In this document: piece by piece, positions 1 to 64,000 of the stretch
How positions within the stretch are numbered: position 1 is the first letter of the stretch
Layout of the letters: every line of letters begins with the position of its first letter
Source: Candidatus Nomurabacteria bacterium GW2011_GWC2_42_20
GTDB lineage: Bacteria > Patescibacteriota > Minisyncoccia > Phycocordibacterales > UBA1550
Assembly (NCBI GenBank): GCA_000998425.1
Contig: LCDG01000001.1
Coordinates: forward strand, 10,558-74,557
Reading direction: 5' to 3'
Length of the DNA: 64,000 nucleotides
Translations under genes and position numbers: made by a program
Notes under the pieces: model-generated
Database searches by the model: none
The model's input: the letters and a program-made list of their open reading frames with translations, nothing else
Told to the model about the DNA's origin: nothing

Positions 1-2
1 CT

Positions 3-245
3 ATATATTGGGATACACATCAGGCTGCGGTTACGTCTGCTCCGTGTTTTGGATATACTGTTTCTGGATGGAATCCATCATTGAATATAACGACGACATT
101 TTCAATGAGCACACCTGTTTGTGTTACTGTTGAAATTACAAAAAATGTAGCATATCCATTTACAACAATTCGTTCACGCGGGTACAACACTTGCTCTACT
201 ACCGACCCGCGCCGTGTTGAAAGAGGACTTCGTATCGACTACTAG
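3..245 (+). CDS. 3' end (C-terminal ~80 aa) of an upstream gene running off the window start; product unknown
   Basis: Frame 3 is open from position 3 to TAG at 243-245 with no internal stop. There is no start codon inside the window, so it is absent from the ORF track. Confidence 0.3.
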   Translation: MYWDTHQAAVTSAPCFGYTVSGWNPSLNITTTFSMSTPVCVTVEITKNVAYPFTTIRSRGYNTCSTTDPRRVERGLRIDY

Positions 246-2276
<2,031 letters not shown>

Positions 2277-2284
2277 TTCAAAAT

Positions 2285-2761
2285 ATGAACAAAAGAAATA
2301 TTGTACTAGTAATCTTTAGTGTCATCTTTCTGATCGCAATCACTTTTGTTATGTATAAACAAAGTGTGAAAGATGTAGAACAACCTATAGCAGAACAGAC
2401 ACCAATAGCACAAGAAGAAGTACAAAAGACAGATTTTGGTTCAGAACTACCAAGCGATTTCCCAACCGACATCCCCACTGAAGAAGGTGTAGAAGTAGAG
2501 CAGAGTTACAGCTTAAATTATGAAGGACAAAAACAGCTTACTATCGTTTTTCCTTCCACAAAAACAGTCAAAGAAAACTACACTCTCTATGCTGATTTTC
2601 TTGAAAAACAAAATTGGATCGTTTCCAACAAATACGAGAGCGAAAAACTTTCCTCTATCTATGGCACAAAAGAAAGCAATGATATTAATGTGACTATTAG
2701 CCACGACTCCGATGGGGTTTCTGTGAAGTCGCAGGTGAGTATTAGTGTATTAAAGAAATGA
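2285..2761 (+). CDS. hypothetical membrane-anchored protein (N-terminal TM helix, acidic linker)
   Basis: 158-aa ORF with an N-terminal hydrophobic helix IVLVIFSVIFLIAITFVMY. It follows ligA tightly (gap 8 nt) and overlaps the next gene by 4 nt. Confidence 0.5.
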   Translation: MNKRNIVLVIFSVIFLIAITFVMYKQSVKDVEQPIAEQTPIAQEEVQKTDFGSELPSDFPTDIPTEEGVEVEQSYSLNYEGQKQLTIVFPSTKTVKENYTLYADFLEKQNWIVSNKYESEKLSSIYGTKESNDINVTISHDSDGVSVKSQVSISVLKK

Positions 2762-5298
2762 TTAAGAAAATAATTCTCACCACGATATTTGCATTTGCGG
2801 CATTACCTTCCATAGTATTGGCAGCAGTAGGAGATATGGTTACATATAATGTAACAAGCGTTGTCTATCCGTCCGACATTGTCTTTGATGGAACCAATAT
2901 GTGGGTGTCATCAAATGTTAATGGGTTTAGGGCTGCAAAAATCTCACCATCAGGTGTTGCAACATCATATCTATCAATGTCAAATGGCGGGCTTCCTGTT
3001 GGCATTGCTTTTGATGGGACCAATATGTGGGTAGTAGGTTACGTTGGTGATACTGTTACAAAGGTTTCTCCGTCAGGAGTTATGACCGATTATTTTGGTA
3101 CAGGAGCTGGTCCATGGGATATTGCGTTTGATGGTGTAAATATGTGGACAGTAAACGATGGATATACTGCAGGTGGCTACGATCCTTATACAGGTGAAGT
3201 TTATCCAGATACGTATGGTCCAACGAGTGTCACAAAAGTTTCTCCATCAGGCGCAATGACAACATATTATGGCACAGGCTCTTTAGCGGAAGGGATTGCA
3301 TTTGATGGTACAAACATGTGGGTAGCAAACTTTAGCAATAATAGTGTCACAAAAATTTCTCCCACAGGTGCCATGACAACATATACAGGAACTGGTGCTA
3401 ATCCATACCAACTTGCCTTCGATGGAACAAATATGTGGACGGCAAATTATGGCAATAATAGTGTCACAAAAATTTCTCCCACAGGTGCCATGACAACATA
3501 TACAGGAACAGGTGCTGGCCCTTGCGGTATTGCTTTCGACGGAACAAATATGTGGACAGGGAATTATAGCAATAATAGTGTCACAAAAATTTCTCCCACA
3601 GGTGCCATGACAACATATACAGGAACTGGTGCTAATCCATGTAATATTGCCTTTGATGGAACAAACATGTGGACCGCTAATCCGAGCGATAACACCGTTA
3701 CGAAGGTTGTCGCAGTATTACCAACTGGCACTGTCTCTGTCTACTCAAACATCTCATCCTCCTGGAGTATCACTGGCCCAGCAGCAATAACTGGCTCTGG
3801 CACCTCTCAAACATCAGTTTCACAGCCGACTGGGACGTATACTATTACCTGGGGCGCGATAGCTGGGTACACAACGCCAGCATCTCAGTCGTTCACCCTT
3901 ACCTCCGGCGGTACGATAAGTTTTAGTGGTACGTACTCGTTAAATTCCTACACCGTCTCCGCCACAGCAGGAGCAGGAGGTACCATCTCCCCAGCATCAC
4001 GTGTGGTCACATACGGCAACACCACCACCTTCACCGTAACTCCAAACGCTGGCTATACAGCCTCAGCTTCAGGTTGCGGTGGTTCACTCTCCGGCACCAC
4101 CTACACCACTGGAGCCATCACTGGAGCATGTACGGTTAGCGCTACTTACACGGCATCTATAGCTACGCCAACAGCATATATTTCTGCACCATCAACAGAC
4201 ACCTCTGTTTCTCAAAATACAGCAGTTGCTTTTTCTGGTAGTGGAACACCAATTCCTTCTACTTCAATACCAGCAACGCTAACATCTGTAAATGTTGGGT
4301 CAGTACAAAATTATGCCAACATGGCTGGACCATCTGTGATCCCGTCTCTCTGTCAATCTGGGGGATATTCAAGTGGGTATTTAGTAGCAATTCAATATAC
4401 TCCAGGTCAAATAGATTCACTTTTCCACTTTACTTATCAATGCACGAATGATACATACTCCTGCCCAGCCGATTACACGCTATCTGGAACAAATTGTATT
4501 TTTCAACCACTGATAATAAGCTACGAATGGCGTGAAGGTAACTGTACTACAGGAACCCTTCTATCATCTGCGTCAAGCTTTAATCTCTCAACTCCAACAC
4601 AAGGCACTCGTACTATATATCTTCGTGTAAAAGATTCTCAAGGCACCTGGTCAACAAATTGTCCGTCACGTGTTATTACTATTACATCATCCACCCCAAC
4701 CTCTCCCACAATCTCTGGACCCTCCACTTTAGTCACAGGACAGAGCGGAACATACTCTTTCGTATCAACAGACCCACAAGTGGAGCAAATCAGCTATGCG
4801 GTAGACTGGAATTCAGACGGAACAGATCTGTGGATGCCATACGGTTCAGTCCCACCACCTGGGAGTATGACATATGTAAACTCCGGAGTATCACAATCAG
4901 CATCTAAGTCTTGGGCAACACCCGGTACCTACACAGTCAGAGTCCTAGCTCAAGACACTTGGGGTAACAACTCAGCATGGACAACATACACTATCACTGT
5001 GTCAGACCCTCAACCATGTACAGCAGGAGTAGTAGACTCTTCTGGTTCATGGGCTCCAACATGCGCAACCTCTGCAACATGCCTCACTCCACCTGACCCA
5101 TCACAACTCACAAACCAGCCCGGTATTCAAATTGGCCTCTGTCCAACGCCAGAATACACCGGCACTGCCTACCGCGCCTGCTCCACAGCAACCATCACAT
5201 GTACTCCTGCCACCTCCTGTGGAGACAATACCTGCAACGGCTCAGAAACTATCCTTACTTGTCCAGCAGATTGCAAGGGGAGGTATCAGCAGTTCTAG
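2758..5298 (+). CDS. secreted multi-blade beta-propeller repeat protein (Vgb/streptogramin-lyase-like repeats), Thr/Ser-rich linker, Cys-rich C-terminal domain
   Basis: 846 aa; signal peptide MIKKIILTTIFAFAALPSIVLA. There are seven repeats of the pattern ...VTK(I/V)SP(S/T)G.MT.Y.GTGA.P..IAFDGTNMW..N... After them come a Thr/Ser/Gly-rich segment and a C-terminus with many Cys. Confidence 0.7.
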   Translation: MIKKIILTTIFAFAALPSIVLAAVGDMVTYNVTSVVYPSDIVFDGTNMWVSSNVNGFRAAKISPSGVATSYLSMSNGGLPVGIAFDGTNMWVVGYVGDTVTKVSPSGVMTDYFGTGAGPWDIAFDGVNMWTVNDGYTAGGYDPYTGEVYPDTYGPTSVTKVSPSGAMTTYYGTGSLAEGIAFDGTNMWVANFSNNSVTKISPTGAMTTYTGTGANPYQLAFDGTNMWTANYGNNSVTKISPTGAMTTYTGTGAGPCGIAFDGTNMWTGNYSNNSVTKISPTGAMTTYTGTGANPCNIAFDGTNMWTANPSDNTVTKVVAVLPTGTVSVYSNISSSWSITGPAAITGSGTSQTSVSQPTGTYTITWGAIAGYTTPASQSFTLTSGGTISFSGTYSLNSYTVSATAGAGGTISPASRVVTYGNTTTFTVTPNAGYTASASGCGGSLSGTTYTTGAITGACTVSATYTASIATPTAYISAPSTDTSVSQNTAVAFSGSGTPIPSTSIPATLTSVNVGSVQNYANMAGPSVIPSLCQSGGYSSGYLVAIQYTPGQIDSLFHFTYQCTNDTYSCPADYTLSGTNCIFQPLIISYEWREGNCTTGTLLSSASSFNLSTPTQGTRTIYLRVKDSQGTWSTNCPSRVITITSSTPTSPTISGPSTLVTGQSGTYSFVSTDPQVEQISYAVDWNSDGTDLWMPYGSVPPPGSMTYVNSGVSQSASKSWATPGTYTVRVLAQDTWGNNSAWTTYTITVSDPQPCTAGVVDSSGSWAPTCATSATCLTPPDPSQLTNQPGIQIGLCPTPEYTGTAYRACSTATITCTPATSCGDNTCNGSETILTCPADCKGRYQQF
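3290..3700 (+). repeat. three near-identical ~120-bp tandem DNA repeats inside the propeller gene (blade duplications)
   Basis: The unit agcaataatagtgtcacaaaaatttctcccacaggtgccatgacaacatatacaggaac... recurs at about 3334, 3454 and 3571, with a period of 117-120 bp. Confidence 0.6.
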
Positions 5299-5320
5299 GG
5301 GTGGGGACGAAAGTGACATA

Positions 5321-5358
5321 ACACGAGAACGCCTCTCGCACGAGAGGCGTTCTCGTGT
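5321..5358 (+). terminator. perfect 18-bp-stem palindromic hairpin downstream of the propeller gene (intrinsic terminator-like)
   Basis: acacgagaacgcctctcg-ca-cgagaggcgttctcgtgt; it lies 23 nt after the stop at 5298. Confidence 0.55.
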
Positions 5359-5371
5359 TAGAATATCAGGC

Positions 5372-5656
5372 ATGGCTATTGAACTAAAGGATATTGAGCA
5401 CCTTGCTGGGCTCGCTCGAATCGCAGTTTCAGATAATGAGAAAAAAACACTTCAGCATGATTTGGAGGATATTTTGGCCTATGTGTCGCAAATATCAAAC
5501 GAAGGGTACGATATTGGCATGCCAGAAGTTGGAGAACCTCGCAATGTAATGCGCGCAGATGATGAACCACATGAGTCAGGAATGTTTACTGAGGACATTC
5601 TTGCGCAAGCACCTGTTCGAGATGGTAATCGAGTATTCGTAAAGAAAATATTGTAA
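5372..5656 (+). CDS. gatC: Asp-tRNA(Asn)/Glu-tRNA(Gln) amidotransferase subunit C
   Basis: 94 aa MAIELKDIEHLAGLARIAVSDNEKKTLQHDLEDILAYVSQI..., matching the GatC family. It sits immediately upstream of gatA. The longer track ORF starting at 5132 crosses the terminator palindrome and is not coding. Confidence 0.85.
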   Translation: MAIELKDIEHLAGLARIAVSDNEKKTLQHDLEDILAYVSQISNEGYDIGMPEVGEPRNVMRADDEPHESGMFTEDILAQAPVRDGNRVFVKKIL

Positions 5657-5659
5657 GTT

Positions 5660-7147
5660 ATGGATGCTAAAAATCTTACTATCAAGCAAGCACACGAGCT
5701 ACTCATTAGTAAAAAAATGAGCGTGCTTGAACTTGTGGAAGCAGTACTCAAAGTAGCAGATGGAGCGCGCGACCTTAATGCGTATCTTGAAATTTTTGAT
5801 GATGTGCGAGAGCAGGTTGAAGTTGCACAGAAAATGATAGATGATGGACGCTCAACAATGATGACAGGCATTCCTATCGCCATGAAGGATAATATTTTGA
5901 TCAAGGGCAAAATAGCGAGTGCGTCTTCAAAAATGCTTGAGAATTACACAGCAACATATGATGCGTTCGTGACAAAAAAACTTCGTGATGCTGGAGCTGT
6001 ATTCATTGGCCGTACAAACATGGACGAGTTTGCAATGGGGGGCTCGACAGAGAATTCTGCTTTTGGTGTAACAAAAAACCCACATGACAAAACACGTGTG
6101 CCAGGTGGCTCATCAGGCGGTTCTGCAGCAGCGCTGGCTTCTGGTTCTGCGCTTGGGGCGCTTGGTACAGACACTGGAGGTTCTATTCGCCAACCAGCAG
6201 CTTTTTGTGGAGTGGTTGGACTCAAGCCAACATACGGCAGTGTGTCACGCTCTGGAATTATTGCAATGGCGAGCTCGCTGGACCAAGCCGGCCCATTTGC
6301 GAAAACAGTCGAAGATGCAGAAATTATTTTTGATTGCATAAAAGGGTATGATCCAATGGATAGCACATCTGAACCAGCAGGCGAATCACCAGATTTCGTG
6401 TCGTCGGACGAACGTCTTGGACGCAACCCTGACAATCTTGCTAAAAAAGAACCTAAGAAACCGAAGGTAATTGGTGTACCAACAGAGTTTGTGAATGCAA
6501 AAGGAGTTGATCCGCGTGTTTTGAAAAATTTTGAGGAGTCAATCGAGAAGATGAAAAAGTTAGGGTATGAAGTAAAGGAAATTAACCTAGCTTCCCTCAA
6601 GCAAGGTCTGTCTATTTACTATATTTTGATGCCTGCTGAAGTTTCTTCAAATCTCGCGCGCTTTGATGGTGTGCGTTATGGATACCATGCAAACGGCGCA
6701 AACTTACTTGATGATTATATGCGCTCTCGTGGCGAGGGGTTTGGTGGCGAAGTACGCCGTCGCATTCTCCTCGGCACCTACGTGCTTTCTTCTGGCTACT
6801 ACGACGCGTATTACAGCAAAGCTGTTGCTGCTCGAGAGGTCATCAAGAAAACACTGGAAGTGGCATTTCGAGATGTTGATATTATTGCAACACCTACCAC
6901 CCCCACACCAGCATTCAGAATCGGTGAAAAGTCGAGTGACCCATTACAGATGTACCTTGCAGATATTTTTACTGTACCAGTGAATATTGCTGGAGTCCCA
7001 GCTATTTCAATACCGTCTGGTTTTGTTGAAGAAGGGGATGCTCTACTCCCGCTAGGGATTCAATTCATTGCGCCACATTTTGGCGAGGATGCACTTTTTG
7101 CAACAGGGAAGGACTTTGAAAAAATGCTTGGAGATAATAATATTTAA
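5660..7147 (+). CDS. gatA: Glu-tRNA(Gln) amidotransferase subunit A (amidase family)
   Basis: 495 aa; amidase signature GGSSGGSAAALASG; 3 nt after gatC. Confidence 0.95.
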   Translation: MDAKNLTIKQAHELLISKKMSVLELVEAVLKVADGARDLNAYLEIFDDVREQVEVAQKMIDDGRSTMMTGIPIAMKDNILIKGKIASASSKMLENYTATYDAFVTKKLRDAGAVFIGRTNMDEFAMGGSTENSAFGVTKNPHDKTRVPGGSSGGSAAALASGSALGALGTDTGGSIRQPAAFCGVVGLKPTYGSVSRSGIIAMASSLDQAGPFAKTVEDAEIIFDCIKGYDPMDSTSEPAGESPDFVSSDERLGRNPDNLAKKEPKKPKVIGVPTEFVNAKGVDPRVLKNFEESIEKMKKLGYEVKEINLASLKQGLSIYYILMPAEVSSNLARFDGVRYGYHANGANLLDDYMRSRGEGFGGEVRRRILLGTYVLSSGYYDAYYSKAVAAREVIKKTLEVAFRDVDIIATPTTPTPAFRIGEKSSDPLQMYLADIFTVPVNIAGVPAISIPSGFVEEGDALLPLGIQFIAPHFGEDALFATGKDFEKMLGDNNI

Positions 7148-7150
7148 CGT

Positions 7151-7810
7151 ATGGCAGAACACGCACCAGCTCCAAAGGATACAATGTTTCGCGATGCAGC
7201 GATTGTTGTCACAGCGCTTGTTTTGATGTATGTGAGTACCAACATTACACCAGTCAGTCTCGAGACTGTAGTTTCAGGGGAAATGATGTCCAACGTGCTT
7301 TCATTTTTTGGTATTGATGCTAGGTTAACTACTGCTCAAAATATCGTGCTTTCTTTGCAAAATACATTTGCAGTGCTCGGTATAGTATTTCTAGCGGGTG
7401 CTTTTTGGGCGACATTAAAAATTCGTGAAGTCCACCATGCAGAGCATGAAAAATACGAACCTGTTCATCACGAAAAGACTGTCGAAAAACAGGCAATCGC
7501 CCAGTGGCAGGTGATATTGGACCACGTAAACTCAGAAAACCCTGCCGAATGGAAGCTGGCAATTCTAGAGGCAGATAACATTCTTAATGAGGTTCTTGAT
7601 GATCAAGGATATCTTGGAACGACAGTTGCCGACAAATTGAAAACAATGAGCTCTACCAGGATATCGTCATATAATGAGGTGTGGGATGCGCACAGACTTC
7701 GCAATCAGATCGCACACGGTGGCGCTATTGATATGGAGCTTACTCAAAAAATGGCACGAAACGCTGTGTCGCAGTTCGGAAACGCCTTTAAGGAGCTTGG
7801 ATATCTGTAG
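7151..7810 (+). CDS. hypothetical membrane protein
   Basis: 219-aa ORF with two predicted TM helices, starting 3 nt after gatA. Confidence 0.5.
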   Translation: MAEHAPAPKDTMFRDAAIVVTALVLMYVSTNITPVSLETVVSGEMMSNVLSFFGIDARLTTAQNIVLSLQNTFAVLGIVFLAGAFWATLKIREVHHAEHEKYEPVHHEKTVEKQAIAQWQVILDHVNSENPAEWKLAILEADNILNEVLDDQGYLGTTVADKLKTMSSTRISSYNEVWDAHRLRNQIAHGGAIDMELTQKMARNAVSQFGNAFKELGYL

Positions 7811-7914
7811 GGTAGAATATTGAAATGAGAATACAGAATGCAGAATGTTTAAACAGAAGTGGATACGGCGGCTATTGCAAAATTTAACATAAATGTTATT
7901 ATACAAATTCATAT

Positions 7915-7985
7915 AGCGGGGTAGAGAAGCGGTATCTCATCAGGCTCATAACCTGAAGACGCCCGTTCGATTCGGGCCCCCGCAA
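7915..7985 (+). tRNA. tRNA-Met (anticodon CAU; a 1:72 mismatch suggests the initiator type)
   Basis: Cloverleaf: D-stem gaga/tctc, anticodon stem tcagg/cctga with loop cTCATaa, T-arm gcccg-ttcgatt-cgggc. No CCA is encoded. Confidence 0.7.
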
Positions 7986-8026
7986 CACGAAAATTACAAA
8001 AATGCCGGCAGCTAGAATAAGATAAT

Positions 8027-8103
8027 GTCGGCGTAGCTCAGTTGGTTAGAGCATGGCACTCATAAAGCCAAGGTCGGTGGTTCGATCCCACCCGTCGACA
8101 CCA
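8027..8103 (+). tRNA. tRNA with CAU anticodon (elongator Met or lysidine-modified Ile2); CCA encoded
   Basis: Acceptor gtcggcg/cgtcgac, D-arm tagctcagttggttagagc, anticodon loop cTCATaa, T-arm ggtgg-ttcgatc-ccacc, followed by the 3' terminal sequence a-cca. Confidence 0.8.
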
Positions 8104-8136
8104 GAAAAACTCATTGATGAGTTTTTCTGGTGTCGA
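8095..8136 (+). terminator. perfect hairpin overlapping the 3' end of the tRNA (tRNA-processing/terminator structure)
   Basis: tcgacaccagaaaaactcat-tg-atgagtttttctggtgtcga. Confidence 0.45.
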
Positions 8137-8274
8137 AATTCAAATCAAATACATGATTTGTTCTGGTGGGATAAGTCCCTGTGTCCAAGACACGATTCAG
8201 CTGAATCGCCGTCGACACCCGCAGGTTTGTTTTGCGGACAGTTTCCTGTTAGAATGCGCATGTGAGAAAAATTT

Positions 8275-8348
8275 GCGGTCGTAGCTCAGCTGGTTAGAGC
8301 GCCCGCCTGTCACGCGGGAGGTCGTGGGTTCAAGTCCCATCGACCGCG
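8275..8348 (+). tRNA. tRNA-Asp (GUC)
   Basis: Perfect acceptor gcggtcg/cgaccgc, anticodon arm cccgc-ctGTCac-gcggg, T-arm gtggg-ttcaagt-cccat. Confidence 0.85.
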
Positions 8349-8349
8349 C

Positions 8350-8397
8350 AAATACAAAAATTACCTAACGCTGCTGCGCTGGGTAATTTTTGTATTT
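8350..8397 (+). terminator. 16-bp AT-rich perfect hairpin after tRNA-Asp
   Basis: aaatacaaaaattacc ... ggtaatttttgtattt. Confidence 0.4.
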
Positions 8398-8514
8398 AGG
8401 ATTGAAAAAATGGGCTAAATAGTGTATCGTGTCGAAGTGTCAGTGAGCCGATGTAGGTGTTTTGGTAGGTCTGCAAGAAGACAATAACTGTCTGTGATGT
8501 GCGAATAAAAATAA

Positions 8515-8590
8515 GCCGATGTAGCTCAGTTGGTAGAGTGCGTCCTTGGTAAGGACGAGGTCTCCGGTTCAATCCCGGACATCGGCTCCA
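8515..8590 (+). tRNA. tRNA-Thr (GGU); CCA encoded
   Basis: Acceptor gccgatg/catcggc, anticodon arm cgtcc-ttGGTaa-ggacg, T-arm ccggttcaatcccgg, 3' t-cca. Confidence 0.85.
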
Positions 8591-8663
8591 AATAAGATTT
8601 AGTTTAATTAACGACCACATTCTAGATTTGCTATTGGTCTGCGTGCTGTGTATAATTTAGCGT

Positions 8664-9116
8664 ATGTCTAATCTAAAAATGCCAAGGGGTGAGTGCCAGA
8701 ATTGTGGTGGGGAGCCCGCACGTGCAGGGTATAAATATTGTAGTAATGTTTGTCAGCTTGCGTACCAGCATAAATCGTATATTATAGACTGGAAGGCTGG
8801 AACGGTTAGCGGGTTATCTAGTCTTGGGACAGTGTCCACTCATATCAAACGCTACTTGCGAGAAAAGTATGGGAATAGATGTGTCATTTGTAGTTGGGCG
8901 CAGGTTAATGTTAAGACAGGTCAGGTTCCTCTTGTTGCAGATCATATTGATGGGAAATGGCGCAATAATACTGAAAGTAACCTGCGTCTAATATGTCCAA
9001 ATTGTGATGCAATTTCCCCAACGTATGCCGCATTAAATAAAGGTAATGGACGGATTAATCGCGTGCAGAGCCGAAGATCGCAGGAAGCTCGTTTGTTAGT
9101 AAAAAAGAAGGTGTAA
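8664..9116 (+). CDS. HNH-family endonuclease (Cys-rich Zn-finger plus HNH motif) embedded in the tRNA cluster
   Basis: 150 aa; two CxxC pairs at the N-terminus, then ...VADHIDGKWRNNTESNLRLICPNCDA... (H-N-H with a CxxC clamp). The stop lies 2 nt before the next tRNA. Confidence 0.7.
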   Translation: MSNLKMPRGECQNCGGEPARAGYKYCSNVCQLAYQHKSYIIDWKAGTVSGLSSLGTVSTHIKRYLREKYGNRCVICSWAQVNVKTGQVPLVADHIDGKWRNNTESNLRLICPNCDAISPTYAALNKGNGRINRVQSRRSQEARLLVKKKV

Positions 9117-9117
9117 G

Positions 9118-9191
9118 CCGACCTAGCTCAATTGGTAGAGCAACGGTATCGTAAACCGTAGGTTCCGGGTTCAATTCCCGGGGTTGGCTCA
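9118..9191 (+). tRNA. tRNA-Thr (CGU)
   Basis: Acceptor gccgacc/ggttggc (one G-U pair), anticodon arm acggt-atCGTaa-accgt, T-arm ccgggttcaattcccgg. Confidence 0.85.
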
Positions 9192-9195
9192 AAGA

Positions 9196-9234
9196 AAAAG
9201 AACGAGGCAAAGTTTGCCTCGTTCTTGTTTTGAT
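9196..9234. terminator. bidirectional intrinsic terminator between the tRNA cluster (+) and the NUDIX gene (-)
   Basis: agaacgaggca-aagtt-tgcctcgttct followed by tgttttg, with an A-run on the other side. Confidence 0.7.
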
Positions 9235-9707
9235 CACAATGAATGAATTTTTTTTAGTCCCTCTCTCAACATTATGAAATGAGGGTGAAGCATTATCTTC
9301 GGTGTTACTTCATCTATTGTGAATTCATGCGCAATTAAAACAGCATCACTGTCCTCCTCTTTGGTTGGTCCAGTATTCAAATTCGAAAAGTCGTCTACAA
9401 ACCCTCCAAAAACATGATAGTAGTGGGGGTTTTTGTTTCTCGATAATATCCTCATTAAGAAGACCACAGAATTTTGATCAAGCTGTATGCCAGTTTCCTC
9501 GCCAACTTCGCGCACGAATGCATTCATCGGCAGTTCGTTATTTTCGGTTTTTATAGTCCCCCCAGGAATCCTCCATTTCGGATCCTTATGCTGAATGTTT
9601 TTAACAAGAATGATTTTTCCTGTTTGTACACTCAACACAATTCCTAACGCTACACCATCGTTTTGATTGATTCCTTGGTTTTTATGGTTCAAAATAAACC
9701 TCCACAT
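9234..9707 (-). CDS. NUDIX hydrolase
   Basis: 157 aa; Nudix box PGGTIKTENNELPMNAFVREVGEETGIQL (GX5EX7REVXEEXGI). Confidence 0.8.
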   Translation of the reverse strand: MWRFILNHKNQGINQNDGVALGIVLSVQTGKIILVKNIQHKDPKWRIPGGTIKTENNELPMNAFVREVGEETGIQLDQNSVVFLMRILSRNKNPHYYHVFGGFVDDFSNLNTGPTKEEDSDAVLIAHEFTIDEVTPKIMLHPHFIMLREGLKKIHSL

Positions 9708-9834
9708 TCATTTTAAAAAACATTAATCAAATATTGCTGACTTAAAAGTAACTAATTCTAATTCTTAACTTTTTTAATTATAGCAATAATAATACTGTTT
9801 GTCAACAGTATTGCAGAATGATATACTCAGCTTA

Positions 9835-10725
9835 ATGATTTTAACAAAAGAAGAAATGCGTGCAAAAATAAATGATCTCGAGGCTAGTATGTCCGATGTT
9901 GATTTTTGGACGGACAAGACTAAGGCACAGGCTGTTATAAAGGAAATTGCAGAGCTTAAAGAAAAAATTGCCGGTGTCGGCAAATATGATCGCGGTAATG
10001 CAGTAATGACTATTTTCTCCGGCGCAGGCGGGGATGACTCGGAAGATTTTTCTGGAATGCTCCTTCGTATGTACTTGAAGTTTTTTGAAAAGCAAAATTT
10101 TGAAGCAAAGCTTCTTCACGAAAATAAGAACGACCATGGTGGATATCGCAATATCACACTCGAAATCCATGGGAAAAATGCATACGGAATGCTAAAAAAT
10201 GAATCAGGTGTCCACCGTCTTGTTCGTATTTCGCCATTCAACGCAAAGAAGCTTCGGCATACATCGTTTTCAATGGTTGAAGTTATTCCAGATTTCAGGG
10301 ATAGCGGAAGTGATGAGATGGTTATTCCTGCTGATGATATAAAGATTGAGTTTAGTCGTTCGTCTGGTCCTGGTGGGCAAAATGTAAACAAGCGCGAGAC
10401 TGCAGTGCGTGTGGTACACGTTCCCACAGGAATAGCCGTGCATGTCGAAACCGAGCGCTCTCAGGAGCAAAATCGTGAAAAGGCAATTCAGATACTAAAA
10501 GGAAAACTCTTTAAAAAACAGGACGATGAAAGAAAGGCAACTGAGAGTGGCATGTATATCAGTAAGACTACAGAAATAGAATGGGGGAATCAAATTCGCT
10601 CATATGTACTTCACCCGTACAAGATGGTGAAGGATCATCGTACTAATGTAGAGACATCAAACGTTGACGCAGTGTTAGAAGATGGCGAGATAATGCAATT
10701 CATTGAAGCAGAACGTGATTTATAA
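9835..10725 (+). CDS. prfB: peptide chain release factor 2 (single frame, no programmed frameshift; short domain 1)
   Basis: SPF tripeptide in RISPFNAKKLRHTSF, GGQ in SSGPGGQNVNKRETAVRV. The ATG at 9835 is in frame; an alternative TTG lies at 9799. No CUU-UGA slippery site was found upstream. Confidence 0.85.
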   Translation: MILTKEEMRAKINDLEASMSDVDFWTDKTKAQAVIKEIAELKEKIAGVGKYDRGNAVMTIFSGAGGDDSEDFSGMLLRMYLKFFEKQNFEAKLLHENKNDHGGYRNITLEIHGKNAYGMLKNESGVHRLVRISPFNAKKLRHTSFSMVEVIPDFRDSGSDEMVIPADDIKIEFSRSSGPGGQNVNKRETAVRVVHVPTGIAVHVETERSQEQNREKAIQILKGKLFKKQDDERKATESGMYISKTTEIEWGNQIRSYVLHPYKMVKDHRTNVETSNVDAVLEDGEIMQFIEAERDL

Positions 10726-10737
10726 TATACTTAACCG

Positions 10738-11418
10738 ATGATTTACTTCGACAATGTTTCAAAATCCTACCAAGATGGCACTGTAGCGCTAAATGGTGTA
10801 ACACTTTCAATAAAACAAGGAGAGTTTGTTTCAATTGTTGGGCATTCAGGTGCCGGCAAGACGACTCTCGTGAAGCTACTTTTGGGCGAAGACAATCCAA
10901 CGACTGGAAGTGTGTCCTTCGACTCTGTTAATATTAAAAAAATTAAGGCAAAAGATATGCCAGAGCTTCGTCGTCGTATAGGTGTTATTTTCCAAGATTT
11001 TCGCCTCCTTCCCAACAAGACCGCGTATGAAAACGTGGCATTTGCAATGGAGGTCGCAGGTAAAGCAGACGAGGAAATTGCATCAGATGTCCCTCATGTA
11101 CTAGAACTTGTTGATCTCACAAAAAAAATGTGGAACTTTCCTCGACAGCTTTCTGGAGGCGAGTTGCAACGTGTCGCTATTGCGCGCGCTATTGTGAATC
11201 AGCCAGACTTGATTATTGCCGATGAACCAACAGGGAACCTTGATCCAATCAACACTTACGAAATCGTACAAATTTTAAAGAAAATTAATGATATGGGGAC
11301 AACGGTTATCTTAACGACTCACAATAAGGGCGTAGTAGAGGCTCTTGGGAAACGCGTTATTACAATGGACCACGGTAGAATCATTCGTGACGATTCGACT
11401 GGCAAATATGCACTTTAG
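10738..11418 (+). CDS. ftsE: cell-division ABC transporter ATP-binding protein FtsE
   Basis: Walker A GHSGAGKTT, signature LSGGELQRVAIARA, Walker B LIIADEPTGNLD; followed directly by ftsX. Confidence 0.9.
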   Translation: MIYFDNVSKSYQDGTVALNGVTLSIKQGEFVSIVGHSGAGKTTLVKLLLGEDNPTTGSVSFDSVNIKKIKAKDMPELRRRIGVIFQDFRLLPNKTAYENVAFAMEVAGKADEEIASDVPHVLELVDLTKKMWNFPRQLSGGELQRVAIARAIVNQPDLIIADEPTGNLDPINTYEIVQILKKINDMGTTVILTTHNKGVVEALGKRVITMDHGRIIRDDSTGKYAL

Positions 11419-11443
11419 GAATTAGTGTGACACGTGATACAAT

Positions 11444-12388
11444 ATGTATAACATTATGTTTTGGACAACTATCAAACGAATTATAAAAGCAGGATTCATA
11501 AGTTTTTGGAGAAACGGCAGTGTCTCGCTTTCTGCTGTATTTGTAATGATAGTCGCGCTTTTTATGATTGCTTCTACGCTTTTAATCACGGCATTCCTCG
11601 GTACCGCACTCAAAGATCTTCAGGACAAGATCGATATTAATATTTATGTGGACGAAAAAGCCACAGAACCCGCAATTTTGAGTCTAAAGGAAAAAATTGA
11701 AATTCTTCCAGAGGTTAAATCAGTTTCATATATTTCACGAGAGCAAGCTCTAGAGAATTTTCGAATTCGTCACGAAAACGACCATCGCATCATCCAGGCA
11801 CTTGATGAAATAGGAGACAATCCATTGCCAGCAACACTTACGATAAAGGCAAAGGAGCCATCGCAATATGAAGGTATTTCAAATTTTCTTTCAAATAAAT
11901 CCGAGCTTTCAGCAGGGAGTACGCTTTCGATAGTAAGCAAAGTAAACTACAATGACAACAAAGTAGCTATTGACCGTCTTTCAAAAATTATTATCGGGGT
12001 GAAAAAGCTTGGCGGCATTATCACGGCTATGATGATTGGTATTTCTATACTAATTACATTTAACACTATTCGCCTTGCTATCTTTATTGCTCGTGATGAA
12101 ATAGGGGTGATGCGCCTTGTGGGTGGTAGTAATGAATACGTGCGCGGACCGTTTGTTGTTGAGGGAATCTTGTATGGACTCGTTGCTGCATTTTTGACAC
12201 TCATTTTATTTTATCCTGTCACTTACTGGCTCAAAAATACGACACAGGTATTTTATGGTGGTGTCGACCTGCTGCACTATTTTGTTGCAAACTTCGTGCA
12301 AATATTCGTTATTATAATTCTTTCTGGGATAGCGCTTGGCGCAGTTTCCAGCTATCTCGCGGTTCGAAAATATTTAACATCAAAATAA
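11444..12388 (+). CDS. ftsX: cell-division permease FtsX
   Basis: 314 aa; N-terminal TM, a large periplasmic loop, and three C-terminal TM helices. Both its position after ftsE and its topology match FtsX. Confidence 0.85.
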   Translation: MYNIMFWTTIKRIIKAGFISFWRNGSVSLSAVFVMIVALFMIASTLLITAFLGTALKDLQDKIDINIYVDEKATEPAILSLKEKIEILPEVKSVSYISREQALENFRIRHENDHRIIQALDEIGDNPLPATLTIKAKEPSQYEGISNFLSNKSELSAGSTLSIVSKVNYNDNKVAIDRLSKIIIGVKKLGGIITAMMIGISILITFNTIRLAIFIARDEIGVMRLVGGSNEYVRGPFVVEGILYGLVAAFLTLILFYPVTYWLKNTTQVFYGGVDLLHYFVANFVQIFVIIILSGIALGAVSSYLAVRKYLTSK

Positions 12389-12397
12389 CGTTCACTT

Positions 12398-14056
12398 ATG
12401 AAAAAGAAAACACGCAAGTATATTTTTGTGGTAGGTGGCGTGATTTCTGGAGTCGGCAAAGGGATAACAACTTCCTCTATTGGCAAGATATTGCAGTCTC
12501 ATGGGTATAGGGTAACGGCAATGAAGATTGACCCATATGTGAACGTGGACGCTGGCACGATGAACCCGACTGAGCACGGCGAAGTGTTTGTGCTCAAAGA
12601 CGGCGACGAGACGGATCAGGACATGGGTAATTATGAGCGCTTTCTTGAGACCTCTCTCTCGCGTGATAATTACATGACGACTGGGCGTGTGTACCTCTCG
12701 GTCATTGAAAAAGAGCGGGCACTCGCATACAAGGGTAAGTGCGTGCAGGTTGTGCCACATATTCCATACGAGGTGATTAACCGTATAAATAACGCGGTAG
12801 ACAAGGCAAATGCCGAGATTGTCGTTATTGAGGTCGGAGGTACTGTAGGCGAGTACGAGAATATTCTTTTTCTCGAAACGGCTCGAATGCTTAAAATCAA
12901 AAACCCAGATGATGTACTTTTCGCCATTGTGAGTTATTTGCCTACTCCTTCAAAGGTAGGGGAGATGAAAACAAAGCCTACACAGCATGCAGTACGTGCT
13001 CTCAATAGTGCCGGGATTCAACCAGATTTTATTATTGCGCGTAGCGATATTGCGCTAGATAATAAGCGCAAAGAAAAACTCGCGCTTTTTTGCAATGTAC
13101 TTCCTGAAAGCGTAATATCTGCTCCCGATGTAGATAGTATCTATGACGTTCCAGTGAACTTTGAAAAAGATAAGCTTGGTGAAAAAATTTTGAAGCGTCT
13201 AAATCTAAAATCACGCGGCACGACAGCTGTATGGAAAGAATGGGAAGCATTTGCGCGTAAGGCAAATAAAGTGAAAGATGAGGTGCGTATTGCTGTAGTT
13301 GGAAAATATTTTGATACTGGTGATTATGTTCTCTCAGACTCATATTTGTCGGTTATCGAAGCACTCAAATATTCAGCCATTCACCAAGGTAAAAAAGCAA
13401 AACTCGTATGGCTCAGTGCAGATACTTTTGAAGGAAAGAACCCACCACTTGCAGAGCTTATTGGGTTTGATGGCATACTTATTCCAGGAGGCTTTGGTTC
13501 GCGAGGTGTAGAAGGGAAGATTAATGTTATTCGTTTTGCACGAGAGCACAAGATTCCATACTTTGGTATTTGTTATGGTATGCAGCTAGCCGTCATTGAG
13601 TATGCGAGAAACGTACTTGGTTTCAATGACGCAACTTCACGCGAGATTGACCCAAAATCAAAACATATAGTCATTGATATTATGGAAGGACAAAAAGAAA
13701 ATATTAAAAGTGGTAATCTTGGTGGGAGCATGCGTCTAGGAGCATACGAAGCAGTGCTCAAAAAAGGAACAATAGCGCGCAACGTATATGGCGAAGACAG
13801 GATCGTTGAGCGACACAGGCATCGCTTTGAAGTGAACCCAGAATACATTGAAGCCCTTGAGTCAAAGGGGCTCGTATTCTCAGGCAGATCACCGGATGGT
13901 AGACTCATGGAAATTGCCGAGCTACCAGCAAGCGTACATCCCTTCTTCCTTGGCGCGCAGTTTCATCCAGAGTTTGAGGCGCGTCCTCTAGCAACACATA
14001 AACTTTTTTCCGCGTTTATAAAAGCGGCCATTGTTCGTAATAAAAAGGTTAAATAG
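12398..14056 (+). CDS. pyrG: CTP synthase
   Basis: 552 aa; N-terminal synthetase P-loop VVGGVISGVGKGI; C-terminal glutamine amidotransferase with FGICYGMQLAVIEYARNVLG and the HPEF motif. Confidence 0.95.
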   Translation: MKKKTRKYIFVVGGVISGVGKGITTSSIGKILQSHGYRVTAMKIDPYVNVDAGTMNPTEHGEVFVLKDGDETDQDMGNYERFLETSLSRDNYMTTGRVYLSVIEKERALAYKGKCVQVVPHIPYEVINRINNAVDKANAEIVVIEVGGTVGEYENILFLETARMLKIKNPDDVLFAIVSYLPTPSKVGEMKTKPTQHAVRALNSAGIQPDFIIARSDIALDNKRKEKLALFCNVLPESVISAPDVDSIYDVPVNFEKDKLGEKILKRLNLKSRGTTAVWKEWEAFARKANKVKDEVRIAVVGKYFDTGDYVLSDSYLSVIEALKYSAIHQGKKAKLVWLSADTFEGKNPPLAELIGFDGILIPGGFGSRGVEGKINVIRFAREHKIPYFGICYGMQLAVIEYARNVLGFNDATSREIDPKSKHIVIDIMEGQKENIKSGNLGGSMRLGAYEAVLKKGTIARNVYGEDRIVERHRHRFEVNPEYIEALESKGLVFSGRSPDGRLMEIAELPASVHPFFLGAQFHPEFEARPLATHKLFSAFIKAAIVRNKKVK

Positions 14057-14090
14057 TTTTCGTAGGGATGTTTAAGAAAAAATAGCGATC

Positions 14091-14633
14091 ATGAAAAAGA
14101 TACTTATTATAGTTGCCACAATAATTATAACCATCAATTTTATTGTATCATGGAGACTCGCTGGGAAGGAAAAATTGGTAGTAGTAACAAATTTTGCAGA
14201 GTGTTACGCAACAGGAAGCCTTATTATGGAAAGCTACCCGCGTCAGTGTCGGTATGACGGAAAAACATTTACCGAAAACATTGGCAACGAGTTGGAAAAA
14301 GCGAACATTATTCGTCTGGATAGCCCACGCCCAAACCAAATTATACAAAGTCCGTTACTTATTAAGGGGCAGGCGCGTGGAAACTGGTTCTTCGAAGCGA
14401 GTTTCCCAGTATTTCTTGTAAATTGGGACGGGCTCATTATTGCGCAAGGAATAGCACAGGCAAAAAGTGATTGGATGACTACAGATTTTGTGCCATTTGA
14501 AGCAACCATCGCATTCGTTGTAGATAAAGATGTGTATAGCACCAGAGGCTCGCTCATTCTTAAGAAGGACAATCCATCAGGACTTCCAGAGCATGATGAC
14601 GCAATGGAGATTCCTATAGTATTTCAAAAATAG
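14091..14633 (+). CDS. hypothetical membrane-anchored/secreted protein
   Basis: 180-aa ORF with an N-terminal TM helix; no recognisable motif. Confidence 0.45.
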   Translation: MKKILIIVATIIITINFIVSWRLAGKEKLVVVTNFAECYATGSLIMESYPRQCRYDGKTFTENIGNELEKANIIRLDSPRPNQIIQSPLLIKGQARGNWFFEASFPVFLVNWDGLIIAQGIAQAKSDWMTTDFVPFEATIAFVVDKDVYSTRGSLILKKDNPSGLPEHDDAMEIPIVFQK

Positions 14634-14638
14634 TAATT

Positions 14639-15529
14639 ATGCCTGATAAATATACAGCTGTGTGGGTGTCGCATTCGTCAATGGGGGACTTTATCAAGTG
14701 CCCTCGTTCATACTACCTGCACAATATGTACAAGGATCCGCGTACTGGGCATAAAGTTTCTATTGTGAGTCCGCATATGTCGCTCGGTATTGCAGTGCAT
14801 GAGGTTCTAGAAGGGCTAGCGGATTTTCCGGCAGACACGCGGATGGATAGAGACCTCCTCGCGCTTTATGAGGCAGAATGGAAAAAAGTTTCTGGAAAGA
14901 AAGGCGGCTTTTCTGGTGATGAGGAAGAAGCAGAATTTAAAATTCGCGGAAAAGTTATGCTTGAAAAAGTGACTTGCGATCCGCGTTTTCTCGTGAATAA
15001 ATGCATCAAGCTTCCACAGGACAAAATGCCATGCAACTTTTATTTGAGCGAAGAACACAATATTATTTTGAATGGGCTTGTTGACTGGATTGAGTATTTG
15101 CCACAGACTGATTCGCTCCATATTATAGATTTTAAAACAGGGAAGAATGAGGAGAAGGACGGCTCGCTCCAACTTCCAATCTATCTACTACTTTGCGACG
15201 CGCTTCACAAAAAACGCAAAGTGACAAAGGCGAGCTACTGGTATTTGGAAAGCGACAAACTTATTGAGAAGAAATTACCAGATATAGACATTGCTCGACA
15301 GGAAGTGCTTGACGTTGCCTTGAAGGTGAAGGATGCGCGCGATACCGCAAAGAGGGATGGTGTAGAAAAAGCTTTTGTTTGCCCACATGGAGCGTATGAT
15401 ATTACCACGAAGACTGGCGGGTGTAGTAGCTGTCGCCCATATGAATTTATTCTTGCTGGTGATTCAGCTGTAGAATTTGTCGGCGTCGGTGGCTTTAGTC
15501 AGGATATGTATGTGCTAAAAAGAGTGTAA
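14639..15529 (+). CDS. PD-(D/E)XK nuclease, Cas4/RecB-family-like with a 4-Cys (Fe-S) arrangement
   Basis: 296 aa. It carries the motif HIIDFKTGKNEE (the hhDxKTG type of RecB/Cas4/AddB) and a Q...Y motif (LQLPIYLLL). There is one N-terminal Cys (CPRSYYLH) plus a C-terminal CPHG...GGCSSC triad. Confidence 0.6.
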   Translation: MPDKYTAVWVSHSSMGDFIKCPRSYYLHNMYKDPRTGHKVSIVSPHMSLGIAVHEVLEGLADFPADTRMDRDLLALYEAEWKKVSGKKGGFSGDEEEAEFKIRGKVMLEKVTCDPRFLVNKCIKLPQDKMPCNFYLSEEHNIILNGLVDWIEYLPQTDSLHIIDFKTGKNEEKDGSLQLPIYLLLCDALHKKRKVTKASYWYLESDKLIEKKLPDIDIARQEVLDVALKVKDARDTAKRDGVEKAFVCPHGAYDITTKTGGCSSCRPYEFILAGDSAVEFVGVGGFSQDMYVLKRV

Positions 15530-15537
15530 GAAATTTT

Positions 15538-15858
15538 ATGGAAAAAATGCATATCAATGAAAGGGGATCTCACACGACGGTTATCGAAGGGTCCAAAGAT
15601 ATTTTAAAACTTCTAAAAAAAGCTGGAGTAGAGGTCTCCCCAGGTGTTATCGAGGGGAATGTTAAGGCAAAGGGGAAAAGCGTAAAATTGAAAAAGTTCA
15701 ATAACGAAACTTTTGAAATGGTCGTGGTAGTAAACAGCAGCAAGCAGACTTTCAAGGTGTACGGCAACAACCAAGATGGTATTAGTAGTGCTATACGAGG
15801 ACTGAAAGCTGACGGATGGAATGTTCTTGATACGATGGATTTATCTAGCGGAGCTTAA
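15538..15858 (+). CDS. hypothetical protein
   Basis: 106-aa ORF 8 nt after the nuclease gene; Lys-rich, no motif recognised. Confidence 0.4.
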   Translation: MEKMHINERGSHTTVIEGSKDILKLLKKAGVEVSPGVIEGNVKAKGKSVKLKKFNNETFEMVVVVNSSKQTFKVYGNNQDGISSAIRGLKADGWNVLDTMDLSSGA

Positions 15859-15977
15859 TTTAAGTATAAAAATAAATATGGAACGCCTATATATACGTAT
15901 GTAGAAGAGACCACTCATTTTTTACTGCTTGAAAAAACATGGATTTTGCGGTATGGTAGCAATATTCTGATGAATAT

Positions 15978-16048
15978 TGCGAGATCGTCTAATGGTAGGA
16001 CATCGCCCTCTGGAGGCGGTTATCTTGGTTCGAATCCAGGTCTCGCAG
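15978..16048 (+). tRNA. tRNA-Gln (CUG)
   Basis: U1:A72 acceptor tgcgaga/tctcgca with discriminator G, anticodon arm tcgcc-ctCTGga-ggcgg, T-arm cttgg-ttcgaat-ccagg. Confidence 0.8.
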
Positions 16049-16360
16049 CCGATTTTAAGTTTTTTGCGCGACCAGTAGGTCATTATGGTGAATGAGAAGC
16101 GTTCCTTTACAAAAAAGCTAAAAATCGCGTCGCAGTGTCGCGCATAGCGACACAAGACGTGAACTAATTAGCCCGCCATAGCAATGGAGACAATAAAAAA
16201 GTTGAGACAGGCTCAGTGACTAAAAATCCACAGTGAGTTATTTTTTTCTGAGGTCTTCGTCCAAGAGTCTGCGGTCAAGCGACTGCGTCCAGGACGTGAA
16301 CCTGCTGGTTCAAAATCTACTTATTCAAAAGCAAATAATTCGTCTACGTCGCTAATAACC

Positions 16361-16401
16361 GTGAAAAATTGTGTTTTTAGGCAGATTTTCACGGTTATGG
16401 T
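16361..16401 (+). repeat. hairpin repeat copy A (9-bp perfect inverted repeat ccgtgaaaa/ttttcacgg, followed by ttatg)
   Basis: ccgtgaaaaattgtgtttttaggcagattttcacggttatg; a homologous copy lies at 17104-17143. Confidence 0.5.
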
Positions 16402-16478
16402 TGCAAAAGAGTGAAAATTCCCGTAGGACGAATAAAGAATTGCAAGTTGATACTTATGTTATACTACCTCAAATAAAC

Positions 16479-16880
16479 ATGAAAAAAGATTATAAAGAGT
16501 GGCACTCGAAGAAATCAGAAATTAGTGAAATCAAAAAGAGCCCCTTCTTTCACGAGCGCGAAATTTGGTTTTGTTACCTTGGTTCGAATATAGGTTTTGA
16601 GCAAGACGGAGGGGAGGAATTTTTGAGACCTGTTGTTGTTTTTCGTAAGTTCAACAACGAAATCTTTTGGGCGATTCCACTTACAAAGTCAAAAAAGAAG
16701 CTAAACAAAAAGACGGAGTGTTATTATTACTCATTTTCATTCATACCTGAGGTTACGAGCCTCGCGATATTGTCACAAATTCGTTTAGTTGACGCAAAGA
16801 GACTAAGTCGTCACATTGGTACAATGCCCGAAGAAAGCTTTGATGAACTAAAGAAAAAACTCAAAGCATTAATACCTTGA
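16479..16880 (+). CDS. PemK/MazF-family endoribonuclease toxin-like protein with a ~25-aa N-terminal extension; no cognate antitoxin ORF detected
   Basis: The segment ...EIWFCYLGSNIGFEQDGGEEFLRPVVVFRKFNNEIFWAIPLTKSKKK... and the C-terminal ...LSQIRLVDAKRLSRHIGTMPEESFDELKKKL follow the Kid/PemK pattern (GEIW...G.EQ.G.RPvvV...P.T...R..D...R.....VPE...E.L..L). The track ORF from 16371 uses a GTG start; the first ATG is at 16479. Confidence 0.6.
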   Translation: MKKDYKEWHSKKSEISEIKKSPFFHEREIWFCYLGSNIGFEQDGGEEFLRPVVVFRKFNNEIFWAIPLTKSKKKLNKKTECYYYSFSFIPEVTSLAILSQIRLVDAKRLSRHIGTMPEESFDELKKKLKALIP

Positions 16881-17103
16881 GTTTCTCTTTTTCCTCTACC
16901 TTGCGGCAGAGTCGGGCCGAAGCCGTTTGTAAGTAAAATATACACTACTTACGAAAGAATTGCAAATTTTTCAAGCTGAGTTATCCACAGGCAAGGAAAT
17001 GAATGAGTATTTTTAGGCAACAAAAACCGCATTCTAAAATGCTACTTTTGTTAGAGGTGGTGGTCTCACGCAATAACTTATGAAGGCACTTTTGCATAAT
17101 AAC

Positions 17104-17143
17104 TATGAAAATTATGTTTCTAGGCACATTTTCATAGTTATGC
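17104..17143 (+). repeat. hairpin repeat copy B (10-bp perfect inverted repeat, followed by ttatg)
   Basis: ctatgaaaattatgtttctaggcacattttcatagttatg. Partial extra copies (ataacttatgaagg, catgaaaatttctaagca) lie nearby. Confidence 0.5.
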
Positions 17144-17319
17144 TAACGAAAACATGAAAATTTCTAAGCACCCCTTTTTTGAAGTTTTAAATACAAAAGG
17201 TGGTGGAAGAAATTCTTTTGCCAACAGCCTCACTTAATTTTCTTAGATTGATAGTGGACTTTTTGTAATAAAAATTTATTAGGGGTATACTTTGAGTTAC
17301 CAACACGGCTTATAATTTT

Positions 17320-17667
17320 ATGCAAAAAATCGAAGATTTAACCACCAGAATAACGGCTTTCAGGGATGCGAGAGACTGGAAGCAATTCCATAACCCAAAA
17401 GACTGTGCAATTTCGCTTGCGCTTGAAGCGGCAGAAGTACTAGAGCATTTTCAGTGGAAAAACAAGGAGGAAATGGAAGTTTATGCAAAAACAAACAAAG
17501 AAGAAATAAGCGAAGAGTTAGCTGATGTTTTGTATTGGGTTCTTTTGATGAGTAAGGATCTTGACATCGATGTATTAGAGGCTCTACATAAAAAAATGAA
17601 GAAGAATGAAGATAAGTATCCAGTTGAAAAAGCAAAGGGCAAACATACTAAGTATACTGAACTATAA
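17320..17667 (+). CDS. MazG-like nucleoside triphosphate pyrophosphohydrolase (all-alpha NTP-PPase)
   Basis: 115 aa ...DWKQFHNPKDCAISLALEAAEVLEHFQWK...ISEELADVLYWVLLMSKDLDIDVLEALHKKMKKNEDKYP, the MazG/YpjD pattern (E.EL.DVL..L.......I.L). A TATAAT box sits 12 nt upstream of the ATG. Confidence 0.8.
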   Translation: MQKIEDLTTRITAFRDARDWKQFHNPKDCAISLALEAAEVLEHFQWKNKEEMEVYAKTNKEEISEELADVLYWVLLMSKDLDIDVLEALHKKMKKNEDKYPVEKAKGKHTKYTEL

Positions 17668-17670
17668 AAT

Positions 17671-19692
17671 ATGTCAGAAATTAAAACTTTTCAATTTGAT
17701 AAAGATAAATTTGAACAAATAAGAAGTTACAAGTTTGGTAGAAACTGGCCTGTCGTGTATGTTATCGAAGACGGGAAGGAGCTCTATATTGGGGAGACCA
17801 CAAGTGTGTATTCGAGAAGTAAACAACACCATGAAAATCCAGATAGGGCAAAACTTAATAGAATTCATATCATTACAGATGATGAATATAATAAATCTGC
17901 AACATTAGATATTGAATCTCTGCTAATTCAATATATCTCTGCCGAAGGCACATTTAAAATTCAAAACGGTAATGATGGGCTAAGAAATCATAATTATTTT
18001 GATAAGGAAAAATATAGAGCAAAATTTGAATCTACGTGGGAGAAGCTGAAAGAGATGGCGCTTGTGAAGCAGGATTTGGTCCAGATAAAAAATAGCGACT
18101 TATTTAAGTATTCTCCATACAAGGCCCTGACCGAAGACCAACTGATGGTTGTAAAATGTATTTCTAAAAATTTGGAGGCAAACAAGGAAAAGACTTATAT
18201 AATCAATGGCAAGCCAGGGACTGGAAAAACAATCCTCGCTGTTTACCTAATTAAGTATTTGAAAGAAAATAAAAAAACGAAACACCTAAATGTTGCATTA
18301 GTTGTTCCAATGACGTCGCTAAGGAAAACCATTAGAAAAGTATTTTCCAAAGTTGCTGGATTGAAGTCTAGTATGGTTGTCGGACCTAATGAAGTAGTAA
18401 ATAAGAATTACGATATTCTGATAGTTGATGAGGCTCACAGGTTAAAACAGAGAAAGAATATCGCCAACTATAGGTCATTCGACATCACAAATAAAAAACT
18501 CGGTTTTGATAATTCAGGCACGGAACTAGACTGGATAATGAAATCCTCGAAACAACAGATTTTTTTCTATGATAAGAATCAAACAATAAGACCAACGGAC
18601 GTAAGGCCTGATAAATTTAACAAACTTGGTGCTATTCATTACGACTTAGTCAGTCAGCAAAGAATAAGCGCAGGGGAGGAATACATTAATTTTATTGATG
18701 ACCTATTTGATCTTAAGGACCTCAGAAAATATACTTTCCCAGATTATGATTTTCAAATTTATGATGATATTCATAAAATGGTTGAGGATATAAAGAACAA
18801 GGATGCAGAAATGAAACTTTGTAGAATGGTTGCTGGTTACGCTTGGCCGTGGAATTCAAAGAAAAATATAAATAATCACGATATAGAAATTGATGGATTG
18901 AAGATGTTTTGGAATAGTACGAACCAAGATTGGGTAAATTCAAAAAATGCTATAAATGAAGTTGGTTGCATCCATACTGTGCAGGGCTATGATCTAAATT
19001 ACATTGGTGTAATAATTGGGCCTGAAATCTCATATGATGAAGGGAATAGAAAATTGATAGTTAATCCTGATAACTATTTAGATGCAAATGGATGGAAAGG
19101 CATCAATGATCCTGATGAACTCGAAAGATACATTATAAATATTTACAAAACGCTCCTAACCCGAGGCATAAAAGGTGCTTATGTTTATATTGTGGATAAA
19201 AAGCTAGCCAAGTATTTCAGAGATAATATTAAATTAAATAGACAAATAAGTAACACCGCAGCAAAAGAAAAAATTGTTTCTCCATATGCCATAGAAATGA
19301 TCAGCGTGCCACTTCTCGGTATGGCTCCATGTGGCGCTCCGTTTAATGCAGAAGAAAACACTGATGAAATGATCCTTGTTCCAAAAAGTAAAATTCAGCG
19401 TGGCATAGAGTATTTCATTCTGCGTGCTACAGGAGACTCTATGAATAAAGTTGGAATAAATGATGGTGACCTAGTACTCTGTAAGCAAAAATTAACTGCA
19501 CATGAAAATGACAAAGTTGTTGCCTTAATTGGAGACAGAGTGACGATTAAGGAATTTCATCGAGATGGAGCACAGATTGTGCTTAGACCCAGATCTACAA
19601 ATCCGGAGCATCGAGATATTTATCCTGATGAAGATGTTCAAGTTCAAGGTATAGTATTGGAAGTAATAAACAGATTTGAGTATGAAGAATAA
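17671..19692 (+). CDS. tri-domain fusion: GIY-YIG nuclease + DUF2075 (Schlafen-like P-loop NTPase) + C-terminal LexA/UmuD-type S24 self-cleaving peptidase
   Basis: The GIY-YIG motif is WPVVYVIEDGKELYIGETTSVYSRSKQH. The ATPase has Walker A INGKPGTGKT, Walker B ILIVDEAHRL and a later IHTVQGYDLNYIGVIIG segment. The C-terminal ~130 aa read VPLLGMAPCGAPF...ILRATGDSM..GINDGDLVL...KVVALIGDRVTIKEFHRDG..IVLRPRS.NPEH, aligning with LexA/UmuD (Ser in GDSM, Lys in TIKEF, UmuD-like Cys-Gly cleavage site). Confidence 0.7.
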   Translation: MSEIKTFQFDKDKFEQIRSYKFGRNWPVVYVIEDGKELYIGETTSVYSRSKQHHENPDRAKLNRIHIITDDEYNKSATLDIESLLIQYISAEGTFKIQNGNDGLRNHNYFDKEKYRAKFESTWEKLKEMALVKQDLVQIKNSDLFKYSPYKALTEDQLMVVKCISKNLEANKEKTYIINGKPGTGKTILAVYLIKYLKENKKTKHLNVALVVPMTSLRKTIRKVFSKVAGLKSSMVVGPNEVVNKNYDILIVDEAHRLKQRKNIANYRSFDITNKKLGFDNSGTELDWIMKSSKQQIFFYDKNQTIRPTDVRPDKFNKLGAIHYDLVSQQRISAGEEYINFIDDLFDLKDLRKYTFPDYDFQIYDDIHKMVEDIKNKDAEMKLCRMVAGYAWPWNSKKNINNHDIEIDGLKMFWNSTNQDWVNSKNAINEVGCIHTVQGYDLNYIGVIIGPEISYDEGNRKLIVNPDNYLDANGWKGINDPDELERYIINIYKTLLTRGIKGAYVYIVDKKLAKYFRDNIKLNRQISNTAAKEKIVSPYAIEMISVPLLGMAPCGAPFNAEENTDEMILVPKSKIQRGIEYFILRATGDSMNKVGINDGDLVLCKQKLTAHENDKVVALIGDRVTIKEFHRDGAQIVLRPRSTNPEHRDIYPDEDVQVQGIVLEVINRFEYEE

Positions 19693-19717
19693 ATAATATT
19701 GAATCTAAAAAATAATT

Positions 19718-20497
19718 ATGGAAAAACTTTCTTATTCAAAAAAACTTTATTACAAGGCCGGCGTAAAACTCTTGATTTTTCCGATCCTAGCAATGATTTT
19801 AGGAATTAGTTTTTTTGTTTATGGTATTGATAACGCGATCGCACTTGGTGTTCCGTTGGCTGGACTTGTTGGTTTTGGTCTCGGGTTTATCCTCTTCCCA
19901 CTAAGTGAGCGAGTCCAAACAATATTTGATAAAAAAATTGACCACATCTATTCAAAATATGCAGACCCGATTATAGATGATAGAGATGCAGCAAAACGAG
20001 GAATAGACGGAGAAAGCATTGTCTTTGGCTGGCTTAATGAAATTCTTACTGATAAATCGTGGTCAATATATAAAAATGTAGAATTTACAGCAGGCGACAA
20101 AAATAAATTTGACATAGATGCCATAGTGGTCGGCCCGAAAGGAATTTTTGTATTTGAGATAAAGAATTTGTCATATGACTTTTTCTTTACTTCACATGAC
20201 TGTGATGTGGTGGTGGGTGAACAAATTCGACCATGCTCTCAAAAAGACCCGCGAATACAGATTGCTCAAAATGCAGAGATATTAGAAAAGAAACTGAAGG
20301 CAAGTGGCTTTAATGGAGTAAAAACGAAGCGCGCAGTTGTGTTTGCTCGACCAGAATCCATTCGGTTTCTCGGGAGCACTACAGTCTTTTTGATAGATAA
20401 TAAGGAAACTTTAAAGAGGTATATGCTCGAACAGTATGATGACCTGAGGTTTACGCCTGAGTTTTGTGAAAAAGTAAAAGAGGCAATTTTGTCATAA
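19718..20497 (+). CDS. membrane-anchored NERD (nuclease-related domain) protein
   Basis: 259 aa; two N-terminal TM helices, then GIDGESIVFGWLNEIL...KFDIDAIVVGPKGIFVFEIKNLSY...QIAQNAEILEKKLK, matching the NERD pattern (G..GE...L..L...DiD.vvv...GifviEvKn). Confidence 0.65.
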   Translation: MEKLSYSKKLYYKAGVKLLIFPILAMILGISFFVYGIDNAIALGVPLAGLVGFGLGFILFPLSERVQTIFDKKIDHIYSKYADPIIDDRDAAKRGIDGESIVFGWLNEILTDKSWSIYKNVEFTAGDKNKFDIDAIVVGPKGIFVFEIKNLSYDFFFTSHDCDVVVGEQIRPCSQKDPRIQIAQNAEILEKKLKASGFNGVKTKRAVVFARPESIRFLGSTTVFLIDNKETLKRYMLEQYDDLRFTPEFCEKVKEAILS

Positions 20498-20574
20498 TTT
20501 GACAATTAAAAGACTGACGCGTGGGAATCCTACAATGACAGCTAAATTTGCTGAGTTAGAAATTAATGAGGATT

Positions 20575-20610
20575 AAACAAAAGCATGATTTATCATGCTT
20601 TTGAAGTTTG
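20575..20610 (+). terminator. intrinsic terminator after the NERD gene
   Basis: aaagcatgat-ttatc-atgcttt followed by a T-rich run. Confidence 0.6.
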
Positions 20611-20798
20611 TAATTTTATCTAAAAAGGTTCCAGCTTTGTCCCAAACTCCCAGCCAAGAAATAGTATCGCATAGTGTTTATCGAGGCATGATACTGAGAC
20701 GCAAGACATTACCTAAACATAGGATTTGTATTCGTGGTCTTTGCTGCTCACTAATATCTAGAGTATAATTTGGTTGTTATCAGTTAATTACTAATTAT

Positions 20799-21266
20799 AT
20801 GGATACCAAAGTAAAAATTTCCGCAGTAGCACTTCGCTTGCTTTTGGGTTGGTTCATGTTTTTTGATGGACTTGGTATTCTTCTTAATCCAAATTTTACA
20901 GCTACTGGTTTTCTTACAAACGCAAAAACTTTTCAAGGTTTTTATTCATGGTTTGCGCTTCCGATGAATATTTGGTGGGTTGATTTTATTACTCCATTGG
21001 CAATTATTCTTATAGGTGTTTCTCTTTTGGTAGGGGTTGGCGTGCGACTAGCGTCGTGGGCAGGTGCCTTTCTTATGATTATCTATTATTTCCCACATTA
21101 TTATTTTCCAATTGTTACATACGGATACATTGTTGAAGAACATATCATTTACGCAGCAGTCTTTGTTCTAATAGCGCTTTGGACTCCTGCTCAGGAATTT
21201 GGTTTTAGCGGAGTTCTAAAGCGTTCTTTCTTGGGCCGCGTTTCATTTTTACGCTCGATTCTGTAG
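20799..21266 (+). CDS. DoxX-family membrane protein
   Basis: 155 aa with four TM helices; N-terminal ...ALRLLLGWFMFFDGLGIL..., typical of DoxX; TATAAT box at ~20762. Confidence 0.65.
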   Translation: MDTKVKISAVALRLLLGWFMFFDGLGILLNPNFTATGFLTNAKTFQGFYSWFALPMNIWWVDFITPLAIILIGVSLLVGVGVRLASWAGAFLMIIYYFPHYYFPIVTYGYIVEEHIIYAAVFVLIALWTPAQEFGFSGVLKRSFLGRVSFLRSIL

Positions 21267-21358
21267 CTATTAGTCGGTTTTGCAATTAAAAACACAAGCA
21301 CCAATCCGGCAATACCAGTTTGGTGCTTGTGTTTTTGTGGTACCATATTAATAATACG

Positions 21359-22207
21359 ATGAAAAAGATTATGCGCGTTATTTTGGTTGTCGCAGTTGTG
21401 GGGGTAGTTTTCCTTATGCTTTCCTACACAAGCAGTCACAATATGGGCGTGTTCAACCCGAAGGGAACAATTGCCCATGCGGAAATGAACCTTATTGTCA
21501 CGACAACGCTACTCATGCTTATTGTGGTTATCCCTGTATTCGTTATGCTCGCAATTTTTTCATGGAGATACAGGGCTGGTAATACGAAGGCAAAGTATTC
21601 TCCAGACTGGCATAAAAGTATCGCGTTGGAAGTGATTTGGTGGATAATACCAATAATAATTATTGCTATTATTGCAAGGATGACGTGGATTAGTAGTCAT
21701 GATCTTGATCCATATAAACCGATTGCTTCAAGTGTTGTTCCAATTACAATAGAGGTTGTTGCTCTTGAGTGGAAATGGCTGTTCATTTATCCGGATCAAA
21801 ACATCGCTACTTTGAATTTTGTACAATTGCCAATTGATACACCTATTAATTTTAGGATAACTGGCGACGCACCGATGAATTCATTTTGGATTCCCCAGCT
21901 TGCGGGACAAATATATGCAATGGAGAAAGGGGACTATGCAGGTGTTTCCGCAAACTACAGTGGATTTGGGTTTTCGGGAATGAAGTTTACAGCGAGGGCG
22001 AGCTCGCAAGACGAGTTTGAACAGTGGGTGCGAACAGTTCGTATGTCACCAAGCACACTTAGTATTGATGAATACACCAAGCTTGCAGAAAAAAGTAGGA
22101 ATAATGATGTCTCGTACTACTCATCTGTTCACAAAGGTTTGTATGATAAAATAATAATGAAATTCATGGTGCCAGCGAATGTAATAATGACGAAAATGAA
22201 TATGTAA
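21359..22207 (+). CDS. cyoA: cytochrome o/bo3-type ubiquinol oxidase subunit II (no CuA site)
   Basis: Two N-terminal TM helices plus a cupredoxin-like domain ...[25 protein letters not shown]... lacking the CuA Cys/His ligands, resembling quinol-oxidase subunit II. ATG at 21359; the track uses TTG at 21320. Confidence 0.8.
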
Positions 22208-22211
22208 TATT

Positions 22212-24164
22212 ATGTTTGGAAACCTCACACTCTCTGCGCTCCCACATGAACCAATCACCGTTGGAGCTGGTATTTTTATGGCTATCGCTGGCTCAAGCAT
22301 TATAGGACTTTTGTTTTATTTCAAGCGCTGGAGGTGGCTTTGGGCAGAATGGCTCACATCAGTAGATCATAAAAAGATCGGTGTGATGTACATCATTTTG
22401 GCTTTCGTGATGCTTCTCCGCGGCTTTTCTGATGCCGTAATGATGCGATTACAGCAAATATTGTCAGTCGGTGATTCTGTGGGGTATTTGCCACCAGAGC
22501 ATTACGACCAAATATTTACGGCACACGGAGTGATCATGATCTTTTTTGTTGCGATGCCGCTCATGTTTGGGTTAATCAACCTGGCGGTGCCACTTCAGAT
22601 CGGAGCGAGAGATGTTGCTTTTCCTTTTCTCAACTCGATGAGCCTTTGGCTCACTGTTTTTGGCGCGATGTTGGTAAACTTGTCGCTTGTAGTGGGGGAG
22701 TTTGCGGCGACTGGGTGGCTCGCATACCCGCCACTTTCGGGCATTGTGTATAGTCCTGGTGTAGGGGTGGACTATTATATTTGGGCGCTACAGATTGCAG
22801 GTGTCGGAAGCTTGATCTCTGGAATAAATTTCTTTGTAACTATACTTATGATGCGTTGCAAGGGGATGACACTCATGAGGATGCCAGTTTTTGTGTGGAC
22901 CGTCCTTGCTTCTATGACGCTCGTTATTATTTCTTTTCCAATTCTTACAGCCACGCTCGGAATGCTCTCATTGGATAGGCTTCTCGGAATGCATTTTTTT
23001 ACGTCGGACTTTGGCGGGAATGCAATGATGTATGTGAACCTTATTTGGGCGTGGGGGCATCCTGAGGTATATATTCTCGTATTACCAGCATTCGGTATTT
23101 TTTCTGAAGTTGTTTCAGTATTTTCACGCAAGAAACTTTTTGGATATACATCGATGATCTACGCGACAGTTGCTATTACGTTTTTGTCATTTGTGGTTTG
23201 GGTACACCACTTCTTTACGATGGGCGCTGGCGCAAATGTAAATGCTTTCTTTGGCATCATGACAATGATCATTGCCATACCAACTGGTGTGAAGGTTTTT
23301 AATTGGCTATTCACAATGTTTCGCGGACGCATCGTGTTTGCATCGCCAATGCTCTGGATGATTGGGTTTATTTTTACATTCACAATAGGTGGGATGACAG
23401 GAGTTTTGCTTTCCGTGCCAGCTGCTGATTTTCAGCTACACAACAGTTTATTTTTAGTCGCGCATTTTCACAATACGATTATCGGTGGTGTAGTATTCGG
23501 ATACTTTGCTGGGATCACATATTGGTTTTCAAAGATTTTTGGCTTCAAATTGAATGAACGACTCGGCAAGGCTGCCTTTTGGCACTGGATTGTAGGCTTT
23601 TTTGTAGCGTTTGTACCTCTTTATATTCTTGGTCTAATGGGAATGACGAGACGCATAAGCCATATAGATGAATCTACTGGATGGCAGACACTTTTGATCG
23701 TTGCTGGTATCGGTGTAGTAATTATCGGCATCGGTGTCCTGCTACAAATTTTGCAAATGATTGTAAGTATCCGCGACCGCAAGCACAACATGGATACGAC
23801 CGGAGATCCATGGGACGGTAGGACTTTGGAGTGGTCTACATCTTCACCTCCGCCTTTCTATAACTTTGCTATTATCCCAACAGTGCACGGTCGCCACCCT
23901 TTTTGGGATACGAAGTATGGCGAATCCGAACAGGTTGCTCCACACTATGAGGATATTGAAATGCCGAGTAATACGCCGATGGGTTTGTACATTGCATTTG
24001 CGAGCGTGGTATTTGGCTTTGCAATCGTGTGGCATATCGTATGGTTAGTGGTGTTAGCGTTTGCAGCTATTTTGGCGCTTCTTATTGCGCGTTCACTTGA
24101 TTACAATACTGAGTATGTTGTGAAGGCAGAGACGATCGCAAAAATTGAAGCTAAAAGAAAATAA
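22212..24164 (+). CDS. cyoB: heme-copper quinol oxidase subunit I
   Basis: 650 aa, ~14 TM helices; conserved [22 protein letters not shown] and HFHNTIIGG motifs (heme and CuB His ligands). Confidence 0.95.
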
Positions 24165-24165
24165 T

Positions 24166-24780
24166 ATGAAAGAAGAAACACTAAATCATAACAGTTTCCG
24201 ACCAGGGCGTGAGTCTGCTGACGGAGAAGCGAAGGCAATCTTCGGTTTCTGGGTATATATTATGAGTGACACACTTTTGTTTGCTGCTATCTTTGCTACA
24301 CATGCAGTGCTTCACAATAATACCTTCGATGGTCCGTCGGCAAAGGAGCTTGTTAATATGACATTTGTTTTGACTGAGACACTCGTTCTTCTCGCAAGTA
24401 GTTTTGCGTTTGGTATTGCTTCTACATATGCGCATCATCATAATAAGAAAAATATTGTACTTGTATGGATCAGTGTCACATTTCTTCTAGGCGCAGCATT
24501 TATTGGGATGGAGATGACGGAGTTTGCAAAGCTTTTTCAAGAAGGGAATAGTTGGCAGAGGAGCGGATTTTTATCAGGTTTCTTTACCCTTATTGGTACG
24601 CACGGGCTGCATGTGACTGCAGGTCTCATTTGGATGGTGAGTGTATTTGCTCAGGTATTGAAGTATGGGCTCACAGACAGAACAATAGGGAGAATATCAA
24701 CACTAGGACTATTTTGGCATTTCCTCTACATCGTGTGGATATTTATATTCACCCTTGTTTATCTTATGGGGGTAATATAA
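24166..24780 (+). CDS. cyoC: quinol oxidase subunit III
   Basis: ~200-aa 5-TM protein at the subunit-III position in the operon; ...LGLFWHFLYIVWIFIF... fits the subunit III C-terminus. Confidence 0.85.
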   Translation: MKEETLNHNSFRPGRESADGEAKAIFGFWVYIMSDTLLFAAIFATHAVLHNNTFDGPSAKELVNMTFVLTETLVLLASSFAFGIASTYAHHHNKKNIVLVWISVTFLLGAAFIGMEMTEFAKLFQEGNSWQRSGFLSGFFTLIGTHGLHVTAGLIWMVSVFAQVLKYGLTDRTIGRISTLGLFWHFLYIVWIFIFTLVYLMGVI

Positions 24781-24787
24781 AAATACT

Positions 24788-25171
24788 ATGACAAACAATT
24801 TTGAAGTCATTGATGAACGATATGAAGCAAGTCACCATGCATTTAAATCATATGCCATTGGGTTTGTGTTGTCTCTTTTGTTCACAATTGTTCCGTATTT
24901 TCTAGTTATCAAACGCCTGTTTGGTGACCAGAGCCTAATATTGGCGGTGGTTTTTTTCGCCGTCGCACAGTTTTTTGTACAGGTAGTATTCTTCCTTCAT
25001 CTTCATAAAAAATCGCGACCGCGTTGGAATATGATTGTTTTCATTTTTACGATTTTGATTGTCGCAATTTTGGTCGTAGGGTCTCTGTGGGTCATGCGTA
25101 ACCTAGATTACAACATGACGAAAGTGTTCGATCTGAACACAAATGAAGGGTATATGCTAGAAAAAAAATGA
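24788..25171 (+). CDS. cyoD: quinol oxidase subunit IV
   Basis: 127-aa 3-TM protein at the subunit-IV position. Confidence 0.7.
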   Translation: MTNNFEVIDERYEASHHAFKSYAIGFVLSLLFTIVPYFLVIKRLFGDQSLILAVVFFAVAQFFVQVVFFLHLHKKSRPRWNMIVFIFTILIVAILVVGSLWVMRNLDYNMTKVFDLNTNEGYMLEKK

Positions 25172-26031
25172 TCAAAGATTATTATTTCATAACAAAACCA
25201 GGAATTATAGGAGGCAACGCAATTACTGCTATTGCTGGTTTTTTACTTGCATCTAGAGGGGATATCAATTGGCTCATTCTCTTCGCGACACTTGCTGGGC
25301 TTTCTCTTGTTGTTGCATCAGGATGCGTTTTTAACAATTACATCGACCGCGACATTGATGCAATCATGGAGCGTACAAAAAACCGCACAATGGCACAAGG
25401 GCGGTCATCTCTTAGAAGCGCACTCGTGTATGCGTCGGTGCTTGGACTAACCGGTCTTGGTATTTTATATTTTTATACAAATTTTTTAGCGATGGCAGCC
25501 GCACTTATAGGGCTCTTTGTTTATGTAGTTGGATATAGTTTGTGGCTCAAGCGCACTTCTACCATTAGCGCCATTATTGGAAGTGTCTCTGGAGCTATGC
25601 CTCCAGTTGTGGGGTATCTTGCGGTGACTGGAAACATTGACCTAGGTGCTGTCATTATATTTTTTATTCTCGCGTTTTGGCAGATGCCCCATTCGTATGC
25701 AATTGCCATATATCGGCTCAGGGATTATACAAATGCGAGTATCCCCGTTTTACCAGCAGAAAAAGGAATTTATATGACAAAGGTGCATATGCTTATTTAT
25801 GTTGCCCTTTTTGTAATGGCAAGTTTGGCGCTGTCTGTATTTGGTTATGCAGGGCAGCTTTATTTTTGTGCAATGATATTGTTTGGATTCGCGTGGTTCC
25901 TCCTGTGTGTTAAGGGTTTCTTCATTAAAACAACTAATAATAAAAAATGGGCGCACAGCATGTATATTTTTTCAATCATTATTATTGCAATGTTTTTCCT
26001 AGTTGTTTTGGTTGAGGCGCTACAGATATAG
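25168..26031 (+). CDS. cyoE: protoheme IX farnesyltransferase (heme O synthase)
   Basis: 287 aa, UbiA-family; ...YIDRDIDAIMERTKNRTMAQG... (D-rich prenyl-diphosphate-binding motif). It overlaps cyoD by 4 nt. Confidence 0.9.
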   Translation: MIKDYYFITKPGIIGGNAITAIAGFLLASRGDINWLILFATLAGLSLVVASGCVFNNYIDRDIDAIMERTKNRTMAQGRSSLRSALVYASVLGLTGLGILYFYTNFLAMAAALIGLFVYVVGYSLWLKRTSTISAIIGSVSGAMPPVVGYLAVTGNIDLGAVIIFFILAFWQMPHSYAIAIYRLRDYTNASIPVLPAEKGIYMTKVHMLIYVALFVMASLALSVFGYAGQLYFCAMILFGFAWFLLCVKGFFIKTTNNKKWAHSMYIFSIIIIAMFFLVVLVEALQI

Positions 26032-26059
26032 TGTGAGAGTTGCGCTATTATGGTAAAAT

Positions 26060-26683
26060 GTGTATATGCCGCCTCTTGCTTTTGCAGACATCAGGATACT
26101 TTCTTGTTTAAATACTCCCAAAAAAATACAAGATTTTTTAGATTCACTTCCAATAAATCTTGAGAAAAGAGGAGAGACGTGTATGTCGCCAAGCCGTGTT
26201 CTAAGAGAAAAAAGAGCGCACTGCATAGAAGGCGCAATGCTTGCTGCGACCGCACTATGGTTACAAGGGGAGAAACCACTTATTATGAGTTTAAAAGTTT
26301 CGCGTGGCGACTATGACCATGTTGTTGCTCTATATAAAAAAAACGGTCACTGGGGGGCGATAAGTAAAACTAATCATTCGGTGCTTCGTTTTCGTGACCC
26401 AGTTTATCGTACATTGCGTGAGTTAGCCCTTTCATATTTTCATGAATATTTTCTTATTTCGAACGGTAAAAAAACCATGCGAGGATATTCGAGGCCAATC
26501 AATATGAAGCGATTTGGAAGGAATTGGGTAATGGCAGAAGATGATTTGTGGGATATAGGCAATGCGATTTTTAATTCACCGCATATTAAAGTTGTTCCTA
26601 AGAAAAACGAAAAGCATATTCGTACAGCACACCCGTTGGAACGAAGGGCCGCAAGCCTAAAGGAGTGGAGAGGAAACAAGTAG
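26060..26683 (+). CDS. hypothetical protein with a possible transglutaminase/papain-like Cys-His arrangement
   Basis: 207 aa; ...AHCIEGAMLAATALWL...DHVVALYKKNGHWGAIS... gives C, H, D spacing like transglutaminase-like cysteine proteases; weak. Confidence 0.35.
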   Translation: MYMPPLAFADIRILSCLNTPKKIQDFLDSLPINLEKRGETCMSPSRVLREKRAHCIEGAMLAATALWLQGEKPLIMSLKVSRGDYDHVVALYKKNGHWGAISKTNHSVLRFRDPVYRTLRELALSYFHEYFLISNGKKTMRGYSRPINMKRFGRNWVMAEDDLWDIGNAIFNSPHIKVVPKKNEKHIRTAHPLERRAASLKEWRGNK

Positions 26684-26695
26684 CACATAACACAG

Positions 26696-26992
26696 ATGAT
26701 AAAAAAATATATAGAATATTATAGAGATAATCCGGAGGAGCTTTGGTTCAAAAGAAAGCTTTTTGGTTGGGGGTGGGTGCCAGTTAGATGGCAGGGCTGG
26801 TTTACTCTCGCTGTTTACCTTGTTGTCATGACTCCATCTCTAATAAAAATAGATACATATTCCAATACAAACGACGAAGGAATAATTATGCCTGCTACTA
26901 TATTTATTATCGCAACGACAGCATTGATTTATGCTTGCTATAAAAAAGGAGAGAAACCAAAATGGCAATGGGGCCTCCCAAAGAAAAAATGA
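26696..26992 (+). CDS. small membrane protein
   Basis: 98-aa ORF with two TM helices. Confidence 0.4.
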   Translation: MIKKYIEYYRDNPEELWFKRKLFGWGWVPVRWQGWFTLAVYLVVMTPSLIKIDTYSNTNDEGIIMPATIFIIATTALIYACYKKGEKPKWQWGLPKKK

Positions 26993-27606
26993 AATATAAA
27001 ACATTGATTTTGGGTATTTTTTTGATAATGCTGTTTGTGTTTGGTGCTTATTATTTCTCTCGTACTGAGAATATTACCAACTACCCATCAAAAGGTACTG
27101 ATATTATTGCGTTCGGAGATAGTTTGGTCGTAGGTGTTGGTTCGACAAACGAAAATGATTTTGTGTCGCTACTCTCGCAAAAGATTGGTCTTCCGATTAT
27201 CAACTTGGGACACTCTGGTGACACCACAATTGACGGGATAGAGCGTATAAATGAGTTGGATGATTATAATCCCAAAGTAGTCATCCTGCTCCTTGGCGGT
27301 AATGATCATTTAAAAAAGATATCTGTCACCGACACACATAAAAATCTTGCAGTTCTTATTGAAAATATTCAATCACGCGGAGCAGTTGTGCTTTTGCTCG
27401 GAGTTAGGGGTGGACTTTTTAATGATCGATTTGATACTGAGTTTGAAAAATTGCGTAACACCTACAATACTGCGTTTGTCCCAGACGTACTAGACGGGCT
27501 TTTTGGTAATGCAAAATATATGTCAGACCCAATACATCCAAATGATATCGGATATAAAATAATAGCTGGACGCGTTTACCCTGTACTCACTGGAATTATT
27601 AAGTAG
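26989..27606 (+). CDS. SGNH/GDSL-family hydrolase (arylesterase/lysophospholipase-like)
   Basis: Signal/TM then block I FGDSLVVGVG, block III GGNDH, block V DPIHPN. Confidence 0.8.
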   Translation: MKYKTLILGIFLIMLFVFGAYYFSRTENITNYPSKGTDIIAFGDSLVVGVGSTNENDFVSLLSQKIGLPIINLGHSGDTTIDGIERINELDDYNPKVVILLLGGNDHLKKISVTDTHKNLAVLIENIQSRGAVVLLLGVRGGLFNDRFDTEFEKLRNTYNTAFVPDVLDGLFGNAKYMSDPIHPNDIGYKIIAGRVYPVLTGIIK

Positions 27607-27674
27607 CATGTAAGATTTTTTGCAACACGTCGTCTTCATTTGTGAGGGAATAACCCTTTAACACAACATTACAT

Positions 27675-28298
27675 ATGAAAAAACTTCTAGCAATAATTTT
27701 GTGCGCGTCTATTATTACACCATCTTTTGTTTTTGCAAGTGAGAAATCTGAGCAAAAAAGAGACAACGATTATCGGAAATCAGCTCAAATGGTTGATAAA
27801 AACGAAAAAAGAGAGAGTAGTAAGGAAAAAAGTGGAGAGGAAAAAGTAGAATTAAAGGATAAAAAATATGAAAAGAAAGCACAGAAGCAAGTAGAACTTG
27901 TTGTCAAGCGTATAGAATCTGCAATCGAGCGCGTACAGAAACTTTCTAATCGAGTATCTGAAAGATTGAACAAACTCGAAGCAGAGGGTTTTGATGTAAC
28001 TACATCACGCGCATATCTTACAGAGGCAACGAAGAAACTTGATGATGCGAGGGTAAAAGAGTCTACGTTAAAAATAGATACGGCAACATTTTTTGCGACT
28101 ACAACTCAAATATATAATTTGAAAAATATCCAAAGTTCTGTGAAGGACATTATAAAAGTTATTCAAGGAGCCCACAAGAATGTAGCGCAGGCTATATCGT
28201 CAGCAAAACCAGGACAGAGTAAATCTGTTAACGTTGCAACTTCAACTGCGGTAACACAAGAAGCTTTTACAGCGACAATTACTGATGCTGTAATCTAA
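27675..28298 (+). CDS. secreted Lys/Glu-rich coiled-coil protein
   Basis: 207 aa; signal peptide MKKLLAIILCASIITPSFVFA followed by a charged low-complexity region with heptad-like content. Confidence 0.45.
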   Translation: MKKLLAIILCASIITPSFVFASEKSEQKRDNDYRKSAQMVDKNEKRESSKEKSGEEKVELKDKKYEKKAQKQVELVVKRIESAIERVQKLSNRVSERLNKLEAEGFDVTTSRAYLTEATKKLDDARVKESTLKIDTATFFATTTQIYNLKNIQSSVKDIIKVIQGAHKNVAQAISSAKPGQSKSVNVATSTAVTQEAFTATITDAVI

Positions 28299-28562
28299 AT
28301 ATAATAAAATAATATTATTTTGTGTTGGGTAAGGCTCGTAATTCAAATCAGCGGGTTGGAATTGGTAGACAATGCTGATATACTTGATTAAAATTATAAT
28401 ACTGAATTGCTCATATAATTTTTATAATGGCGCGCGACACGTAAGCCAGCTCCACTGGCGAAACGGGTGATTCGTCTACTGAATTAGAAGCTAAATTTAT
28501 CAATTCTGCATTGTCTACGCGGTGGCATCCTGTATTATCAGCATCTAATTTGCACATACTTC

Positions 28563-29705
28563 ATGAAGGTTGCATTTATACACAACGAAAAAAAGATAGG
28601 GACTGGCGCGCATTATATTAATGACCTGATGTCTTCGAAGCTCAAGGGTATGGGTGTAGAGATAAAGAATTTTTATCCACGAACTTCTTTTGATGCGCCA
28701 ATGCACTTGAGTGGGCTAAAAAACATACTCTTTTTTCATTCTCTGATTGAGAAGAGAAACGAAATTCTTAAATTTGATCTGATACAAGGTACTACATATA
28801 CACCGCTCCCTTTTCTGGCATACCCAATCCCAGTTATTTCTCACTTTGGATCTACAACTAATGGCTTTTTGAATACTACCCCTTTGGCTAGCCAGCTCGA
28901 GGATGGTCCACGCGATGTATGGTATGGGCTTAAAAAAGCAAAAGTAATAAAGGAGTTGAACATAAGAACACGACGACCCCTTAGGGATATCGCGGAAATT
29001 GAAGAACTTGTAGCCATAAAAGCTGACGCAATCATTGCAACTTCAGTTAATGTTAAAAACGAACTTATCGCAATCGGTGTAGATGAAGAAAAAATACACA
29101 TGATTCATAATGCAATTGAGGATTATTGGTTTGATAACAGTAATACTAAAATTGTCGATGAGCCACAAATCGTTTTTCTTGGAAGGATTGGAAATGACGC
29201 ATTTAATTTAAAATTAAAAGGACTCGATAGACTTATTCATCTATATAACCAGTTCAAGGATGTTAAAAAAACCACGATATGTATGACTACAAACAAGGGT
29301 GTTGTTTCGTGGTTGATGGATAATATCCCTAATCATTCCCTGTTTGTAAATATGAAGAAGGACAGAATCCCGGAGACAGTAAAAAATCTTAGGGGTAGTA
29401 TTTTATTTCTTTCTTCTCGGTATGAAGGATTTTCACTAAGCCTTATCGAAGGCATGTCGCAAGGGTTGGTTCCTGTAGCGTACCCTGTCGGTGTTGCGCC
29501 AGAGATTATTCGCAATGGAGAAAATGGTTTTCTTGTCTCATCTCAATCTGAAGCAGTTGAAAAAATAAAAATACTTTTAGCTAATCCGGAGCTTAGAAAA
29601 AAGTGTGTAATAGAAGCAGAGAAGACAGCCAGAAATTTTTCAGGTTCTGAGATAACAAAAAAATTGATAAAACTTTATGAAAAGATTGGAAGGAAGAGAC
29701 AGTAG
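28563..29705 (+). CDS. GT-B glycosyltransferase (family 1 / GT4-like)
   Basis: 380 aa; C-terminal ...SRYEGFSLSLIEGMSQGLVPVAYPVGVAPEIIRNGENGFLV... is the EX7E-type motif of GT4 enzymes. Confidence 0.8.
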   Translation: MKVAFIHNEKKIGTGAHYINDLMSSKLKGMGVEIKNFYPRTSFDAPMHLSGLKNILFFHSLIEKRNEILKFDLIQGTTYTPLPFLAYPIPVISHFGSTTNGFLNTTPLASQLEDGPRDVWYGLKKAKVIKELNIRTRRPLRDIAEIEELVAIKADAIIATSVNVKNELIAIGVDEEKIHMIHNAIEDYWFDNSNTKIVDEPQIVFLGRIGNDAFNLKLKGLDRLIHLYNQFKDVKKTTICMTTNKGVVSWLMDNIPNHSLFVNMKKDRIPETVKNLRGSILFLSSRYEGFSLSLIEGMSQGLVPVAYPVGVAPEIIRNGENGFLVSSQSEAVEKIKILLANPELRKKCVIEAEKTARNFSGSEITKKLIKLYEKIGRKRQ

Positions 29706-29768
29706 GTTGCAACAAATTGGTAACCTATAGCAAAAGACGGTTGTTTATTTAAAAATACGGCGTACAAT

Positions 29769-30413
29769 ATGTTTATTATGACAAACATAAAGATTGCGAA
29801 GATTATGGCAATAATTGTCGCACTGGTTGGCTTATTGGTGGTATTTGGATGGGTCGTGGATATTCAGGTGATCAAGAGTATTTCGCCACAATGGATCCCA
29901 ATGAGATTTATTACAGCTGTAACCTTTATCTTTGGCGGAATATCTCTTTACTACATTGCAGAAACTATTAATAGGGATGAGGGTATCGCATCAGCCGCTG
30001 TTCCTTTAATGAGCATTATTATATTGGCAATTATGGGTGTTTTTCTTGTCGCTATCTTTAGTGGCTCTAAAACAGGTCTCGATGAATTTTTTATTAAAGA
30101 AACTCAAAGTGAAACAAATGCCTTTCCACCAGGATTCCCATCTACGGGTGTGATAGCCAGCTTTATTATCCTGGGCATCGCTGGTTTTGCTACAGCTTTT
30201 GGTATAAAAAACATAAAAAAATATTTGAGGATATCTGGTCAAATTATGACTGCTATCGGTGGGGTTGGACTAATTGGTTATGTTGTTGGTTCCGACGTGC
30301 TGACATACAATATACCTGGTTTTAGCGCTACAATCGCATTTCATGCTGCGGTTTTAATAATTCTTCTTGGTTACGGTCTTATACTTGTCGGTAAAGAGGC
30401 AAAGGAGATTTAG
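29769..30413 (+). CDS. hypothetical polytopic membrane protein
   Basis: 214 aa, ~6 TM helices. Confidence 0.45.
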   Translation: MFIMTNIKIAKIMAIIVALVGLLVVFGWVVDIQVIKSISPQWIPMRFITAVTFIFGGISLYYIAETINRDEGIASAAVPLMSIIILAIMGVFLVAIFSGSKTGLDEFFIKETQSETNAFPPGFPSTGVIASFIILGIAGFATAFGIKNIKKYLRISGQIMTAIGGVGLIGYVVGSDVLTYNIPGFSATIAFHAAVLIILLGYGLILVGKEAKEI

Positions 30414-30460
30414 TTCATAAAAAGATATCTTACTGTTTTTGTTGTATACTAGGACCTTAT

Positions 30461-32122
30461 ATGAACCAGGACGAAGCATTTGAAATACTAAAAACTGGGC
30501 GAAATGTCTTTGTGACTGGCCCAGCCGGAAGCGGGAAGACACATCTTGTCAACCGCTATATCGCTTACTTGCGTGAACACGACATCGATATAGGCATCAC
30601 TGCATCCACGGGGATTGCAGCCACGCATATGGGTGGAGTGACGATACACTCGTGGGCAGGTATCGGTGTCGCAGCACATTTATCACCGTACGACCTTGAG
30701 GCGATGCTTGAGAAAGGGTACTTGTACAAGAGGTTCGAAAAAGTGAAAGTATTGATTATTGATGAAGTTTCTATGCTTCACCATTTTCGTTTGGACTTAG
30801 TCAATCGCGTGCTTAAAACAATGAAGTGCGGGGATAAGCCATTTGGGGGAGTCCAAGTGATTTTGTGCGGAGATTTTTTTCAGTTGCCACCAGTTACGCG
30901 TATTGGCGAGCCGGAATCGCATTTTGTATATAAGAGTGACGCGTGGCAAGATGCAAATTTTACAATCTGTTATTTGTCGGAACAGTTTCGTCAACAAGAT
31001 GACGCGACAATCTCGATACTAAATGAAATTCGTTCCGGAGAAGTTTCTGAGAAGGCGAGAGAGCACCTGCGAGCACGCCATAATGTTCGCTCTGCAAAAT
31101 TTACGACATCAACAAAACTTTTTACACATAATGCTGACGTAGATACGTTAAATGATACCGAACTCGAAAATGTTGAAGGTGATGATATAACCACATATGT
31201 AATGGGAAGTCGTGGCAAGGAAGCTATCACTGCAACGCTTAAAAAATCCTGCCTTGCCCCAGAGACACTTCGCTTAAAACCAGGTGCTCGTGTGATGTGT
31301 GTAAAGAACAATTTTGAGGCTGGTTATGTGAATGGAACACTTGGTGTCGTCGTGTCGTGCAGTGAAAATGAAGACCCTGTAATTTGTACTGTTGATGGGA
31401 AAAAAATGACTATTCCACGCGCGTCATGGAAGATTGAGGAAGATGGAAAAGTAAAGGCAGAAATTTTGCAGTATCCACTTCGCCTTGCGTGGGCCATCAC
31501 TGTGCACAAGAGCCAGGGGATGAGCCTGGACGCAGTTGAAGTGGACCTTTCAAAATCGTTTGAACCTGGAATGGGATATGTAGCGCTTTCGCGAGTTCGT
31601 TCCCTCGAAGGGCTTACTATTTTAGGAATGAATGAGAATGCGCTTCGTGTACACGATGAAGTTCGCGAGCTTGATCATGAGTTTCAGGAAATATCAGCAC
31701 AAGCTCGTGATGAAATGAAAAGAATCGACTCAAAGGAGCTTGCGCGTCTACAAGAAGAATTTCTCGCGCGTTCACGTCCACCTCAAAAAGAAAAAAAGCT
31801 TGCGACCCACAAGGCAACAGAAGCATTGATTGCCGAGAAAAAAAGTTTGGCAGAAATCTCGGAGGCGCGCGAAATGACAGCTGAAACAATTGTCGCGCAT
31901 ATAGAGAAGCTAATGGAGGAAGAGTCTCGCGTGGATATGCGACACCTAAGGAATGAGATTTCTCATGCGCATTTTTTAAAAATAGAAAAAGCTATAACAG
32001 AACTTTTAAAGGACGGAAAGATAGCGCTACTTACACCAATTAAAAATAAGGTTGGACCTAATGTTTCTTTCTTGCACATACGTCTTGCACGAGCCCTGTT
32101 GGGGCATGCTCCGAAAAACTAG
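30461..32122 (+). CDS. PIF1/RecD-family 5'-3' DNA helicase
   Basis: Walker A VFVTGPAGSGKTHLV, motif II VLIIDEVSML, PIF1 signature VQVILCGDFFQLPPV. C-terminally it has an SH3-like region and an ~150-aa helical tail. Confidence 0.85.
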   Translation: MNQDEAFEILKTGRNVFVTGPAGSGKTHLVNRYIAYLREHDIDIGITASTGIAATHMGGVTIHSWAGIGVAAHLSPYDLEAMLEKGYLYKRFEKVKVLIIDEVSMLHHFRLDLVNRVLKTMKCGDKPFGGVQVILCGDFFQLPPVTRIGEPESHFVYKSDAWQDANFTICYLSEQFRQQDDATISILNEIRSGEVSEKAREHLRARHNVRSAKFTTSTKLFTHNADVDTLNDTELENVEGDDITTYVMGSRGKEAITATLKKSCLAPETLRLKPGARVMCVKNNFEAGYVNGTLGVVVSCSENEDPVICTVDGKKMTIPRASWKIEEDGKVKAEILQYPLRLAWAITVHKSQGMSLDAVEVDLSKSFEPGMGYVALSRVRSLEGLTILGMNENALRVHDEVRELDHEFQEISAQARDEMKRIDSKELARLQEEFLARSRPPQKEKKLATHKATEALIAEKKSLAEISEAREMTAETIVAHIEKLMEEESRVDMRHLRNEISHAHFLKIEKAITELLKDGKIALLTPIKNKVGPNVSFLHIRLARALLGHAPKN

Positions 32123-32215
32123 GAGAAGTAGTTTTTGTAATACTTTCTTGCATGTGGTAGTTTTGATTAGGCGAACCTTCTGGTTCTTTTTGAAATCATG
32201 GTTTAAGGAGAAATC

Positions 32216-32440
32216 ATGGCAGACAAACAGTACGACACTGAACATCATCGTTGCCCAAGATCACTAGGCGGAAAATCTGTGCAGAGAAATATCTCTGTTG
32301 TTCCAGGTAACAAGCATAGAGCGTGGCACCTACTCTTTAGGAACCATCCACCTGAAATAGTTGCAAGGATAATTAACAAGGTTTGGATTGACCCAGACTA
32401 CGAAATGATTGTAGTTCGAAAACGAAAATTTCAGAAATAA
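32216..32440 (+). CDS. small HNH-motif protein
   Basis: 74 aa ...EHHRCPRSLGGKSVQRNISVVPGNKHRAWHLLF... (HH..P.S.GG...N...H..H); it lies between the helicase and two terminators. Confidence 0.5.
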   Translation: MADKQYDTEHHRCPRSLGGKSVQRNISVVPGNKHRAWHLLFRNHPPEIVARIINKVWIDPDYEMIVVRKRKFQK

Positions 32441-32441
32441 T

Positions 32442-32470
32442 GATATACATAGGTTAAACCTATGTATATC
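32442..32470 (+). terminator. perfect hairpin immediately after the small HNH gene
   Basis: gatatacataggtt-aa-acctatgtatatc. Confidence 0.5.
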
Positions 32471-32483
32471 ACCTGATTAAATC

Positions 32484-32517
32484 AAACGCCCAGAGTGTAA
32501 GGTCTGGGCGTTTTTTA
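32484..32517 (+). terminator. canonical rho-independent terminator
   Basis: aacgcccaga-gtgtaagg-tctgggcgtt followed by ttttt. Confidence 0.8.
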
Positions 32518-32562
32518 ATTGTATTTGCTGTGCTGACGTTAGTTGCGGTACAATAGTCGTAT

Positions 32563-33417
32563 ATGAAATTCGAAAATCCTGAATTTGCAGCACAAAGATC
32601 CCTTAATAATCCAGAATACCTTCACCCCCTCATTGCAGAGGCTGCGATAAAGGCGCGCGAGATTAAAAAAGAAGAGGCTATAGACCCAGTTTTATTTGAG
32701 GGTGTGTATGGTTCCGATGCTGTAGCTCGAGACATTGAATATGTGCGTTCAATGAAGGCAAAGTTTGGCTCCGAAGATGAGGTGCACAAAAAATATGCCG
32801 ATGTTTTTGAAGCGATATTTTACGAGAATGCCGAAATGAGCAACTGGCTTGGTGAAAACACGCACACGGTTTTAACGTCAGAATTTGATGATATTAAAAA
32901 TGGTATGGACGTATTGGTGCGTTTGAACGATGCTTTACGGTCGTTTCCATATGTTGGTATGGGGATAGACGTTACTTTTGGACGCAATAGTGTTGAAAAG
33001 AAAATAGCTCGCGTTTTTGGTGAAATTGAAAAAGGTCAGCTTGGCACAGTACGTTATTTTATGGATCCAGATTATGCGCAATTTAAAGGAGAGCTTTCTA
33101 GTATGCCACACATAATTGTGGGGGTGGAGCGCAGGCATGTAATCGAGCTTGCTGGGCAATGGCTCCGTGGAGAGAAACGCAAGCTTGGAGAAAACCCAAT
33201 TCAACTCGTTGTTCTCCAGCAGATTATGACACAATTAAAGTCATTTCGTGATCACGCAGAGGGGATTGGGCGACAGGACCTTGTTGATATTTATAACGCG
33301 GATATTTCAGTATTTGCTCCAGTCCTCCGCGATAAACGCAATATGGACATCAGTGATTATGAAGATGACCCTGTAATAAAAGAGCTTTATCGCGCATTAG
33401 AAGCTAGGAAGAAATAA
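32563..33417 (+). CDS. hypothetical cytoplasmic protein
   Basis: 284-aa ORF, no recognisable motif. Confidence 0.45.
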   Translation: MKFENPEFAAQRSLNNPEYLHPLIAEAAIKAREIKKEEAIDPVLFEGVYGSDAVARDIEYVRSMKAKFGSEDEVHKKYADVFEAIFYENAEMSNWLGENTHTVLTSEFDDIKNGMDVLVRLNDALRSFPYVGMGIDVTFGRNSVEKKIARVFGEIEKGQLGTVRYFMDPDYAQFKGELSSMPHIIVGVERRHVIELAGQWLRGEKRKLGENPIQLVVLQQIMTQLKSFRDHAEGIGRQDLVDIYNADISVFAPVLRDKRNMDISDYEDDPVIKELYRALEARKK

Positions 33418-33488
33418 CTGTAGACAACAGAATGCTTTAGGGTAAAATTATAACAGGTCGAAGAATATATAATTAATTATTAAATATT

Positions 33489-33764
33489 ATGGAACTCAAA
33501 AAACATCAGTTTTCGTTGGCCGTTTCTGTTACGTTTGGGGTCGTGTATGTTATTTGCGCTGGTTTTACGGCTTTGTGGCCAGATTTTGCTATGAGGCTTT
33601 TAGGTTGGATGGCGCACATTGTAAATGTAGATAAGTTTGTCGGTGGTGTTGAGGTTACTCTTGCAGGAGTGACTATTGGTCTCCTTGAGATTGTAGTATA
33701 TGGATATGGCACGGCGTATCTGTTTGCATATTTCTATAATCGTTTTACTGCTCCGAGTGTTTAG
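33489..33764 (+). CDS. small membrane protein (2-3 TM)
   Basis: 91-aa hydrophobic ORF. Confidence 0.4.
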   Translation: MELKKHQFSLAVSVTFGVVYVICAGFTALWPDFAMRLLGWMAHIVNVDKFVGGVEVTLAGVTIGLLEIVVYGYGTAYLFAYFYNRFTAPSV

Positions 33765-33780
33765 GATTAAATTGATTACA

Positions 33781-33821
33781 GCTGAACCAAAAACTGCCGT
33801 GACGGCAGTTTTTGGTTCAGC
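33781..33821 (+). terminator. 19-bp perfect hairpin (terminator-like)
   Basis: gctgaaccaaaaactgccg-tga-cggcagtttttggttcagc. Confidence 0.6.
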
Positions 33822-33830
33822 GACAATTAT

Positions 33831-36026
33831 TTGTGTTATTATATTTGCATGAAAGAAACACTCTACACGTGTCCGATGCATTCGAACATTGTGCGCACAG
33901 AGCCTGGTATGTGTCCAGAGTGTGGGATGAGCCTCGTGCCAGCGCGAGCGTGGAAGGACGCGGATGATACGCGGACAGTCGCTGAAGGCAATCCGCATAG
34001 TCCTGATTCTATTCCGCATAAGCATGCGTCAAGTCCGCATAGTTCCGCATTTACTAAGCATGAGGGGCATCATACTGCAGAATTTTTGAAAAAGTTTTGG
34101 ATAGTGCTTGCGCTAACGATCCCAATTCTCGTTTACTCTGAAATTTTTGCGCGCGCATTCACGTGGACCCCACCTCAGTTTATTGGTGTGCAATACGCAA
34201 TACTCGCACTCGGTTCGACAGTGTTTTTTTACGGCGGTTTGGTTTTTTTGCTTGGTGCGTACCGTGAACTTCGCGCGGGTCTTCCAGGAATGATGACGCT
34301 CATCGCGCTTGCGATTACGGCGGCATATTCGTTCAGTATTTTTTCTGTTTTGACTGGTAGCGAACATACGCTTTTCTGGGAACTCTCTACGCTTATCGCC
34401 GTGATGCTTCTGGGTCACTGGATAGAGATGAAGGCGGTACAGGGAGCGCAGGGAGCGCTCAAGGAACTCGCAAAACTTTTACCAGATACAGCCGAGGTGT
34501 TGCGTGACGGCTCTACAGAAACTGTTTCCATTTCAGAACTCCGCGTAGGCGACCGAGTGCTCGTGCGCCCTGGCGCAAAAGTGCCAGCTGACGGTGTCGT
34601 TGTGGAGGGTCGCTCTGAGCTTGATGAATCCATTATCACTGGTGAATCAAAGCTTATCTCAAAAGAAATCGATTCCGAGGTAATCGCTGGATCCATCAAT
34701 GGTGACGGCAGCCTCACAATAGAAGTGAAGAAAATCGGCGAGGGAACATTTCTTGCTGGTGTGATGCGCTTGGTGGCGGATGCGCAAGCGAGCAAGTCAC
34801 GTCTGCAGATTCTTTCCGACCGTGCAGCGCTTTATTTGACTGTCATAGCTGTTGTGGCTGGCACGGCCACATTTATCGCATGGATTTTTGCGAATGCCGG
34901 AGTTGTATTTGCAACTGAACGCCTTGTCGCGGTCCTCGTGATTACTTGCCCGCATGCGTTAGGTCTCGCTGTACCGTTGGTCGCGTCAATATCCACCACT
35001 ATGGCCGCACGCAATGGGTTCCTTGTGCGACAGCGTATTGCTCTTGAGTCAGCGCGAGCTATAGATATTGTGCTTTTTGATAAAACGGGGACGCTTACGC
35101 AAGGAGCTTTTGGCGTACATGCAATTATTCCTACTGGTTCGTTTAATGATATTGATGTGCTTAAAAAAGGCGCTGAGCTTGACCAGGGGTCCGAACATCC
35201 TCTAGCAAAGGCAATAGTTGTGGAGGCGCGCAGGCGAGGAGTTGTGCTAGAATCGATGAATAATTTTGAGCGTGTTGCGGGCAAAGGTGCGCGTGGAGAT
35301 GTGGGCGGAGAGACAGTGCTCATAGGAAATGAGTCGTTTATGAACGAGGTGGCAATTGTTGTCGCAGAAGAGTTCCTGCTAAAGACTCGCGCGCTTGAAA
35401 GCGAAGGTAAAACTGTTATTTTTGTAGCATCGCAGGGGCACCTTGTTGGTGCCATCGCTCTCGCAGATATTATCCGACAGGAATCTCGTGAGGCAATACA
35501 ATCGCTCCGTAAGCTTGGCATTCGCACCGCTATGATCACCGGAGACTCGCCTGATACAGCAAAATGGGTTGCGCGCGAGCTCGGTATAGACGAATATTTT
35601 GCACGCGTGCTTCCAGGGGAAAAGTCCGAGAAGGTAAAAATACTACAAGCACAGGGGCATAAAGTTGCGATGGTGGGGGACGGGGTCAATGACGCGCCAG
35701 CGCTCACTCAGGCCGATCTCGGTATTGCCATTGGCGCTGGCACTAACGTCGCTATTGAGTCAGCTGGCATTATTTTAGTACGTAATGACCCTCGCGATAT
35801 TCCAAAAATCATTCGCCTCTCACAGCTCACTTACACAAAGATGATTCAGAATCTTTTCTGGGCGACAGGGTACAATCTCATCGCGCTCCCTCTGGCGGCA
35901 GGTGTACTCGCGTACAAGGGTGTTATTTTGCAACCTGCAGTCGCAGCAGTTTTTATGAGCGCGTCTACCGTCATTGTGGCGATAAACGCACTATTGCTCA
36001 GAAGGAATAATTTGAGTACCATATAA
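33831..36026 (+). CDS. copB: copper-transporting P1B-type ATPase, CopB-like (His-rich N-terminus, CPH motif)
   Basis: N-terminal Cys-rich metal-binding segment YTCPMHSNIVRTEPGMCPECGM and a His-rich stretch HSPDSIPHKHASSPHSSAFTKHEGHH. TM region carries CPH (ITCPHALGLAVP). DKTGTLT, GDGVNDAPAL and TGD motifs are present. Confidence 0.9.
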   Translation: MCYYICMKETLYTCPMHSNIVRTEPGMCPECGMSLVPARAWKDADDTRTVAEGNPHSPDSIPHKHASSPHSSAFTKHEGHHTAEFLKKFWIVLALTIPILVYSEIFARAFTWTPPQFIGVQYAILALGSTVFFYGGLVFLLGAYRELRAGLPGMMTLIALAITAAYSFSIFSVLTGSEHTLFWELSTLIAVMLLGHWIEMKAVQGAQGALKELAKLLPDTAEVLRDGSTETVSISELRVGDRVLVRPGAKVPADGVVVEGRSELDESIITGESKLISKEIDSEVIAGSINGDGSLTIEVKKIGEGTFLAGVMRLVADAQASKSRLQILSDRAALYLTVIAVVAGTATFIAWIFANAGVVFATERLVAVLVITCPHALGLAVPLVASISTTMAARNGFLVRQRIALESARAIDIVLFDKTGTLTQGAFGVHAIIPTGSFNDIDVLKKGAELDQGSEHPLAKAIVVEARRRGVVLESMNNFERVAGKGARGDVGGETVLIGNESFMNEVAIVVAEEFLLKTRALESEGKTVIFVASQGHLVGAIALADIIRQESREAIQSLRKLGIRTAMITGDSPDTAKWVARELGIDEYFARVLPGEKSEKVKILQAQGHKVAMVGDGVNDAPALTQADLGIAIGAGTNVAIESAGIILVRNDPRDIPKIIRLSQLTYTKMIQNLFWATGYNLIALPLAAGVLAYKGVILQPAVAAVFMSASTVIVAINALLLRRNNLSTI

Positions 36027-36031
36027 GGACT

Positions 36032-36415
36032 ATGGAATTTGATTACACAAAAATCACAACGAAAAGTTTTAACGATGCCGTTCAAGCTGTGCAGGATGAG
36101 ATTGCAAAAGCAGGTATGCGGGTTTTGTATGTTCATGATGTGCAACAATCACTCATTGAAAAGGGGTTCACGCGAGACTCATTCAAAATTGTTGAATTCT
36201 GCAACGCTAAATACGCGAATGATTTTTTGAATGCGGATATTAAAATAGGACTTTGTATGCCGTGCAAAATAAATGTGTACGTCAAAGATGGTCAAACGCA
36301 TATCTCTGGCATGCGACCAATCATTCTCTCACAATTTTTCACGAATGCGGACTTGGGTGACAAGCCAAAAGAAGTTGATCAAATTATTCAAAATATAATC
36401 AATAACACAAAGTGA
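36032..36415 (+). CDS. DUF302-family protein
   Basis: 127 aa; ...GFTRDSFKIVEFCNAKYANDFLNADIKIGLCMPCKINVYVKDGQTHISGMRP matches the DUF302 pattern (E.CNP..A........LPCR..VY..DG). Confidence 0.65.
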   Translation: MEFDYTKITTKSFNDAVQAVQDEIAKAGMRVLYVHDVQQSLIEKGFTRDSFKIVEFCNAKYANDFLNADIKIGLCMPCKINVYVKDGQTHISGMRPIILSQFFTNADLGDKPKEVDQIIQNIINNTK

Positions 36416-36477
36416 GGCTATTAAGGAATCCTGTTATTTGCCACTGGAACCAGTAGGGATATCGGGATACAAATAAC

Positions 36478-37185
36478 ATGAACTCAATACACGAACCGCA
36501 ACTCGCTTGGCTAATATGGAGCTTGATACTCGTTGCAGTTTGGTTTTTTGTTTACGTACTCTTAAAAAACAAAGATAGCAAGAGAAAGATGATCATTGTG
36601 AGTCTCTGGACATCGCTTTTTGGAATTACAGAACCGATTTTTGTTCCCGAATATTGGAACCCTCCATCACTTTTTGACTTGGCGCATCAGACTGGTTTTG
36701 ATATAGAGAGCTTTATATTCTCATTTGCTATCGGTGGCATCGTTGTTGTAATATACGAGCGCATTTTTCACAGACAGCACAAGCAAATGACGCCACATGA
36801 GCAACATCTTGCACGCCACCAATATCATCTAATATCGCTTCTGTCTGCGCCCGCGACATTCCTAATACTTCTTGTTGCTTCTCCGCTTAATCCAATCTAT
36901 TCTGCTATCATTGCAATGACTGTTGGTGGGTTTGCGACTTGGTATTGTCGACCTGACTTAAAAAAGAAGATGCTTATGAGCGCTACCTTGTTTTTAGGTA
37001 TATATTTTGTGTATTTTATTACGCTCATCGCTTTGTATCCTGGCTATGTAGAGCAAGTCTGGAATCTTTCAGCAATTTCTGGGATTCTAATATTAGGTGT
37101 TCCTGCGGAAGAGCTCCTTTTTGCGTTCAGCTTTGGTTTCATTTGGTCGAGCATATACGAGCATATCACATGGACTAAGGTATAA
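36478..37185 (+). CDS. hypothetical polytopic membrane protein
   Basis: 235 aa, ~6 TM helices. Confidence 0.45.
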   Translation: MNSIHEPQLAWLIWSLILVAVWFFVYVLLKNKDSKRKMIIVSLWTSLFGITEPIFVPEYWNPPSLFDLAHQTGFDIESFIFSFAIGGIVVVIYERIFHRQHKQMTPHEQHLARHQYHLISLLSAPATFLILLVASPLNPIYSAIIAMTVGGFATWYCRPDLKKKMLMSATLFLGIYFVYFITLIALYPGYVEQVWNLSAISGILILGVPAEELLFAFSFGFIWSSIYEHITWTKV

Positions 37186-37193
37186 TATAAGTT

Positions 37194-37835
37194 ATGTGTT
37201 TTTCAGTAACAGCAAGCTTTGTGGCAGGGACAGCATTATCAGCTGTAGGAGTTGTAACAATTAAGAAAGCGAAAGCTAAGAAGGAACTTTCGTTTGCTTC
37301 AATTCCGCTTTTGTTTGGAGTACAGCAGTTTGTTGAAGGAGCTGTGTGGCTTTCATTTCAATACAGCGCGCAAATTTTTAATCAGATTGCAACCTATGCG
37401 TACCTTGGTTTTGCGTACGTGCTGTGGCCAATATTTGTGCCACTATCCGTTGGTCTTTTGGAAACCGATTCTCGCCGCAAAAAAATATTGTACTCATTTC
37501 AATTTGTCGGACTCGCAGTGGGTTCGTATCTCTTCTACTTTATAGTTAGCAATCCAGTCGCTTCTCAAATAGTGAACAAGAGTATCGTTTACTCAATGCC
37601 AGGGAAATACGGTGTTCTTTTGGTTGGGATGTACTTGCTCGCAACTTGCGTCAGCTGCCTTTTTTCAAGCCACAGGATGATCAATATCCTTGGAGTTTTA
37701 ATTGCTGTATCTTTTGCAATTACATACCGTTTTTACACGGTTTCATACGTGTCTGTGTGGTGTTTTTTTGCGGCTGTTTTAAGTATTGCGGTGTACTTGT
37801 ATTTCAGGGAACGTGATGGTACCATTGCTGTATGA
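37194..37835 (+). CDS. hypothetical polytopic membrane protein
   Basis: 213 aa, ~6 TM helices; overlaps the next ORF by 4 nt. Confidence 0.45.
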   Translation: MCFSVTASFVAGTALSAVGVVTIKKAKAKKELSFASIPLLFGVQQFVEGAVWLSFQYSAQIFNQIATYAYLGFAYVLWPIFVPLSVGLLETDSRRKKILYSFQFVGLAVGSYLFYFIVSNPVASQIVNKSIVYSMPGKYGVLLVGMYLLATCVSCLFSSHRMINILGVLIAVSFAITYRFYTVSYVSVWCFFAAVLSIAVYLYFRERDGTIAV

Positions 37836-38239
37836 AAAGGTTTCTAGCATCAATAGTTATAACAGCCTTCGTTATTGGGGCTTTTTTCAGTATTTTTGCG
37901 ATGTACCATAATCAGGGCTTATTGATGAACAGCGATTGCCCAACGTCACCGCTACATGCCGAGGTTTGCCCAACAGGCGATTTGTCTGTTGCGTCTCACT
38001 ATATTTCGATGTATCAGGCTCTTACAAACAGTCTTGTTTCTTCTATGGTAACGCAAGTGTTAATAATCGCTCTACTTTTTGTCGCGGTGCCATACGTGTT
38101 CCGCAAATATATTGCATTGATACGTCGTCTGCTTGTCTCGCTATTTATTTTATCTCGTGATTTTATCGCGAAATTATACAGGCCACAGGCGCTTACTCGC
38201 TGGCTTTCGCTATTAGTAAACAGCCCATCAATAATCTAG
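37832..38239 (+). CDS. hypothetical membrane protein
   Basis: 135-aa ORF with 3 TM helices. Confidence 0.4.
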   Translation: MKRFLASIVITAFVIGAFFSIFAMYHNQGLLMNSDCPTSPLHAEVCPTGDLSVASHYISMYQALTNSLVSSMVTQVLIIALLFVAVPYVFRKYIALIRRLLVSLFILSRDFIAKLYRPQALTRWLSLLVNSPSII

Positions 38240-38267
38240 TTTTTTATCAGACTAAATTATTGAAAAA

Positions 38268-39827
38268 ATGAAAAATATAAAAATAGTTATCGCATTGGTT
38301 GCGATTGCAGGAATTGTAGCACTTATTTATTTTGGCAATCAAGGGAATGACAATATCGTTTCTGGAGACAGTAACAAGATTTATGTTGCCATTGAGGGTG
38401 CTGGGGAGATATCAGTGATAGACGCAAAAACGAACCAAGTTTTGAAAAGAATTGATTTGTCGGAAGACAAGAACGGGATGACTGTGGGCTATATGCCTCA
38501 CAATGTGCAAGTCGCTCCCGATAACAAAAGCGTATGGGTAACTGCCAATGCTGTTGAAAAAAAGGATATGAAAATGTCTTTTAGAATTATTCCAATTGCG
38601 TATGCGGACACGGGGCATGGAGATGAGGTTGCGATACCCAGCGAAATTATGGATGAAGTAATCGTTATTGACCCATTCTCAGATGTAATTGTAAAAAGAA
38701 TTGAGCTCGGGCAAGGTTTACACCTTTCGCATGTTTCTCTAACGCCGGATAGTGCGTATGCGGTCGTTGCTTCTCAGGAAAAGGGGATTGTGTACAAAAT
38801 AAATACTTCTTCATTTGAGGTAGAAAAGGAAGTAACCACAAAAAAAGGTGGAGAACCTCACGGGCTTCGTATTTCTCCTGATGGTAAAACAGCATACATT
38901 GCGATGCTTGGTGGGAAAAGTATGGGGGTCCTTGATATTGCAAGCTTCATAATGAAGTATATACCTCTTCGTGGTAGAGCCGTGCAGACTGGCGTAACAC
39001 CAGATGGTAAATACGCGCTTGCTTCCGTGTATGACGCAAAAACTTTGGCAGTCTATGATACAGCTTCCTCAGAATTGAGCTACATTGATTTGCCAAAAGA
39101 GGCGAAGGGTCCGGTGCAGATCTATCCAACACCCGATTCTCGTTTTGTGTATGTTGCCGACCAAGGTCTTTACTTTGATCAGCCAGTCAGTAACAATGTG
39201 TATAAAATTGACCTAATAGAAATGAAAGTAACAGAGACAATTCTTGCCGGTTCGGCTCCACATGGGGTTGTCGTTTCTAAGGACGGAAAGTTTGTGTATG
39301 TTGCTAACCTAAAGAGCGATGACGTATCGGTAATAGACACCACTGTAGAAAAGGAAATCGCAAAGATAAATGTAGGTAAGTCACCAAACGGAATTAGTAT
39401 ATGGTATGGCGATCCATCAATTGCTGGCAAGGGAAATTATAGCGAACTAGTGGCTACCGAAAAATTCTTTGATTTTGGTGTAATCTCGATGGCGAAAGGA
39501 AAGGTCAGCCACTCGTTTGTGGTGAAAAATACTGGAAGCACACCATTAAAAATTGGGAAAGTATACACTTCATGCATGTGTACAGAAGCGACTATTGTGA
39601 GTGGGTTGTCACGTAATGGGCCGTTTGGAATGCCAGGACATGGAGGAAAGTCTCTCGCTGTCGAGACTGTAAAAGCTGGTCAAGAAATAACCATTGAAGT
39701 ATCAGTAGACCCAGCAGCTCATGGTCCTCAGGGCACGGGTCCGGCAAAAAAGGTTGTCTATATAGAGACCAATTCTGCAATCAACCCAACATTAAAATTA
39801 GAGCTTGATATAAACGTAATCCCGTAA
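38268..39827 (+). CDS. YVTN-type beta-propeller repeat protein with a C-terminal DUF1573 domain
   Basis: N-terminal TM; repeats (YVAIEGAGEISVIDAKTNQVLKRIDL; YVANLKSDDVSVIDTTVEKEIAKINVGKSPNGI); C-terminal FDFGVISMAKGKVSHSFVVKNTGSTPLKIGKVYTSCMCT (DUF1573-like). Confidence 0.7.
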   Translation: MKNIKIVIALVAIAGIVALIYFGNQGNDNIVSGDSNKIYVAIEGAGEISVIDAKTNQVLKRIDLSEDKNGMTVGYMPHNVQVAPDNKSVWVTANAVEKKDMKMSFRIIPIAYADTGHGDEVAIPSEIMDEVIVIDPFSDVIVKRIELGQGLHLSHVSLTPDSAYAVVASQEKGIVYKINTSSFEVEKEVTTKKGGEPHGLRISPDGKTAYIAMLGGKSMGVLDIASFIMKYIPLRGRAVQTGVTPDGKYALASVYDAKTLAVYDTASSELSYIDLPKEAKGPVQIYPTPDSRFVYVADQGLYFDQPVSNNVYKIDLIEMKVTETILAGSAPHGVVVSKDGKFVYVANLKSDDVSVIDTTVEKEIAKINVGKSPNGISIWYGDPSIAGKGNYSELVATEKFFDFGVISMAKGKVSHSFVVKNTGSTPLKIGKVYTSCMCTEATIVSGLSRNGPFGMPGHGGKSLAVETVKAGQEITIEVSVDPAAHGPQGTGPAKKVVYIETNSAINPTLKLELDINVIP

Positions 39828-39834
39828 ATAAATT

Positions 39835-40779
39835 ATGGAAAATGAAACACAAAATAAAATAGCAGAAAATTCTTCTCAAACTAGACTTGGGAAAAAGTAT
39901 ACATCAATTGCTGCTTTTGCGATTGCTTCAGTAATTTTTGTGGGGGGGATGTATGCTGGTGGAATTGGAGATATAGCTAGCATTAATGAGGAGTCTGCCC
40001 CCATTGTAGCGGAATCACAAACGCAGGTTTCAGAAGAAACAGTGCTTCCGCATGGGGGAGTTGAGTTGCAAGTAGTGTGGGGCAATTTGGGTTCAAAACT
40101 TGTTGATGCCGGAGCGATAGACACTGACAAATTCAAAGCGATATACGAGCAGAGAGGGGTATTCACAGATGAATATGAAACTCTGCTTTTTGGGCAAAGC
40201 AATGGTAATCTTAAAATAACGAAAGACAACGCTGGATATCTCCTTAATCTATTTTGGGCGCTTGGTCTTGCAAGCAAGAATCCCATTTTAGATTCTGGTG
40301 AAATGGCGGATATTGCGTATGGTGGAGCTGGAAATTTTGCCTCAACGGGCGGATGGACGCTCTCAAAAGGGAACGCGATGGGGCACTACAGCAAGCATTC
40401 GTTCTTCGAGTTAACAACAGAGCAACAAGCGCTTGTAGACAAAGTGTCTAGAGGGATATACAGACCATGTTGTGGTAACTCTACGCACTTTCCTGATTGC
40501 AATCATGGCATGGCAATGCTCGGGCTACTGGAACTAATGGCTTCACAAGGGGCGAGCGAACAGGAGATGTGGAATACCGCATTGATAATCAATTCTTACT
40601 GGTTTCCCGATACGTACATCACCATCGCAACGTACATGAAAAGTAAAGGGATTGAATGGAAGCACGTGTCGCCACAGGAAGTGCTTGGTATCAACTATTC
40701 AAGCGCGTCTGGGTACGCGCAAGTTGCTTCAAAGGTCACAATGCCTAAACAGCAAAGCGGAGGGAGTTGCGGAGCTTGA
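39835..40779 (+). CDS. hypothetical secreted protein with a Cys-rich C-terminal region
   Basis: 314 aa, TM/signal anchor; ...CCGNSTHFPDCNHGMAML... Confidence 0.45.
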   Translation: MENETQNKIAENSSQTRLGKKYTSIAAFAIASVIFVGGMYAGGIGDIASINEESAPIVAESQTQVSEETVLPHGGVELQVVWGNLGSKLVDAGAIDTDKFKAIYEQRGVFTDEYETLLFGQSNGNLKITKDNAGYLLNLFWALGLASKNPILDSGEMADIAYGGAGNFASTGGWTLSKGNAMGHYSKHSFFELTTEQQALVDKVSRGIYRPCCGNSTHFPDCNHGMAMLGLLELMASQGASEQEMWNTALIINSYWFPDTYITIATYMKSKGIEWKHVSPQEVLGINYSSASGYAQVASKVTMPKQQSGGSCGA

Positions 40780-40794
40780 TGCAGTTTTATGAGC

Positions 40795-40830
40795 TAAAAA
40801 ATACCGCCATCCGTGCGGTATTTTTTTTTG
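40795..40830. terminator. bidirectional intrinsic terminator between convergent genes
   Basis: aaaaa-ataccgc-catccgt-gcggtat-ttttttttt. Confidence 0.7.
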
Positions 40831-40903
40831 CTGGGACGATTTTGACTAGGCAGTAATAAGCGACTGTGTGAACTATGCCAAATGACGTGTCGTCGTACGT
40901 ATC

Positions 40904-41332
40904 TTACAATGAGCCAAGAATATAGTATGCAAGCTCTGCCTGGACTCCTGCATTACTGTGTTTACGCTCTCTGTTGAAAGGTATCGTTGCGTCACCACCG
41001 CACCTATTAATTATTTCGCTTTGCCCACCTGGATGCATAGGGATGTACGAGGTAAGGTCATATACTTTTTCGTTAATGATTACCCAGCAATCACTTTCTG
41101 AGGAATGCTTCGCTACTTCTGTTGTTGTGAATTTTTTTTCAGAAACTGGTTTTGAAGGTTCTGTAACAATTTGTTGGCTTGGTTTCTCTGTAATCACAAC
41201 TGGTTCTGTGGCTATTGATTTTGTCGTGTAAATAACAGTTTTTTCATCTGTCGAGTCAAATATGTTTGTTGTGAAGGCGATTATGGTTGTCGTTATAACT
41301 GCAAACAAAGCAATCAAGGTAATTTTTTTCAT
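40904..41332 (-). CDS. membrane-anchored cytochrome b5-like heme-binding domain protein
   Basis: 142 aa; N-terminal TM; ...HSSESDCWVIINEKVYDLTSYIPMHPGGQSEII... (cyt b5 HPGG motif). Confidence 0.7.
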   Translation of the reverse strand: MKKITLIALFAVITTTIIAFTTNIFDSTDEKTVIYTTKSIATEPVVITEKPSQQIVTEPSKPVSEKKFTTTEVAKHSSESDCWVIINEKVYDLTSYIPMHPGGQSEIINRCGGDATIPFNRERKHSNAGVQAELAYYILGSL

Positions 41333-41444
41333 TTTTTGATTGTATCAATAATTTATGTTGGATTGCAAATTTTTCAATATTTTACATTTTTAAAATGGTG
41401 TATAATACAACTATTAGCAAATGGTTCTAAATTAATACAAAATT

Positions 41445-42206
41445 ATGTTCAATTTACAAGGAAAAGTAGCTCTTGTAACCGGTGCGAGACGAGGGATGGG
41501 ACGCACGCATGCGCTTTCGCTTGCGGGGCAGGGAGCAAAAGTTGTTATTACTGATATTGATTTAGCTCAATGCGAACTTGTCGCTGATGAGGTGCGCGCA
41601 AATGGTGGCGATGTGATTTGCTTCAAAATGGATGTTTCTAATAAGGCAGATGTGGAGAGCGTATTTGACCAAGTGATTGCGAAATACGGGAAACTAGATA
41701 TTTTTGTAAATAATGCCGGCATTTATCAGTCGAAGCCTTTTTTGGAAATGACAGAGGAAGACTGGGACAGAACTATTGATATAAATTTGAAAGGGTATTT
41801 CCATTGCGCTCAGCGTGCAGCAAAAGAAATGGCGAAAAATAATTGGGGAAGAATTGTAAATATTGCATCTATTGCCTCAGGAGGAGTAGGCGTAGGTATC
41901 GCGGGTGGAGCTCACTACACGGCTTCAAAGGGAGGCATTATTGGTTTGACTGAAACACTTGCTATTGAGCTAGCGCCTCTTGGCATAAATGTAAATGCAA
42001 TCGGGCCGGGAGCTATTGATACACCAATGGTGCAGGCGGCAAGTCTACCAAAGGAAATTATGGATGCAATGCTCGCTGGAGTGCCTCTCAAACGAATGGG
42101 TCGCCCAGAAGAAGTTTCTGCTGCAGTCGTATTCCTAGCATCTGAGGAAGCAAGCTATGTTACTGGCGCGACGCTCTATGTAGATGGTGGCTGGCTCGCA
42201 GCATAA
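41445..42206 (+). CDS. SDR-family oxidoreductase (FabG-like)
   Basis: Cofactor-binding motif GKVALVTGARRGMG, NNAG motif, catalytic YTASKGG. Confidence 0.9.
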   Translation: MFNLQGKVALVTGARRGMGRTHALSLAGQGAKVVITDIDLAQCELVADEVRANGGDVICFKMDVSNKADVESVFDQVIAKYGKLDIFVNNAGIYQSKPFLEMTEEDWDRTIDINLKGYFHCAQRAAKEMAKNNWGRIVNIASIASGGVGVGIAGGAHYTASKGGIIGLTETLAIELAPLGINVNAIGPGAIDTPMVQAASLPKEIMDAMLAGVPLKRMGRPEEVSAAVVFLASEEASYVTGATLYVDGGWLAA

Positions 42207-42320
42207 GCTACATAAATCTAATCTGTGTTGGGTTATAATAAGAAGACTCTTTTACTCTGGGCAAATGAATGTTTTTCTCTACTTTTTCATTTTGAAGTGC
42301 CGATGTGATATATTAATCTT

Positions 42321-43448
42321 ATGAATTCAGGAAACATTTTCTCAAGACTTTTTTGGAACTATATCTACTCTGGGAGAGAGTGGACTCCCGTGCAGAGTAG
42401 GCAAGTTTCGTTCATCAATGGGTTTTCTATTATAGGTATTTCAAGCGCTGTTGGGTTTGGGCTATATCGTATTTACGTTGGCGAATATGTTCCTGGAGCT
42501 ATTGAAACATCTTTAGGTGTTATTGGTATAGTCAACACATGGTACTTACGCAAAAGCTTTAATGCAAACAGGGCGAGTGCGGTGCTCCTCTCAATAATGG
42601 CCGTGATGATTTCATTCCTATTTTTCAATGGTGGGATTGGAGGGACTGGTTTATATTGGGCGTTTACGTTTCCTGTTCTTACTTTTTTTCTTTTTGATGA
42701 TGAGCTAGGTCTTCGGTGGAATGCTGGACTCCTAATAATTTTAGGCTTAATTTCAATTGCGAAGGCCTTCGGGCTTATAGTGACTCCGTATGACTGGGTC
42801 ACTATACGGCAGGCTTTTTTTAGCTTCTCTGCGGTTGTTGGCTTGCTCTATTTCTATACAAAATTTACTGGTATTAATGCTCGTATTCTTGATGAAAGGA
42901 CAAAGAAAATAGAAGAAGAGTTTAAAAACCAAAAAGAGCAAATTGAATTAGTGGCACAGAACGTACAGAGAGCGCTTAAGGAAAAGATTGATGTATTTTT
43001 TGAGATCTCAGAAGATTTAATGTGTCTTGCAAGTATTGAGGGATATTTCCTTGAAATTAACCCAGCTTTTACAAGGACGCTAGGCTACACCCAAGAGGAG
43101 CTTTTGCACTCTCCTTACATTGACCTCGTCCATACCGAGGATAAAGAAAAAACACTACGAGCGATGGCGAGTCTTGGTGAAGGTAAACCTGTTGAAAATT
43201 TTACAAATCGCTATAAGCGAAAAGATGGTTCGTATACACACCTTTTGTGGAACGCCACGCCTCATAATAGTGTTGTTTATGCAACAGCTCGTCCAATTGA
43301 TAGTATAATAGAAAGCCAAGAGAAACTTCAAATAAGACTTGCAGAATTTGAAAAGCTTAATCGCCTTATGGTGGACCGCGAGCTTGCTATGGTTGAAATG
43401 AAGAAGGAACTACTTGCGGTGAAGGCAGAAAATCAAACGAAATTGTAG
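42321..43448 (+). CDS. membrane-integrated PAS-domain sensor protein (no kinase/output domain in this ORF)
   Basis: ~6 N-terminal TM helices, PAS-like ...FEISEDLMCLASIEGYFLEINPAFTRTLGYTQEELLHSPYIDLVHTED..., C-terminal coiled coil. Confidence 0.65.
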   Translation: MNSGNIFSRLFWNYIYSGREWTPVQSRQVSFINGFSIIGISSAVGFGLYRIYVGEYVPGAIETSLGVIGIVNTWYLRKSFNANRASAVLLSIMAVMISFLFFNGGIGGTGLYWAFTFPVLTFFLFDDELGLRWNAGLLIILGLISIAKAFGLIVTPYDWVTIRQAFFSFSAVVGLLYFYTKFTGINARILDERTKKIEEEFKNQKEQIELVAQNVQRALKEKIDVFFEISEDLMCLASIEGYFLEINPAFTRTLGYTQEELLHSPYIDLVHTEDKEKTLRAMASLGEGKPVENFTNRYKRKDGSYTHLLWNATPHNSVVYATARPIDSIIESQEKLQIRLAEFEKLNRLMVDRELAMVEMKKELLAVKAENQTKL

Positions 43449-43499
43449 AAATACTTGGCGTTTCTGGCGAAATAGGGTATGGTGTGAGGGCTTAATACT

Positions 43500-44972
43500 A
43501 TGGCACAAGGAGAAGTTATCGTACGATTCGAAAATGTATCGTTTGAATACGGGCACAATAAACCCATCTTAGATGATGTGTCTTTTGCTGTGCGTCGCGG
43601 GGCAAAACTTACACTGATGGGACAAAACGGCGCCGGCAAGTCCTCGCTCTTCGCGCTTATCACCGGAGCAAATAAGCCTGAAGACGGAGATATCCATATA
43701 GGGAAAGGTGTATCAATTGCTATATCAAAGCAGGTTGTTCCTCGCGATCAGCTTGAGCTCACTGTGAGGGAGTTTTTTGAAAAATGTTTTCCTAAAAAAA
43801 TATACGACCTCGACCCTAAAATAGACGATGTGCTTGAAGTAGTGAACTTGAAAGGACACGAAAAAATGCATGACCGAATCATCAAATCTTTTTCTGGTGG
43901 TCAGCAGGCGCGACTACTTCTTGCTTCGGCTCTCATTCAGGACCCCGATGTACTTCTTCTTGATGAACCGACCAACAATCTCGATAAGGCAGGGATTGCG
44001 CACCTCACTGATTTTCTTAAAGAGTATAAAAAAACAGTTATTGTTATTTCTCACGATGCCGAGTTTTTGAACTCGTTCACCGAAGGTGTGCTCTATTTAA
44101 ATATTTATACACGCAAAATTGAAAATTATGTTGGTGACTATTTTGCAGTTGTAAAACAAATCACCGCGCAGATTGAAAAAGAAAACATGAAGAACGCGCA
44201 ACTTGCAAAAGAGATTCAAGCAAACAAGGACAAAGCAAACTTTTTCGCGATGAAGGGAGGTCAAATGCGCATGGTGGCAAAGCGCATGCGCGAGAAGGTG
44301 GAGGAAATGGAAGAGGCAAAAGTGGATATTCGCAAGGAAGACAAAACGATTCGCGCATTTACTATTCCATCACAGCCCGAACTTACTGGGGAGCTTTTGA
44401 ACATCTCATCATTTTCTGTATTAAAAAATCACAAGCCAGTTGAAAAGAAAATAAAACTCTCACTCAAGAAAAAGTTTCATCTATTGCTTGCAGGACCAAA
44501 CGGAATCGGTAAATCTACACTTCTGGAATCAATTGCGACAGGGAATGCAAAAGGCGCAAAGATTGCCGAGGGTGTGCGGGTGGGCTACTATCGTCAGGAT
44601 TTTTCTACACTGGACTTTAGCGACACAGTGTACCAGTCGCTTGCTCGCGCGGCGCAGGCTGTGGATGGCAAGCTAGATGAAGAACGTATGCGCGCCGTTG
44701 CCGCAAGTTTCCTGATTACGTCTGATGTGATTTATACAAAGATTGGTAGTCTTTCAGAGGGGCAGAAGGGGCTTGTGGCCTTTGCTCAGCTTGTGCTTGA
44801 GAAACCAGGTTTACTAATTTTAGACGAACCAACAAACCATATCAACTTTCGCCATTTGCCAGTTATTGCAAAGGCTTTAGATCAATACGAAGGTGCGATG
44901 ATCCTCGTTTCTCATGTTCCTGAATTTGTGCATCAGATTCGAATTGATGAGGTGCTGGATTTGGATAAGTAG
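43500..44972 (+). CDS. ABC-F family ATPase (tandem ABC domains, no TMD)
   Basis: Two Walker A motifs (GQNGAGKSS; GPNGIGKST), two signature/Walker B sets (FSGGQQARLLLA...LLLDEPTNNLD; LSEGQKGLVAF...LILDEPTNHIN), and an inter-domain linker. Confidence 0.9.
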   Translation: MAQGEVIVRFENVSFEYGHNKPILDDVSFAVRRGAKLTLMGQNGAGKSSLFALITGANKPEDGDIHIGKGVSIAISKQVVPRDQLELTVREFFEKCFPKKIYDLDPKIDDVLEVVNLKGHEKMHDRIIKSFSGGQQARLLLASALIQDPDVLLLDEPTNNLDKAGIAHLTDFLKEYKKTVIVISHDAEFLNSFTEGVLYLNIYTRKIENYVGDYFAVVKQITAQIEKENMKNAQLAKEIQANKDKANFFAMKGGQMRMVAKRMREKVEEMEEAKVDIRKEDKTIRAFTIPSQPELTGELLNISSFSVLKNHKPVEKKIKLSLKKKFHLLLAGPNGIGKSTLLESIATGNAKGAKIAEGVRVGYYRQDFSTLDFSDTVYQSLARAAQAVDGKLDEERMRAVAASFLITSDVIYTKIGSLSEGQKGLVAFAQLVLEKPGLLILDEPTNHINFRHLPVIAKALDQYEGAMILVSHVPEFVHQIRIDEVLDLDK

Positions 44973-45055
44973 AAAAGTCTTGAACTTTTTGAGCTTGCAA
45001 TTCTCTGTACATTTACATAGTATCAACGTAGATCATTCTTTAAAAGGAGAAAGTC

Positions 45056-45874
45056 ATGGAATTCTTTCCATTAGTAGGTGGTAAAAAGTTGCCAGAAGTC
45101 TATCATCTAGGCTTTAGTGGCACACATTTTCAGGTTTTTGTGACTCTTGAGTATTGGCTTAAATTTGTGAGTCTCACTGGAGCTGAAACGCACTATGCCT
45201 CACGTCATGGGCAGGAATACATATCACCGTCCATCTTTGGTGGCTCGTTTGGCTGGTATGGTTGCGCCAGAGTATCAAAGAGTCTCGATGATTTTGTATG
45301 TATCGAGGTTCCAGCGTTTGTTAATGAAAGCAATACTGTGGAGCCTGTTGCTCAAATGCGAGACCTTGGATCCACTCTTGCAAATATCTTCTTCATTTTG
45401 CAACATTTGATCTATGAGTATGATGAGCAAAACGTGGAAATGCAACAAGGATGCCATACGCAACTTTTTGTTGTAGAAACTTTTTTATCACGAGAACCAA
45501 CGCAGTTTCATGGTGCAGGGCTCGAGCTAGCTGTTTCTACACAGGCACGTAAGTATCTTGAAGGACTTGGTAGGCAGATTGAGCTTGAAAGAGCAATAGA
45601 AGCAATGAAGTCGCATTTTTTTATGCCTCATGTTGATGGGCAGCTTCAAGTCAGGTCTTGGCGTGGTGATTTTGTGGTACGGTTGCGTGATAATGGCGTA
45701 TTGCATATGAATACACGCGGTAATTGCGCATGTTTAGGGACTATGCCAAGAGATTTTGGCGACCGGGGCTGTCAACTTTCGAGTCATAATGTAGATACTG
45801 TCAAACAGCAATTCAACCTTCTTGTCGGGATTGCCTCAGTTTGGCAGATGGTTCGTGAGGGGTTGCATACATAA
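45056..45874 (+). CDS. hypothetical protein
   Basis: 272-aa ORF, no motif recognised; preceded by an AAGGAG SD. Confidence 0.4.
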   Translation: MEFFPLVGGKKLPEVYHLGFSGTHFQVFVTLEYWLKFVSLTGAETHYASRHGQEYISPSIFGGSFGWYGCARVSKSLDDFVCIEVPAFVNESNTVEPVAQMRDLGSTLANIFFILQHLIYEYDEQNVEMQQGCHTQLFVVETFLSREPTQFHGAGLELAVSTQARKYLEGLGRQIELERAIEAMKSHFFMPHVDGQLQVRSWRGDFVVRLRDNGVLHMNTRGNCACLGTMPRDFGDRGCQLSSHNVDTVKQQFNLLVGIASVWQMVREGLHT

Positions 45875-45896
45875 TCACCTTGTTTTTAGTAAATTT

Positions 45897-45935
45897 AACC
45901 ACAGGCAACTAGTTGTCTGTGGTTTTTGTTTTTTG
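45897..45935 (+). terminator. intrinsic terminator
   Basis: aaccacaggcaac-tag-ttgtctgtggtt followed by tttgttttttg. Confidence 0.65.
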
Positions 45936-45939
45936 ATGT

Positions 45940-46311
45940 ATGAGTTATACTGTTGAAATGGAAAAATTTCGTTTTGGGCATGCTAATAATAGTGACAGTC
46001 CCCAACACAATCTCCCCCTCGAAGAAACAAAGGTCCGATTAAGTGTGGATGAAATTAGGGGGCAACTTTCTATAACAAAACCAATCTTTGATACAGTTCT
46101 TAAAATGCTCAATGACGGTGACACAACTGACATAGAATATATTGCGACATATCAAAAGAACCTCATTAATTGGATGAATGCAATAAAAATAACAGAAGGC
46201 ACCATGAAAAGGGGGAATGAGGAAGTCTTTAATGAAGTAGAGAGGAGACTTTTTCTTATATCAGAAATAATCGAGAGGAATATACCAAATTTGACAAATA
46301 GTTCTAAATAG
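45940..46311 (+). CDS. hypothetical protein
   Basis: 123-aa ORF. Confidence 0.35.
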   Translation: MSYTVEMEKFRFGHANNSDSPQHNLPLEETKVRLSVDEIRGQLSITKPIFDTVLKMLNDGDTTDIEYIATYQKNLINWMNAIKITEGTMKRGNEEVFNEVERRLFLISEIIERNIPNLTNSSK

Positions 46312-46443
46312 TATATACTTGTTATAACTTCATCTCATAGAGTTTTTGTCTCGGGTTTTTCCCGAAAGGGGTTGTCCTAAAAGCACATTCTTCGCATCAC
46401 ACAGAGGCTTCAGAGAAATTAATGAAGAATTAATTATAGGTCT

Positions 46444-47850
46444 GTGAAAGCAGGTCTTTTAGAACAATACAATATGGAACAAAGAAAATCATTTAGTAGA
46501 AGCACAAGCTCTAGTGGTCTCCGTCCAAGACGCGAATCTTCTAATTCGTCACGTTCGAGTTCGTCATCAAGACCTCGCACTGGCGGTGCTTCAAGTGGAA
46601 CGTCGCGTTCGTACTCAAGCTCACGCCAAAAAACAGACGCAACATCAGCGCCTCGCGCATTTTCCTCACGCCCACCACTCGGTCGTACTTTTAATGCATC
46701 ACGCGGAGGCTCTAGTAGGGGCAGTGGTAAGCGTGGACCGCGAAAGGGTCAGCACATCGACATTTCAAGATTCATCAATAAAACTGTTATAACAGAAGAG
46801 GCAGTGGTTTTTACCCCTGAGCACTTGTTCAAGGATTTTATAATCGATGAGCGTTTGAAGGCAAACATTTTAACAAAGGGATACAATGAGCCGACACCGA
46901 TTCAGGACCGCGTTATTCCGCACATTTTGCATGGACACGACCTTGTTGGTATTGCAAATACTGGAACTGGTAAAACAGCCGCGTTTCTTATTCCGCTTAT
47001 CAACAAAGTCCTCGCAAATCCAAAGGAGAAAGTGATTGTGATGGCTCCAACACGCGAGCTTGCTCAGCAAATCGAAATGGAACTCAAGGGTTTTGTAAAA
47101 GGTTTCAAGATTTTCTCGGTGTGCTGTGTTGGCGGCGCAGCTATTGGTCGTCAGATTTCTGATCTCCGCTATCAGCATAATTTTATTATTGGCACACCAG
47201 GACGTATCAAGGATCTGATAGAACGCAAGTGTATCAACCTTGCTGATTTTAAATCAGTCGTCCTCGACGAGGCAGACAGAATGTTGGACATGGGTTTCAT
47301 TCATGACATGCGTTATATGCTTGCGCTCATGCCAAAGGAGCGCCACACACTATTTTTCTCTGCGACGCTTTCGCCTGAGATTGGGGCGCTTATCAAGGAC
47401 TTTTTAAAGGAGCCAGTGATGGTTTCTGTAAAGACTCAAGACACATCAAAGAATGTTGAGCAGGATGTCGTGAAGATAAAGTCAGGGGAGGATAAATTGG
47501 AAGTGCTCCACGACCTTTTGATTCAGCCAGAATTCAAAAAAGTTCTCATCTTCGGAAGAACGAAGCACGGCGTAGAAAAACTTGCAGTAGCACTAGGTAA
47601 AAAGGGTTTCAAGGCGCAGTCTATTCACGGTGATAAGAACCAGGGTCAGCGTCAGCGCGCGCTTGATACTTTCAAAAAAGGTATGGCACAGATTCTCGTG
47701 GCAACAGACGTTGCCGCACGCGGTCTCGACATTGCCGGTGTGTCGCATGTTATAAATTTCGACATTCCTGAAACCTATGATGATTACGTACACCGCATTG
47801 GTCGTACTGGTCGCGCAGGACAGAAGGGTAAAGCACTTACATTTATCTAA
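46444..47850 (+). CDS. DEAD-box ATP-dependent RNA helicase with a ~100-aa Arg/Ser-rich N-terminal extension
   Basis: Q-motif region, motif I NTGTGKTAAF, motif II VLDEADRMLDMGF, SAT, motif VI HRIGRTGRAG. The N-terminus has RS/SR-rich low complexity (...SRSTSSSGLRPRRESSNSSRSSSSSRPRTGG...). Confidence 0.9.
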   Translation: MKAGLLEQYNMEQRKSFSRSTSSSGLRPRRESSNSSRSSSSSRPRTGGASSGTSRSYSSSRQKTDATSAPRAFSSRPPLGRTFNASRGGSSRGSGKRGPRKGQHIDISRFINKTVITEEAVVFTPEHLFKDFIIDERLKANILTKGYNEPTPIQDRVIPHILHGHDLVGIANTGTGKTAAFLIPLINKVLANPKEKVIVMAPTRELAQQIEMELKGFVKGFKIFSVCCVGGAAIGRQISDLRYQHNFIIGTPGRIKDLIERKCINLADFKSVVLDEADRMLDMGFIHDMRYMLALMPKERHTLFFSATLSPEIGALIKDFLKEPVMVSVKTQDTSKNVEQDVVKIKSGEDKLEVLHDLLIQPEFKKVLIFGRTKHGVEKLAVALGKKGFKAQSIHGDKNQGQRQRALDTFKKGMAQILVATDVAARGLDIAGVSHVINFDIPETYDDYVHRIGRTGRAGQKGKALTFI

Positions 47851-47852
47851 AA

Positions 47853-47900
47853 ATAAAAACCAAAAACGCCCAGCAAATGCTGGGCGTTTTTGGTTTTTAT
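47853..47900. terminator. 22-bp-stem perfect palindrome, bidirectional terminator between the DEAD-box gene (+) and the antiporter (-)
   Basis: ataaaaaccaaaaacgcccagc-aaat-gctgggcgtttttggtttttat. Confidence 0.8.
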
Positions 47901-49114
47901 TGTCTTGGGGAATATACTGAGCCCTCTTGGTATTCCTCGAGCGGTTTTTTAGAGGTGAGAAGTCCGAGAATCATCAGGAGACTAGATGCAATAATAACAA
48001 AATATACGATGCCTTCGCTAAAAGCATCGAGTCTAAGCTGAATCGGGATACTGTAGAAAAGAATAATAGTTACAAGACCTCGCGGAGCAATAAAAAGTTC
48101 TGAAATAACATTTGTCTTGAGGATAAATCGTAGAAAGACATAACGTATGATGAGGATTGATACAACAATAAGCGAGCCTATTGTTGCTACGCCTTCATCC
48201 ACGATAAGCGCGAGATTTAGTGTGTAACCAAAAATAAGAAAAAAGAACGTTCGGACAAGGAATGCAGTTTCTGCGGTAATGAGTTTTAGGTCAGCAGAAA
48301 ATAGGCCGGCTTTCTGCCATGCTACCTGCCCAAAAGGAATACTCCTTAGGAGTTGCGTGTTGTTTATGATAAGACCAAAAACCATAATGAGAATAAGCGA
48401 TGGCAGGTGGAGGAGTTTCCCCACAGAGAAGAGAATGATTAGTAAGGAGAAAACTAAGAAGAACTTAACCTGTGCGTTTATGGACTGAATAAAGTATGTC
48501 AATATCAATGAAACGACGATAGAAACAATGATGCTCAATATAATGTCTGAAAAGAATCCGCCTACTGCAGCCCAGTCGACAACCGCTGTAGCAACAATAA
48601 AGTTAAAAAGGAGAATACCAAGGATGTCAGAAAAAGTAGATTCGTAAATAATAAATTCTTTTTTTTCTTCGGTAAAATCTATTACGCTTGGAATAGCGAT
48701 AGCACTACTGATGATCCCAAGTGGGATAGCGTAGACGATTGCGTTGCGAATAGGGATGTCGAGGAGTAGTATAAATATGAGAGAGATGACTCCAGCGGTC
48801 GTGAAAAAGATAACGATAGCAGAAATAAATGACTGACCAATGAGAGAGGCCTTGTCTTTGGTTATCTTGAGGTCAAGCACCCCCTCGAGAACGATTAAGA
48901 TAAGTCCTACTATGCCAAAAAACTGCAGCAGAGTCGTTGCTTGAATAAACGAATAGCCGACAGAGTCCCCAAAGTACCTCAGTCCAACTCCTGTACCAAG
49001 GAGGAGTAGAACAGAAGGAAACTTCAGTTTATTAGAGATGATATTGAATACATACGAAACAACCACCAGAAGTGCCAACACAATCAAGATTGAATATGGG
49101 TCGATTTCTAGCAT
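47897..49114 (-). CDS. cation:proton antiporter (CPA1/CPA2-like Na+/H+ exchanger)
   Basis: 405 aa, ~12 TM helices, typical antiporter hydrophobic organisation. Confidence 0.75.
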   Translation of the reverse strand: MLEIDPYSILIVLALLVVVSYVFNIISNKLKFPSVLLLLGTGVGLRYFGDSVGYSFIQATTLLQFFGIVGLILIVLEGVLDLKITKDKASLIGQSFISAIVIFFTTAGVISLIFILLLDIPIRNAIVYAIPLGIISSAIAIPSVIDFTEEKKEFIIYESTFSDILGILLFNFIVATAVVDWAAVGGFFSDIILSIIVSIVVSLILTYFIQSINAQVKFFLVFSLLIILFSVGKLLHLPSLILIMVFGLIINNTQLLRSIPFGQVAWQKAGLFSADLKLITAETAFLVRTFFFLIFGYTLNLALIVDEGVATIGSLIVVSILIIRYVFLRFILKTNVISELFIAPRGLVTIILFYSIPIQLRLDAFSEGIVYFVIIASSLLMILGLLTSKKPLEEYQEGSVYSPRQ

Positions 49115-49247
49115 TATGCAGATAATTATAGCATTGATTATCTAATTTTAGGCATATTTAGAATCCTAACAGTACTAGATTTTAGCTCCAAAAATGCTAA
49201 AGTGTCTGTAAGAATGGCACATTAAGGCCGTCTTCACTGTTGTAGGC

Positions 49248-49766
49248 ATGAATCCAAATGCGCTTGAACAAGAATTCAATAAAATATATGAACAGTTTGC
49301 CGATGCGATATTTCGGCACTGCGTTTTTCGTGTGTCAGACCGTGAGAAGGCAAAAGATCTGACACAATTAGCGTTTGTACGCCTCTGGGATTACATGTCA
49401 CAAGATAAGGAAATAGACAATACTAGAGCATTTCTTTACCGTATTGCAAACAACCTTATTATTGATGAATATCGAAAAAAGAAGGAAATATCCCTTGATC
49501 AGATGCGTGACGAAGAAGGGTTTGACATTGGGTTTGACACAATGCACAGCATAGAGTCTCGTGACGAGTATGAGCATGCGCAAGCTCTTTTGGAGCAACT
49601 TCCAGACAAATATCGTGAAGCTCTCGTAATGCGGCACATTGATGGGCTCTCTGTAAAAGATATGGCAAGCATTCTTCATGAATCAGAAAATGTAATATCT
49701 GTACGTATTCATAGGGCAATAGAGAAACTCAAGACACTCTCACAAAATAATGGAAAACATAATTAA
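49248..49766 (+). CDS. ECF-type RNA polymerase sigma factor (sigma-70 regions 2 and 4)
   Basis: Region 2 ...KDLTQLAFVRLWDYM...; region 4 ...REALVMRHIDGLSVKDMASILHESENVISVRIHRAIEKLK. Confidence 0.85.
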   Translation: MNPNALEQEFNKIYEQFADAIFRHCVFRVSDREKAKDLTQLAFVRLWDYMSQDKEIDNTRAFLYRIANNLIIDEYRKKKEISLDQMRDEEGFDIGFDTMHSIESRDEYEHAQALLEQLPDKYREALVMRHIDGLSVKDMASILHESENVISVRIHRAIEKLKTLSQNNGKHN

Positions 49767-50865
49767 ACAACTAAAGAATGGATCGAAACACGCACGACTT
49801 TCTGCTTCAGAAAAAGCAGAGATAAAAAGCGCGCTTTTTCGCCATGTGAAAGCAAACCCAGTAAGTATTCCTCGCGCTATTCCATCACCTTTTAATATTA
49901 AATCACATTTCATCTTCGCTCGGACGTCGCGTGAAAGTGGTCTCTCCCGCACGCTCCTCGCTAGCCGAAATAAAAAGAGTATCTCAGTTTTGGTCCTTGG
50001 AGGACTTTTGATGGGGAGCTCGGTCTCTTTTGCGGCAGAGAACACTGTCCCAGGAGATACCCTGTTCCCAATAAAGATACATGTAAACGAGACGGTACGC
50101 GGAGCGGTAGCAGTAACTCAAAAAGAAAAGGCAGAATGGGAAATTCGACTTGTAGAGCGACGCCTCGAGGAATTTGAAAAGCTTGCTGTTACACAAAATG
50201 TGCCAGTAGAAGTACGGCAGATCGCAGAGCAGAATCTTGAGCACTATGCAGAGCGTGTGAAAAATCGTATAGCAAAATTTGAGAATGATGAAGACAGTGA
50301 GGATGCGCTAGGAACAGCCTCGTCATTTTCAGATGTACTCAATGATCACGAAAGATCTATTTCTGAATTGGAGGATAAAGATGGGGACGACGATTCAATT
50401 GGCGTAATATCAACAAGTACTCATCGCATAACAACTTTAGCTGACGACACTTCTCGTGTTGATAATAAGTCAATCAGGGACGCTGTTGAAAAAATTCGCG
50501 AGGTGCGTGGCGATGCAGAGAGAAAGCACAAAGATCTAAAAAAGAAGTATCATAGAGAAGATGTTAAGGAAAATGGCGCTGCTAGTGGTGATGAAGATTT
50601 TAATGATACTGTGCCAAGGTATATTCCACAAGATAAATCCATCAATCACTCGTCAACAATAACTAAAACAAGTGATGATGAAGTGGGAATAGAAGTAAGA
50701 GAAAAAACACGGAATGATGAAAATCGTATTGAGGAGGTCAGAAGTGTTCCTGTGCCTCCGTATAGTCCTACACATGATATTCCTACAGAAATCGAGTCAA
50801 TAAAATCTGCCATTAATTCTGGGAACGACGACGATGAAAGCCCAAATGAAGAAGAGCTCGATTAG
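49750..50865 (+). CDS. putative anti-sigma factor (single-pass membrane protein with an acidic extracytoplasmic domain), translationally coupled to the ECF sigma gene
   Basis: Overlaps the sigma gene by 17 nt; cytoplasmic N-terminus, one TM helix (ISVLVLGGLLMGSSVSFA), long Asp/Glu-rich C-terminus. Confidence 0.5.
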   Translation: MENIIKQLKNGSKHARLSASEKAEIKSALFRHVKANPVSIPRAIPSPFNIKSHFIFARTSRESGLSRTLLASRNKKSISVLVLGGLLMGSSVSFAAENTVPGDTLFPIKIHVNETVRGAVAVTQKEKAEWEIRLVERRLEEFEKLAVTQNVPVEVRQIAEQNLEHYAERVKNRIAKFENDEDSEDALGTASSFSDVLNDHERSISELEDKDGDDDSIGVISTSTHRITTLADDTSRVDNKSIRDAVEKIREVRGDAERKHKDLKKKYHREDVKENGAASGDEDFNDTVPRYIPQDKSINHSSTITKTSDDEVGIEVREKTRNDENRIEEVRSVPVPPYSPTHDIPTEIESIKSAINSGNDDDESPNEEELD

Positions 50866-50968
50866 GTCTATTGTTCTGAAAAAGTTATGCACACCTTTGC
50901 TTTTATTGGCGAAACATAGGTGTATACTATATTGTAAAGGTCGAGTAAAATATAAAACATTTTTCACC

Positions 50969-51190
50969 ATGAAAGCATTACATGTAATTTCGTTTATGCT
51001 CGTTATAGTAGGTGGTATAAACTGGGGGCTTGTTGGTATTAATCCAAGTTATAATCTTGTAACCATGTTACTTGGTAATTGGCCAGTAGTTGAACAGATT
51101 GTATATATTCTTGTTGGACTTTCGGCAATTTACATCGCCGTAACACATAAGGGGGATTGCAAGACATGTGAGGTTGGGGCAACAGCGTAG
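50969..51190 (+). CDS. DUF378-family small membrane protein
   Basis: MKALHVISFMLVIVGGINWGLVGI...VVEQIVYILVGLSAIYIA matches the DUF378 pattern. ATG at 50969; the track ORF from 50834 overlaps the upstream gene. Confidence 0.6.
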   Translation: MKALHVISFMLVIVGGINWGLVGINPSYNLVTMLLGNWPVVEQIVYILVGLSAIYIAVTHKGDCKTCEVGATA

Positions 51191-51204
51191 TTGCCAGTAA
51201 TGAG

Positions 51205-51242
51205 AAATGCACGTTGAGTGATCTCGTGCATTTTTCTTTTTT
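51205..51242 (+). terminator. intrinsic terminator
   Basis: aaatgcacg-ttgagtgatct-cgtgcattt followed by ttcttttttt. Confidence 0.7.
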
Positions 51243-51361
51243 ACCCACCTAACTTTTCTGTTTACGGTTGGATAGCTCCCATTGGATTTTTTTAAGTATG
51301 GCAAATTGAAGCAATGAAACATTGTTATGAAAAGTTGGGCGGGTGAAAAATATCCTATATA

Positions 51362-52378
51362 ATGAATTGTATGAGAGCGCTCTTGTTAATCATTTTTATA
51401 TTTTTTTCGTTTCCTGTATATGCAGCTTCGCAGCCACTAAAAAATGTTGGGTTTGTTCCTGCAAATATTTGGTTTTCAAAAGACCCATTTTTTGACGGAG
51501 AAAAAATCAGAATATACACGATTGTCTTCAATGGTAGTTCCTATGCCCTGGAAGGCACGGTTGAATTTTTGGACAATGGTGTGTTTATTGGAAAAACAAA
51601 TTTTTCTTTGTCATCTGGTGGTCGTGTGCGTGATATGTGGATCGATTGGGAGGCAACAAAGGGGAAGCATGCAATAACTGCGCGTATAGTTGGGGCAACA
51701 GCATCATCGTCTGGTGGTGCAAAAAGCTCAGTCATGCTCGATAATACAGAGACAGGGAAGAGTGTGCGCGATGTCGATATGGACAGCGATGGTGACGATA
51801 TCGGGGATAGAGACGATCTGGATGACGATGGTGACGGAATATCTGACGTTGATGAACTCAGAAATGGAACAGACCCTCTTAAAAAAGATACTGACGGTGA
51901 CGGAATATCTGATGATAAGGAGCTTGAGATTTTGCTAAAAGATAAGGCAGAAGCAGAGTTGATTTTAGATAGTGCGTCAACGTCAGTTGGCACTATTTTA
52001 CATACATTAAGGAAAATAGATGAAACTATTCCTGAACCAATAAAAACAGCTGCAATAACCAGTACAAATATTGTGGAGCGTTTTCGAGTCGAAGAAGGGT
52101 ACAAATTCGCTCTTGCAAAGGATAAAAAACTTCAAGAAATAAAGTTAACCAGCGAGAATAAGCAAAAAATACTTGCGCAGGAGAATAGCAAGAATAATGA
52201 AAATGATGTTATTGGCAACGTGTCAAATGCTACAAAAAAACCATTTGCATATGCAATGCTCGCGAGTCTTGCCGTACTTGAGTATACTTTTAAATGGAAG
52301 GTTGTATTTTATGGAATCCTACTTTATACAGCGTATCGTATGATTATGTGGCTTGTGCGTCGTGTGCGTGACAGGTAG
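51362..52378 (+). CDS. secreted protein with thrombospondin type-3-like Ca-binding Asp-rich repeats and a C-terminal TM anchor
   Basis: Signal peptide; ...DVDMDSDGDDIGDRDDLDDDGDGISDVDELRNGTDPLKKDTDGDGISDDKE... (DxDxDG repeats); C-terminal hydrophobic helices. Confidence 0.6.
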   Translation: MNCMRALLLIIFIFFSFPVYAASQPLKNVGFVPANIWFSKDPFFDGEKIRIYTIVFNGSSYALEGTVEFLDNGVFIGKTNFSLSSGGRVRDMWIDWEATKGKHAITARIVGATASSSGGAKSSVMLDNTETGKSVRDVDMDSDGDDIGDRDDLDDDGDGISDVDELRNGTDPLKKDTDGDGISDDKELEILLKDKAEAELILDSASTSVGTILHTLRKIDETIPEPIKTAAITSTNIVERFRVEEGYKFALAKDKKLQEIKLTSENKQKILAQENSKNNENDVIGNVSNATKKPFAYAMLASLAVLEYTFKWKVVFYGILLYTAYRMIMWLVRRVRDR

Positions 52379-52443
52379 AGAAGCAGAAAATAAAAAGGTT
52401 CGCCAACGAGCTCGTTGGCGAACCTTTTTATTTTCTGCTTCTC
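52378..52443. terminator. 66-bp perfect palindrome (33-bp arms), bidirectional terminator between convergent genes
   Basis: gagaagcagaaaataaaaaggttcgccaacgag|ctcgttggcgaacctttttattttctgcttctc; I verified the arm sequences are exact reverse complements. Confidence 0.8.
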
Positions 52444-52450
52444 TTGTAAA

Positions 52451-53545
52451 CTACTTTTTCTCTGTGTATGAAAGAGTCATTTTCTGATCCTTTGCATCAA
52501 AGAGAGTAATGGTGAATGGGTATGTTCGGCCCAACTCGAGCTTCTTCTTAAGCTCCTCTTCTGTGCCAAACTCAGACACATGCACGAGTCCAGCAATCCC
52601 TTCTTCGAGAGATACAAGTGCGCCATAATTATTGAACTTGATAACAATACCGGTGACAGTATCTCCTTTCTTGTAGCGCTTCTCGGCGTCTTTCCAAGGG
52701 TTCTCCTTGAGGGCCTTGATAGAAAGAGAGATTTTGCCATCCTTGATCTCGATGACCTTTACACGGACCTTCTCGCCGATTTTGAACATTTTGCGTGGAT
52801 CATCAACGAGACCCCAGCCGATCTCTGAGATATGGACAAGACCCTCTACTCCATCTTCGAGTTTTACGAATACACCAAAGTCTACAATTCCGGAGATCGA
52901 ACCATCTAGTTCATCACCGTTTGAATATTTTCCTGAAATCTCTCGCTTCTCCTTCACTCCCTGCTCTTTTTCCGAGAAGATGAGCTTTCCTTCTTTTGGT
53001 GATGCGCCAATGATGGTCACAGCAATACGCTTGCCAATAAGCTTCTTGAGTTCAACAAGAATCTTATCCTTGTCGCCATCGTCTACACGAGGGTAGTTCT
53101 CGCTCTTTAGCTGTGAAGCAGGAAGGAAACCTTGAATCCCTTGCCACTCAATAATAAGCCCACCTTTATTTGCCTCCTTTACAGGTAGTTCGAGAGCCTT
53201 TTTTGATTTGATAGCTTCCTCGGCTTCGCTCCAAATAATAGCTTGTCGAGCTTCTTTTAGGGAAAGCTCAATATAACCGTCTTCGTTGTTTGTGTCGACT
53301 ACCTTTGCAGTAATTGTGTCGCCTATGTTCAACTTCTTGATAACATCGCGCGCGTTGATAAACTCACGTCCATAAATGATACCTGTGCCGATAGCACCAA
53401 GGTTCACATACACACATGATTTTGCAACACTAATGACTGGACCCTCCACGAGAGAATCATTCTCAGGGAGTGCCTTTACGTCAGCCATAAGTGTTGCCAT
53501 AAATGACAACGGAGTCTCTACTGTTTCCTCAATATCTTTTTTCAT
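52451..53545 (-). CDS. rpsA: 30S ribosomal protein S1 (four S1 domains)
   Basis: 364 aa; repeated S1 OB-fold motifs (GDTITAKVVD; GKRIAVTIIG; GEKVRVKVIEIKDGKISLS; GDTVTGIVIKFNNYGALVSL...HVSE). Confidence 0.9.
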   Translation of the reverse strand: MKKDIEETVETPLSFMATLMADVKALPENDSLVEGPVISVAKSCVYVNLGAIGTGIIYGREFINARDVIKKLNIGDTITAKVVDTNNEDGYIELSLKEARQAIIWSEAEEAIKSKKALELPVKEANKGGLIIEWQGIQGFLPASQLKSENYPRVDDGDKDKILVELKKLIGKRIAVTIIGASPKEGKLIFSEKEQGVKEKREISGKYSNGDELDGSISGIVDFGVFVKLEDGVEGLVHISEIGWGLVDDPRKMFKIGEKVRVKVIEIKDGKISLSIKALKENPWKDAEKRYKKGDTVTGIVIKFNNYGALVSLEEGIAGLVHVSEFGTEEELKKKLELGRTYPFTITLFDAKDQKMTLSYTEKK

Positions 53546-53742
53546 GAATTAAAAAATCCCATCAAACTTACGATATGTAAGACAAGCGGGATGTGTGAAC
53601 CTTGGTTTTCCCCCGAACGGGTATATCGGGATGGGGGAGGGTTAGCCTTGGAACTGCTTGTTATTAACTTGTTTAATATACAAGAAACTCTACATAAAAG
53701 CAAATTTATATTGGTTAAACCTATGGGGGGAATATTAATAAA

Positions 53743-53766
53743 AAAGGGGGCTTTTGGACCCCCTTT
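53743..53766 (-). terminator. GC-clamp hairpin with a T-run on the minus strand
   Basis: aaaggggg-cttttgga-cccccttt; on the - strand it is followed by ttttttattaatatt. Confidence 0.45.
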
Positions 53767-54079
53767 GTGTCATGTGATATTGGGATTATCCATCCCAGCC
53801 TTCCTCTTTCCAGCCGTCGTTGTTGATTTCTTCCCAACCTTCGCCAAATGTGATAGAGGCGTCCCCGTCCATGATGCTCTCCTTAAAAAAGTACCGCGTA
53901 TTGAAAAAGTATTTTGAATAGCTGAGTCACTTTCCTTTCTCGTTGTTGAAACTGCTTTAAGTGTAGCACTATCTGAAAAAAAGAAAACCCCGAAGCGCGA
54001 TGCTTCGGGGGACTGCACTGTTTATTTAGCGCTGTGCGTCAGTTGCGCTTCAAGGCAGGCGTGCGACCGCATGGACTGT

Positions 54080-54184
54080 TTAGTCGCTGCTGCCACCGCC
54101 GACCAGGCCGGCGCCGGTTGAGATCTCCAAAAAGTTTGCTTCCGATGCGGGACCGGCATGTGCTTGGGCGGTCATTTTTTTCAT
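54080..54184 (-). CDS. candidate small ORF (34 aa, Gly-rich C-terminus) in a GC-rich island; an alternative reading is that the island is a structured ncRNA
   Basis: atgaaaaaaatgaccgcccaagca... encodes MKKMTAQAHAGPASEANFLEISTGAGLVGGGSSD*. An SD gtgAGGAAatcgccATG sits upstream. Further upstream on the - strand are TTGACA-16nt-TATGCT, and a downstream hairpin ccccgaagc/gcttcgggg followed by ttttctttttt. Confidence 0.25.
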   Translation of the reverse strand: MKKMTAQAHAGPASEANFLEISTGAGLVGGGSSD

Positions 54185-54289
54185 GGCGATTTCCTCACTG
54201 TACGTTGATAACAACCACATGGTCGTCACCACCCCAAATCTTCAAGGGTGCAACAAGCATAGCAGATACATAGGATTTGTCAAGTACCA

Positions 54290-54943
54290 TTGCTGTCTGC
54301 TACAATGTTCTTCATGATTGTCACATATTATGGAAAGCAGTTTTTCAAGGTTCAGCTCGGGGAGCGAACTATTGCCTATAACCCAATTGGTAAAGACTCA
54401 AAAGAAAAGGGTTCACGTTTTGGAGCGGATATTGTGCTCTCGTCTCTCCGCCACCCAGATTTCAATGGCGCCGACCAGTGTGCGTACGGTGATCGTCAGC
54501 CTTTTGTTATTTCGGGACCAGGAGAATATGAAGTTGGCGGGATTTTTATAAAAGGTTTTGGTACAGAAACAAAGTATAGTAATGAAAAAAAGATCAACAC
54601 TGTTTTTTCTGTAATGTTCGAAGGAATCAACCTGTGCTTCCTTGGCTCGCTTGCGTCTCCTGACTCGCTTTCACGCGAAGTCAAAGAGGGTCTCGGAGAG
54701 ATTGATGTACTCTTTGCTCCTATTGGGAGCGGTGAGGAACTCTCAGCAGCAGATGCATACAAACTCACGCTTGCGCTAGAGGCAAAAGTTGTCATTCCAA
54801 TGGACTATGAACAGACAAAGGGAAGTCTTGAGGCATTTATAAAAGAGAGCGGTGAGAATGCCGAGACAATGGAAAAATTTACCTTTAAAAGAAAAGATCT
54901 TGAAGGGAAGGAGGGTGGCGTTGTTGTGCTAAAATCAGCCTAA
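54290..54943 (+). CDS. MBL-fold-like protein with a degenerate metal-binding motif
   Basis: 217 aa. ...TYYGKQFFKVQLGERTIAYNPIGKD...GADIVLSSLRHPDFNGAD... is positionally equivalent to the HxHxDH block of UPF0173/UlaG-like MBL hydrolases, but only one His is retained. Confidence 0.45.
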   Translation: MLSATMFFMIVTYYGKQFFKVQLGERTIAYNPIGKDSKEKGSRFGADIVLSSLRHPDFNGADQCAYGDRQPFVISGPGEYEVGGIFIKGFGTETKYSNEKKINTVFSVMFEGINLCFLGSLASPDSLSREVKEGLGEIDVLFAPIGSGEELSAADAYKLTLALEAKVVIPMDYEQTKGSLEAFIKESGENAETMEKFTFKRKDLEGKEGGVVVLKSA

Positions 54944-55047
54944 TTCACATGCCCAAACATTTAGAAACAACTTATTCTAGAAAGACACTGATGTAAGTAT
55001 AAGAAAAGTTACAGATTAATTTAATCACCTATCAGATTAAAAGTTAG

Positions 55048-55422
55048 GTGGGTAAAAGTCCTATGTTAGAAAAATTACGAGCTAAACCAAATCATATTAA
55101 ACGGAGTATCTCTCTCGCTGTTACAATTGTAATTTTTTCTTGTATTTTGTTTGTATGGTTTTCGTCGCGTGATGCTAGGTCGCGAGAGCTTGAAGTTCGC
55201 GGAATGACTGTTTCACCAGTCGATGGAGTTGGCGCTATGTTTGATGGATTTGTGTCTGGGTTTAAGGAGCGGTTGTCTTCTCAGACATCATCTGTGGATA
55301 TAGAAAAACAGGACGAGGAAATAATTATACCAACAGATGATTTCGATATTTCTGGTGTTGTTGTTCTTGATTTGTCAGCAACCACAACAAGTAGCGCAGC
55401 ATCCACATCCTCAGGTCTTTAA
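55048..55422 (+). CDS. hypothetical small membrane protein
   Basis: 124-aa ORF with one TM helix. Confidence 0.35.
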   Translation: MGKSPMLEKLRAKPNHIKRSISLAVTIVIFSCILFVWFSSRDARSRELEVRGMTVSPVDGVGAMFDGFVSGFKERLSSQTSSVDIEKQDEEIIIPTDDFDISGVVVLDLSATTTSSAASTSSGL

Positions 55423-55454
55423 TAGTCTGTAAATTTATGCTAAACTAGCCCGAT

Positions 55455-57923
55455 ATGGCGCGTAAAAAAGAAGAAAAAGACGAATCAGCAGTCGTTCCAC
55501 CAGAGCGAGTAAACGTTGTTCCTCAGGACATTTCTAGCGAAATGCGCGCGAGTTTTATCGATTATGCTATGTCAGTTATTACTGACCGCGCTCTTCCTGA
55601 TGTTCGTGATGGCTTAAAGCCGGTACATCGTCGAATACTTTTTTCAATGTATGAAAAAGGCTTGACTGCGTCTGCAAAGTTTAGGAAGTCTGCAACGGTA
55701 GTCGGAGATGTGCTCGGTAGTTACCACCCTCATGGCGATTCGTCTGTGTACGAGGCTATGGTAAAGATGGCGCAGGAATTTTCATTCCGCTATCCGCTTG
55801 TAATAGGACAGGGTAACTTCGGTTCTATTGACGGTGATGCAGCAGCAGCATATCGCTACACAGAGGCAAAAATGTCACGCATTTCTGGTGAACTTTTGAA
55901 CGATATTGATCGCGAGACGGTGGATTTCAAGCCAAACTATGACGGCACAAAAAAAGAACCAACTGTTCTACCTTCGTCTCTCCCAAACCTCCTCTTAAAC
56001 GGTACGCTCGGTATCGCGGTTGGTATGGCTACCAACTTTCCTCCTCACAACTTGGGCGAGCTTGTGGATGCTACAAACCATCTTATTGACGAACCTGACG
56101 CAACATCTGACGACCTTGTTAAGTTTGTAAAAGGACCAGACTTCCCTATAGGTGGTATCGTGTTCGGTGAAAAAGATATCAAGCATGCGTATTCATCGGG
56201 GCGTGGCGGAGTGGTTTGTCGTGGTGAAGCAGAGATTATTGAGGACAAAAACCTTAACCAGATTATTATCACATCTCTTCCTTTTCGTGTTAACAAAGCA
56301 AATCTTATTGTGAAGATTGCTGACCTTGTGCGCGAGAAAAAGCTTGAGGGGATTCGCGGACTCCGCGATGAATCAACAAAGGATATTCGCGTTGTTATCG
56401 ATCTCAAAAACGGCGCATATCCGCAGGTTGTTTTGAATTATTTATACAAACATACCGAGCTTGAGTCTACATTCCACTACAATATGGTTGCGCTTGTCGA
56501 TGGAGTTCCACAAACACTCTCATTAAAAGGTGTGCTATCAAATTTTATCGGACATCGTCAGGTTGTAGTAAAGCGTCGCACAGAATATGATCTTAGAAAA
56601 GCTGAGGAACGCGAGCATATTTTGCTAGGTCTCAAAAAAGCGCTTGATCATATTGACCGTGTAATCACCATCATTCGCGCATCAAAAGATACTGCAACTG
56701 CGCATGCAAACCTCATAAAGGAATTCAAGTTCTCTGATTTGCAAGCAACGGCAATTTTGGAAATGAAACTTCAGAAGCTCGCAGGTTTGGAGCGCAAGAA
56801 TGTGGAACTTGAACTCAAAGAAAAGCAGGATTTTATAAAAGAGTGTAAAGATCTTCTCGCAAGTCCAAAGAAAATTTTGGCTGTAGTAAAAAAGGAGCTT
56901 GGTGAAATGAAAGAAAAGTACGGTGATGCGCGTAGAACTAAGGTTGTGAAGCACGCCGCTGGGTCTATTTCTCTTGAAGATATGATTCCCGATGAAGAGT
57001 CTATGCTCGTGTATACAAAGGGTGGCTATATAAAGCGCACAAACCCAGGCGAGTATCGTCAGCAAAACCGTGGTGGTGTTGGTGTTGTTGATTTGGATAC
57101 AAAAGAAGAGGATTTTATCACGCTATTTATGTCGGCTACGACACACAGCGACATGCTCTTTTTCTCAGACAAAGGCAAGGCGTACCAGATAAAAATGTAC
57201 GATATCCCTGAAGGCAAGCGCGCGACACGTGGTAAGTCGATTATGAACTTCATCGCGCTTTCGGGAGAGGAAAAAGTAACATCGATTCTCTCGATGCCAA
57301 AGTCACTCAAGGATTCAAATCTTTCGCTCTTTATGGTGACCAAGCATGGCACTATTAAAAAATGTGGAGCCGAGAGTTTTAAGGATGTCCGCAGAAATGG
57401 AATTATTTCTATAAAGCTTGATGCGGGGGACGAGCTTATTGCAGCTCTCTTTACAGAAAAGGGCGATGATATTATTTTGACTACAGCAAAAGGTCAGGCT
57501 ATTCGATTCAAGGAGTCTGACGCACGAGAGATGGGTCGCGCAGCGGCTGGCGTGCGTGGTATGAAGCTCGGTAAGGGCGACTTCATTATCGGCGCAGACG
57601 TTATACAAAAGGGTGCAGAGAAGCCAGAGCTCCTGGTGATGAGTGAAAATGGTTATGGCAAGAAAACTGCGATCAAGGAGTACAAGGTGCAGAAGCGCGG
57701 AGGTTCTGGAATAAAGACTGCAAAGGTGACAGCTAAGATAGGGCAACTCATGGTGGCAAAGGTTGTAACACCAGCGTTTAGCGAGCTTGTCGCTATTTCA
57801 AAAAATAGCCAAGTTATTCGTATTACAATGAAAGACGTTCCAACGCTTGGTCGCGACACGCAGGGCGTTCGTATCATGAAGCTCCGAGAAGGGGACAGTA
57901 TCGCGTCACTTAGTTGCTTGTAG
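55455..57923 (+). CDS. gyrA: DNA gyrase subunit A
   Basis: 822 aa; active-site region ...[13 protein letters not shown]...; N-terminal breakage-reunion domain followed by a C-terminal beta-pinwheel repeat domain. Confidence 0.95.
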
Positions 57924-57933
57924 TTATAATATC

Positions 57934-60900
57934 ATGAATAAAATTTCACAAAATAAACTGAGTCCCATTATGGCAGTATTACTCAGTCTCTTTGTCGTGC
58001 TATTTTGGGGTACGCAGACCGTTTACGCGTTAAATATTCTTGACTCTGATTTGAACAGCAACGGAATAATAGACAGCACTGAAACAGAAGTTGTTGTCAC
58101 CTCCAATAAATCTCTCCAATCTGGTGAATATAATTTTGGTAATCTAACAATAACGAATAATGCAGTACTTACGTTGGTTGGAGATCCGCTTTCACCAGAT
58201 CAATTTAAAGGAGTAAAGATAAATGCAACAAATATTTCTGTTTCTTTCGGCTCTCGTATCTCTGCTGATGGACAGGGGTATATTTCTGGTCCTGGAACGT
58301 CCTTAGTGCCTGGCATTAGTGTTGGCGCAAGTTACGGTGGATCAGGTGGTGGTAATTCTGCAACATCAACATATGGCTCAGCAATGACACCAATGGATTT
58401 AGGAAGTGGAACAAGTGGCTCAAAAGGTGGGGGTTCTATTAGACTTGTCGTGTCTAACACACTTTTAAATAATGGGGATATTTCCGCAAATGGACAATCG
58501 TATCGCACGAGTGGCGGAAGCATACATGTGACCACTAATATATTAGTTGGTACAGGTGTGTTTAATGCAAATGGCGCTCGTACTTATTGGCCGAATCAGT
58601 TTGCCGGCGGTGGCGGAAGGATAGCGGTACACTATCAGCAATCGTCATTCACTGGAAGCGCTAAAGCAAATGCGGGTGTCTTTTGTCTTTATGGCTGCAA
58701 CCCGGCAGGTGGCGCTGGAACAGTAGTCTTTTTTGATACTGTGAATAATGATTTGTACACAGGTACTTCTTGGCGCTTTCAAAAAAATGATGAACCTATT
58801 CGCTTAAACCGTATCGTTGTCTCGAATGGCTCTTCGGTAACGATGGACGAGGGGGTTGCTATCACAGCAAACGAGCTTATTATCAGTGGCGCAACCTCAC
58901 TCCCTCTGTCAAAAGGAAGTTTGCTCACAATACACAAAATTACTGTCGATGGAGCAACTATTGTCTCATCTGGAGAAGAGACAATAGTTGCCGATATTCT
59001 CAAGCTCATAAATTCAGCAGTAGTCACTGTTGTTCCGATGCAGACACTTACGCTTTCAGTTCCCAATGTGACTATCGATACAAGCTCACGTATCTCGGCC
59101 GACGCAAAAGGGGATACTGCTGGCTCTGGTTTCCCAAGCAGTATATACGCTGGCGGAAGTCATGGAGGTGTCGGGCTCAACAACACGGCGACATCAACAT
59201 ACGGCTCTGCGAAACAGCCGACAACTCTAGGTAGTGCTGGAGGTGCGCCACATGCTATTGGCGGAGGAGCTATCCGCCTTGTTGTTTCGGGGTCACTTGT
59301 GAACAACGGCGTAATATCAGCCGATGGCAACACATCATCATCGGGTGGAAGTATCTATGCGACTGTAGCCGACATGTCTGGGTCTGGAACGTTTCATGCA
59401 AATGGCGGAGCTCTTGGCAGTGGAGGATATTTCTCTGGGCCTGGTGGTGGCGGACGTGTCGCTGTTTATTATCAAACATCATCATTTAGTGGCGCAATAG
59501 AAGCATTGGGTGGATGCGGGAGCTACGACGGATGGAGCCGTGTCTGTGCTGGGTACGGCACTGTTGTGATACAACAGTCGGATGTTCCATGTACCATCAA
59601 CTGCTATTCAAACATTATGTTCCTACCTGGGGTTATGGGGTCGAGATTGTATGATGAGAATGGTCAAGAATTGTGGGTTTCGAGTGACGATTCTTTGCAA
59701 TCAACTCTTGCAATGAACGCAAGTGGAAAAAGTATAAATTCAATATATACTAATGATGACACCCATAGGAATCATGGAGAAATCGATGAAAGTGGTCTCG
59801 TGGATGATGTGTACGGTTCAAATATTTATGAGTCATTTGTTAACGACCTACGTGTATGGAAGGGAGATAATGACAATGGAATAATTCATGATTACGCATT
59901 CATACCATATGACTGGCGATTGTCGCTTGAGGATATTGTAAATAATGGCGCAACATCAACGCCAGATAAATTGTCATATGCTGATTCTCCTGCTTCAGGT
60001 CAATATATTCTGAAACAACTCGAAGCACTCCAAAAGTCTTCTCGCACAGGCAAGGTGACTATTGTTGCGCACTCAAACGGCGGGCTTGTCACAAAAGCTC
60101 TTATTGAAAAACTCAAGCTAGACAATAATCCATTATATAATCAAATAGATAAAGTGATTTTCGTTGCGGTGCCTCAAGTTGGGACACCAGATGCGGTTGC
60201 CACGCTACTCCATGGGAATAGTCTTGGGCATGGTGCTGTTATGACCACCGCTCGCTCTCGTGAATTGGCAAAAAATATACCGACGATATATAACCTCCTT
60301 CCTTCAGCTCAATACTTCAATACAGTTGAACCTGGTTTTGCGGTTGATAAAGTTGTTTCGTTTGAAAATAAACCTTCCTTTAGTTCGCAATTATCGCAAT
60401 ATGGAGTTTATGTTTCAAATGAAAATGAACTCAAAGGGTATGTTTTGAATGATGATAGTCGCTCTGCCCCTGTCTATGCAGACACAAACAGTCCTGCAGT
60501 TGGCAATCGGACTCTTTATGACGATGCACAAAGAGTGCATACTGTCTTGGATAATTGGCAACCAGCATCAACCACAAAAGTGATTCAAGTGGCAGGATGG
60601 GGAGCGGAAACACTTGCGGGTATAGACAATGTTGAAGCAGTGTCTGTTCCTGCTTTGGGTATTTTCACACACACAATCAATCTTCGCCACGTTGTGGATG
60701 GCGATGGAACCGTTGTTGTCCCAAGTGCGCTGTGGATGGCGACATCGACACCTGGGGTTGAGAGGTGGTGGGTAAACCTGATTAGAAATAATGCAGGTCC
60801 TACTATCGATCGTGACCACCGTGATATCTTGGAAGTTGATAATTTGAGAAATTTTATTAAATCAGAAATAAAAGGTTCTTTATTTAGTGATTCTAGTAAT

Positions 60901-62745
60901 ATTGTGGTTAATGCAACCTCAACGCTAATTTCAGAAGGTGAGCGTCTCCACTTCACACTCCATTCGCCCCTCACTCTCGGCATCACTGACACTCAGGGTC
61001 GCTATACAGGTCTTGACCCTGTAACAGGGGAAATCAAGGAAGAAATCCCTAGCACCACCTACAAGCAGTACGGAGAAGTACAGTTCCTCTCTGTTCCTGT
61101 GGGGCTTCAATACACCTTGAAACTCAAAGGGTACGAGACAGGCACTTTTGCTCTTGATGTGGAAAAGCAAATCGGCAATACGGTTACAGAATCAACATCA
61201 TTCCAAGCAATTCCAACTGCGACAAGCACTGCGGTAATGATGGACATTTCCTCAGTCTTTGAGGTTGCAAGTTCCACTCTGGTTATTGACCAGAATGCTG
61301 ACGGAGTCATTGATGCATCCCTTGAGGCAGCTCCAAGCGGTGTAACAATTTACGACCTTACGGCACCAGTAACTACGGCAACCCCTACAGGTACTCTTGG
61401 CTTAAATCAATACTACACTTCCTCTGTTACGATAACACTGATTAGTGAAGACACCGCTCCTCTCGGAGAAGTGTCTTCTGGTGTAGTAATTACTAAGTAC
61501 TCACTCGATAGCGGAACTACGTGGAATACTTACAGTACCTCAACTCCACTCACTATTGTCACCGAAGGCACCACCGCGCTTCAGTACTACTCAGTAGACA
61601 ATAATGGCAATACTGAGACACCAAAGACGCTTACGCTCAATATTGATACGGTTGCCCCAACCATTTTCGCCTCAGACACTTCCGCAGAGCAACTTACTAT
61701 TGAAGGAACCACTCTTACTGTTCCCGCCACAACAGAAGACACGATAGACCCAAGTCCAACCCTCACCACAAATGTTCCACTCACACAGACGTTTGTTCTG
61801 GGAGTAACGAGTATATTGCTAACCGCACAGGATCTGGCAGGAAACATCGCAACTTCGAGTATCGCAGTCACTATCTACTCAAGCCCTACCGCAGACCCTG
61901 ACGGTGATGGTGTACCAAATCAAGACGATGTGAAGCCGTTTGACGCTACCGTCTTTGCAAACCTCACCATTCCAGCAGAATATGCATTCTGGGAAAAAGA
62001 GTCATTTGATCTACCTTTCTCAGTGGCAGGGAAAGGGAATGTTACACTCTCACTCTCTAATACTTACTACAAAGTCGAAACATCTCCAATTAAGGACAGT
62101 GTTGTGGCTATTGTCCCCGCAACAGTTTTGACAGTTGATGGTGTTGTCACTGTTTCTTTCTCTCAAGATACTAAGGAACTCAAGACGTATACACTCACTC
62201 TTACAACCACCAAAGGAAATACAAAGGAACGTAAGTCTCTTAAAGAAAAGCGAGACCATGAATCAGATGAAGGGCGAAGGCATGATCTCGAAAAGGAACT
62301 CGATTTTGCAGATGCTCCTATCACGCTTAGTATTACAAATACAACGGCAAACAAAACAACGTCACAGATAAGCGTGATAAATATCTATGATAAACAGCAG
62401 ACTGCCCAACTTCAGTACAAATACAAAGATACTGACTACAGCACCACGCTTCTTCTTAAATCTGATGACGTGCTGAAAACAAAGAAGGGACAGCCACTTG
62501 AGCTTACGGTAAAGGTGACTGGAATCAAGAAAGATGTTCCTTTCACTACAAATATATCTGGTAACTTCACAATCCTCAGTGTAGTACAGGAGGAAGAGCA
62601 CAAAGACGATGATGATCGTAAGCAGACGAAATTCTCCCTCTTCTATCCGCTCTCAACACAGTCAACTCAAGAAAATATCACCATTACCACAACTGTCAAC
62701 GGCATAACATCGACTGATGTGGTGGGGGTGAAGTTTGAGGAGTAG
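57934..62745 (+). CDS. giant secreted multidomain protein (1603 aa): signal peptide, two homologous Gly-rich beta-helix-like modules, lipase-like alpha/beta-hydrolase domain, Ig-like/Thr-rich segments, DPDGDG Ca-binding motif, C-terminal ~180-aa module
   Basis: Internal duplication (GGSGGGNSATSTYGSAMTPMDLGSGTSGSKGGGSIRLVVS... vs GGSHGGVGLNNTATSTYGSAKQPTTLGSAGGAPHAIGGGAIRLVVS...). The hydrolase domain reads FLPGVMGSRL...GKVTIVAHSNGGLVTKALIEKL (GHSxGG nucleophile elbow). The C-terminal module is homologous to ORF 63196..63777. Confidence 0.8.
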   Translation: MNKISQNKLSPIMAVLLSLFVVLFWGTQTVYALNILDSDLNSNGIIDSTETEVVVTSNKSLQSGEYNFGNLTITNNAVLTLVGDPLSPDQFKGVKINATNISVSFGSRISADGQGYISGPGTSLVPGISVGASYGGSGGGNSATSTYGSAMTPMDLGSGTSGSKGGGSIRLVVSNTLLNNGDISANGQSYRTSGGSIHVTTNILVGTGVFNANGARTYWPNQFAGGGGRIAVHYQQSSFTGSAKANAGVFCLYGCNPAGGAGTVVFFDTVNNDLYTGTSWRFQKNDEPIRLNRIVVSNGSSVTMDEGVAITANELIISGATSLPLSKGSLLTIHKITVDGATIVSSGEETIVADILKLINSAVVTVVPMQTLTLSVPNVTIDTSSRISADAKGDTAGSGFPSSIYAGGSHGGVGLNNTATSTYGSAKQPTTLGSAGGAPHAIGGGAIRLVVSGSLVNNGVISADGNTSSSGGSIYATVADMSGSGTFHANGGALGSGGYFSGPGGGGRVAVYYQTSSFSGAIEALGGCGSYDGWSRVCAGYGTVVIQQSDVPCTINCYSNIMFLPGVMGSRLYDENGQELWVSSDDSLQSTLAMNASGKSINSIYTNDDTHRNHGEIDESGLVDDVYGSNIYESFVNDLRVWKGDNDNGIIHDYAFIPYDWRLSLEDIVNNGATSTPDKLSYADSPASGQYILKQLEALQKSSRTGKVTIVAHSNGGLVTKALIEKLKLDNNPLYNQIDKVIFVAVPQVGTPDAVATLLHGNSLGHGAVMTTARSRELAKNIPTIYNLLPSAQYFNTVEPGFAVDKVVSFENKPSFSSQLSQYGVYVSNENELKGYVLNDDSRSAPVYADTNSPAVGNRTLYDDAQRVHTVLDNWQPASTTKVIQVAGWGAETLAGIDNVEAVSVPALGIFTHTINLRHVVDGDGTVVVPSALWMATSTPGVERWWVNLIRNNAGPTIDRDHRDILEVDNLRNFIKSEIKGSLFSDSSNIVVNATSTLISEGERLHFTLHSPLTLGITDTQGRYTGLDPVTGEIKEEIPSTTYKQYGEVQFLSVPVGLQYTLKLKGYETGTFALDVEKQIGNTVTESTSFQAIPTATSTAVMMDISSVFEVASSTLVIDQNADGVIDASLEAAPSGVTIYDLTAPVTTATPTGTLGLNQYYTSSVTITLISEDTAPLGEVSSGVVITKYSLDSGTTWNTYSTSTPLTIVTEGTTALQYYSVDNNGNTETPKTLTLNIDTVAPTIFASDTSAEQLTIEGTTLTVPATTEDTIDPSPTLTTNVPLTQTFVLGVTSILLTAQDLAGNIATSSIAVTIYSSPTADPDGDGVPNQDDVKPFDATVFANLTIPAEYAFWEKESFDLPFSVAGKGNVTLSLSNTYYKVETSPIKDSVVAIVPATVLTVDGVVTVSFSQDTKELKTYTLTLTTTKGNTKERKSLKEKRDHESDEGRRHDLEKELDFADAPITLSITNTTANKTTSQISVINIYDKQQTAQLQYKYKDTDYSTTLLLKSDDVLKTKKGQPLELTVKVTGIKKDVPFTTNISGNFTILSVVQEEEHKDDDDRKQTKFSLFYPLSTQSTQENITITTTVNGITSTDVVGVKFEE

Positions 62746-62781
62746 AGTTATTTGATGTGCTTATTGAAAATTAATTAAATT

Positions 62782-63192
62782 ATGAAAAAGATACTCAATT
62801 GGTTTACCAGGGGGAAAACAATGATCTTCGGGTTTGTCGGCAGCCTTATTTTTATTGGTGCTGTTTACTATATTGATGCCTATTGCAAAAAAGGAATGTA
62901 TGTTTGCAATAATTCCCATGAGATTATCTGGATGCTGTCAATGGTTTTTGTGTCTGTATTTATTTGGAGTATTTTAACTTATAAAATGAAGGAAGAAATT
63001 TTTATAAGTTGGAGAAACTTCAGTGTTGTGTTTGTTTTATTCTCATTTTTAACAATATTGATTTTACCATTTAAGTGCGATCCATATTTGCGGATTTGCA
63101 AAGAGTCTTTTTCCTGGCTTTTTGTGTTCGCCCATCTCTCTCTCTCTCTCCTTATAATTATATATAAATCTTTCAAAAAAGAACCACGCTAA
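62782..63192 (+). CDS. 4-TM small membrane protein immediately downstream of the giant gene (immunity-like or accessory); contains a (TC)9 tract
   Basis: 136 aa MKKILNWFTRGKTMIFGFVGSLIFIGAVYY...; the dinucleotide run tctctctctctctctctc lies at 63135-63152 inside the ORF. Confidence 0.5.
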   Translation: MKKILNWFTRGKTMIFGFVGSLIFIGAVYYIDAYCKKGMYVCNNSHEIIWMLSMVFVSVFIWSILTYKMKEEIFISWRNFSVVFVLFSFLTILILPFKCDPYLRICKESFSWLFVFAHLSLSLLIIIYKSFKKEPR

Positions 63193-63195
63193 ATT

Positions 63196-63777
63196 GTGAT
63201 CACCCTTGCGTTAACAATTAGATCCGCTTTTCTTGTCACCATCAAGAAAGGAAATACAAAGGAAAAGGAATCCATAAAAAAGAAGAAGGAACATGAATCA
63301 GAAGAAGGGCGAAGGCACGATCTTGAAAAAGAGTTAGACTTTGCTTCTGCACCCATTATGCTCTCGCTCCAAAGTCTAAGTTGCCCAAACACCACTTCTC
63401 AAACAGCTACCGTAAACATTTACGACAAGGAGCAAAATATGCAAGTCCACTTCAAGTACAAAGATACAGGAACTCTCGATTTTGTTATGAAGTCGGATGA
63501 TGTCATAAAAATAAAAAAAGGTCAGCCACTCGTGCTAACTATTAAAGTCAGCGGACCAAAGAGGGAAGTATTCTTTGATGCATCTTTGGTGGGGAGCTTC
63601 ACTTCCCTTGCCGTGTCTCAGGAAGAACAACACCACGATGGTGACGACAGAAAACAAAAGACATTCACATTATTCTATCCACTCTCAACGCAAACGACAC
63701 AAGAAAATATTGTGGTTAATTTGAGGGTGGGCGGGGGAACAAAGAGTGAAATATTAAGTGTGCGATTTGAAGACTGA
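63196..63777 (+). CDS. start-less orphan copy (~60% aa identity) of the giant protein's C-terminal module
   Basis: ...KKGNTKEKESIKKKKEHESEEGRRHDLEKELDFASAPIMLS...IYDKEQNMQVHFKYKDTG...LFYPLSTQTTQENI... aligns with 62190-62745 (...TKGNTKERKSLKEKRDHESDEGRRHDLEKELDFADAPITLS...). There is no ATG at the frame start; only GTG at 63196. Confidence 0.5.
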   Translation: MITLALTIRSAFLVTIKKGNTKEKESIKKKKEHESEEGRRHDLEKELDFASAPIMLSLQSLSCPNTTSQTATVNIYDKEQNMQVHFKYKDTGTLDFVMKSDDVIKIKKGQPLVLTIKVSGPKREVFFDASLVGSFTSLAVSQEEQHHDGDDRKQKTFTLFYPLSTQTTQENIVVNLRVGGGTKSEILSVRFED

Positions 63778-63835
63778 AACCAGTAGTTGCCAATAGGGGA
63801 GTTGGGGGTGTTATTAATATTAATATATTTAAATT

Positions 63836-64000
63836 ATGGAAAAAATATTGAATTTGGTGACAAAAAAACCATTTTTATTGGAAGCTTGATTGGTATTGGA
63901 GTGGCGTTTGGAATTGAGTCGTTACATAGGCAAGCCTTGATTTCAAGGAATATATACAAAATTACTGCAGAACCGTTATTTCATGTTTCCATTGCGTTAA
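63836..64000 (+). pseudogene. paralog of membrane protein 62782..63192, frameshifted at an A7 homopolymer (continues beyond the window)
   Basis: ATG at 63836 gives MEKILNLVTKK then shifts out of frame at aaaaaaa (63862-63868). The -1 frame continues TIFIGSLIGIGVAFGIESL..., homologous to MKKILNWFTRGKTMIFGFVGSLIFIGAVYY. Confidence 0.4.

Follow-up and report, generated by a model that had tools for sequence, protein, structure and literature searches.

The gene at positions 2758..5298 of the forward strand in the window (the whole analysed stretch of DNA, 64,000 nucleotides in length) encodes an 846-aa protein composed of a signal peptide, a beta-propeller, four modules of beta-sandwich type and a Cys-rich tail, which is rather probably, to judge from its sequence and a structural model, a secreted binding protein, presumably associated with the cell surface, of a Parcubacteria-type (Patescibacteria/CPR) bacterium and not a lyase. 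The protein adds one more member to a very large and uncharacterised family of extracellular propeller proteins. The surface-protein ORF of the preliminary description was confirmed as real, a single ORF of 846 aa being found in that place, and the NCBI records carry for its product the submitters' label "Cell wall/surface repeat protein". Because the catalytic residues of the streptogramin B lyase Vgb are absent and the stalk is built of antibody-like domains, the role would most likely be that of an ordinary binding or adhesion protein rather than of a resistance enzyme.

The Propeller Domain and Its Family

The residues aa 23-326 (2824..3735, + strand) form a seven-bladed beta-propeller of the Vgb_lyase family, as was established with Pfam, the family profile, AF2 and Foldseek. 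The full-length 846-aa query gave nothing above threshold in Pfam or NCBIfam, which is attributed to the filters of HMMER on biased sequence, and the domains were then scanned separately; aa 22-326 taken alone matched PF24684 (Vgb_lyase) with 65.0 bits (E=6.6e-18), above the gathering threshold of 50 bits, the close relatives scoring 57-82 bits. The family profile matched Vgb (2z2n) over the whole length with E=8e-25, and a phmmer comparison of the propeller with the PDB sequences returned only insignificant lactonase-like matches. The AF2 model of the propeller (pLDDT 93.6, pTM 0.91) contains 28 strands, and its best PDB matches by Foldseek were the Vgb structures 2z2o and 2qc5 (TM 0.80-0.82, E about 1e-16), with an identity to Vgb of 17-19%. 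Thus, the likeness to Vgb that had been read from the letters was borne out by the PF24684 score, the 2z2n match and the model, but the six blades proposed along with it gave way to seven, as counted from the motif units and the 28 strands of the model, and seven blades were also found more often than any other number in the relatives retrieved.

The individual blades begin near 2875, 3001, 3118, 3292, 3409, 3526 and 3643 (+ strand), the one at 3118 bearing a 19-aa insertion, and blade 7 is probably completed by the N-terminal strand aa 24-31, as suggested by the order of the strands and not by coordinates. The core Asp-Gly-(Thr)-Asn-Met-Trp, expected in every unit, was indeed present in 7/7 blades, in the form of the motif F-D-G-x-N-M-W at aa 43, 85, 124, 182, 221, 260 and 299, but the strand NSVTKISP, supposed to accompany it in each unit, occurs exactly three times, in blades 4-6, while the other blades carry the variants DTVTKVSP, TSVTKVSP, FRAAKISP and DNTVTKVV. 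Vgb itself (S. aureus 2Z2N/2Z2O/2Z2P; S. cohnii 2QC5) likewise has seven blades, each some 40 residues long, and both propellers follow the common framework P-x-G-I-x-x-D/G...-(L/I/M)-W-...-N-x-I/V-x-K/R-I-...-G-x-x-T-E/T-Y. Unlike Vgb, which has no signal peptide, the 846-aa protein is secreted, and its propeller is followed by four additional modules and the Cys-rich tail.

Stalk Modules and the Cys-Rich Tail

The C-terminal half is Thr/Ser-rich, with Cys clusters at aa ~530-640 and 756-846, so that the composition given for it in the preliminary description agrees with the sequence, and the surface stalk suggested there proved broadly right, since the half consists of an InlB B-repeat, PKD-type beta-sandwich domains and a Cys-rich tail. 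The first predicted beta-sandwich-like module (aa 327-395; 3736..3942, + strand) had no match in Pfam, and its phmmer matches reveal that other large surface proteins (P0058, P0066) contain tandem copies of it. The InlB B-repeat (aa 397-466; 3946..4155, + strand) scored 23.9 bits with PF18998 over aa 397-471, just above the gathering threshold of 23.6, and gains support from over 200 homologous repeats and from 11 homologous fragments matching PF18998. The following PKD-like module (4165..4692, + strand), whose conserved part is YEWREGNCTTGTLLS...RVKDSQGTWSTNCPSRVITIT, is interrupted at aa ~497-587 by an insertion of about 90 aa that contains Cys; it gave 22 bits with a K319L-like PKD, below the cut-off, the homologous fragments matching, and in relatives a whole propeller is found at the insertion point. 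In the AF2 model of aa 466-846, the pLDDT is 82-86 at aa ~585-645 and below 50 at aa 466-565.

A probable PKD domain (aa 646-755; 4693..5022, + strand) follows, as indicated by AF2, Foldseek and homologous fragments, with pLDDT mostly of 93-96 apart from one lower loop at aa ~686-705, and the best Foldseek match of the confident PKD part was the PKD domain of 4xed (TM 0.86 normalised to the target, 30% identity). The direct PKD scores (PF00801/PF18911) were 18-22 bits, below the cut-offs, and the homologous fragments reached E=1e-9 to 1e-10. The MAFFT alignment of the C-terminal fragments piled onto the InlB region and was used only for the per-member Pfam scan. The Cys-rich C-terminal tail (aa 756-846; 5023..5295, + strand), with pLDDT mostly below 55, ends in CGDNTCNGSETILTCPADCKGRYQQF, an ending shared by several Patescibacteria proteins that differ in other respects. 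The tail had no match in Pfam or NCBIfam, and a homolog search with the 94-aa Cys-rich tail brought zero candidates even though identical proteins exist. The bacterial multi-domain surface proteins with InlB B-repeats and PKD domains are comparable by the stalk modules, here aa 397-466 and aa 585-755, but the head of the present protein is different, and it possesses neither LRR nor LPXTG.

Export Signal, Neighbouring Gene and Genomic Contexts

A Sec-type signal peptide, MIKKIILTTIFAFAALPSIVLA|AVGD (2758..2823, + strand), was read from the sequence with a putative cleavage site that the ortholog retains as VLA|AVGD; the peptide has, by sequence, no lipobox Cys and no prepilin motif, and for the whole protein the Pfam scan and the sequence gave no N_methyl (PF07963) match and no G-F-T-L-I-E-type motif. 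Since no recognised anchor is present in the protein (LPXTG, lipobox and C-terminal transmembrane helix are all absent), its association with the surface is only inferred. The PHROGs collection returned zero matches for every part of it.

The propeller gene is located between the housekeeping genes ligA and gatCAB and is preceded by a 158-aa ORF (2285..2761, + strand; ORF list and sequence) with an N-terminal hydrophobic helix, which received no family assignment in Pfam, NCBIfam or PHROGs. A promoter-like site lies ahead of this ORF at 2248-2277, and the ORF shares 4 nt (ATGA) with the propeller gene, its stop codon running into the start codon of the latter, because of which the two genes are probably co-transcribed and translationally coupled. 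At the locus of the ortholog (L001), the 158-aa gene is 78% identical and the 4-nt overlap is likewise present. The block 2285-5298 (3,014 bp), which extends precisely from the first start codon to the last stop codon, was found 100% identical as a separate contig and, in one case, within another genomic context. The metagenome search for the downstream junction of this second context yielded only the already known contig, and the context thus rests on one contig of 3,988 bp.

Relatives, Variable Loops and the Proposed Binding Role

The relatives of the propeller are fused to peptidoglycan-binding, Big_12, CARDB, cadherin-like and collagen modules, many of them being giant (up to 6,643 aa), and some (P0069, P0084) have prepilin N-termini with the PF07963 motif and adjoin pilin genes. 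Together with the signal peptide, the InlB and PKD-type modules and the fold match to the archaeal surface-layer protein 1l0q, these traits of the relatives speak for an extracellular location. The propeller of the 846-aa protein would serve as a ligand-binding head, with the specificity residing in the hypervariable loops of one face, those at the Vgb active-site positions, while the stalk would hold this head at a distance from the cell; as the ligand, an envelope component of another cell would be the likeliest. Patescibacteria live attached to other cells, and surface propellers with hypervariable loops, some of them fused to pilins, make a reasonable candidate set for host recognition in this group. 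In Saccharibacteria, PilX2, a pilin bearing a seven-bladed propeller, is required for efficient host binding (PMC11623550). The saccharibacterial PilX2 and PilY1 of P. aeruginosa are alike in having a seven-bladed propeller outside the cell used for attachment, but the propeller of PilX2 is of RCC1 type and that of PilY1 is modified, neither belonging to the Vgb family, and both are type IV pilus proteins, unlike the present one with its Sec signal peptide and no pilin N-terminus.

The variability of the loops was estimated from 178 canonical blades of relatives. In the alignment with Vgb, its H228, E268, H270 and E284 correspond to C256, N293, C295 and P309, and Y18 falls in an unaligned insert column. 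In Vgb, the residues H228, E268 and E284 (and Y18) were reportedly assigned the catalytic and Mg2+-binding roles by Korczynska et al. 2007. The structure 2z2p is entitled as that of the inactive H270A mutant, and the Mg2+-binding and catalytic residues of Vgb have been located in blades 6-7 (PMC8916777). Among the canonical blades, the column of Y18/H228/H270 showed the highest entropy, 3.87 bits, and the columns of E268 and E284 were also among the most variable, while the F-D-G-x-N-M-W framework was nearly invariant; in blades 4-7 of the ortholog pair, 8/11 differences fell in the loops corresponding to the Vgb active-site positions. The equivalence of the active site with that of Vgb was rejected, as the aligned residues are C, N, C and P and the columns are hypervariable.

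The loss of the Vgb residues would leave room for a different chemistry. C256 and C295 occupy the positions of the two His of Vgb and are both kept in the ortholog, and therefore a metal site or a disulfide is possible there. Nevertheless, an extracellular enzyme with some other chemistry on the propeller face (lactonase, glycan-active or redox), perhaps by means of these two Cys, seems unlikely: besides the conserved Cys pair, it is favoured by the weak similarity to the SGL/gluconolactonase and seven-bladed lactonase families, but the residues of the family at these places are F, Y, I, M, E, R and others without a conserved polar set, the structural framework alone is conserved, and the modules joined to such propellers serve adhesion or spacing and not catalysis.

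A structural component of the envelope of the S-layer type, rather than a specific adhesin, is a similarly doubtful reading of the protein, and one suggested by the fold matches, which include 1l0q, the solved surface-layer protein of the archaeon Methanosarcina mazei with an extracellular seven-bladed propeller followed by PKD domains (25% identity), as well as by the submitters' name and the position of the gene among housekeeping ones. However, the propeller of 1L0Q is of the YVTN repeat family, the 846-aa protein has in addition the InlB and Cys-rich modules, and the likeness is that of a fold match. Moreover, the architecture varies freely in close relatives, the middle modules of the ortholog having been entirely replaced by others, which is unusual for a lattice-former.

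The binding role might be extended, as a speculation to which little probability is given, to the view that ultra-small episymbionts (CPR, DPANN) and predators widely use the "FDGTNMW" propeller as a head for recognising hosts or prey, with the specificity in hypervariable loops, that the two-gene unit 2285-5298 of a membrane-anchored 158-aa partner and the propeller protein would be an exchangeable cassette, and that the "...CPxDCKxxYQQF" ending may represent an undescribed sorting or anchoring signal of Patescibacteria.

History of the Repeats and the Assembly

Tandem Repeats Finder detected one array (3295-3681, score 564, far above chance) with a period of 117 nt (39 codons) in place of the 120 bp previously ascribed to it, and these 117-nt repeats are the propeller blades. 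Blades 4, 5 and 6 correspond to the units 3292..3408, 3409..3525 and 3526..3642 (+ strand), with 83-88% nucleotide identity to each other, whereas the identity of blade 7 to them is only about 50% and that of blade 2 about 65%. The three blades had been called almost identical over 3334-3690, which does not hold for the whole units but is true of a 58-nt core, 100% identical in blades 4-6 and situated at 3335..3392, 3452..3509 and 3569..3626, respectively (+ strand).

The ortholog, 83% identical, has seven blades with the same blade-specific signatures and residues, and its blades are 85-91% identical to their counterparts versus 83-88% among the paralogous blades. Since each of blades 4-6 is nearer to its ortholog counterpart than to its own paralogs, the triplication is older than the split from this ortholog and not recent, as the preliminary description had it. 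The gene conversion named there as the other option found support for the 58-nt tract, because the synonymous variation among the blades is depleted in the core, affecting 1/18 codons inside it versus 7/10 outside (Fisher p=0.0007); the same comparison in the ortholog gave 8/17 codons in the core and 5/10 outside. Blades 4-6 thus go back to a triplication before the split, which was followed by a lineage-specific homogenisation of the tract, most simply by gene conversion, although in principle the core might have been identical already in the ancestor and the ortholog have changed faster. The repeat would then be an example of gene conversion confined to a tract, in a fold where structure sets the number of repeats.

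The repeat was expected to be a hotspot for assembly problems, and a public scaffold with the same sequence (L002) is in fact broken by a gap of 100 N within the blade-5 core, with flanks overlapping by 52 nt (window 3455-3506); hence, the 117-nt repeat breaks short-read scaffolds. The collapse or variation of the copy number, also anticipated, was not seen, the identical 846-aa protein being encoded on 17 public contigs from several assemblers and pipelines, with the ortholog seven-bladed as well. It is very improbable that the region is mis-assembled, with the blade number collapsed or wrongly joined and the identical cores an artefact, for although all data are short-read and the gapped scaffold duplicates 52 nt on both sides of the gap, the 17 contigs of differing pipelines, including those of k127 and k141 that span the 58-nt core, agree in all 846 aa, the seven blades and their specific residues recur in the independent ortholog, and seven blades give a confident closed propeller model.

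The Lyase Annotation and Antibiotic Resistance

A streptogramin B lyase (EC 4.2.99.-) linearises its substrate by C-O elimination. That the protein is a true enzyme of this kind, conferring antibiotic resistance as Vgb does, can hardly be upheld, since the PF24684 score above the gathering threshold, the Vgb fold and the counting of such proteins as vgb in a CPR resistome survey (PMC8651080) are outweighed by the replacement of all four aligned active-site positions, hypervariable across the family, by the secreted multi-domain chain of 846 aa versus the single-domain Vgb of ~299 aa (chains of 299-300 aa), and by an identity to Vgb of merely 17-19%. There is no reason to expect an action of the protein on streptogramins. 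The survey lists "streptogramin lyases (vgb)" among the AR-like genes of CPR genomes, and resistome surveys thus credit CPR with such lyases (PMC8651080), while the Vgb_lyase family comprises thousands of secreted, multi-domain proteins, so that membership in it must not be taken for a sign of antibiotic resistance. The 846-aa protein is a concrete case, the catalytic residues being absent both from it and from the sampled relatives.

Fold and family of the propeller

The single ORF at 2758-5298 (+) encodes 846 aa. From its sequence, the product is predicted to be secreted and multi-domain, with a non-catalytic propeller of the Vgb (streptogramin B lyase) family as its head. The motif F-D-G-x-N-M-W occurs seven times in it, at aa 43, 85, 124, 182, 221, 260 and 299, with the spacings of 42, 39, 58, 39, 39 and 39 residues and a 19-residue insertion in the third propeller unit, and all seven copies were in register in a second, independent repeat search. 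The whole protein gave no match above threshold against Pfam and NCBIfam, which we attribute to the HMMER filters on a compositionally biased protein; aa 22-326 scanned alone reached 65 bits with the Pfam family PF24684 'Virginiamycin B lyase family', whose cut-off is 50 (E=6.6e-18). Of the 5.8 billion proteins searched, 615 were matches, many of them with precomputed PF24684, and the relatives rescanned against this family scored 57-82 bits. A profile of the propeller domain (A1, 37 sequences) matched Vgb of S. aureus (2z2n) at E=8e-25, with the whole domain covered, and that of S. cohnii (2qc5) at E=4e-19. The AlphaFold2 model built from a 36-sequence alignment (A2) has a mean pLDDT of 93.6, a pTM of 0.91 and 28 beta-strands, i.e., seven blades of four strands each, and its six best matches in the PDB by Foldseek were all Vgb/streptogramin B lyase (TM 0.79-0.83, E 1e-14 to 4e-16). 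The Vgb-like propeller of the preliminary description is supported by all three approaches. In the model, blade 1 comes after the first strand (aa 24-31), and only three C-terminal strands make up the last blade; we therefore infer that the N-terminal strand joins blade 7 and would close the ring. Among the 120 relatives listed, the commonest motif count was seven, or about fourteen in two-propeller proteins.

Positions of the Vgb active site

On the family HMM, the Vgb residues H228, E268, H270 and E284 correspond to C256, N293, C295 and P309 of the window protein, respectively, and Y18 falls in an insert column; in 36 aligned relatives, the residues in the columns of H228/E268/H270/E284 include F, Y, I, M, E, R, N and S. 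The entropy of blade positions, computed on 178 canonical 39-residue blades from relatives, outlined a near-invariant framework (I-A-F-D-G-T-N-M-W, then S-V-T-K-I-x-P-x-G, T-T-Y, G-x-G and P), with the maximum of 3.87 bits at the residue following the conserved Pro, which is the position of Vgb Y18, H228 and H270, and the next-highest values at unit positions 14, 36 and 37, those of Vgb E284 and E268. The specific roles of H228, E268 and E284 in Vgb were reportedly described by Korczynska et al. in 2007. The PDB entry 2z2p, by its title ('catalytically inactive H270A'), documents that H270 is essential, and in Vgb the Mg2+ and substrate sites are close to polar side chains conserved in blades 6 and 7 (PMC8916777). 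The active-site positions are replaced, and a signal peptide and about 520 additional residues also set the window protein apart from Vgb. We conclude that it belongs to the Vgb fold family but probably stands outside the streptogramin lyases as enzymes; a true streptogramin lyase, for which the common fold would speak, is the least likely reading. In one survey, 'streptogramin lyases (vgb)' were counted among the resistance-like genes of CPR (PMC8651080), and proteins like this one would be false positives in such resistome counts.

C256 and C295 (window 3523-3525 and 3640-3642), at the positions of Vgb H228 and H270, lie in loops of the adjacent blades 6 and 7 and are kept in the 83%-identical ortholog, but not conserved more widely in the family; the two might form a disulfide or a metal site.

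Tandem repeats, their history and assembly

Tandem Repeats Finder reported one array only, at 3295-3681, with a period of 117 nt, 3.3 copies, 84% matches, zero indels and a score of 564. In our own register, the similar units are blade 4 (3292-3408), blade 5 (3409-3525) and blade 6 (3526-3642), all on the + strand, with pairwise nucleotide identities of 83%, 88% and 86%, and by sequence comparison they have in common a 58-nt core, 100% identical at 3335-3392, 3452-3509 and 3569-3626 (+); blades 4 and 6 match exactly over 70 nt or more. The tandem repeats noticed earlier are real, while the period of 120 bp, the number of units (six blades, against seven motif copies and the 28 strands of the model) and the degree of identity had to be corrected, the description of three near-identical units being right for the core and not for the blades overall.

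The nearest distinct ortholog (P0002, from a Minisyncoccia MAG, 83% identical) likewise has seven blades, and the residues peculiar to single blades are the same in it, namely V-A-N in blade 4, T-G-N in blade 6 and Q-L where blade 5 begins; P-C ends blades 5 and 6 in both proteins. The nucleotide identity of orthologous blades 4-6 is 85%, 90% and 91%, against 83-88% (window) and 77-85% (ortholog) between paralogous blades. Since orthologous blades are closer than paralogous ones and carry common signatures, the triplication is older than the split of the lineages, and the proposed recent intragenic duplication is thereby refuted. The alternative proposal of gene conversion fared better. Among the degenerate codons with the same amino acid in all three blades, synonymous variation was found in 1/18 core and 7/10 non-core codons in the window (Fisher p 0.0007), against 8/17 and 5/10 in the ortholog (p 1.0), for which short-tract gene conversion in the window's lineage would be the simplest reading; an identical core that was ancestral and decayed in the ortholog alone would be a less economical one.

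In another public scaffold of the same sequence (L002), there is a 100-N gap, whose left flank stops at window 3506 and whose right flank begins at 3455, i.e., the break is inside the blade-5 core, with 52 nt duplicated on both sides; therefore, the repeat is directly confirmed as the assembly hazard that had been suspected. A collapse in the window itself did not hold: the identical 846-aa protein is found on 17 contigs of several pipelines, including k127 and k141 contigs, the truncated record P0241 agrees with it residue for residue, the ortholog also has seven blades, and seven blades make a confident closed fold. The gene is real and correctly assembled. As a closed propeller requires a fixed blade number, the variation in copy number that had been expected would rather be selected against.

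Signal peptide, stalk modules and tail

The N-terminus, MIKKIILTTIFAFAALPSIVLA followed by AVGD, was recognised by eye as a Sec signal peptide, without a lipobox Cys and without a prepilin motif. The propeller is followed on the + strand by a module without a Pfam family (aa 327-395), which occurs in tandem copies in other large proteins; an InlB B-repeat (aa 397-466; 23.9 bits against a cut-off of 23.6, with >200 homologous repeats among the matches); a PKD-like module 'YEWREGNC...RVKDSQGTWSTNCPSRVITIT' (aa ~470-645, window 4165-4692), split by a Cys-containing insertion of ~90 residues; a probable PKD domain (aa 646-755), with sub-threshold direct Pfam scores and homologous fragments at E=1e-9 to 1e-10; and a Cys-rich tail evident from the sequence (aa 756-846). 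The AF2 model of aa 466-846 reached pLDDT 82-86 at aa ~585-645 and 93-96 over most of aa ~646-755, one loop being lower, with low confidence (mostly <55) for the insertion and the Cys-rich tail, and its best PDB match was the PKD domain 4xed (TM 0.86, target-normalised; 30% identity). The idea of a cell-surface stalk is broadly right, because InlB B-repeat and PKD-type modules lie downstream of the propeller, but the stalk would be a chain of folded beta-sandwich modules and not a low-complexity linker.

Past its first strands, the PKD-like module 'YEWREGNC...WSTNCPSRVITV' can accommodate large insertions, and in the relatives P0012, P0017 and L003:3449-6157 an entire seven-bladed propeller sits at the insertion point. 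The Cys-rich ending 'CG(D/N)NxC...ETxxxCPxDC(K/Q)xxY(Q/K)QF-stop' (window 5212-5295, aa 819-846) is also present in P0002, P0121, P0122, P0124, P0126 and L003:3449-6157, Patescibacteria proteins of otherwise different architectures; it had no match among the Pfam and NCBIfam families and may be a C-terminal module for sorting or anchoring.

Distribution and putative role

The window protein is a new member of a kind that is already known and very large. When 1.84 billion cluster representatives were searched exhaustively with a profile, 3,943 proteins matched at E<=1e-30, and at E<=1e-10 there were 29,670; many are giants, the longest having 6,643 aa, and contain several propellers. With one genome scanned per species, there were at least 567 loci. 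Those most like the window's belong to Patescibacteria (Yonathbacteria, Saccharibacteria, Paceibacterota), DPANN archaea and Bdellovibrionales, whereas Acidobacteriota, Actinomycetota, Chloroflexota and others have more distant ones (35-45% identity). Propeller relatives at 28-47% identity are encoded by 19 IMG/VR loci on contigs classed as viral (L091-L109); these could be phage receptor-binding proteins or cellular DNA that was misclassified. The window protein had no match in PHROGs.

The fusion partners in relatives are extracellular (Big_12, PG_binding_1, CARDB, cadherin-like domains, collagen repeats and one subtilase), at least nine of the relatives listed have a prepilin methylation motif, and both of those inspected (n=2) adjoin other pilin-like genes. 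A cultivated Saccharibacterium requires, for efficient host binding, a pilin that carries a seven-bladed propeller (PMC11623550); the number of blades is that of the window protein, whereas the repeat type is different. From these partners, the prepilin-fused relatives and the host-binding pilin, a putative binding or adhesion role is suggested, with the specificity probably residing in the variable loops. Another catalytic activity, likewise extracellular, and a structural role in the envelope are the rivals of this adhesive reading.

Organism and gene neighbourhood

The identical protein is annotated as 'Cell wall/surface repeat protein' in groundwater Parcubacteria-group MAGs, such as GW2011_GWC1_42_11, and as 'hypothetical protein' in one Candidatus Campbellbacteria MAG. 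The gene is flanked by ligA and gatC-gatA. Just before it comes an ORF of 158 aa (2285-2761, +), which has a hydrophobic helix at its N-terminus and a stop that overlaps the propeller gene start by 4 nt; a promoter-like site lies at 2248-2277. The ortholog locus keeps the gene pair, the 4-nt overlap and the flanking gatC/gatA, the 158-aa ORF being 78% identical there; in the public variant L086, a 34-bp deletion (window 2713-2746) alters the last residues of this ORF. Directly upstream of ligA, L002:1-2604 carries a prepilin peptidase, three pilin-like (N_methyl) genes and a small unannotated ORF, and this cluster, seen in another assembly of the same genome, is about 2.5-5 kb from the propeller gene.

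The contigs L086, L087 and L088 start exactly at window 2285, the A of the ATG of the 158-aa ORF, L088 and L089 stop precisely where the stop codon of the 846-aa ORF ends (5298), and L088 is exactly the 3,014-bp block. Such ends in de Bruijn assembly imply a 100%-identical block in more than one context, which suggests that the two genes are shared, duplicated or exchanged. Past 5298, L087 continues into unrelated sequence with an M50 peptidase and, by reading the translation, an L28-like protein; the second context is seen on a single 3,988-bp contig and could be a chimera.

Elsewhere in the window, a further large surface protein may be encoded by a 1,603-aa ORF with an N-terminal hydrophobic segment (57934-62745). 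A cluster of five tRNA genes (Met, Met, Asp, Thr, Thr) lies at 7915-9190, with a 150-aa ORF between the two tRNA-Thr genes (8664-9116), and a separate tRNA-Gln at 15978-16050. The neighbouring ORFs at 21359-24164 (282 and 650 aa) have N-termini resembling cytochrome oxidase subunits II and I, which, if true, would be notable for a CPR-type genome.

Follow-up and report, generated by a model that had tools for sequence, protein, structure and literature searches.

The 150-residue open reading frame (ORF) that lies between two tRNA-Thr genes in the window, the 64,000-nt stretch of a Candidatus Nomurabacteria chromosome analysed here, is probably a free-standing homing-endonuclease cassette with an arrangement of the T4 SegB or T5 F-Tfl type, a reading to which we assign a probability of roughly 0.68. 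The segment 8611–9226 is best explained as one such cassette, in which a predicted promoter, a putatively leaderless ORF, a tRNA-Thr(CGU) gene starting at the next base and a terminator follow one another, and the HNH family to which the ORF belongs appears to specialise in the 5' flank of tRNA genes. Direct support comes from the anatomy of the locus, the family-wide linkage to tRNA genes, purifying selection and the presence/absence pattern among relatives, and from these we infer the mobility of the gene together with cleavage, homing, co-transcription, leaderless translation and an effect of RNase P.

The cassette closes a cluster of five tRNA genes, all on the + strand between 7915 and 9190, which an earlier note had read from the bare sequence and which ARAGORN and Rfam bear out. 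The first tRNA(CAU) (7915–7986, Rfam 60 bits) is probably the initiator tRNA-fMet: its letters give an A1/A72 mismatch and an A11-T24 pair, both hallmarks of initiator tRNAs, and its anticodon stem is closed by only two G-C pairs. The second tRNA(CAU) (8027–8103, classed as Met by ARAGORN and also found by Rfam) may be either elongator Met or Ile2, and no ORF in the 64-kb window carries the TilS-type PP-loop motif SGGxDS, a weak negative. They are followed by tRNA-Asp(GUC) (8275–8349), tRNA-Thr(GGU) (8515–8590) and tRNA-Thr(CGU) (9117–9190), each found by both programs. CCA is encoded in two of the five, the second tRNA(CAU) and tRNA-Thr(GGU), and not in the other three, again as previously described. 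Between 7000 and 10000, Rfam (E ≤ 1) returned these five tRNAs only, plus sub-threshold matches judged to be chance, and no known RNA family in the spacers. A promoter-like site (TTGAAA-17-TATCGT, 8402–8430, + strand) is located 5' of the Thr tRNAs, and sequence homologous to it stands directly 5' of the resident tRNA-Thr(CGU) in L186 and L190, two loci of close relatives. A bidirectional terminator hairpin (9198–9226, 13 pairs, with a T run on each strand) is common to the tRNA cluster side and a convergent NUDIX gene.

The ORF itself (8664–9116, + strand), announced beforehand as a zinc-finger/HNH gene, is present and encodes an N-terminal Cys4 zinc ribbon and a zinc-bound HNH nuclease domain. 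The gap of 2 nt formerly placed between its stop codon and tRNA-Thr(CGU) proves to be 0 nt, TAA at 9114–9116 abutting the first base of the next tRNA on the same strand at 9117. Supplied with its own predicted promoter, placed between two intact tRNA genes and lying outside any intron or intein, the gene is free-standing. PHROG HNH families match it at 4e-13, and 86 homologues agree throughout at C11, C14, C26, C30, C73, C76, C111, C114, D93, H94, N106 and D115; L012 and gp177 of phage HdH2 have His in place of D115. The features of the HNH superfamily are recognisable in the predicted protein: the fold is beta-beta-alpha-metal, the catalytic His belongs to a DH motif, and a structural Asn, a metal ligand and a zinc site of the form CxxC...CxxC are in place. 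A Pfam-A scan at E ≤ 0.01 gave no family, curated Pfam HNH models included, the NCBIfam matches are weak and fall on the HNH parts of ZorE and IscB, and a PDB sequence search retrieved only I-HmuI (E 0.15). Judged by its sequence, the ORF product is a member of a large HNH family, a predicted nuclease of a divergent HNH subfamily. A contig search that used the single protein and not an alignment returned only 4 loci.

Upstream of the ORF lies a sigma-70-type promoter sequence (TTGCTA-17-TATAAT, 8628–8656, + strand, 10/12 matches), ending 7 nt 5' of the ATG. An alignment of 42 loci yields the family consensus TTGACA-17-TATACT, then 6 nt, then ATG, and distant cellular homologues show the identical promoter-ATG geometry. 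Since the conserved promoter precedes the ATG by about 6–7 nt, the mRNA is probably leaderless, promoter and leaderless status both being read from consensus matches. Co-transcription of the nuclease mRNA with tRNA-Thr(CGU) is likewise probable, and no terminator was seen between the ORF and this tRNA. The 42-locus alignment also displays two conserved, partly palindromic boxes on the + strand, ACGACCA (8611–8617) and TGGTCTG (8635–8641), which flank the -35 hexamer. Their ACCA/TGGT core is near-invariant and the outer pairs covary weakly (one pair is G-C in 17, A-T in 6 and A-C in 11 loci, the other C-G in 18 and C-T in 14). A covarying RNA or DNA hairpin around the -35 hexamer is thus not supported. 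The left box might have been a copy of the tRNA-Thr 5' end, made as a target-site duplication of the cassette, but this was rejected because the box, compared by eye, does not covary with the downstream tRNA acceptor. The boxes are kept as an operator-like motif only.

The most consistent property of the family is its position relative to tRNA genes. In 66/67 HNH copies of the CPR type a tRNA gene on the same strand begins between -45 and +63 nt from the stop codon, this tRNA being Thr(CGU) in 62 of the 66, and in 28 CPR-type copies the stop falls at tRNA nucleotides 8–10. Linkage to a tRNA also holds for 18 of 23 more distant cellular copies and for half of the viral ones (38/76, over 19 anticodons). 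The partner depends on the host: Thr(CGU) in CPR bacteria, mostly Thr(UGU) or Tyr in other bacteria, and many different tRNAs in phage arrays. The cultured phages HdH2 and Jollison are examples, the HNH gene of Jollison overlapping tRNA-Gly by 15 nt. The proposal that such genes home to tRNA loci is thus supported, by an association that is far stronger and more specific than had been guessed. ORF callers run HNH genes into the tRNA, creating annotated 'P-x-stop' C-termini.

Close relatives were sampled independently of the HNH gene, through prfB homologues of 85–95% identity, yielding six lineages that were compared at the gatA-orf219-tRNA cluster-prfB locus, which is syntenic among them. The HNH gene is present in two of these lineages (the window's species and L191) and absent, without any remnant, from the syntenic locus of the other four (L185, L186/187, L188/189 and L190), the presence/absence polymorphism looked for in a free-standing homing endonuclease gene. 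Of the HNH-less alleles, the L188 type reads Thr(GGU)-194 nt-Thr(CGU) and the L186 type Thr(CGU)-18 nt-Thr(GGU). The earlier note had held that a gene conserved at this position in all relatives, under selection typical of a host gene, would contradict its view; the gene is not found in all relatives, so that of this pair purifying selection is seen (dN/dS 0.04–0.19, which is strong) and universal conservation at the position is not. The HNH gene also seems to diverge largely on a schedule of its own. Identical copies apart, the closest HNH reaches just 78% identity, as against more than 100 prfB clusters at 81–95% identity, and Mantel rho between HNH and host genes is 0.16 and 0.03, compared with 0.60 between prfB and ftsE. 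In several pairs the HNH dS is lower than that of the flanking ftsE and prfB (e.g., 0.67 vs 4.4 and 1.9, estimates above about 1 being noisy); some prfB dN values were artefacts of gapped HSPs and were ignored. Genomic context beyond the tRNA varies among HNH copies.

These observations bear on the proposal that the HNH gene is a domesticated Parcubacteria host gene, immobile and vertically inherited, whose absences reflect simple loss and which would serve the cell, for instance in repair, in defence or by regulating the tRNA-Thr operon. In its favour, nearly all of the approximately 67 CPR-type copies look intact, with catalytic and zinc ligands invariant (L069 and L071 match only from residue ~39–44), the dN/dS values are low, mean pairwise identity among CPR copies is higher for HNH (67%) than for ftsE (59%) or prfB (52%), and the promoter and box module is conserved. 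Some HNH clades co-diverge with host genes, so that much of the inheritance may indeed be vertical, and a prfB-ftsE neighbourhood is kept at 40 or more HNH loci. This synteny, however, is a property of the tRNA-Thr gene, because loci lacking HNH have it too. Together with the remnant-free absence from 4/6 close relatives, the apparent decoupling of HNH from host distances, the low HNH dS and the multi-copy, polymorphic state of the phage relatives, this makes domestication improbable.

According to the favoured homing reading, the nuclease would cut nuclease-less alleles in or beside the conserved tRNA gene, and repair from the occupied allele would copy the nuclease gene, sometimes with the neighbouring tRNA allele, into the equal position. 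The tRNA-Thr(CGU) alleles themselves are distributed unevenly: that of the window is 93–97% identical to HNH-linked copies in L013, L023, L031 and L043 and, compared by eye, a near base-for-base match to the L191 copy, vs roughly 60% identity (read from the alignment) to the HNH-less copies of close relatives, for which the median to HNH-linked copies is 0.62–0.70. A general rule by which HNH and tRNA always move as a unit was rejected, because L042 and L049 have HNH genes 86% identical and yet differ in their tRNA-Thr alleles, and strain variants are too alike to inform on cassette sweeps. Nuclease mRNA and tRNA would be parts of a single transcript, in which RNase P, cutting where the tRNA begins, would leave an mRNA with the stop codon as its very last triplet; if the stop lies at tRNA nucleotides 8–10, as in some relatives, the same cut would remove it altogether. 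With RNase P cutting at or before the stop, maturation of the tRNA would restrict how much nuclease is made, an effect also proposed for T4 SegB. In a classical homing cycle frequent decay after fixation is expected, and it counts against the homing reading that CPR copies are nearly all intact and highly conserved. A bolder version, which we regard as quite doubtful, sees in the cassette a tRNA gene of CPR bacteria that propagates itself, in effect a tRNA 'gene drive'. The 5' leader of pre-tRNA-Thr(CGU) would then contain the leaderless ORF, which often has U8-A9-G10 of the tRNA as its stop, and translation and RNase P maturation would consequently be mutually exclusive for each transcript. 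Resident tRNA-Thr(CGU) alleles would be overwritten by homing again and again, which would account for the presence of three strongly divergent alleles, at two positions, in relatives with prfB 87–95% identical, and the nuclease would regulate its own gene through an operator formed by the ACGACCA/TGGTC boxes on either side of the -35 hexamer.

Several known systems resemble the homing cassette proposed here. SegB of phage T4 is a free-standing GIY-YIG homing endonuclease of the T4 tRNA gene cluster, for which cleavage and homing have been shown experimentally, and its homing carries flanking tRNA genes along (PMC2330249). Maturation of the tRNA separates the final sense codon of SegB from its stop, which was proposed to limit expression of the nuclease (PMC2330249, Discussion). 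The window's gene is similarly a free-standing nuclease gene in a tRNA cluster, with an ORF end that touches the downstream tRNA, but it encodes an HNH and not a GIY-YIG protein, sits on a bacterial chromosome and not in a phage, and its cleavage and homing are predicted from comparison. [quoted passage not shown] In contrast to the window's protein, the F-Tfl enzymes belong to a NUMOD4-type HNH subfamily and lack the N-terminal Cys4 ribbon, and hhalign of the family profile gave a probability of 5% with hegC and 0.2% with T5.069. A full-length homologue (34% identity, E 5e-24) is gp177 of the T5-like Escherichia phage vB_EcoS_HdH2, which shares both zinc ribbon and HNH domain and is located directly 5' of a tRNA-Thr, ending 1 nt inside it, at a site that is empty in T5. 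It differs from the window's gene in being phage-borne and uncharacterised, and in its target, Thr(UGU) by T5 synteny and not Thr(CGU). The phage homologues L108, L109 and L115 have an upstream Shine-Dalgarno sequence in place of the leaderless promoter module of CPR copies, and further related, uncharacterised phage HNH genes are found in PHROG 1271, 10822 and 14736. HNH genes are also the most widespread coding sequence in the tRNA arrays of mycobacteria, their plasmids and phages, and have been implicated in spreading and diversifying tRNA repertoires (PMC5966550, PMC6409571); these reports describe neither a precise ORF-tRNA junction nor a fixed tRNA partner.

The spacers of the cluster contain short copies of tRNA termini, which the earlier note had taken for att-like remnants or footprints of past insertions. 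The 3' end of the second tRNA(CAU), an 11-nt sequence CCGTCGACACC, is found at 8092–8102 and again on the + strand at 8209–8219 (the repeat was rightly seen, its second copy being misplaced at 8212–8221). The repeat of the tRNA-Thr(GGU) 5' end, AGCCGATGTAG, is confirmed at 8446–8456 and 8514–8524 and extends to 23 nt with 83% identity (8446–8468 vs 8514–8536). Chance could be invoked, as the repeats are 11 nt long and the roughly one million position pairs in 1.5 kb make some 11-mer repeat not very unlikely. Yet the 64-kb window has precisely two occurrences of each 11-mer where shuffles give 0.01 expected, both copies fall exactly on tRNA termini, nine strain variants show the two repeats without any change, and other species carry homologous repeats. 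Their absence from relatives, which would have spoken for coincidence, is thus not observed, and the comparative data refute chance, leaving it a negligible probability.

The two CCGTCGACACC copies enclose a small spacer element of 105 nt (8104–8208, + strand), in which the tRNA 3' end recurs in inverted orientation, together with a second hairpin, GGGATAAGTCCC, GTGTCCAAGACAC and CGATTCAGCTGAATCG. A perfect 20-bp hairpin (8095–8136, + strand) has as its 5' arm the 3' end of the second tRNA(CAU), CCA included, its pairing is kept in L190 by compensatory changes, and the region 8027–8274 folds with z = -6.45. Homologous elements follow tRNA-Met2 in L187 and L190 and tRNA-Asp in L186, L187 and L190, each then repeating the 3' end of its own tRNA; their pattern can be written GTCCAAGAC...CGAWTC-hairpin. 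In the window tRNA-Asp is followed by a 22-bp hairpin (8350–8397, + strand) that some strains have lost or replaced, L174 having a deletion and L175 and L180 a different hairpin plus a 343-nt insertion. The first copy of AGCCGATGTAG opens a pseudo 5' fragment of tRNA-Thr, AGCCGATGTAGgtgtTTTGGTAG, which with about 45 further nucleotides makes up a unit at 8446–8513 (+ strand). Homologous units, with the derived TGTTTTGGTAGG, are found in L191 between HNH and tRNA-Thr(CGU), and in L188 as a tandem array 5' of tRNA-Thr(GGU), where CTGTTTTGGTAGT differs from TGTTTTGGTAGG at its last base. The short repeats are best read as footprints of a separate recurrent process, in which small elements bearing copies of tRNA termini appear in indel-prone spacers, and by its homologies the 5'-end repeat is assigned to such a small repeated unit.

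Two other origins of these repeats deserve weighing. Integrase-mediated insertion at tRNA genes and later deletion would leave attachment-site remnants, and in L185 and L191 a tyrosine-integrase gene does adjoin a duplicated 3' half of tRNA-Thr(GGU) in the same cluster, and the small inserts that relatives have behind Met2, Asp, Thr(GGU) and Thr(CGU) are bounded by direct repeats of 3' ends. In the window the 3'-end repeat of 11 nt encloses the 105-nt element, and the ORFs of 6500–11000, which cover the tRNA cluster and its immediate flanks, include no integrase; nor does the window have a duplicated tRNA half of this kind. The shortness of the repeats, the recurrence of the inserts as homologous small structured elements at different tRNAs and the further, inverted tRNA end that they carry, for which att sites offer no explanation, also weigh against remnants. 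The second repeat is a 5' end, but tRNA-targeting integrases work at the 3' part of the gene. The att-like reading fits the 3'-end repeat loosely and the 5'-end repeat not at all, and as an account of the repeats it is rather doubtful. The 5'-end repeat (8446–8468) could alternatively be the decayed remnant of a tandem-duplicated or displaced tRNA-Thr, and no insertion footprint. Such decay is visible in L175, L176 and L180, where an extra 98 nt before tRNA-Asp are a degraded tandem copy of that tRNA; moreover, the fragment occupies the exact place that the resident tRNA-Thr(CGU) takes in L186 and L190, downstream of the same promoter-like site, and the unit is tandemly repeated in L188. Nevertheless, the similarity ends after tRNA position 22, the window and L191 (TGTTTTGGTAGG) share with L188 (TGTTTTGGTAGT) a derived D-loop sequence absent from real tRNAs, and the first 10 nt of the fragments match whichever tRNA adjoins. 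The common D-loop and the matching first 10 nt suggest a propagating unit and not independent decay, which remains a tentative alternative with less than an even chance.

Homing endonucleases in tRNA clusters are textbook knowledge for phages T4 and T5, and the window's cassette places this phage phenomenon on the chromosome of an ultra-small (CPR) bacterium. A chromosomal HNH clade tied to one particular tRNA gene in much of the CPR is undescribed in the literature searched. If the homing mechanism is true, it would explain the fast turnover of tRNA-Thr(CGU) alleles and of cluster spacers in these reduced genomes. It would further provide a natural mRNA with its stop codon inside a tRNA, coupling nuclease dosage to RNase P, and a family of small nucleases of ~150 residues that probably recognise tRNA-gene DNA.

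ARAGORN and Rfam agree on five tRNA genes, all on the forward strand: two tRNA-Met(CAU) genes (no. 1 at 7915-7986 and no. 2 at 8027-8103, below tRNA-Met1 and tRNA-Met2), tRNA-Asp (8275-8349), tRNA-Thr(GGU) (8515-8590) and tRNA-Thr(CGU) (9117-9190), the last two separated by a 150-aa HNH gene on the same strand (8664..9116). This is the order given in the earlier note, as is its count of two tRNAs with CCA and three without, CCA being read from the sequence only in tRNA-Met2 and tRNA-Thr(GGU); the 2-nt gap it placed between nuclease and tRNA-Thr(CGU) is in fact 0 nt, the TAA stop occupying 9114-9116 and the first tRNA base following directly. Flanking the cluster are gatA, a 219-aa ORF (orf219), a convergent NUDIX gene, prfB and ftsE, and database matches of the window are Candidatus Campbellbacteria/Parcubacteria MAGs. 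In tRNA-Met1, A1 and A72 are mismatched and A11 pairs with T24, both hallmarks of initiator tRNA, but the base of its anticodon stem has just two G-C pairs; tRNA-Met2 has an A31/A39 mismatch, the candidates being elongator Met or lysidine-modified Ile2, and no ORF within the 64-kb window carries the SGGxDS PP-loop motif sought as a sign of tilS. The release factor 2 gene (9799-10725) is called from a TTG start at 308 aa, and in identical or near-identical strains at 296 or 222 aa, about 300 aa being short for RF2.

A Pfam search with the 150-aa ORF gave no match; PHROG HNH families match it at about 1e-13. Its N-terminal Cys4 ribbon (C11, C14, C26, C30), a second Cys4 site (C73, C76, C111, C114) and the catalytic residues D93-H94, N106 and D115 are invariant in an alignment of 86 homologues. 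The family is large, with 7330 clusters (50% identity level, E <= 1e-3).

The association with tRNA genes was followed through 172 loci, collected via protein look-ups, a metagenome scan and a viral scan, by measuring how far the next tRNA on the same strand lies from the ORF stop. Among copies of the Candidate Phyla Radiation (CPR) type, defined by at least 57% identity, a tRNA starts between -45 and +63 nt from the stop in 66 of 67, and in 62 it is Thr(CGU). Of the 67 CPR-type copies, 28 have an offset of exactly -10; there T8-A9-G10 (or T8-A9-A10) of the tRNA serves as the end of the ORF, and this accounts for the 'P-x-stop' C-termini of the homologues. More distant cellular copies have a nearby tRNA in 18 of 23 cases, mostly Thr(UGU) or Tyr, as do half of the copies on viral contigs (38/76), with 19 different anticodons and often several paralogues per tRNA array. 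Cultured phages show the same placement: a full-length homologue, gp177 of phage HdH2 (E 5e-24), ends 1 nt inside tRNA-Thr at a site where phage T5 has no counterpart, and the homologue in Streptomyces phage Jollison overlaps tRNA-Gly by 15 nt. ARAGORN also reports tRNAs with a four-base anticodon (gtca) directly 3' of HNH paralogues in viral contigs L081/L098 (781-860 region) and L104, and one with anticodon CTA, labelled Pyl, in L118; these phage-array tRNAs may be frameshift or amber suppressors.

Non-coding DNA upstream of the CPR copies is also conserved, with the consensus TTCAATnTACGACCACTT..TTGACAnTGGTC..(17-nt spacer)..TATACT and the ATG after a further 6 nt. The window has its -35 hexamer at 8628-8633, its -10 hexamer at 8651-8656 and its ATG at 8664, a geometry shared by distant cellular homologues; since it leaves no room for a ribosome-binding site, the mRNA is predicted to be leaderless. 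Two boxes, ACGACCA (8611-8617) and TGGTC(G/T) (8635-8641), bracket the -35 hexamer, covary weakly and are kept across lineages whose prfB is just ~45-55% identical, unusually strong conservation for non-coding DNA; the motif is operator-like and may be an operator. No terminator was found in the window between the HNH ORF and tRNA-Thr(CGU), and one lies 3' of the tRNA (9198-9226).

Whether the nuclease is mobile or domesticated has evidence on both sides. Its dN/dS of 0.04-0.19 (unsaturated pairs) and its mean pairwise identity of 67%, versus 52% for prfB and 59% for ftsE, count as evidence of constraint, and in some clades it co-diverges with host genes. On the other hand, more than 100 database clusters of prfB are 81-95% identical to the window's, versus 78% for the nearest non-identical HNH. 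In five prfB relatives chosen independently of HNH, the gatA-orf219-tRNA cluster-prfB locus lacks the nuclease in L185, L186/187, L188/189 and L190, and carries it, 71% identical to the window's, in L191. HNH distances correlate poorly with those of prfB (rho 0.16) and ftsE (0.03), versus 0.60 between the latter two, and HNH dS falls well under flanking-gene dS in several pairs. Because HNH-less loci share the frequent prfB-ftsE neighbourhood, this belongs to tRNA-Thr(CGU) itself. Thus the earlier proposal of a mobile HNH gene at a tRNA locus is supported, and, given the co-divergence in some clades, inheritance is probably a mixture of vertical descent and transfer.

The tRNA partner is itself variable. 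HNH-linked copies of tRNA-Thr(CGU) in L013, L023, L031 and L043 show 93-97% identity to the window's gene, which by eye is nearly base-for-base that of L191. The copies without HNH, in L185/186/190 and L188, reach just about 60%, and in L186 and L190 the tRNA lies on the opposite side of Thr(GGU). The tRNA-Thr(CGU) gene therefore turns over among close relatives, although co-travel is not universal, the allele not following the nuclease between L042 and L049.

Short repeats of tRNA termini, suspected earlier to be footprints of past events, do record recurrent rearrangement, with homologous units in relatives. The tRNA-Met2 3'-end repeat CCGTCGACACC is present at 8092-8102 and 8209-8219, the second position having been misplaced by 2-3 nt, and the tRNA-Thr(GGU) 5'-end repeat AGCCGATGTAG at 8446-8456 and 8514-8524, as described, its similarity continuing over 23 nt (83% identity). 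The window contains two copies of each 11-mer versus 0.01 expected. The 3'-end repeat closes a 105-nt element (8104-8208) with homologues after tRNA-Met2 in L187 and L190 and after tRNA-Asp in L186, L187 and L190; every copy carries the 3' end of the tRNA it follows, inverted at its start and repeated at its end. The inverted copy pairs with the tRNA-Met2 3' end in a perfect 20-bp hairpin (8095-8136), maintained by compensatory changes in L190. Such terminator-like hairpins, recurring at Met2 and Asp (also L190:214-270 and L190:432-520), reach into the 3' acceptor strand, and CCA if encoded, so that the precursor 3' end would be sequestered. The 5'-end repeat is part of a unit that joins a pseudo tRNA 5' end, bearing derived TGTTTTGGTAGG, to about 45 nt more; in L191 this unit is found again, between the HNH gene and tRNA-Thr(CGU). 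Upstream of tRNA-Thr(GGU) in L188 (5272-5595) it forms a tandem array of at least two or three ~98-nt copies, interrupted by a run of N, in which the pseudo tRNA-Thr 5' end (GCCGATGTAGCTGTTTTGGTAG) comes first. L185 (1117-2330) and L191 (3111-4330) have a tyrosine-integrase gene and, after it, a duplicate of the tRNA-Thr(GGU) 3' half (anticodon loop to 3' end); thus an integrative element uses this tRNA as attachment site in close relatives.

Nine strain-level variants with identical HNH protein share an invariant Thr(GGU)-HNH-Thr(CGU) block and keep both repeats as they are, the other spacers showing indels of 33 to 343 nt. The largest, an insertion in the Asp-Thr(GGU) spacer (window 8350-8514) of only some strains (L175:1844-2351, L180:424-931), encodes a 75-aa Cys-rich ORF (MICWLCCGSGE...CPCCKGSG...) and has its own hairpins; L175, L176 and L180 also contain a decayed tandem copy of tRNA-Asp. 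Window 7987-8026 lacks 33 nt that form the second hairpin arm after tRNA-Met1 in sister strains (L173:1791-1863), leaving tRNA-Met1 there without a terminator-like hairpin. L178 (1-1950, against window 6164-8100) shows 71% (gatA) and 65% (orf219) DNA identity to the window, then 100% from tRNA-Met2 onwards, with tRNA-Met1 inverted at the junction; it is either a recombinant of divergent lineages or a chimeric assembly breaking at a tRNA.

Free-standing endonuclease genes in tRNA clusters, with ORF ends touching tRNAs, are already known from phages T4 and T5 (PMC2330249), and HNH genes are common in mycobacterial tRNA arrays (PMC5966550, PMC6409571). T5 hegC and T5.069 are unrelated to the profile of the window's family, and a search of the literature turned up no account of the CPR HNH-tRNA-Thr(CGU) arrangement. 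For the T4 SegB and T5 F-Tfl endonucleases it was proposed that tRNA processing limits nuclease synthesis (PMC2330249). By analogy, the promoter would drive a leaderless nuclease mRNA joined to pre-tRNA-Thr(CGU), and RNase P cleavage at 9116/9117 would leave an mRNA ending at its stop codon, or in the -10 variants one without a stop codon, in either case limiting nuclease synthesis. The nuclease would cut empty alleles within the conserved tRNA gene or close to it, and repair would copy the cassette into the cut allele. What the CPR family adds is a chromosomal clade whose partner is almost always tRNA-Thr(CGU), an HNH stop codon inside the tRNA and, judging from the upstream sequence, a putative leaderless promoter module.

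Follow-up and report, generated by a model that had tools for sequence, protein, structure and literature searches.

Among type II toxins, MazF is the textbook case, and a MazF gene without a partner (an 'orphan') is commonly written off as either decayed or cross-regulated. In the type II modules MazEF and PemIK (Kid-Kis), the toxin gene is second in an autoregulated operon with a MazE- or PemI-type protein. In type III systems (ToxIN, CptIN, and TenpIN), an endoribonuclease toxin of the Kid/MazF-like class is paired with a non-coding RNA encoded next to it, and a protein antitoxin is lacking. Their RNA, with a ToxI-type pseudoknot, lies upstream of the toxin gene in the same orientation with a terminator between the two, and to our knowledge all known type III antitoxins are tandem repeats placed upstream on the toxin's strand. 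In the type I systems of B. subtilis (txpA/RatA, bsrG/SR4, and bsrE/SR5), the genes are convergent with overlapping 3′ ends, a strong promoter is dedicated to the RNA, the terminator region is shared and bidirectional, and the toxins are hydrophobic peptides of <60 aa. Precedents for a nuclease-type toxin under small-RNA control are SymE/SymR and RalR/RalA. Furthermore, the pemK RNA motif (Rfam; Firmicutes 5′ UTRs) is a conserved RNA structure beside pemK-family genes, presumed to be cis-regulatory, upstream and on the gene's strand.

Here, we analyzed a 64,000-nt stretch of a Candidatus Nomurabacteria contig (hereafter the window), in which a MazF/PemK-like gene is bracketed by two hairpin repeats and faces a convergent small RNA gene. 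The toxin gene and the RNA gene comprise the following features:

16457-16465, plus strand: extended -10 element TGtTATACT, 13 nt upstream of the toxin ATG, read from the sequence
16479-16880, plus strand: MazF/PemK-family endoribonuclease-like ORF, 133 aa, PF02452
about 16930 to 16848, minus strand: predicted small RNA of ~83 nt, candidate RNA antitoxin, from covariance model, fold, and alignment
16915-16924, minus strand: P1, GGC-UUCG-GCC, a UUCG hairpin
16894-16911, minus strand: P2, CUCUGCC-GCAA-GGUAGAG, a GNRA hairpin with heavy covariation
16854-16887, no strand assigned: P3, the terminator hairpin, which spans the final 8 codons with the stop and runs 7 nt further
16937-16965, minus strand: small-RNA promoter, -35 TTGCAA (16965-16960), N17, -10 TATATT (16942-16937)
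16981-16989, no strand assigned: perfect match to the DnaA-box consensus, TTATCCACA, immediately ahead of the small-RNA promoter

With the type III systems, the locus shares the class of toxin, the adjacent non-coding RNA, and the lack of a protein antitoxin, as well as a structured RNA unit that can be tandem (five units in locus L211 and two in L068) and a strong RNA promoter, so that the antitoxin should be in excess. On the other hand, the toxin is PF02452 by sequence and not ToxN/AbiQ, CptN, or TenpN, the RNA is downstream and convergent, a single unit is present in the window and nearly all loci, and the RNA forms two hairpins, capped by UUCG and GNRA loops, instead of a pseudoknot. With the type I modules of B. 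subtilis, it has in common the convergent genes with overlapping 3′ ends, the RNA's own strong promoter, and the shared bidirectional terminator region, whereas its protein is 133 aa long and, as modeled, soluble with an RNase fold, and the conserved part of its RNA lies outside an overlap that is ~31 nt long and nearly absent in paralogues. The likeness to type II is one of fold and motifs (PF02452, GxEQxG, RP, and QIRxID); the differences are that in 70 modules no MazE/PemI-type or other conserved protein gene adjoins the toxin gene, that a basic segment of 27 residues is added at the N-terminus, and that the toxin gene is alone on its predicted near-leaderless mRNA. SymE/SymR and RalR/RalA differ in that SymR overlaps the symE 5′ end and RalA acts in trans with Hfq, that their toxins are an AbrB-fold protein and a DNase, and that they have no conserved RNA domain outside the complementarity. 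The small RNA gave no match to the pemK RNA motif.

The toxin ORF matched PF02452 (PemK_toxin) over residues 28-131 at 42 bits (cut-off 23.1; E = 1.2e-10). This was its sole Pfam match and bears out the MazF/PemK assignment made in a preliminary description of the region. Its AF2 model (pLDDT 74, with 70-90 in the core) has a predicted SH3-like barrel of the MazF/Kid/CcdB fold, and the top 48 Foldseek matches in the PDB were MazF-type toxins (probability 1.0, TM ~0.6-0.7), including those of S. aureus, M. tuberculosis, B. subtilis, and E. coli as well as YdcE and MoxT; CcdB first appeared at rank 49. R50-P51, G39-E41..G44, S99-Q100-I-R-L-x-D105, and T69 were invariant or nearly so in 28 homologues. 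A PDB profile alignment set these motifs against GSEQGG, VRP, and EQIRTID of B. subtilis EndoA, with the catalytic Thr one or two positions off, and the EndoA motifs GxEQxG, RP, and QIRxID are conserved in the toxin. The 27-residue basic N-terminal extension is also conserved and is absent from solved MazF proteins. No match was obtained in PADLOC or NCBIfam. As the extended -10 element lies 13 nt before the ATG, the toxin mRNA is predicted to be near-leaderless; homologues have TGnTATAGT-type or TATACT-type elements 9-13 nt ahead of the ATG. The putative toxin gene has no conserved promoter of its own.

The small RNA is convergent with the toxin ORF and overlaps its 3′ end by ~31 nt (the last 8 codons and the stop). 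It is laid out as 5′-ACAAACGG, P1, P2, an A-rich linker, and the P3 terminator. On the minus strand P3 is followed by UUUUUUCUUU and constitutes the small-RNA terminator, listed on that strand by a terminator scan; the same hairpin is probably the terminator of the toxin mRNA as well. With a covariance model of the RNA, the only strong match in the window was at 16842-16931 on the minus strand (96.6 bits). The minus-strand fold reached -32.9 kcal/mol (z = -4.4), compared with -17.7 kcal/mol (z = -0.9) for the plus strand. In alignment A3, 97% of the cells were paired and double changes were found in 14 of the 21 pairs, a result equaled by none of 500 shuffles, and slid-alignment controls gave 25-59% pairing. 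P3 had double changes in 8 of its 11 pairs across 53 sequences. G·U pairs numbered 63 on the minus strand versus 5 on the plus strand (41 versus 3 in P3). P1 was identical in 52 of the 53 sequences, with one G·U variant, and in a distant member it covaries as GAC-UUCG-GUC. Conservation is highest in P1-P2, a part of the RNA that the overlap with the toxin gene does not reach, and the divergent paralogue forms L038, L067, and L210 have kept this 5′ domain and lost nearly all of the ORF overlap. The tandem P1+P2 units mentioned above, which in L211 lie behind one promoter, occur in only 2 of ~75 loci, both of them convergent. Scans against 4,227 Rfam families, with gathering cut-offs over the window and permissively (E ≤ 10) over this region and divergent loci, gave no match to the small RNA or the hairpin repeats, and none of the 87 matches to the small-RNA 5′ motif in viral contigs was true to the covariance model. 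A small ORF within the RNA was rejected: 42 of 53 sequences have its ATG (MASARL...) but the window has ACG, the ORF length varies from 7 to 29 aa, and substitutions follow base-pairing.

The predicted start of the RNA is the A at 16930, and a generic promoter/terminator scan independently found both its promoter and its terminator. The family promoter, TTGACA-N16/17-TGnTATAcT, is conserved while the spacer varies. Among 71 unique loci with the promoter at the same position, the -35 consensus was matched in 70 (T), 71 (T), 69 (G), 59 (A), 56 (C), and 39 (A); the spacer was 16 nt in 37 loci and 17 nt in 27, and a TG preceded the -10 in 50 of the 71. Further, a DnaA-like 9-mer (≤1 mismatch) occurred in the 50 nt upstream of the -35 in 25 of 69 modules, versus 1.4 expected (P ~4e-25), and the strict form TTWTNCACA near the promoter in 13 of 69. 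By this enrichment, the DnaA-box-like site is a conserved feature of the cassette. A replication origin was considered and rejected, given a single perfect box in the region, boxes that are not clustered, and a flat GC skew across the window.

The association of this RNA with the toxin extends far beyond the window. In ~70 unique loci it lies downstream of the toxin stop codon, the toxins there sharing 48-87% identity with that of the window, and the toxin family is 65-87% identical across several Parcubacteria lineages. In homologues with an 85% identical protein and an ATP synthase operon context, the sequence after the stop is near-invariant. Loci with toxin-downstream sequence matched the covariance model on the opposite strand with 34-106 bits, L100 reaching only 15.7. 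The toxin profile was matched by 1,515 clusters (50% identity) at E ≤ 1e-10, and the RNA was present in all four distant toxin representatives. Among 393 ORFs of ≥35 aa in 70 distinct modules, no ORF family was common to more than three loci, and the initial remark that no protein antitoxin ORF is present holds both in the window and across these modules. At the level of sequence, the small RNA, its promoter, its structure, its invariable linkage to the toxin, the missing protein partner, and the excess of flanking repeats described below can be regarded as established, and the RNA that accompanies this toxin family across hundreds of CPR bacteria is likely an RNA antitoxin.

The flanks of the cassette contain the hairpin repeats and the neighboring genes:

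15978-16050, plus strand: tRNA-Gln (CTG), ARAGORN; Rfam tRNA, 58 bits
16353-16419, plus strand: flanking direct repeat copy 1, ending 59 nt before the toxin ATG
17097-17162, plus strand: flanking direct repeat copy 2, starting 111 nt past the small-RNA -35
16411-16417 (copy 1) and 17154-17160 (copy 2): third RTGAAAA 7-mer, read from the sequence
17263-17291, plus strand: promoter of the MazG-like gene, TTGTAA-N17-TATACT, promoter scan
17320-17667, plus strand: MazG-like nucleotide pyrophosphohydrolase, PF12643, 68 bits

Two homologous hairpins bracketing the toxin gene had been reported at the outset, and both were found in place; the unit, however, is 68 nt rather than 40 nt long, its perfect stems have 13 and 14 bp rather than 9-10 bp, and what had been taken for a 'ttatg tail' is mostly part of the outer stem (GTTAT). 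The two copies are 79% identical with two 1-nt indels, lie in direct orientation, and are 744 nt apart and thus not tandem. Copy 1 contains a perfect 13-bp palindrome (arms 16355-16367 and 16386-16398, 18-nt loop) and copy 2 a perfect 14-bp palindrome (arms 17099-17112 and 17128-17141, 15-nt loop). Between the copies, CG has changed to TA on both arms so that pairing is kept, and this compensatory change suggests that the palindrome has some function. Folded as RNA, both copies were well below shuffles (z = -4.2 each). Each copy carries three RTGAAAA 7-mers in alternating orientation at a spacing of 17-18 nt, and the full hairpin pattern occurred 0.00 times in shuffled sequence. The similarity between the copies runs 20 nt past the hairpin, beyond GTTATG, and catgaaaatttctaagca, initially listed as a further partial copy, is simply the 3′ part of the repeat unit, its equivalent in copy 1 being AGTGAAAATTCC. 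Searched with a covariance model of the unit, the window and ~345 kb of related CPR loci yielded these two copies alone (99 and 93 bits), and the repeat was not found beside any of ~70 homologous toxin genes. Scans of larger collections were null or at chance level: an exact-pattern scan of 185,579 genomes gave 15 single matches in unrelated phyla, which is roughly what chance would give, and viral contigs gave 0. Because the repeat is unique to this locus, its reading as a MITE or as one of a family of operators is weakened. The eight strain differences at the locus all lie upstream of the tRNA, with none in the hairpins or the small RNA.

GC content is 0.358 over 16-20 kb versus ~0.42 elsewhere, a segment that holds the cassette and the MazG-like, helicase, and NERD genes, with tRNA-Gln at its left. 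The MazG-like gene is the first of a MazG-like/GIY-YIG-helicase-S24/NERD block that recurs in other contexts, and is a neighbor outside the cassette. Relatives whose MazG is 91-96% identical share the promoter block of this gene and otherwise differ upstream. Both hairpin copies lie upstream of this promoter, and copy 2 is therefore outside the MazG 5′ UTR. Short motifs are also repeated in the spacers, namely AGGTGGTGG at 17055 and 17198 (6 in the window versus 0.25 expected) and GACGTGAAC at 16156 and 16293 (3 in the window versus 0.29 expected), and the perfect hairpin GTGTCGC-GCATA-GCGACAC noted earlier was found again at 16136-16154.

The cassette, ~530-560 nt long, was found in many unrelated contexts, sometimes with two or three copies within a few kb. 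Flanking direct repeats scoring ≥30 bits were present in 7 of 61 modules, that of the window included, against 0 of 183 mismatched controls, which makes it probable that the hairpin repeats are duplicated target DNA. In five of those seven modules the repeats abut the cassette ends. Where they could be read, they were host promoter (L059 and L070) or gene 5′ sequence (L037), unrelated from locus to locus. As the repeats of the window are direct and unique to the locus, and those of other loci consist of host sequence, they are better explained as duplicated target than as termini of the element itself. The repeats of the window are, however, 59 and 111 nt from the cassette ends, versus ≤37 nt in the clearest cases, and with just 7 of 61 modules having flanking repeats, most insertions are presumably old or of different origin. 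In a search for an empty site, all MazG-like proteins 100% identical to that of the window adjoined the cassette, while in relatives with 91-96% identical MazG-like proteins the upstream DNA was unrelated, homology ending ~75 nt before the MazG ATG. As this search yielded no empty site, duplication on insertion is proposed for the window's repeats by analogy with the other loci.

The small RNA could act solely as a cis-antisense transcript in a type I-like manner, pairing with the 3′ end of the toxin mRNA through complementary terminator hairpins and causing degradation or a translation block with no contact to the protein. The genes are convergent, their ~31-nt overlap at the toxin 3′ end is conserved in the main family and is just as compatible with antisense action alone, the layout is that of txpA/RatA and bsrG/SR4 in B. 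subtilis, and the complementary loops of the terminator hairpins would recall kissing-loop antisense systems. Nevertheless, we consider this rather unlikely, because complementarity needs no sequence conservation and yet the non-overlapping 5′ domain is the most conserved, is kept in L038, L067, and L210 with almost no ORF overlap, and is amplified five-fold in L211; moreover, a 133-aa RNase would be out of keeping with type I toxins, which are small hydrophobic peptides. The conservation of P1-P2 outside the overlap, the retention of the 5′ domain in overlap-poor paralogues, and the amplified units argue for type III-like action, against which it counts that the RNA of the window is single-unit, convergent, and downstream of the toxin gene. 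It is also conceivable, though improbable, that the RNA is no antitoxin at all and that the MazF-like protein is its non-toxic processing or binding partner in a small RNP, or that the RNA regulates other targets in trans. The protein is unusually conserved for a toxin across the Parcubacteria lineages (65-87% identity), its basic N-terminal extension is unlike solved MazF proteins, and the invariant single-stranded ACAAAUGG and P1 could recognize a conserved trans target. Against this, the pair behaves as a selfish mobile cassette, in many contexts and in multiple copies, as is typical of toxin-antitoxin (TA) modules, and the MazF catalytic and RNA-binding motifs appear to be retained.

For the hairpins, a promoter or terminator role was rejected, since they have no U-tract on either strand and the promoter/terminator scan found no promoter inside them, unlike the many tight-loop bidirectional terminators of the window. 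They might instead be palindromic operators for a DNA-binding protein encoded elsewhere that regulates the toxin gene and the MazG-like operon. Perfect palindromes maintained through 21% unit divergence by the change on both arms, the three alternating 7-mers of both copies, and a promoter downstream of each copy would all fit, but quasi-palindrome templated mutation can give concerted arm changes without selection. We regard operators as unlikely, as no further copy turned up in the 64-kb window, the ~345 kb of related loci, or the exact-pattern genome and viral scans, the hairpin is absent ahead of the 91-96% identical MazG-like genes and of all other toxin homologues, the 15-18 nt between the arms is unusual, and no cognate regulator was found. 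Integron attC sites were rejected: the arms end in ..ATAAC and GTTAT.. and fit the RYYYAAC ... GTTRRRY cores only partially, the similarity passes GTTATG by 20 nt, there are two copies only, and no integrase was found among the called genes within ±10 kb. A MITE or IS-derived element was likewise rejected, the units being direct and not inverted, with no dispersed copies in the window and the ~345 kb of related loci. For the hairpins, the MITE-like option is the nearest of those offered in the preliminary description, in that the repeats do bracket a small mobile unit; however, they are direct, unique to the locus, and have no shared termini elsewhere. Still, left- and right-end hairpins bracket the cargo of IS200/IS605 elements, and here too two homologous, directly oriented hairpins bracket an evidently mobile cassette, which could be moved as toxin-RNA cargo by a single-strand transposase acting in trans on subterminal structures of an IS200/IS605-type or PATE/MITE-like element. 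This is highly improbable: the ~70 other cassettes have neither these nor any shared terminal hairpins and are flanked by unrelated host sequence, the copies remain similar for 20 nt beyond the hairpin, the repeat does not occur in many copies, and no transposase or recombinase gene was found by Pfam among the called genes within ±10 kb. Least tenable of all is the leading idea of the preliminary description, that the hairpin repeats themselves are a type III-like RNA antitoxin. Their stable folds do flank a toxin gene devoid of a protein antitoxin, but they are not conserved with the toxin at other loci whereas another RNA is, they have no associated promoter or terminator, and they lie 744 nt apart without being tandem; the comparative data contradict this idea. 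An RNA antitoxin had been the right kind of answer attached to the wrong element, as the hairpins are absent at homologues and the covarying opposite-strand RNA at 16848-16930, missing from that description, is present at every homologue examined.

Taken together, the locus is probably a mobile cassette of a MazF-family toxin and a convergent RNA antitoxin, with the hairpin repeats as a flanking duplication of local sequence. From these sequence comparisons, we infer transcription of the RNA, toxicity of the protein, and antitoxin function, together with a mode of inhibition and a mechanism of insertion. The small RNA would be the missing antitoxin, and its 5′ P1-P2 domain would most likely bind the toxin as an inhibitor or pseudo-substrate in a type III-like manner, while antisense control of type I-like character may come in addition from the ~31 nt in which the RNA's 3′ end overlaps the toxin mRNA. 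A strong RNA promoter would keep the antitoxin in excess, and the DnaA-box-like site beside it may tie the antitoxin level to the cell cycle. The cassette evidently moves within CPR/Parcubacteria genomes, and its landing would leave 20-70 nt of local sequence duplicated in direct orientation at its flanks. Often this would be sequence from the host gene that lies downstream, either its promoter or its 5′ end, and the duplicate would then drive the toxin gene. The two hairpin repeats of the window would be such a duplication, now 21% diverged, and the palindrome a local element kept perfect either through selection, as a hairpin or a site bound by protein, or through templated correction within the strand.

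More tentatively, this may be the founding example of a new TA architecture, in which a bona fide MazF/PemK toxin is neutralized by a toxin-binding, convergent double-hairpin RNA and not by MazE. Such a type III-like arrangement within the archetypal type II family would be carried by a promoter-capturing mobile cassette of ~550 nt in Parcubacteria/CPR, possibly with antitoxin transcription tied to DnaA. A search of full-text literature with limited coverage of subscription journals found no RNA antitoxin of MazF/PemK and no TA small RNA of CPR bacteria, which is weak evidence of novelty.

If the pairing of toxin and RNA is real, a large MazF subfamily (~1,500 clusters at 50% identity, mostly in the tiny genomes of CPR bacteria) always travels with a structured RNA and not with a protein antitoxin, and the boundaries between types I, II, and III would be blurred. 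It would provide a compact, testable RNA inhibitor of a MazF nuclease and add to a short list of conserved regulatory RNAs from the Candidate Phyla Radiation. Landing of the cassette ahead of essential genes (atpG and atpD) with duplication of their promoter would be an unusual form of gene mobility, whose mechanism is worth explaining. For genome annotation, the RNA model would make hundreds of 'orphan toxins' interpretable.

The toxin gene at the centre of the locus encodes a 133-aa protein matching PemK/MazF (PF02452) with 42 bits, which confirms the identity assigned to it in the preliminary description. It is paired with a predicted small-RNA gene on the opposite strand, and the two convergent genes are treated here as one cassette. 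The features of the locus are as follows.

15978-16050: tRNA-Gln, left context of the toxin gene
16479-16880: toxin ORF
16930 to 16848, minus strand: predicted small-RNA gene, about 83 nt
16965-16960 (-35) and 16942-16937 (-10), minus strand: small-RNA promoter TTGCAA-N17-TATATT, from a generic scan
Minus strand, shared downstream region: conserved small-RNA stretch ACAAACGG
Minus strand, shared downstream region: C(UUCG)G hairpin (P1) and GNRA-loop hairpin (P2)
Minus strand, overlapping the end of the toxin ORF: terminator (P3), a hairpin followed by a U-run, from the generic scan
17320-17667: MazG-like gene, next after the toxin ORF

In the AlphaFold model of the toxin (pLDDT 74), approximately 27 residues at the N-terminus form a disordered extension. 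The top 48 Foldseek matches in the PDB were MazF-type toxins, and CcdB appeared first at rank 49. The toxin-family profile aligned to Bacillus subtilis EndoA/YdcE with the GxEQxG loop, the RP motif, and the QIRxID strand conserved; residues R50, P51, T69, and Q100 were invariant or nearly so among homologues. Given the modelled MazF fold and the conserved EndoA motifs, the protein probably acts as a MazF-type RNase.

More than 1,000 close homologues of the toxin were found in Parcubacteria lineages. The nearest (84-87% identity) sit between atpG and atpD, inside the ATP synthase operon, and the hairpin repeats that bracket the window gene are absent there. Approximately 110 nt directly after the toxin stop codon are common to the window and these homologues and are better conserved than the coding sequence. 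The generic scan detected both a promoter and a terminator on the minus strand of this region. The earlier suggestion of an RNA partner for the toxin is partly right, though for this element and not for the hairpin repeats. Among 80 metagenomic loci fetched by toxin protein homology alone, about 70 unique ones carried the RNA element in the same position and orientation; their toxins share 48-75% identity with that of the window. The promoter of the family is near the consensus TTGACA-N16/17-TGnTATAcT, with a freely varying spacer sequence.

In an alignment of 53 RNA sequences, 97% of cells were paired and changes on both sides were seen in 14 of 21 pairs; none of 500 shuffles matched this pairing, and sliding the partners gave only 25-59%. 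The functional RNA is assigned to the strand opposite the toxin gene, since G.U pairs numbered 63 on the minus strand versus 5 on the plus strand. For the window RNA the folding energy is -32.9 kcal/mol (z = -4.4), compared with -17.7 kcal/mol (z = -0.9) for the other strand. A covariance model of the RNA matched the window once (16842-16931, minus strand, 96.6 bits) and scored homologue loci with downstream sequence at 34-106 bits on the strand opposite the toxin, with a single locus (L100) at only 15.7 bits. No Rfam family matched. A coding gene was considered and rejected: an ATG is missing from 11 of the 53 sequences, that of the window among them, and where present it opens ORFs that lack conservation, so the RNA is taken to be non-coding.

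Two further observations concern the small-RNA promoter. The sequence ACGAATAAAGAATTGCAAGTT (16427-16448, about 20 nt), which lies upstream of the toxin gene, resembles the small-RNA -35 region (ACGAAAGAATTGCAAATT, 16950-16968); it could be left over from an earlier cassette next to this one, or the similarity could be due to chance. In addition, a DnaA-box-like 9-mer lies a few nucleotides upstream of the -35 element, in either orientation, in 25 of 69 modules (1.4 expected). The window has the perfect consensus TTATCCACA at 16981-16989, and similar 9-mers occupy the equivalent position in L022, L028, L033, L035, L044, L064, L079, L093, and other homologue loci. A replication origin was rejected as the explanation; the box may couple antitoxin transcription to DnaA.

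The toxin-family profile retrieved 1,515 clusters at 50% identity (E <= 1e-10), and in all four distant representatives looked up the toxin is accompanied by a convergent RNA whose 5' domain is the same. P1 covaries in one homologue locus (L209, GAC-UUCG-GUC). The RNA is shorter in another (L210) and at a paralogous toxin adjoining the main one (L038 and L067), where P2 also serves as the terminator and the overlap with the ORF is almost nil. Tandem units were found in two loci, all others having one. In the distant homologue L211 (GCA_024653945.1), one TTGACA-N17-TATACT promoter precedes five P1+P2 double-hairpin units that have diverged from one another (1575-1850, minus strand), with ACA in the linkers; L068 has two units. 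The L211 array resembles ToxI in its tandem units but differs in being convergent to the toxin gene. No protein-coding neighbour was conserved among 393 flanking ORFs of 70 modules, the largest family spanning three loci.

Some contigs carry two cassettes within 0.5-1.5 kb (L038, 970-1410; L067, 3370-3852; L071, 2885-2977). Among such pairs is a second, more divergent family of MazF-like paralogues, whose RNA keeps the 5' ACAAAUGGCUUCGGCC but is terminated by a single GC-rich hairpin. In three Parcubacteria loci (L022, 2562-2725; L028, 3222-3375; L030, 3385-3540), atpG is followed immediately by a separate conserved element, GC-rich and multi-stem, approximately 150 nt long. Variable small ORFs and the cassette lie downstream of it. 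The element shows compensatory changes in 12 of 44 predicted pairs, and an Rfam scan of the L028 copy gave no match.

The MazF-type toxin has no MazE and only the small RNA as a conserved partner, and the RNA promoter is much stronger than that of the toxin gene; for these reasons the RNA is read as the probable antitoxin. The convergent overlap of about 31 nt suggests that it could act by antisense pairing with the toxin mRNA, which is possible. Direct, type III-like inhibition of the protein appears more likely, perhaps combined with antisense control, because the invariant part of the RNA lies outside the overlap, the paralogues lose the overlap and keep the 5' domain, and the P1-P2 unit can multiply into tandem copies, a property it has in common with ToxI. 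The 5' end of the RNA carries a conserved UACAAAU. The site of B. subtilis MazF is UACAU, and the resemblance hints, speculatively, at a pseudo-substrate of the toxin.

The two hairpin repeats reported to flank the toxin gene are real. They were described as ~40-nt elements, which is too small: the units are 68-nt direct repeats (16353-16419 and 17097-17162) with 79% identity. Each contains a perfect palindrome with a stem of 13 or 14 bp and a loop of 15-18 nt, and a third RTGAAAA 7-mer 18 nt downstream. Since the arms differ between copies by CG to TA on both sides, both palindromes stay perfect, and both units fold far more stably than shuffles (z = -4.2). A search with a covariance model of the two copies found no third copy in the 64-kb window or in approximately 345 kb of related CPR loci, and exact-pattern scans of genome and viral collections yielded either no hits or about as many as chance would give. 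Within the searched sequence, this locus alone carries the repeat unit.

The minor motifs noted previously (AGGTGGTGG boxes, GACGTGAAC, and the hairpin at 16136-16154) are also present. There are six AGGTGGTGG boxes in the window (0.25 expected). Those at 17055-17063 and 17198-17206 flank the second hairpin copy, about 35 nt to each side, and the latter can pair with GCACCCCTTTT (17168-17178) in a predicted stem-loop within 17159-17214. The hairpin-loop motif GTATTTTTAGGCA occurs three times in the window (0.44 expected); its third copy (17007-17019), between the RNA promoter and the second hairpin copy, has no palindrome arms. Other palindromes in the window are very long and perfect (52377-52444, 47852-47901, 5319-5360, and 8095-8136), with arms of 20-34 bp, loops of 0-2 nt, and A/T-run flanks; they look like bidirectional terminators, unlike the wide-loop hairpin repeats.

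The cassette was found in many unrelated genomic contexts. Direct repeats of at least 30 bits bracket 7 of the 61 distinct modules with enough flanking sequence, compared with none of 183 mismatched upstream/downstream control pairs. The window is among the seven, its repeats being the hairpin units. Five of the seven have repeats that abut the cassette, at most 19 nt from the ATG and 37 nt from the RNA -35. Sharp repeats, 22-59 nt of host sequence, occur in five homologue loci:

L037, 2920-2978 and 3530-3588: codons 8-27 of atpG
L070, 2961-2990 and 3502-3531: promoter of the downstream gene
L059, 1731-1759 and 2302-2330: promoter of the downstream gene
L085, 2946-2997 and 3486-3537: flanking direct repeat
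L056, 2971-2992 and 3497-3518: flanking direct repeat

In L070 and L059, the duplicated host promoter is predicted to also drive the near-leaderless toxin gene. Such repeats suggest an insertion process that duplicates its target and captures a promoter; an empty site proving duplication on insertion was looked for and not found. The window repeats lie 59 and 111 nt from the cassette ends, farther than in the clearest cases. By analogy with these loci, the hairpin units are most simply explained as a duplication of local sequence that arose, or was selected, on arrival of the cassette and has since diverged by 21%. Palindromes kept perfect through compensatory change point to either a function, as a binding site or hairpin, or templated quasi-palindrome correction.

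GC content is 0.358 in the 16-20 kb segment, below its surroundings. The MazG-like gene is followed by a gene for a GIY-YIG/Schlafen-type helicase/S24-peptidase protein, which matches the PADLOC Nhi and AbiO models, and then by a NERD protein gene. The first two genes recur together in three other loci (L118, L213, and L214) with differing upstream contexts. The third gene encodes NERD in the window and L213 and an Mrr-like protein in L118; in L214 it is an uncharacterised ORF of 158 aa. A Zeta-toxin gene lies further downstream in L213. This block (17320-20497 in the window) is probably a mobile defence island adjoining tRNA-Gln. Beyond it, precomputed Pfam hits mark a haem-copper oxidase operon at 21320-26031 (COX_ARM, COX1, COX3, COX4_pro, and a UbiA-type haem O synthase). 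Such operons are uncommon in CPR/Parcubacteria genomes.

The full texts searched, with incomplete coverage, contained no description of a MazF toxin with such an RNA partner. We infer the transcription, toxicity, neutralisation, and insertion mechanism of the cassette from comparative sequence evidence. The locus is best described as a variant of RNA-antitoxin systems in which the toxin would be of the MazF family and a small mobile cassette would carry the pair.
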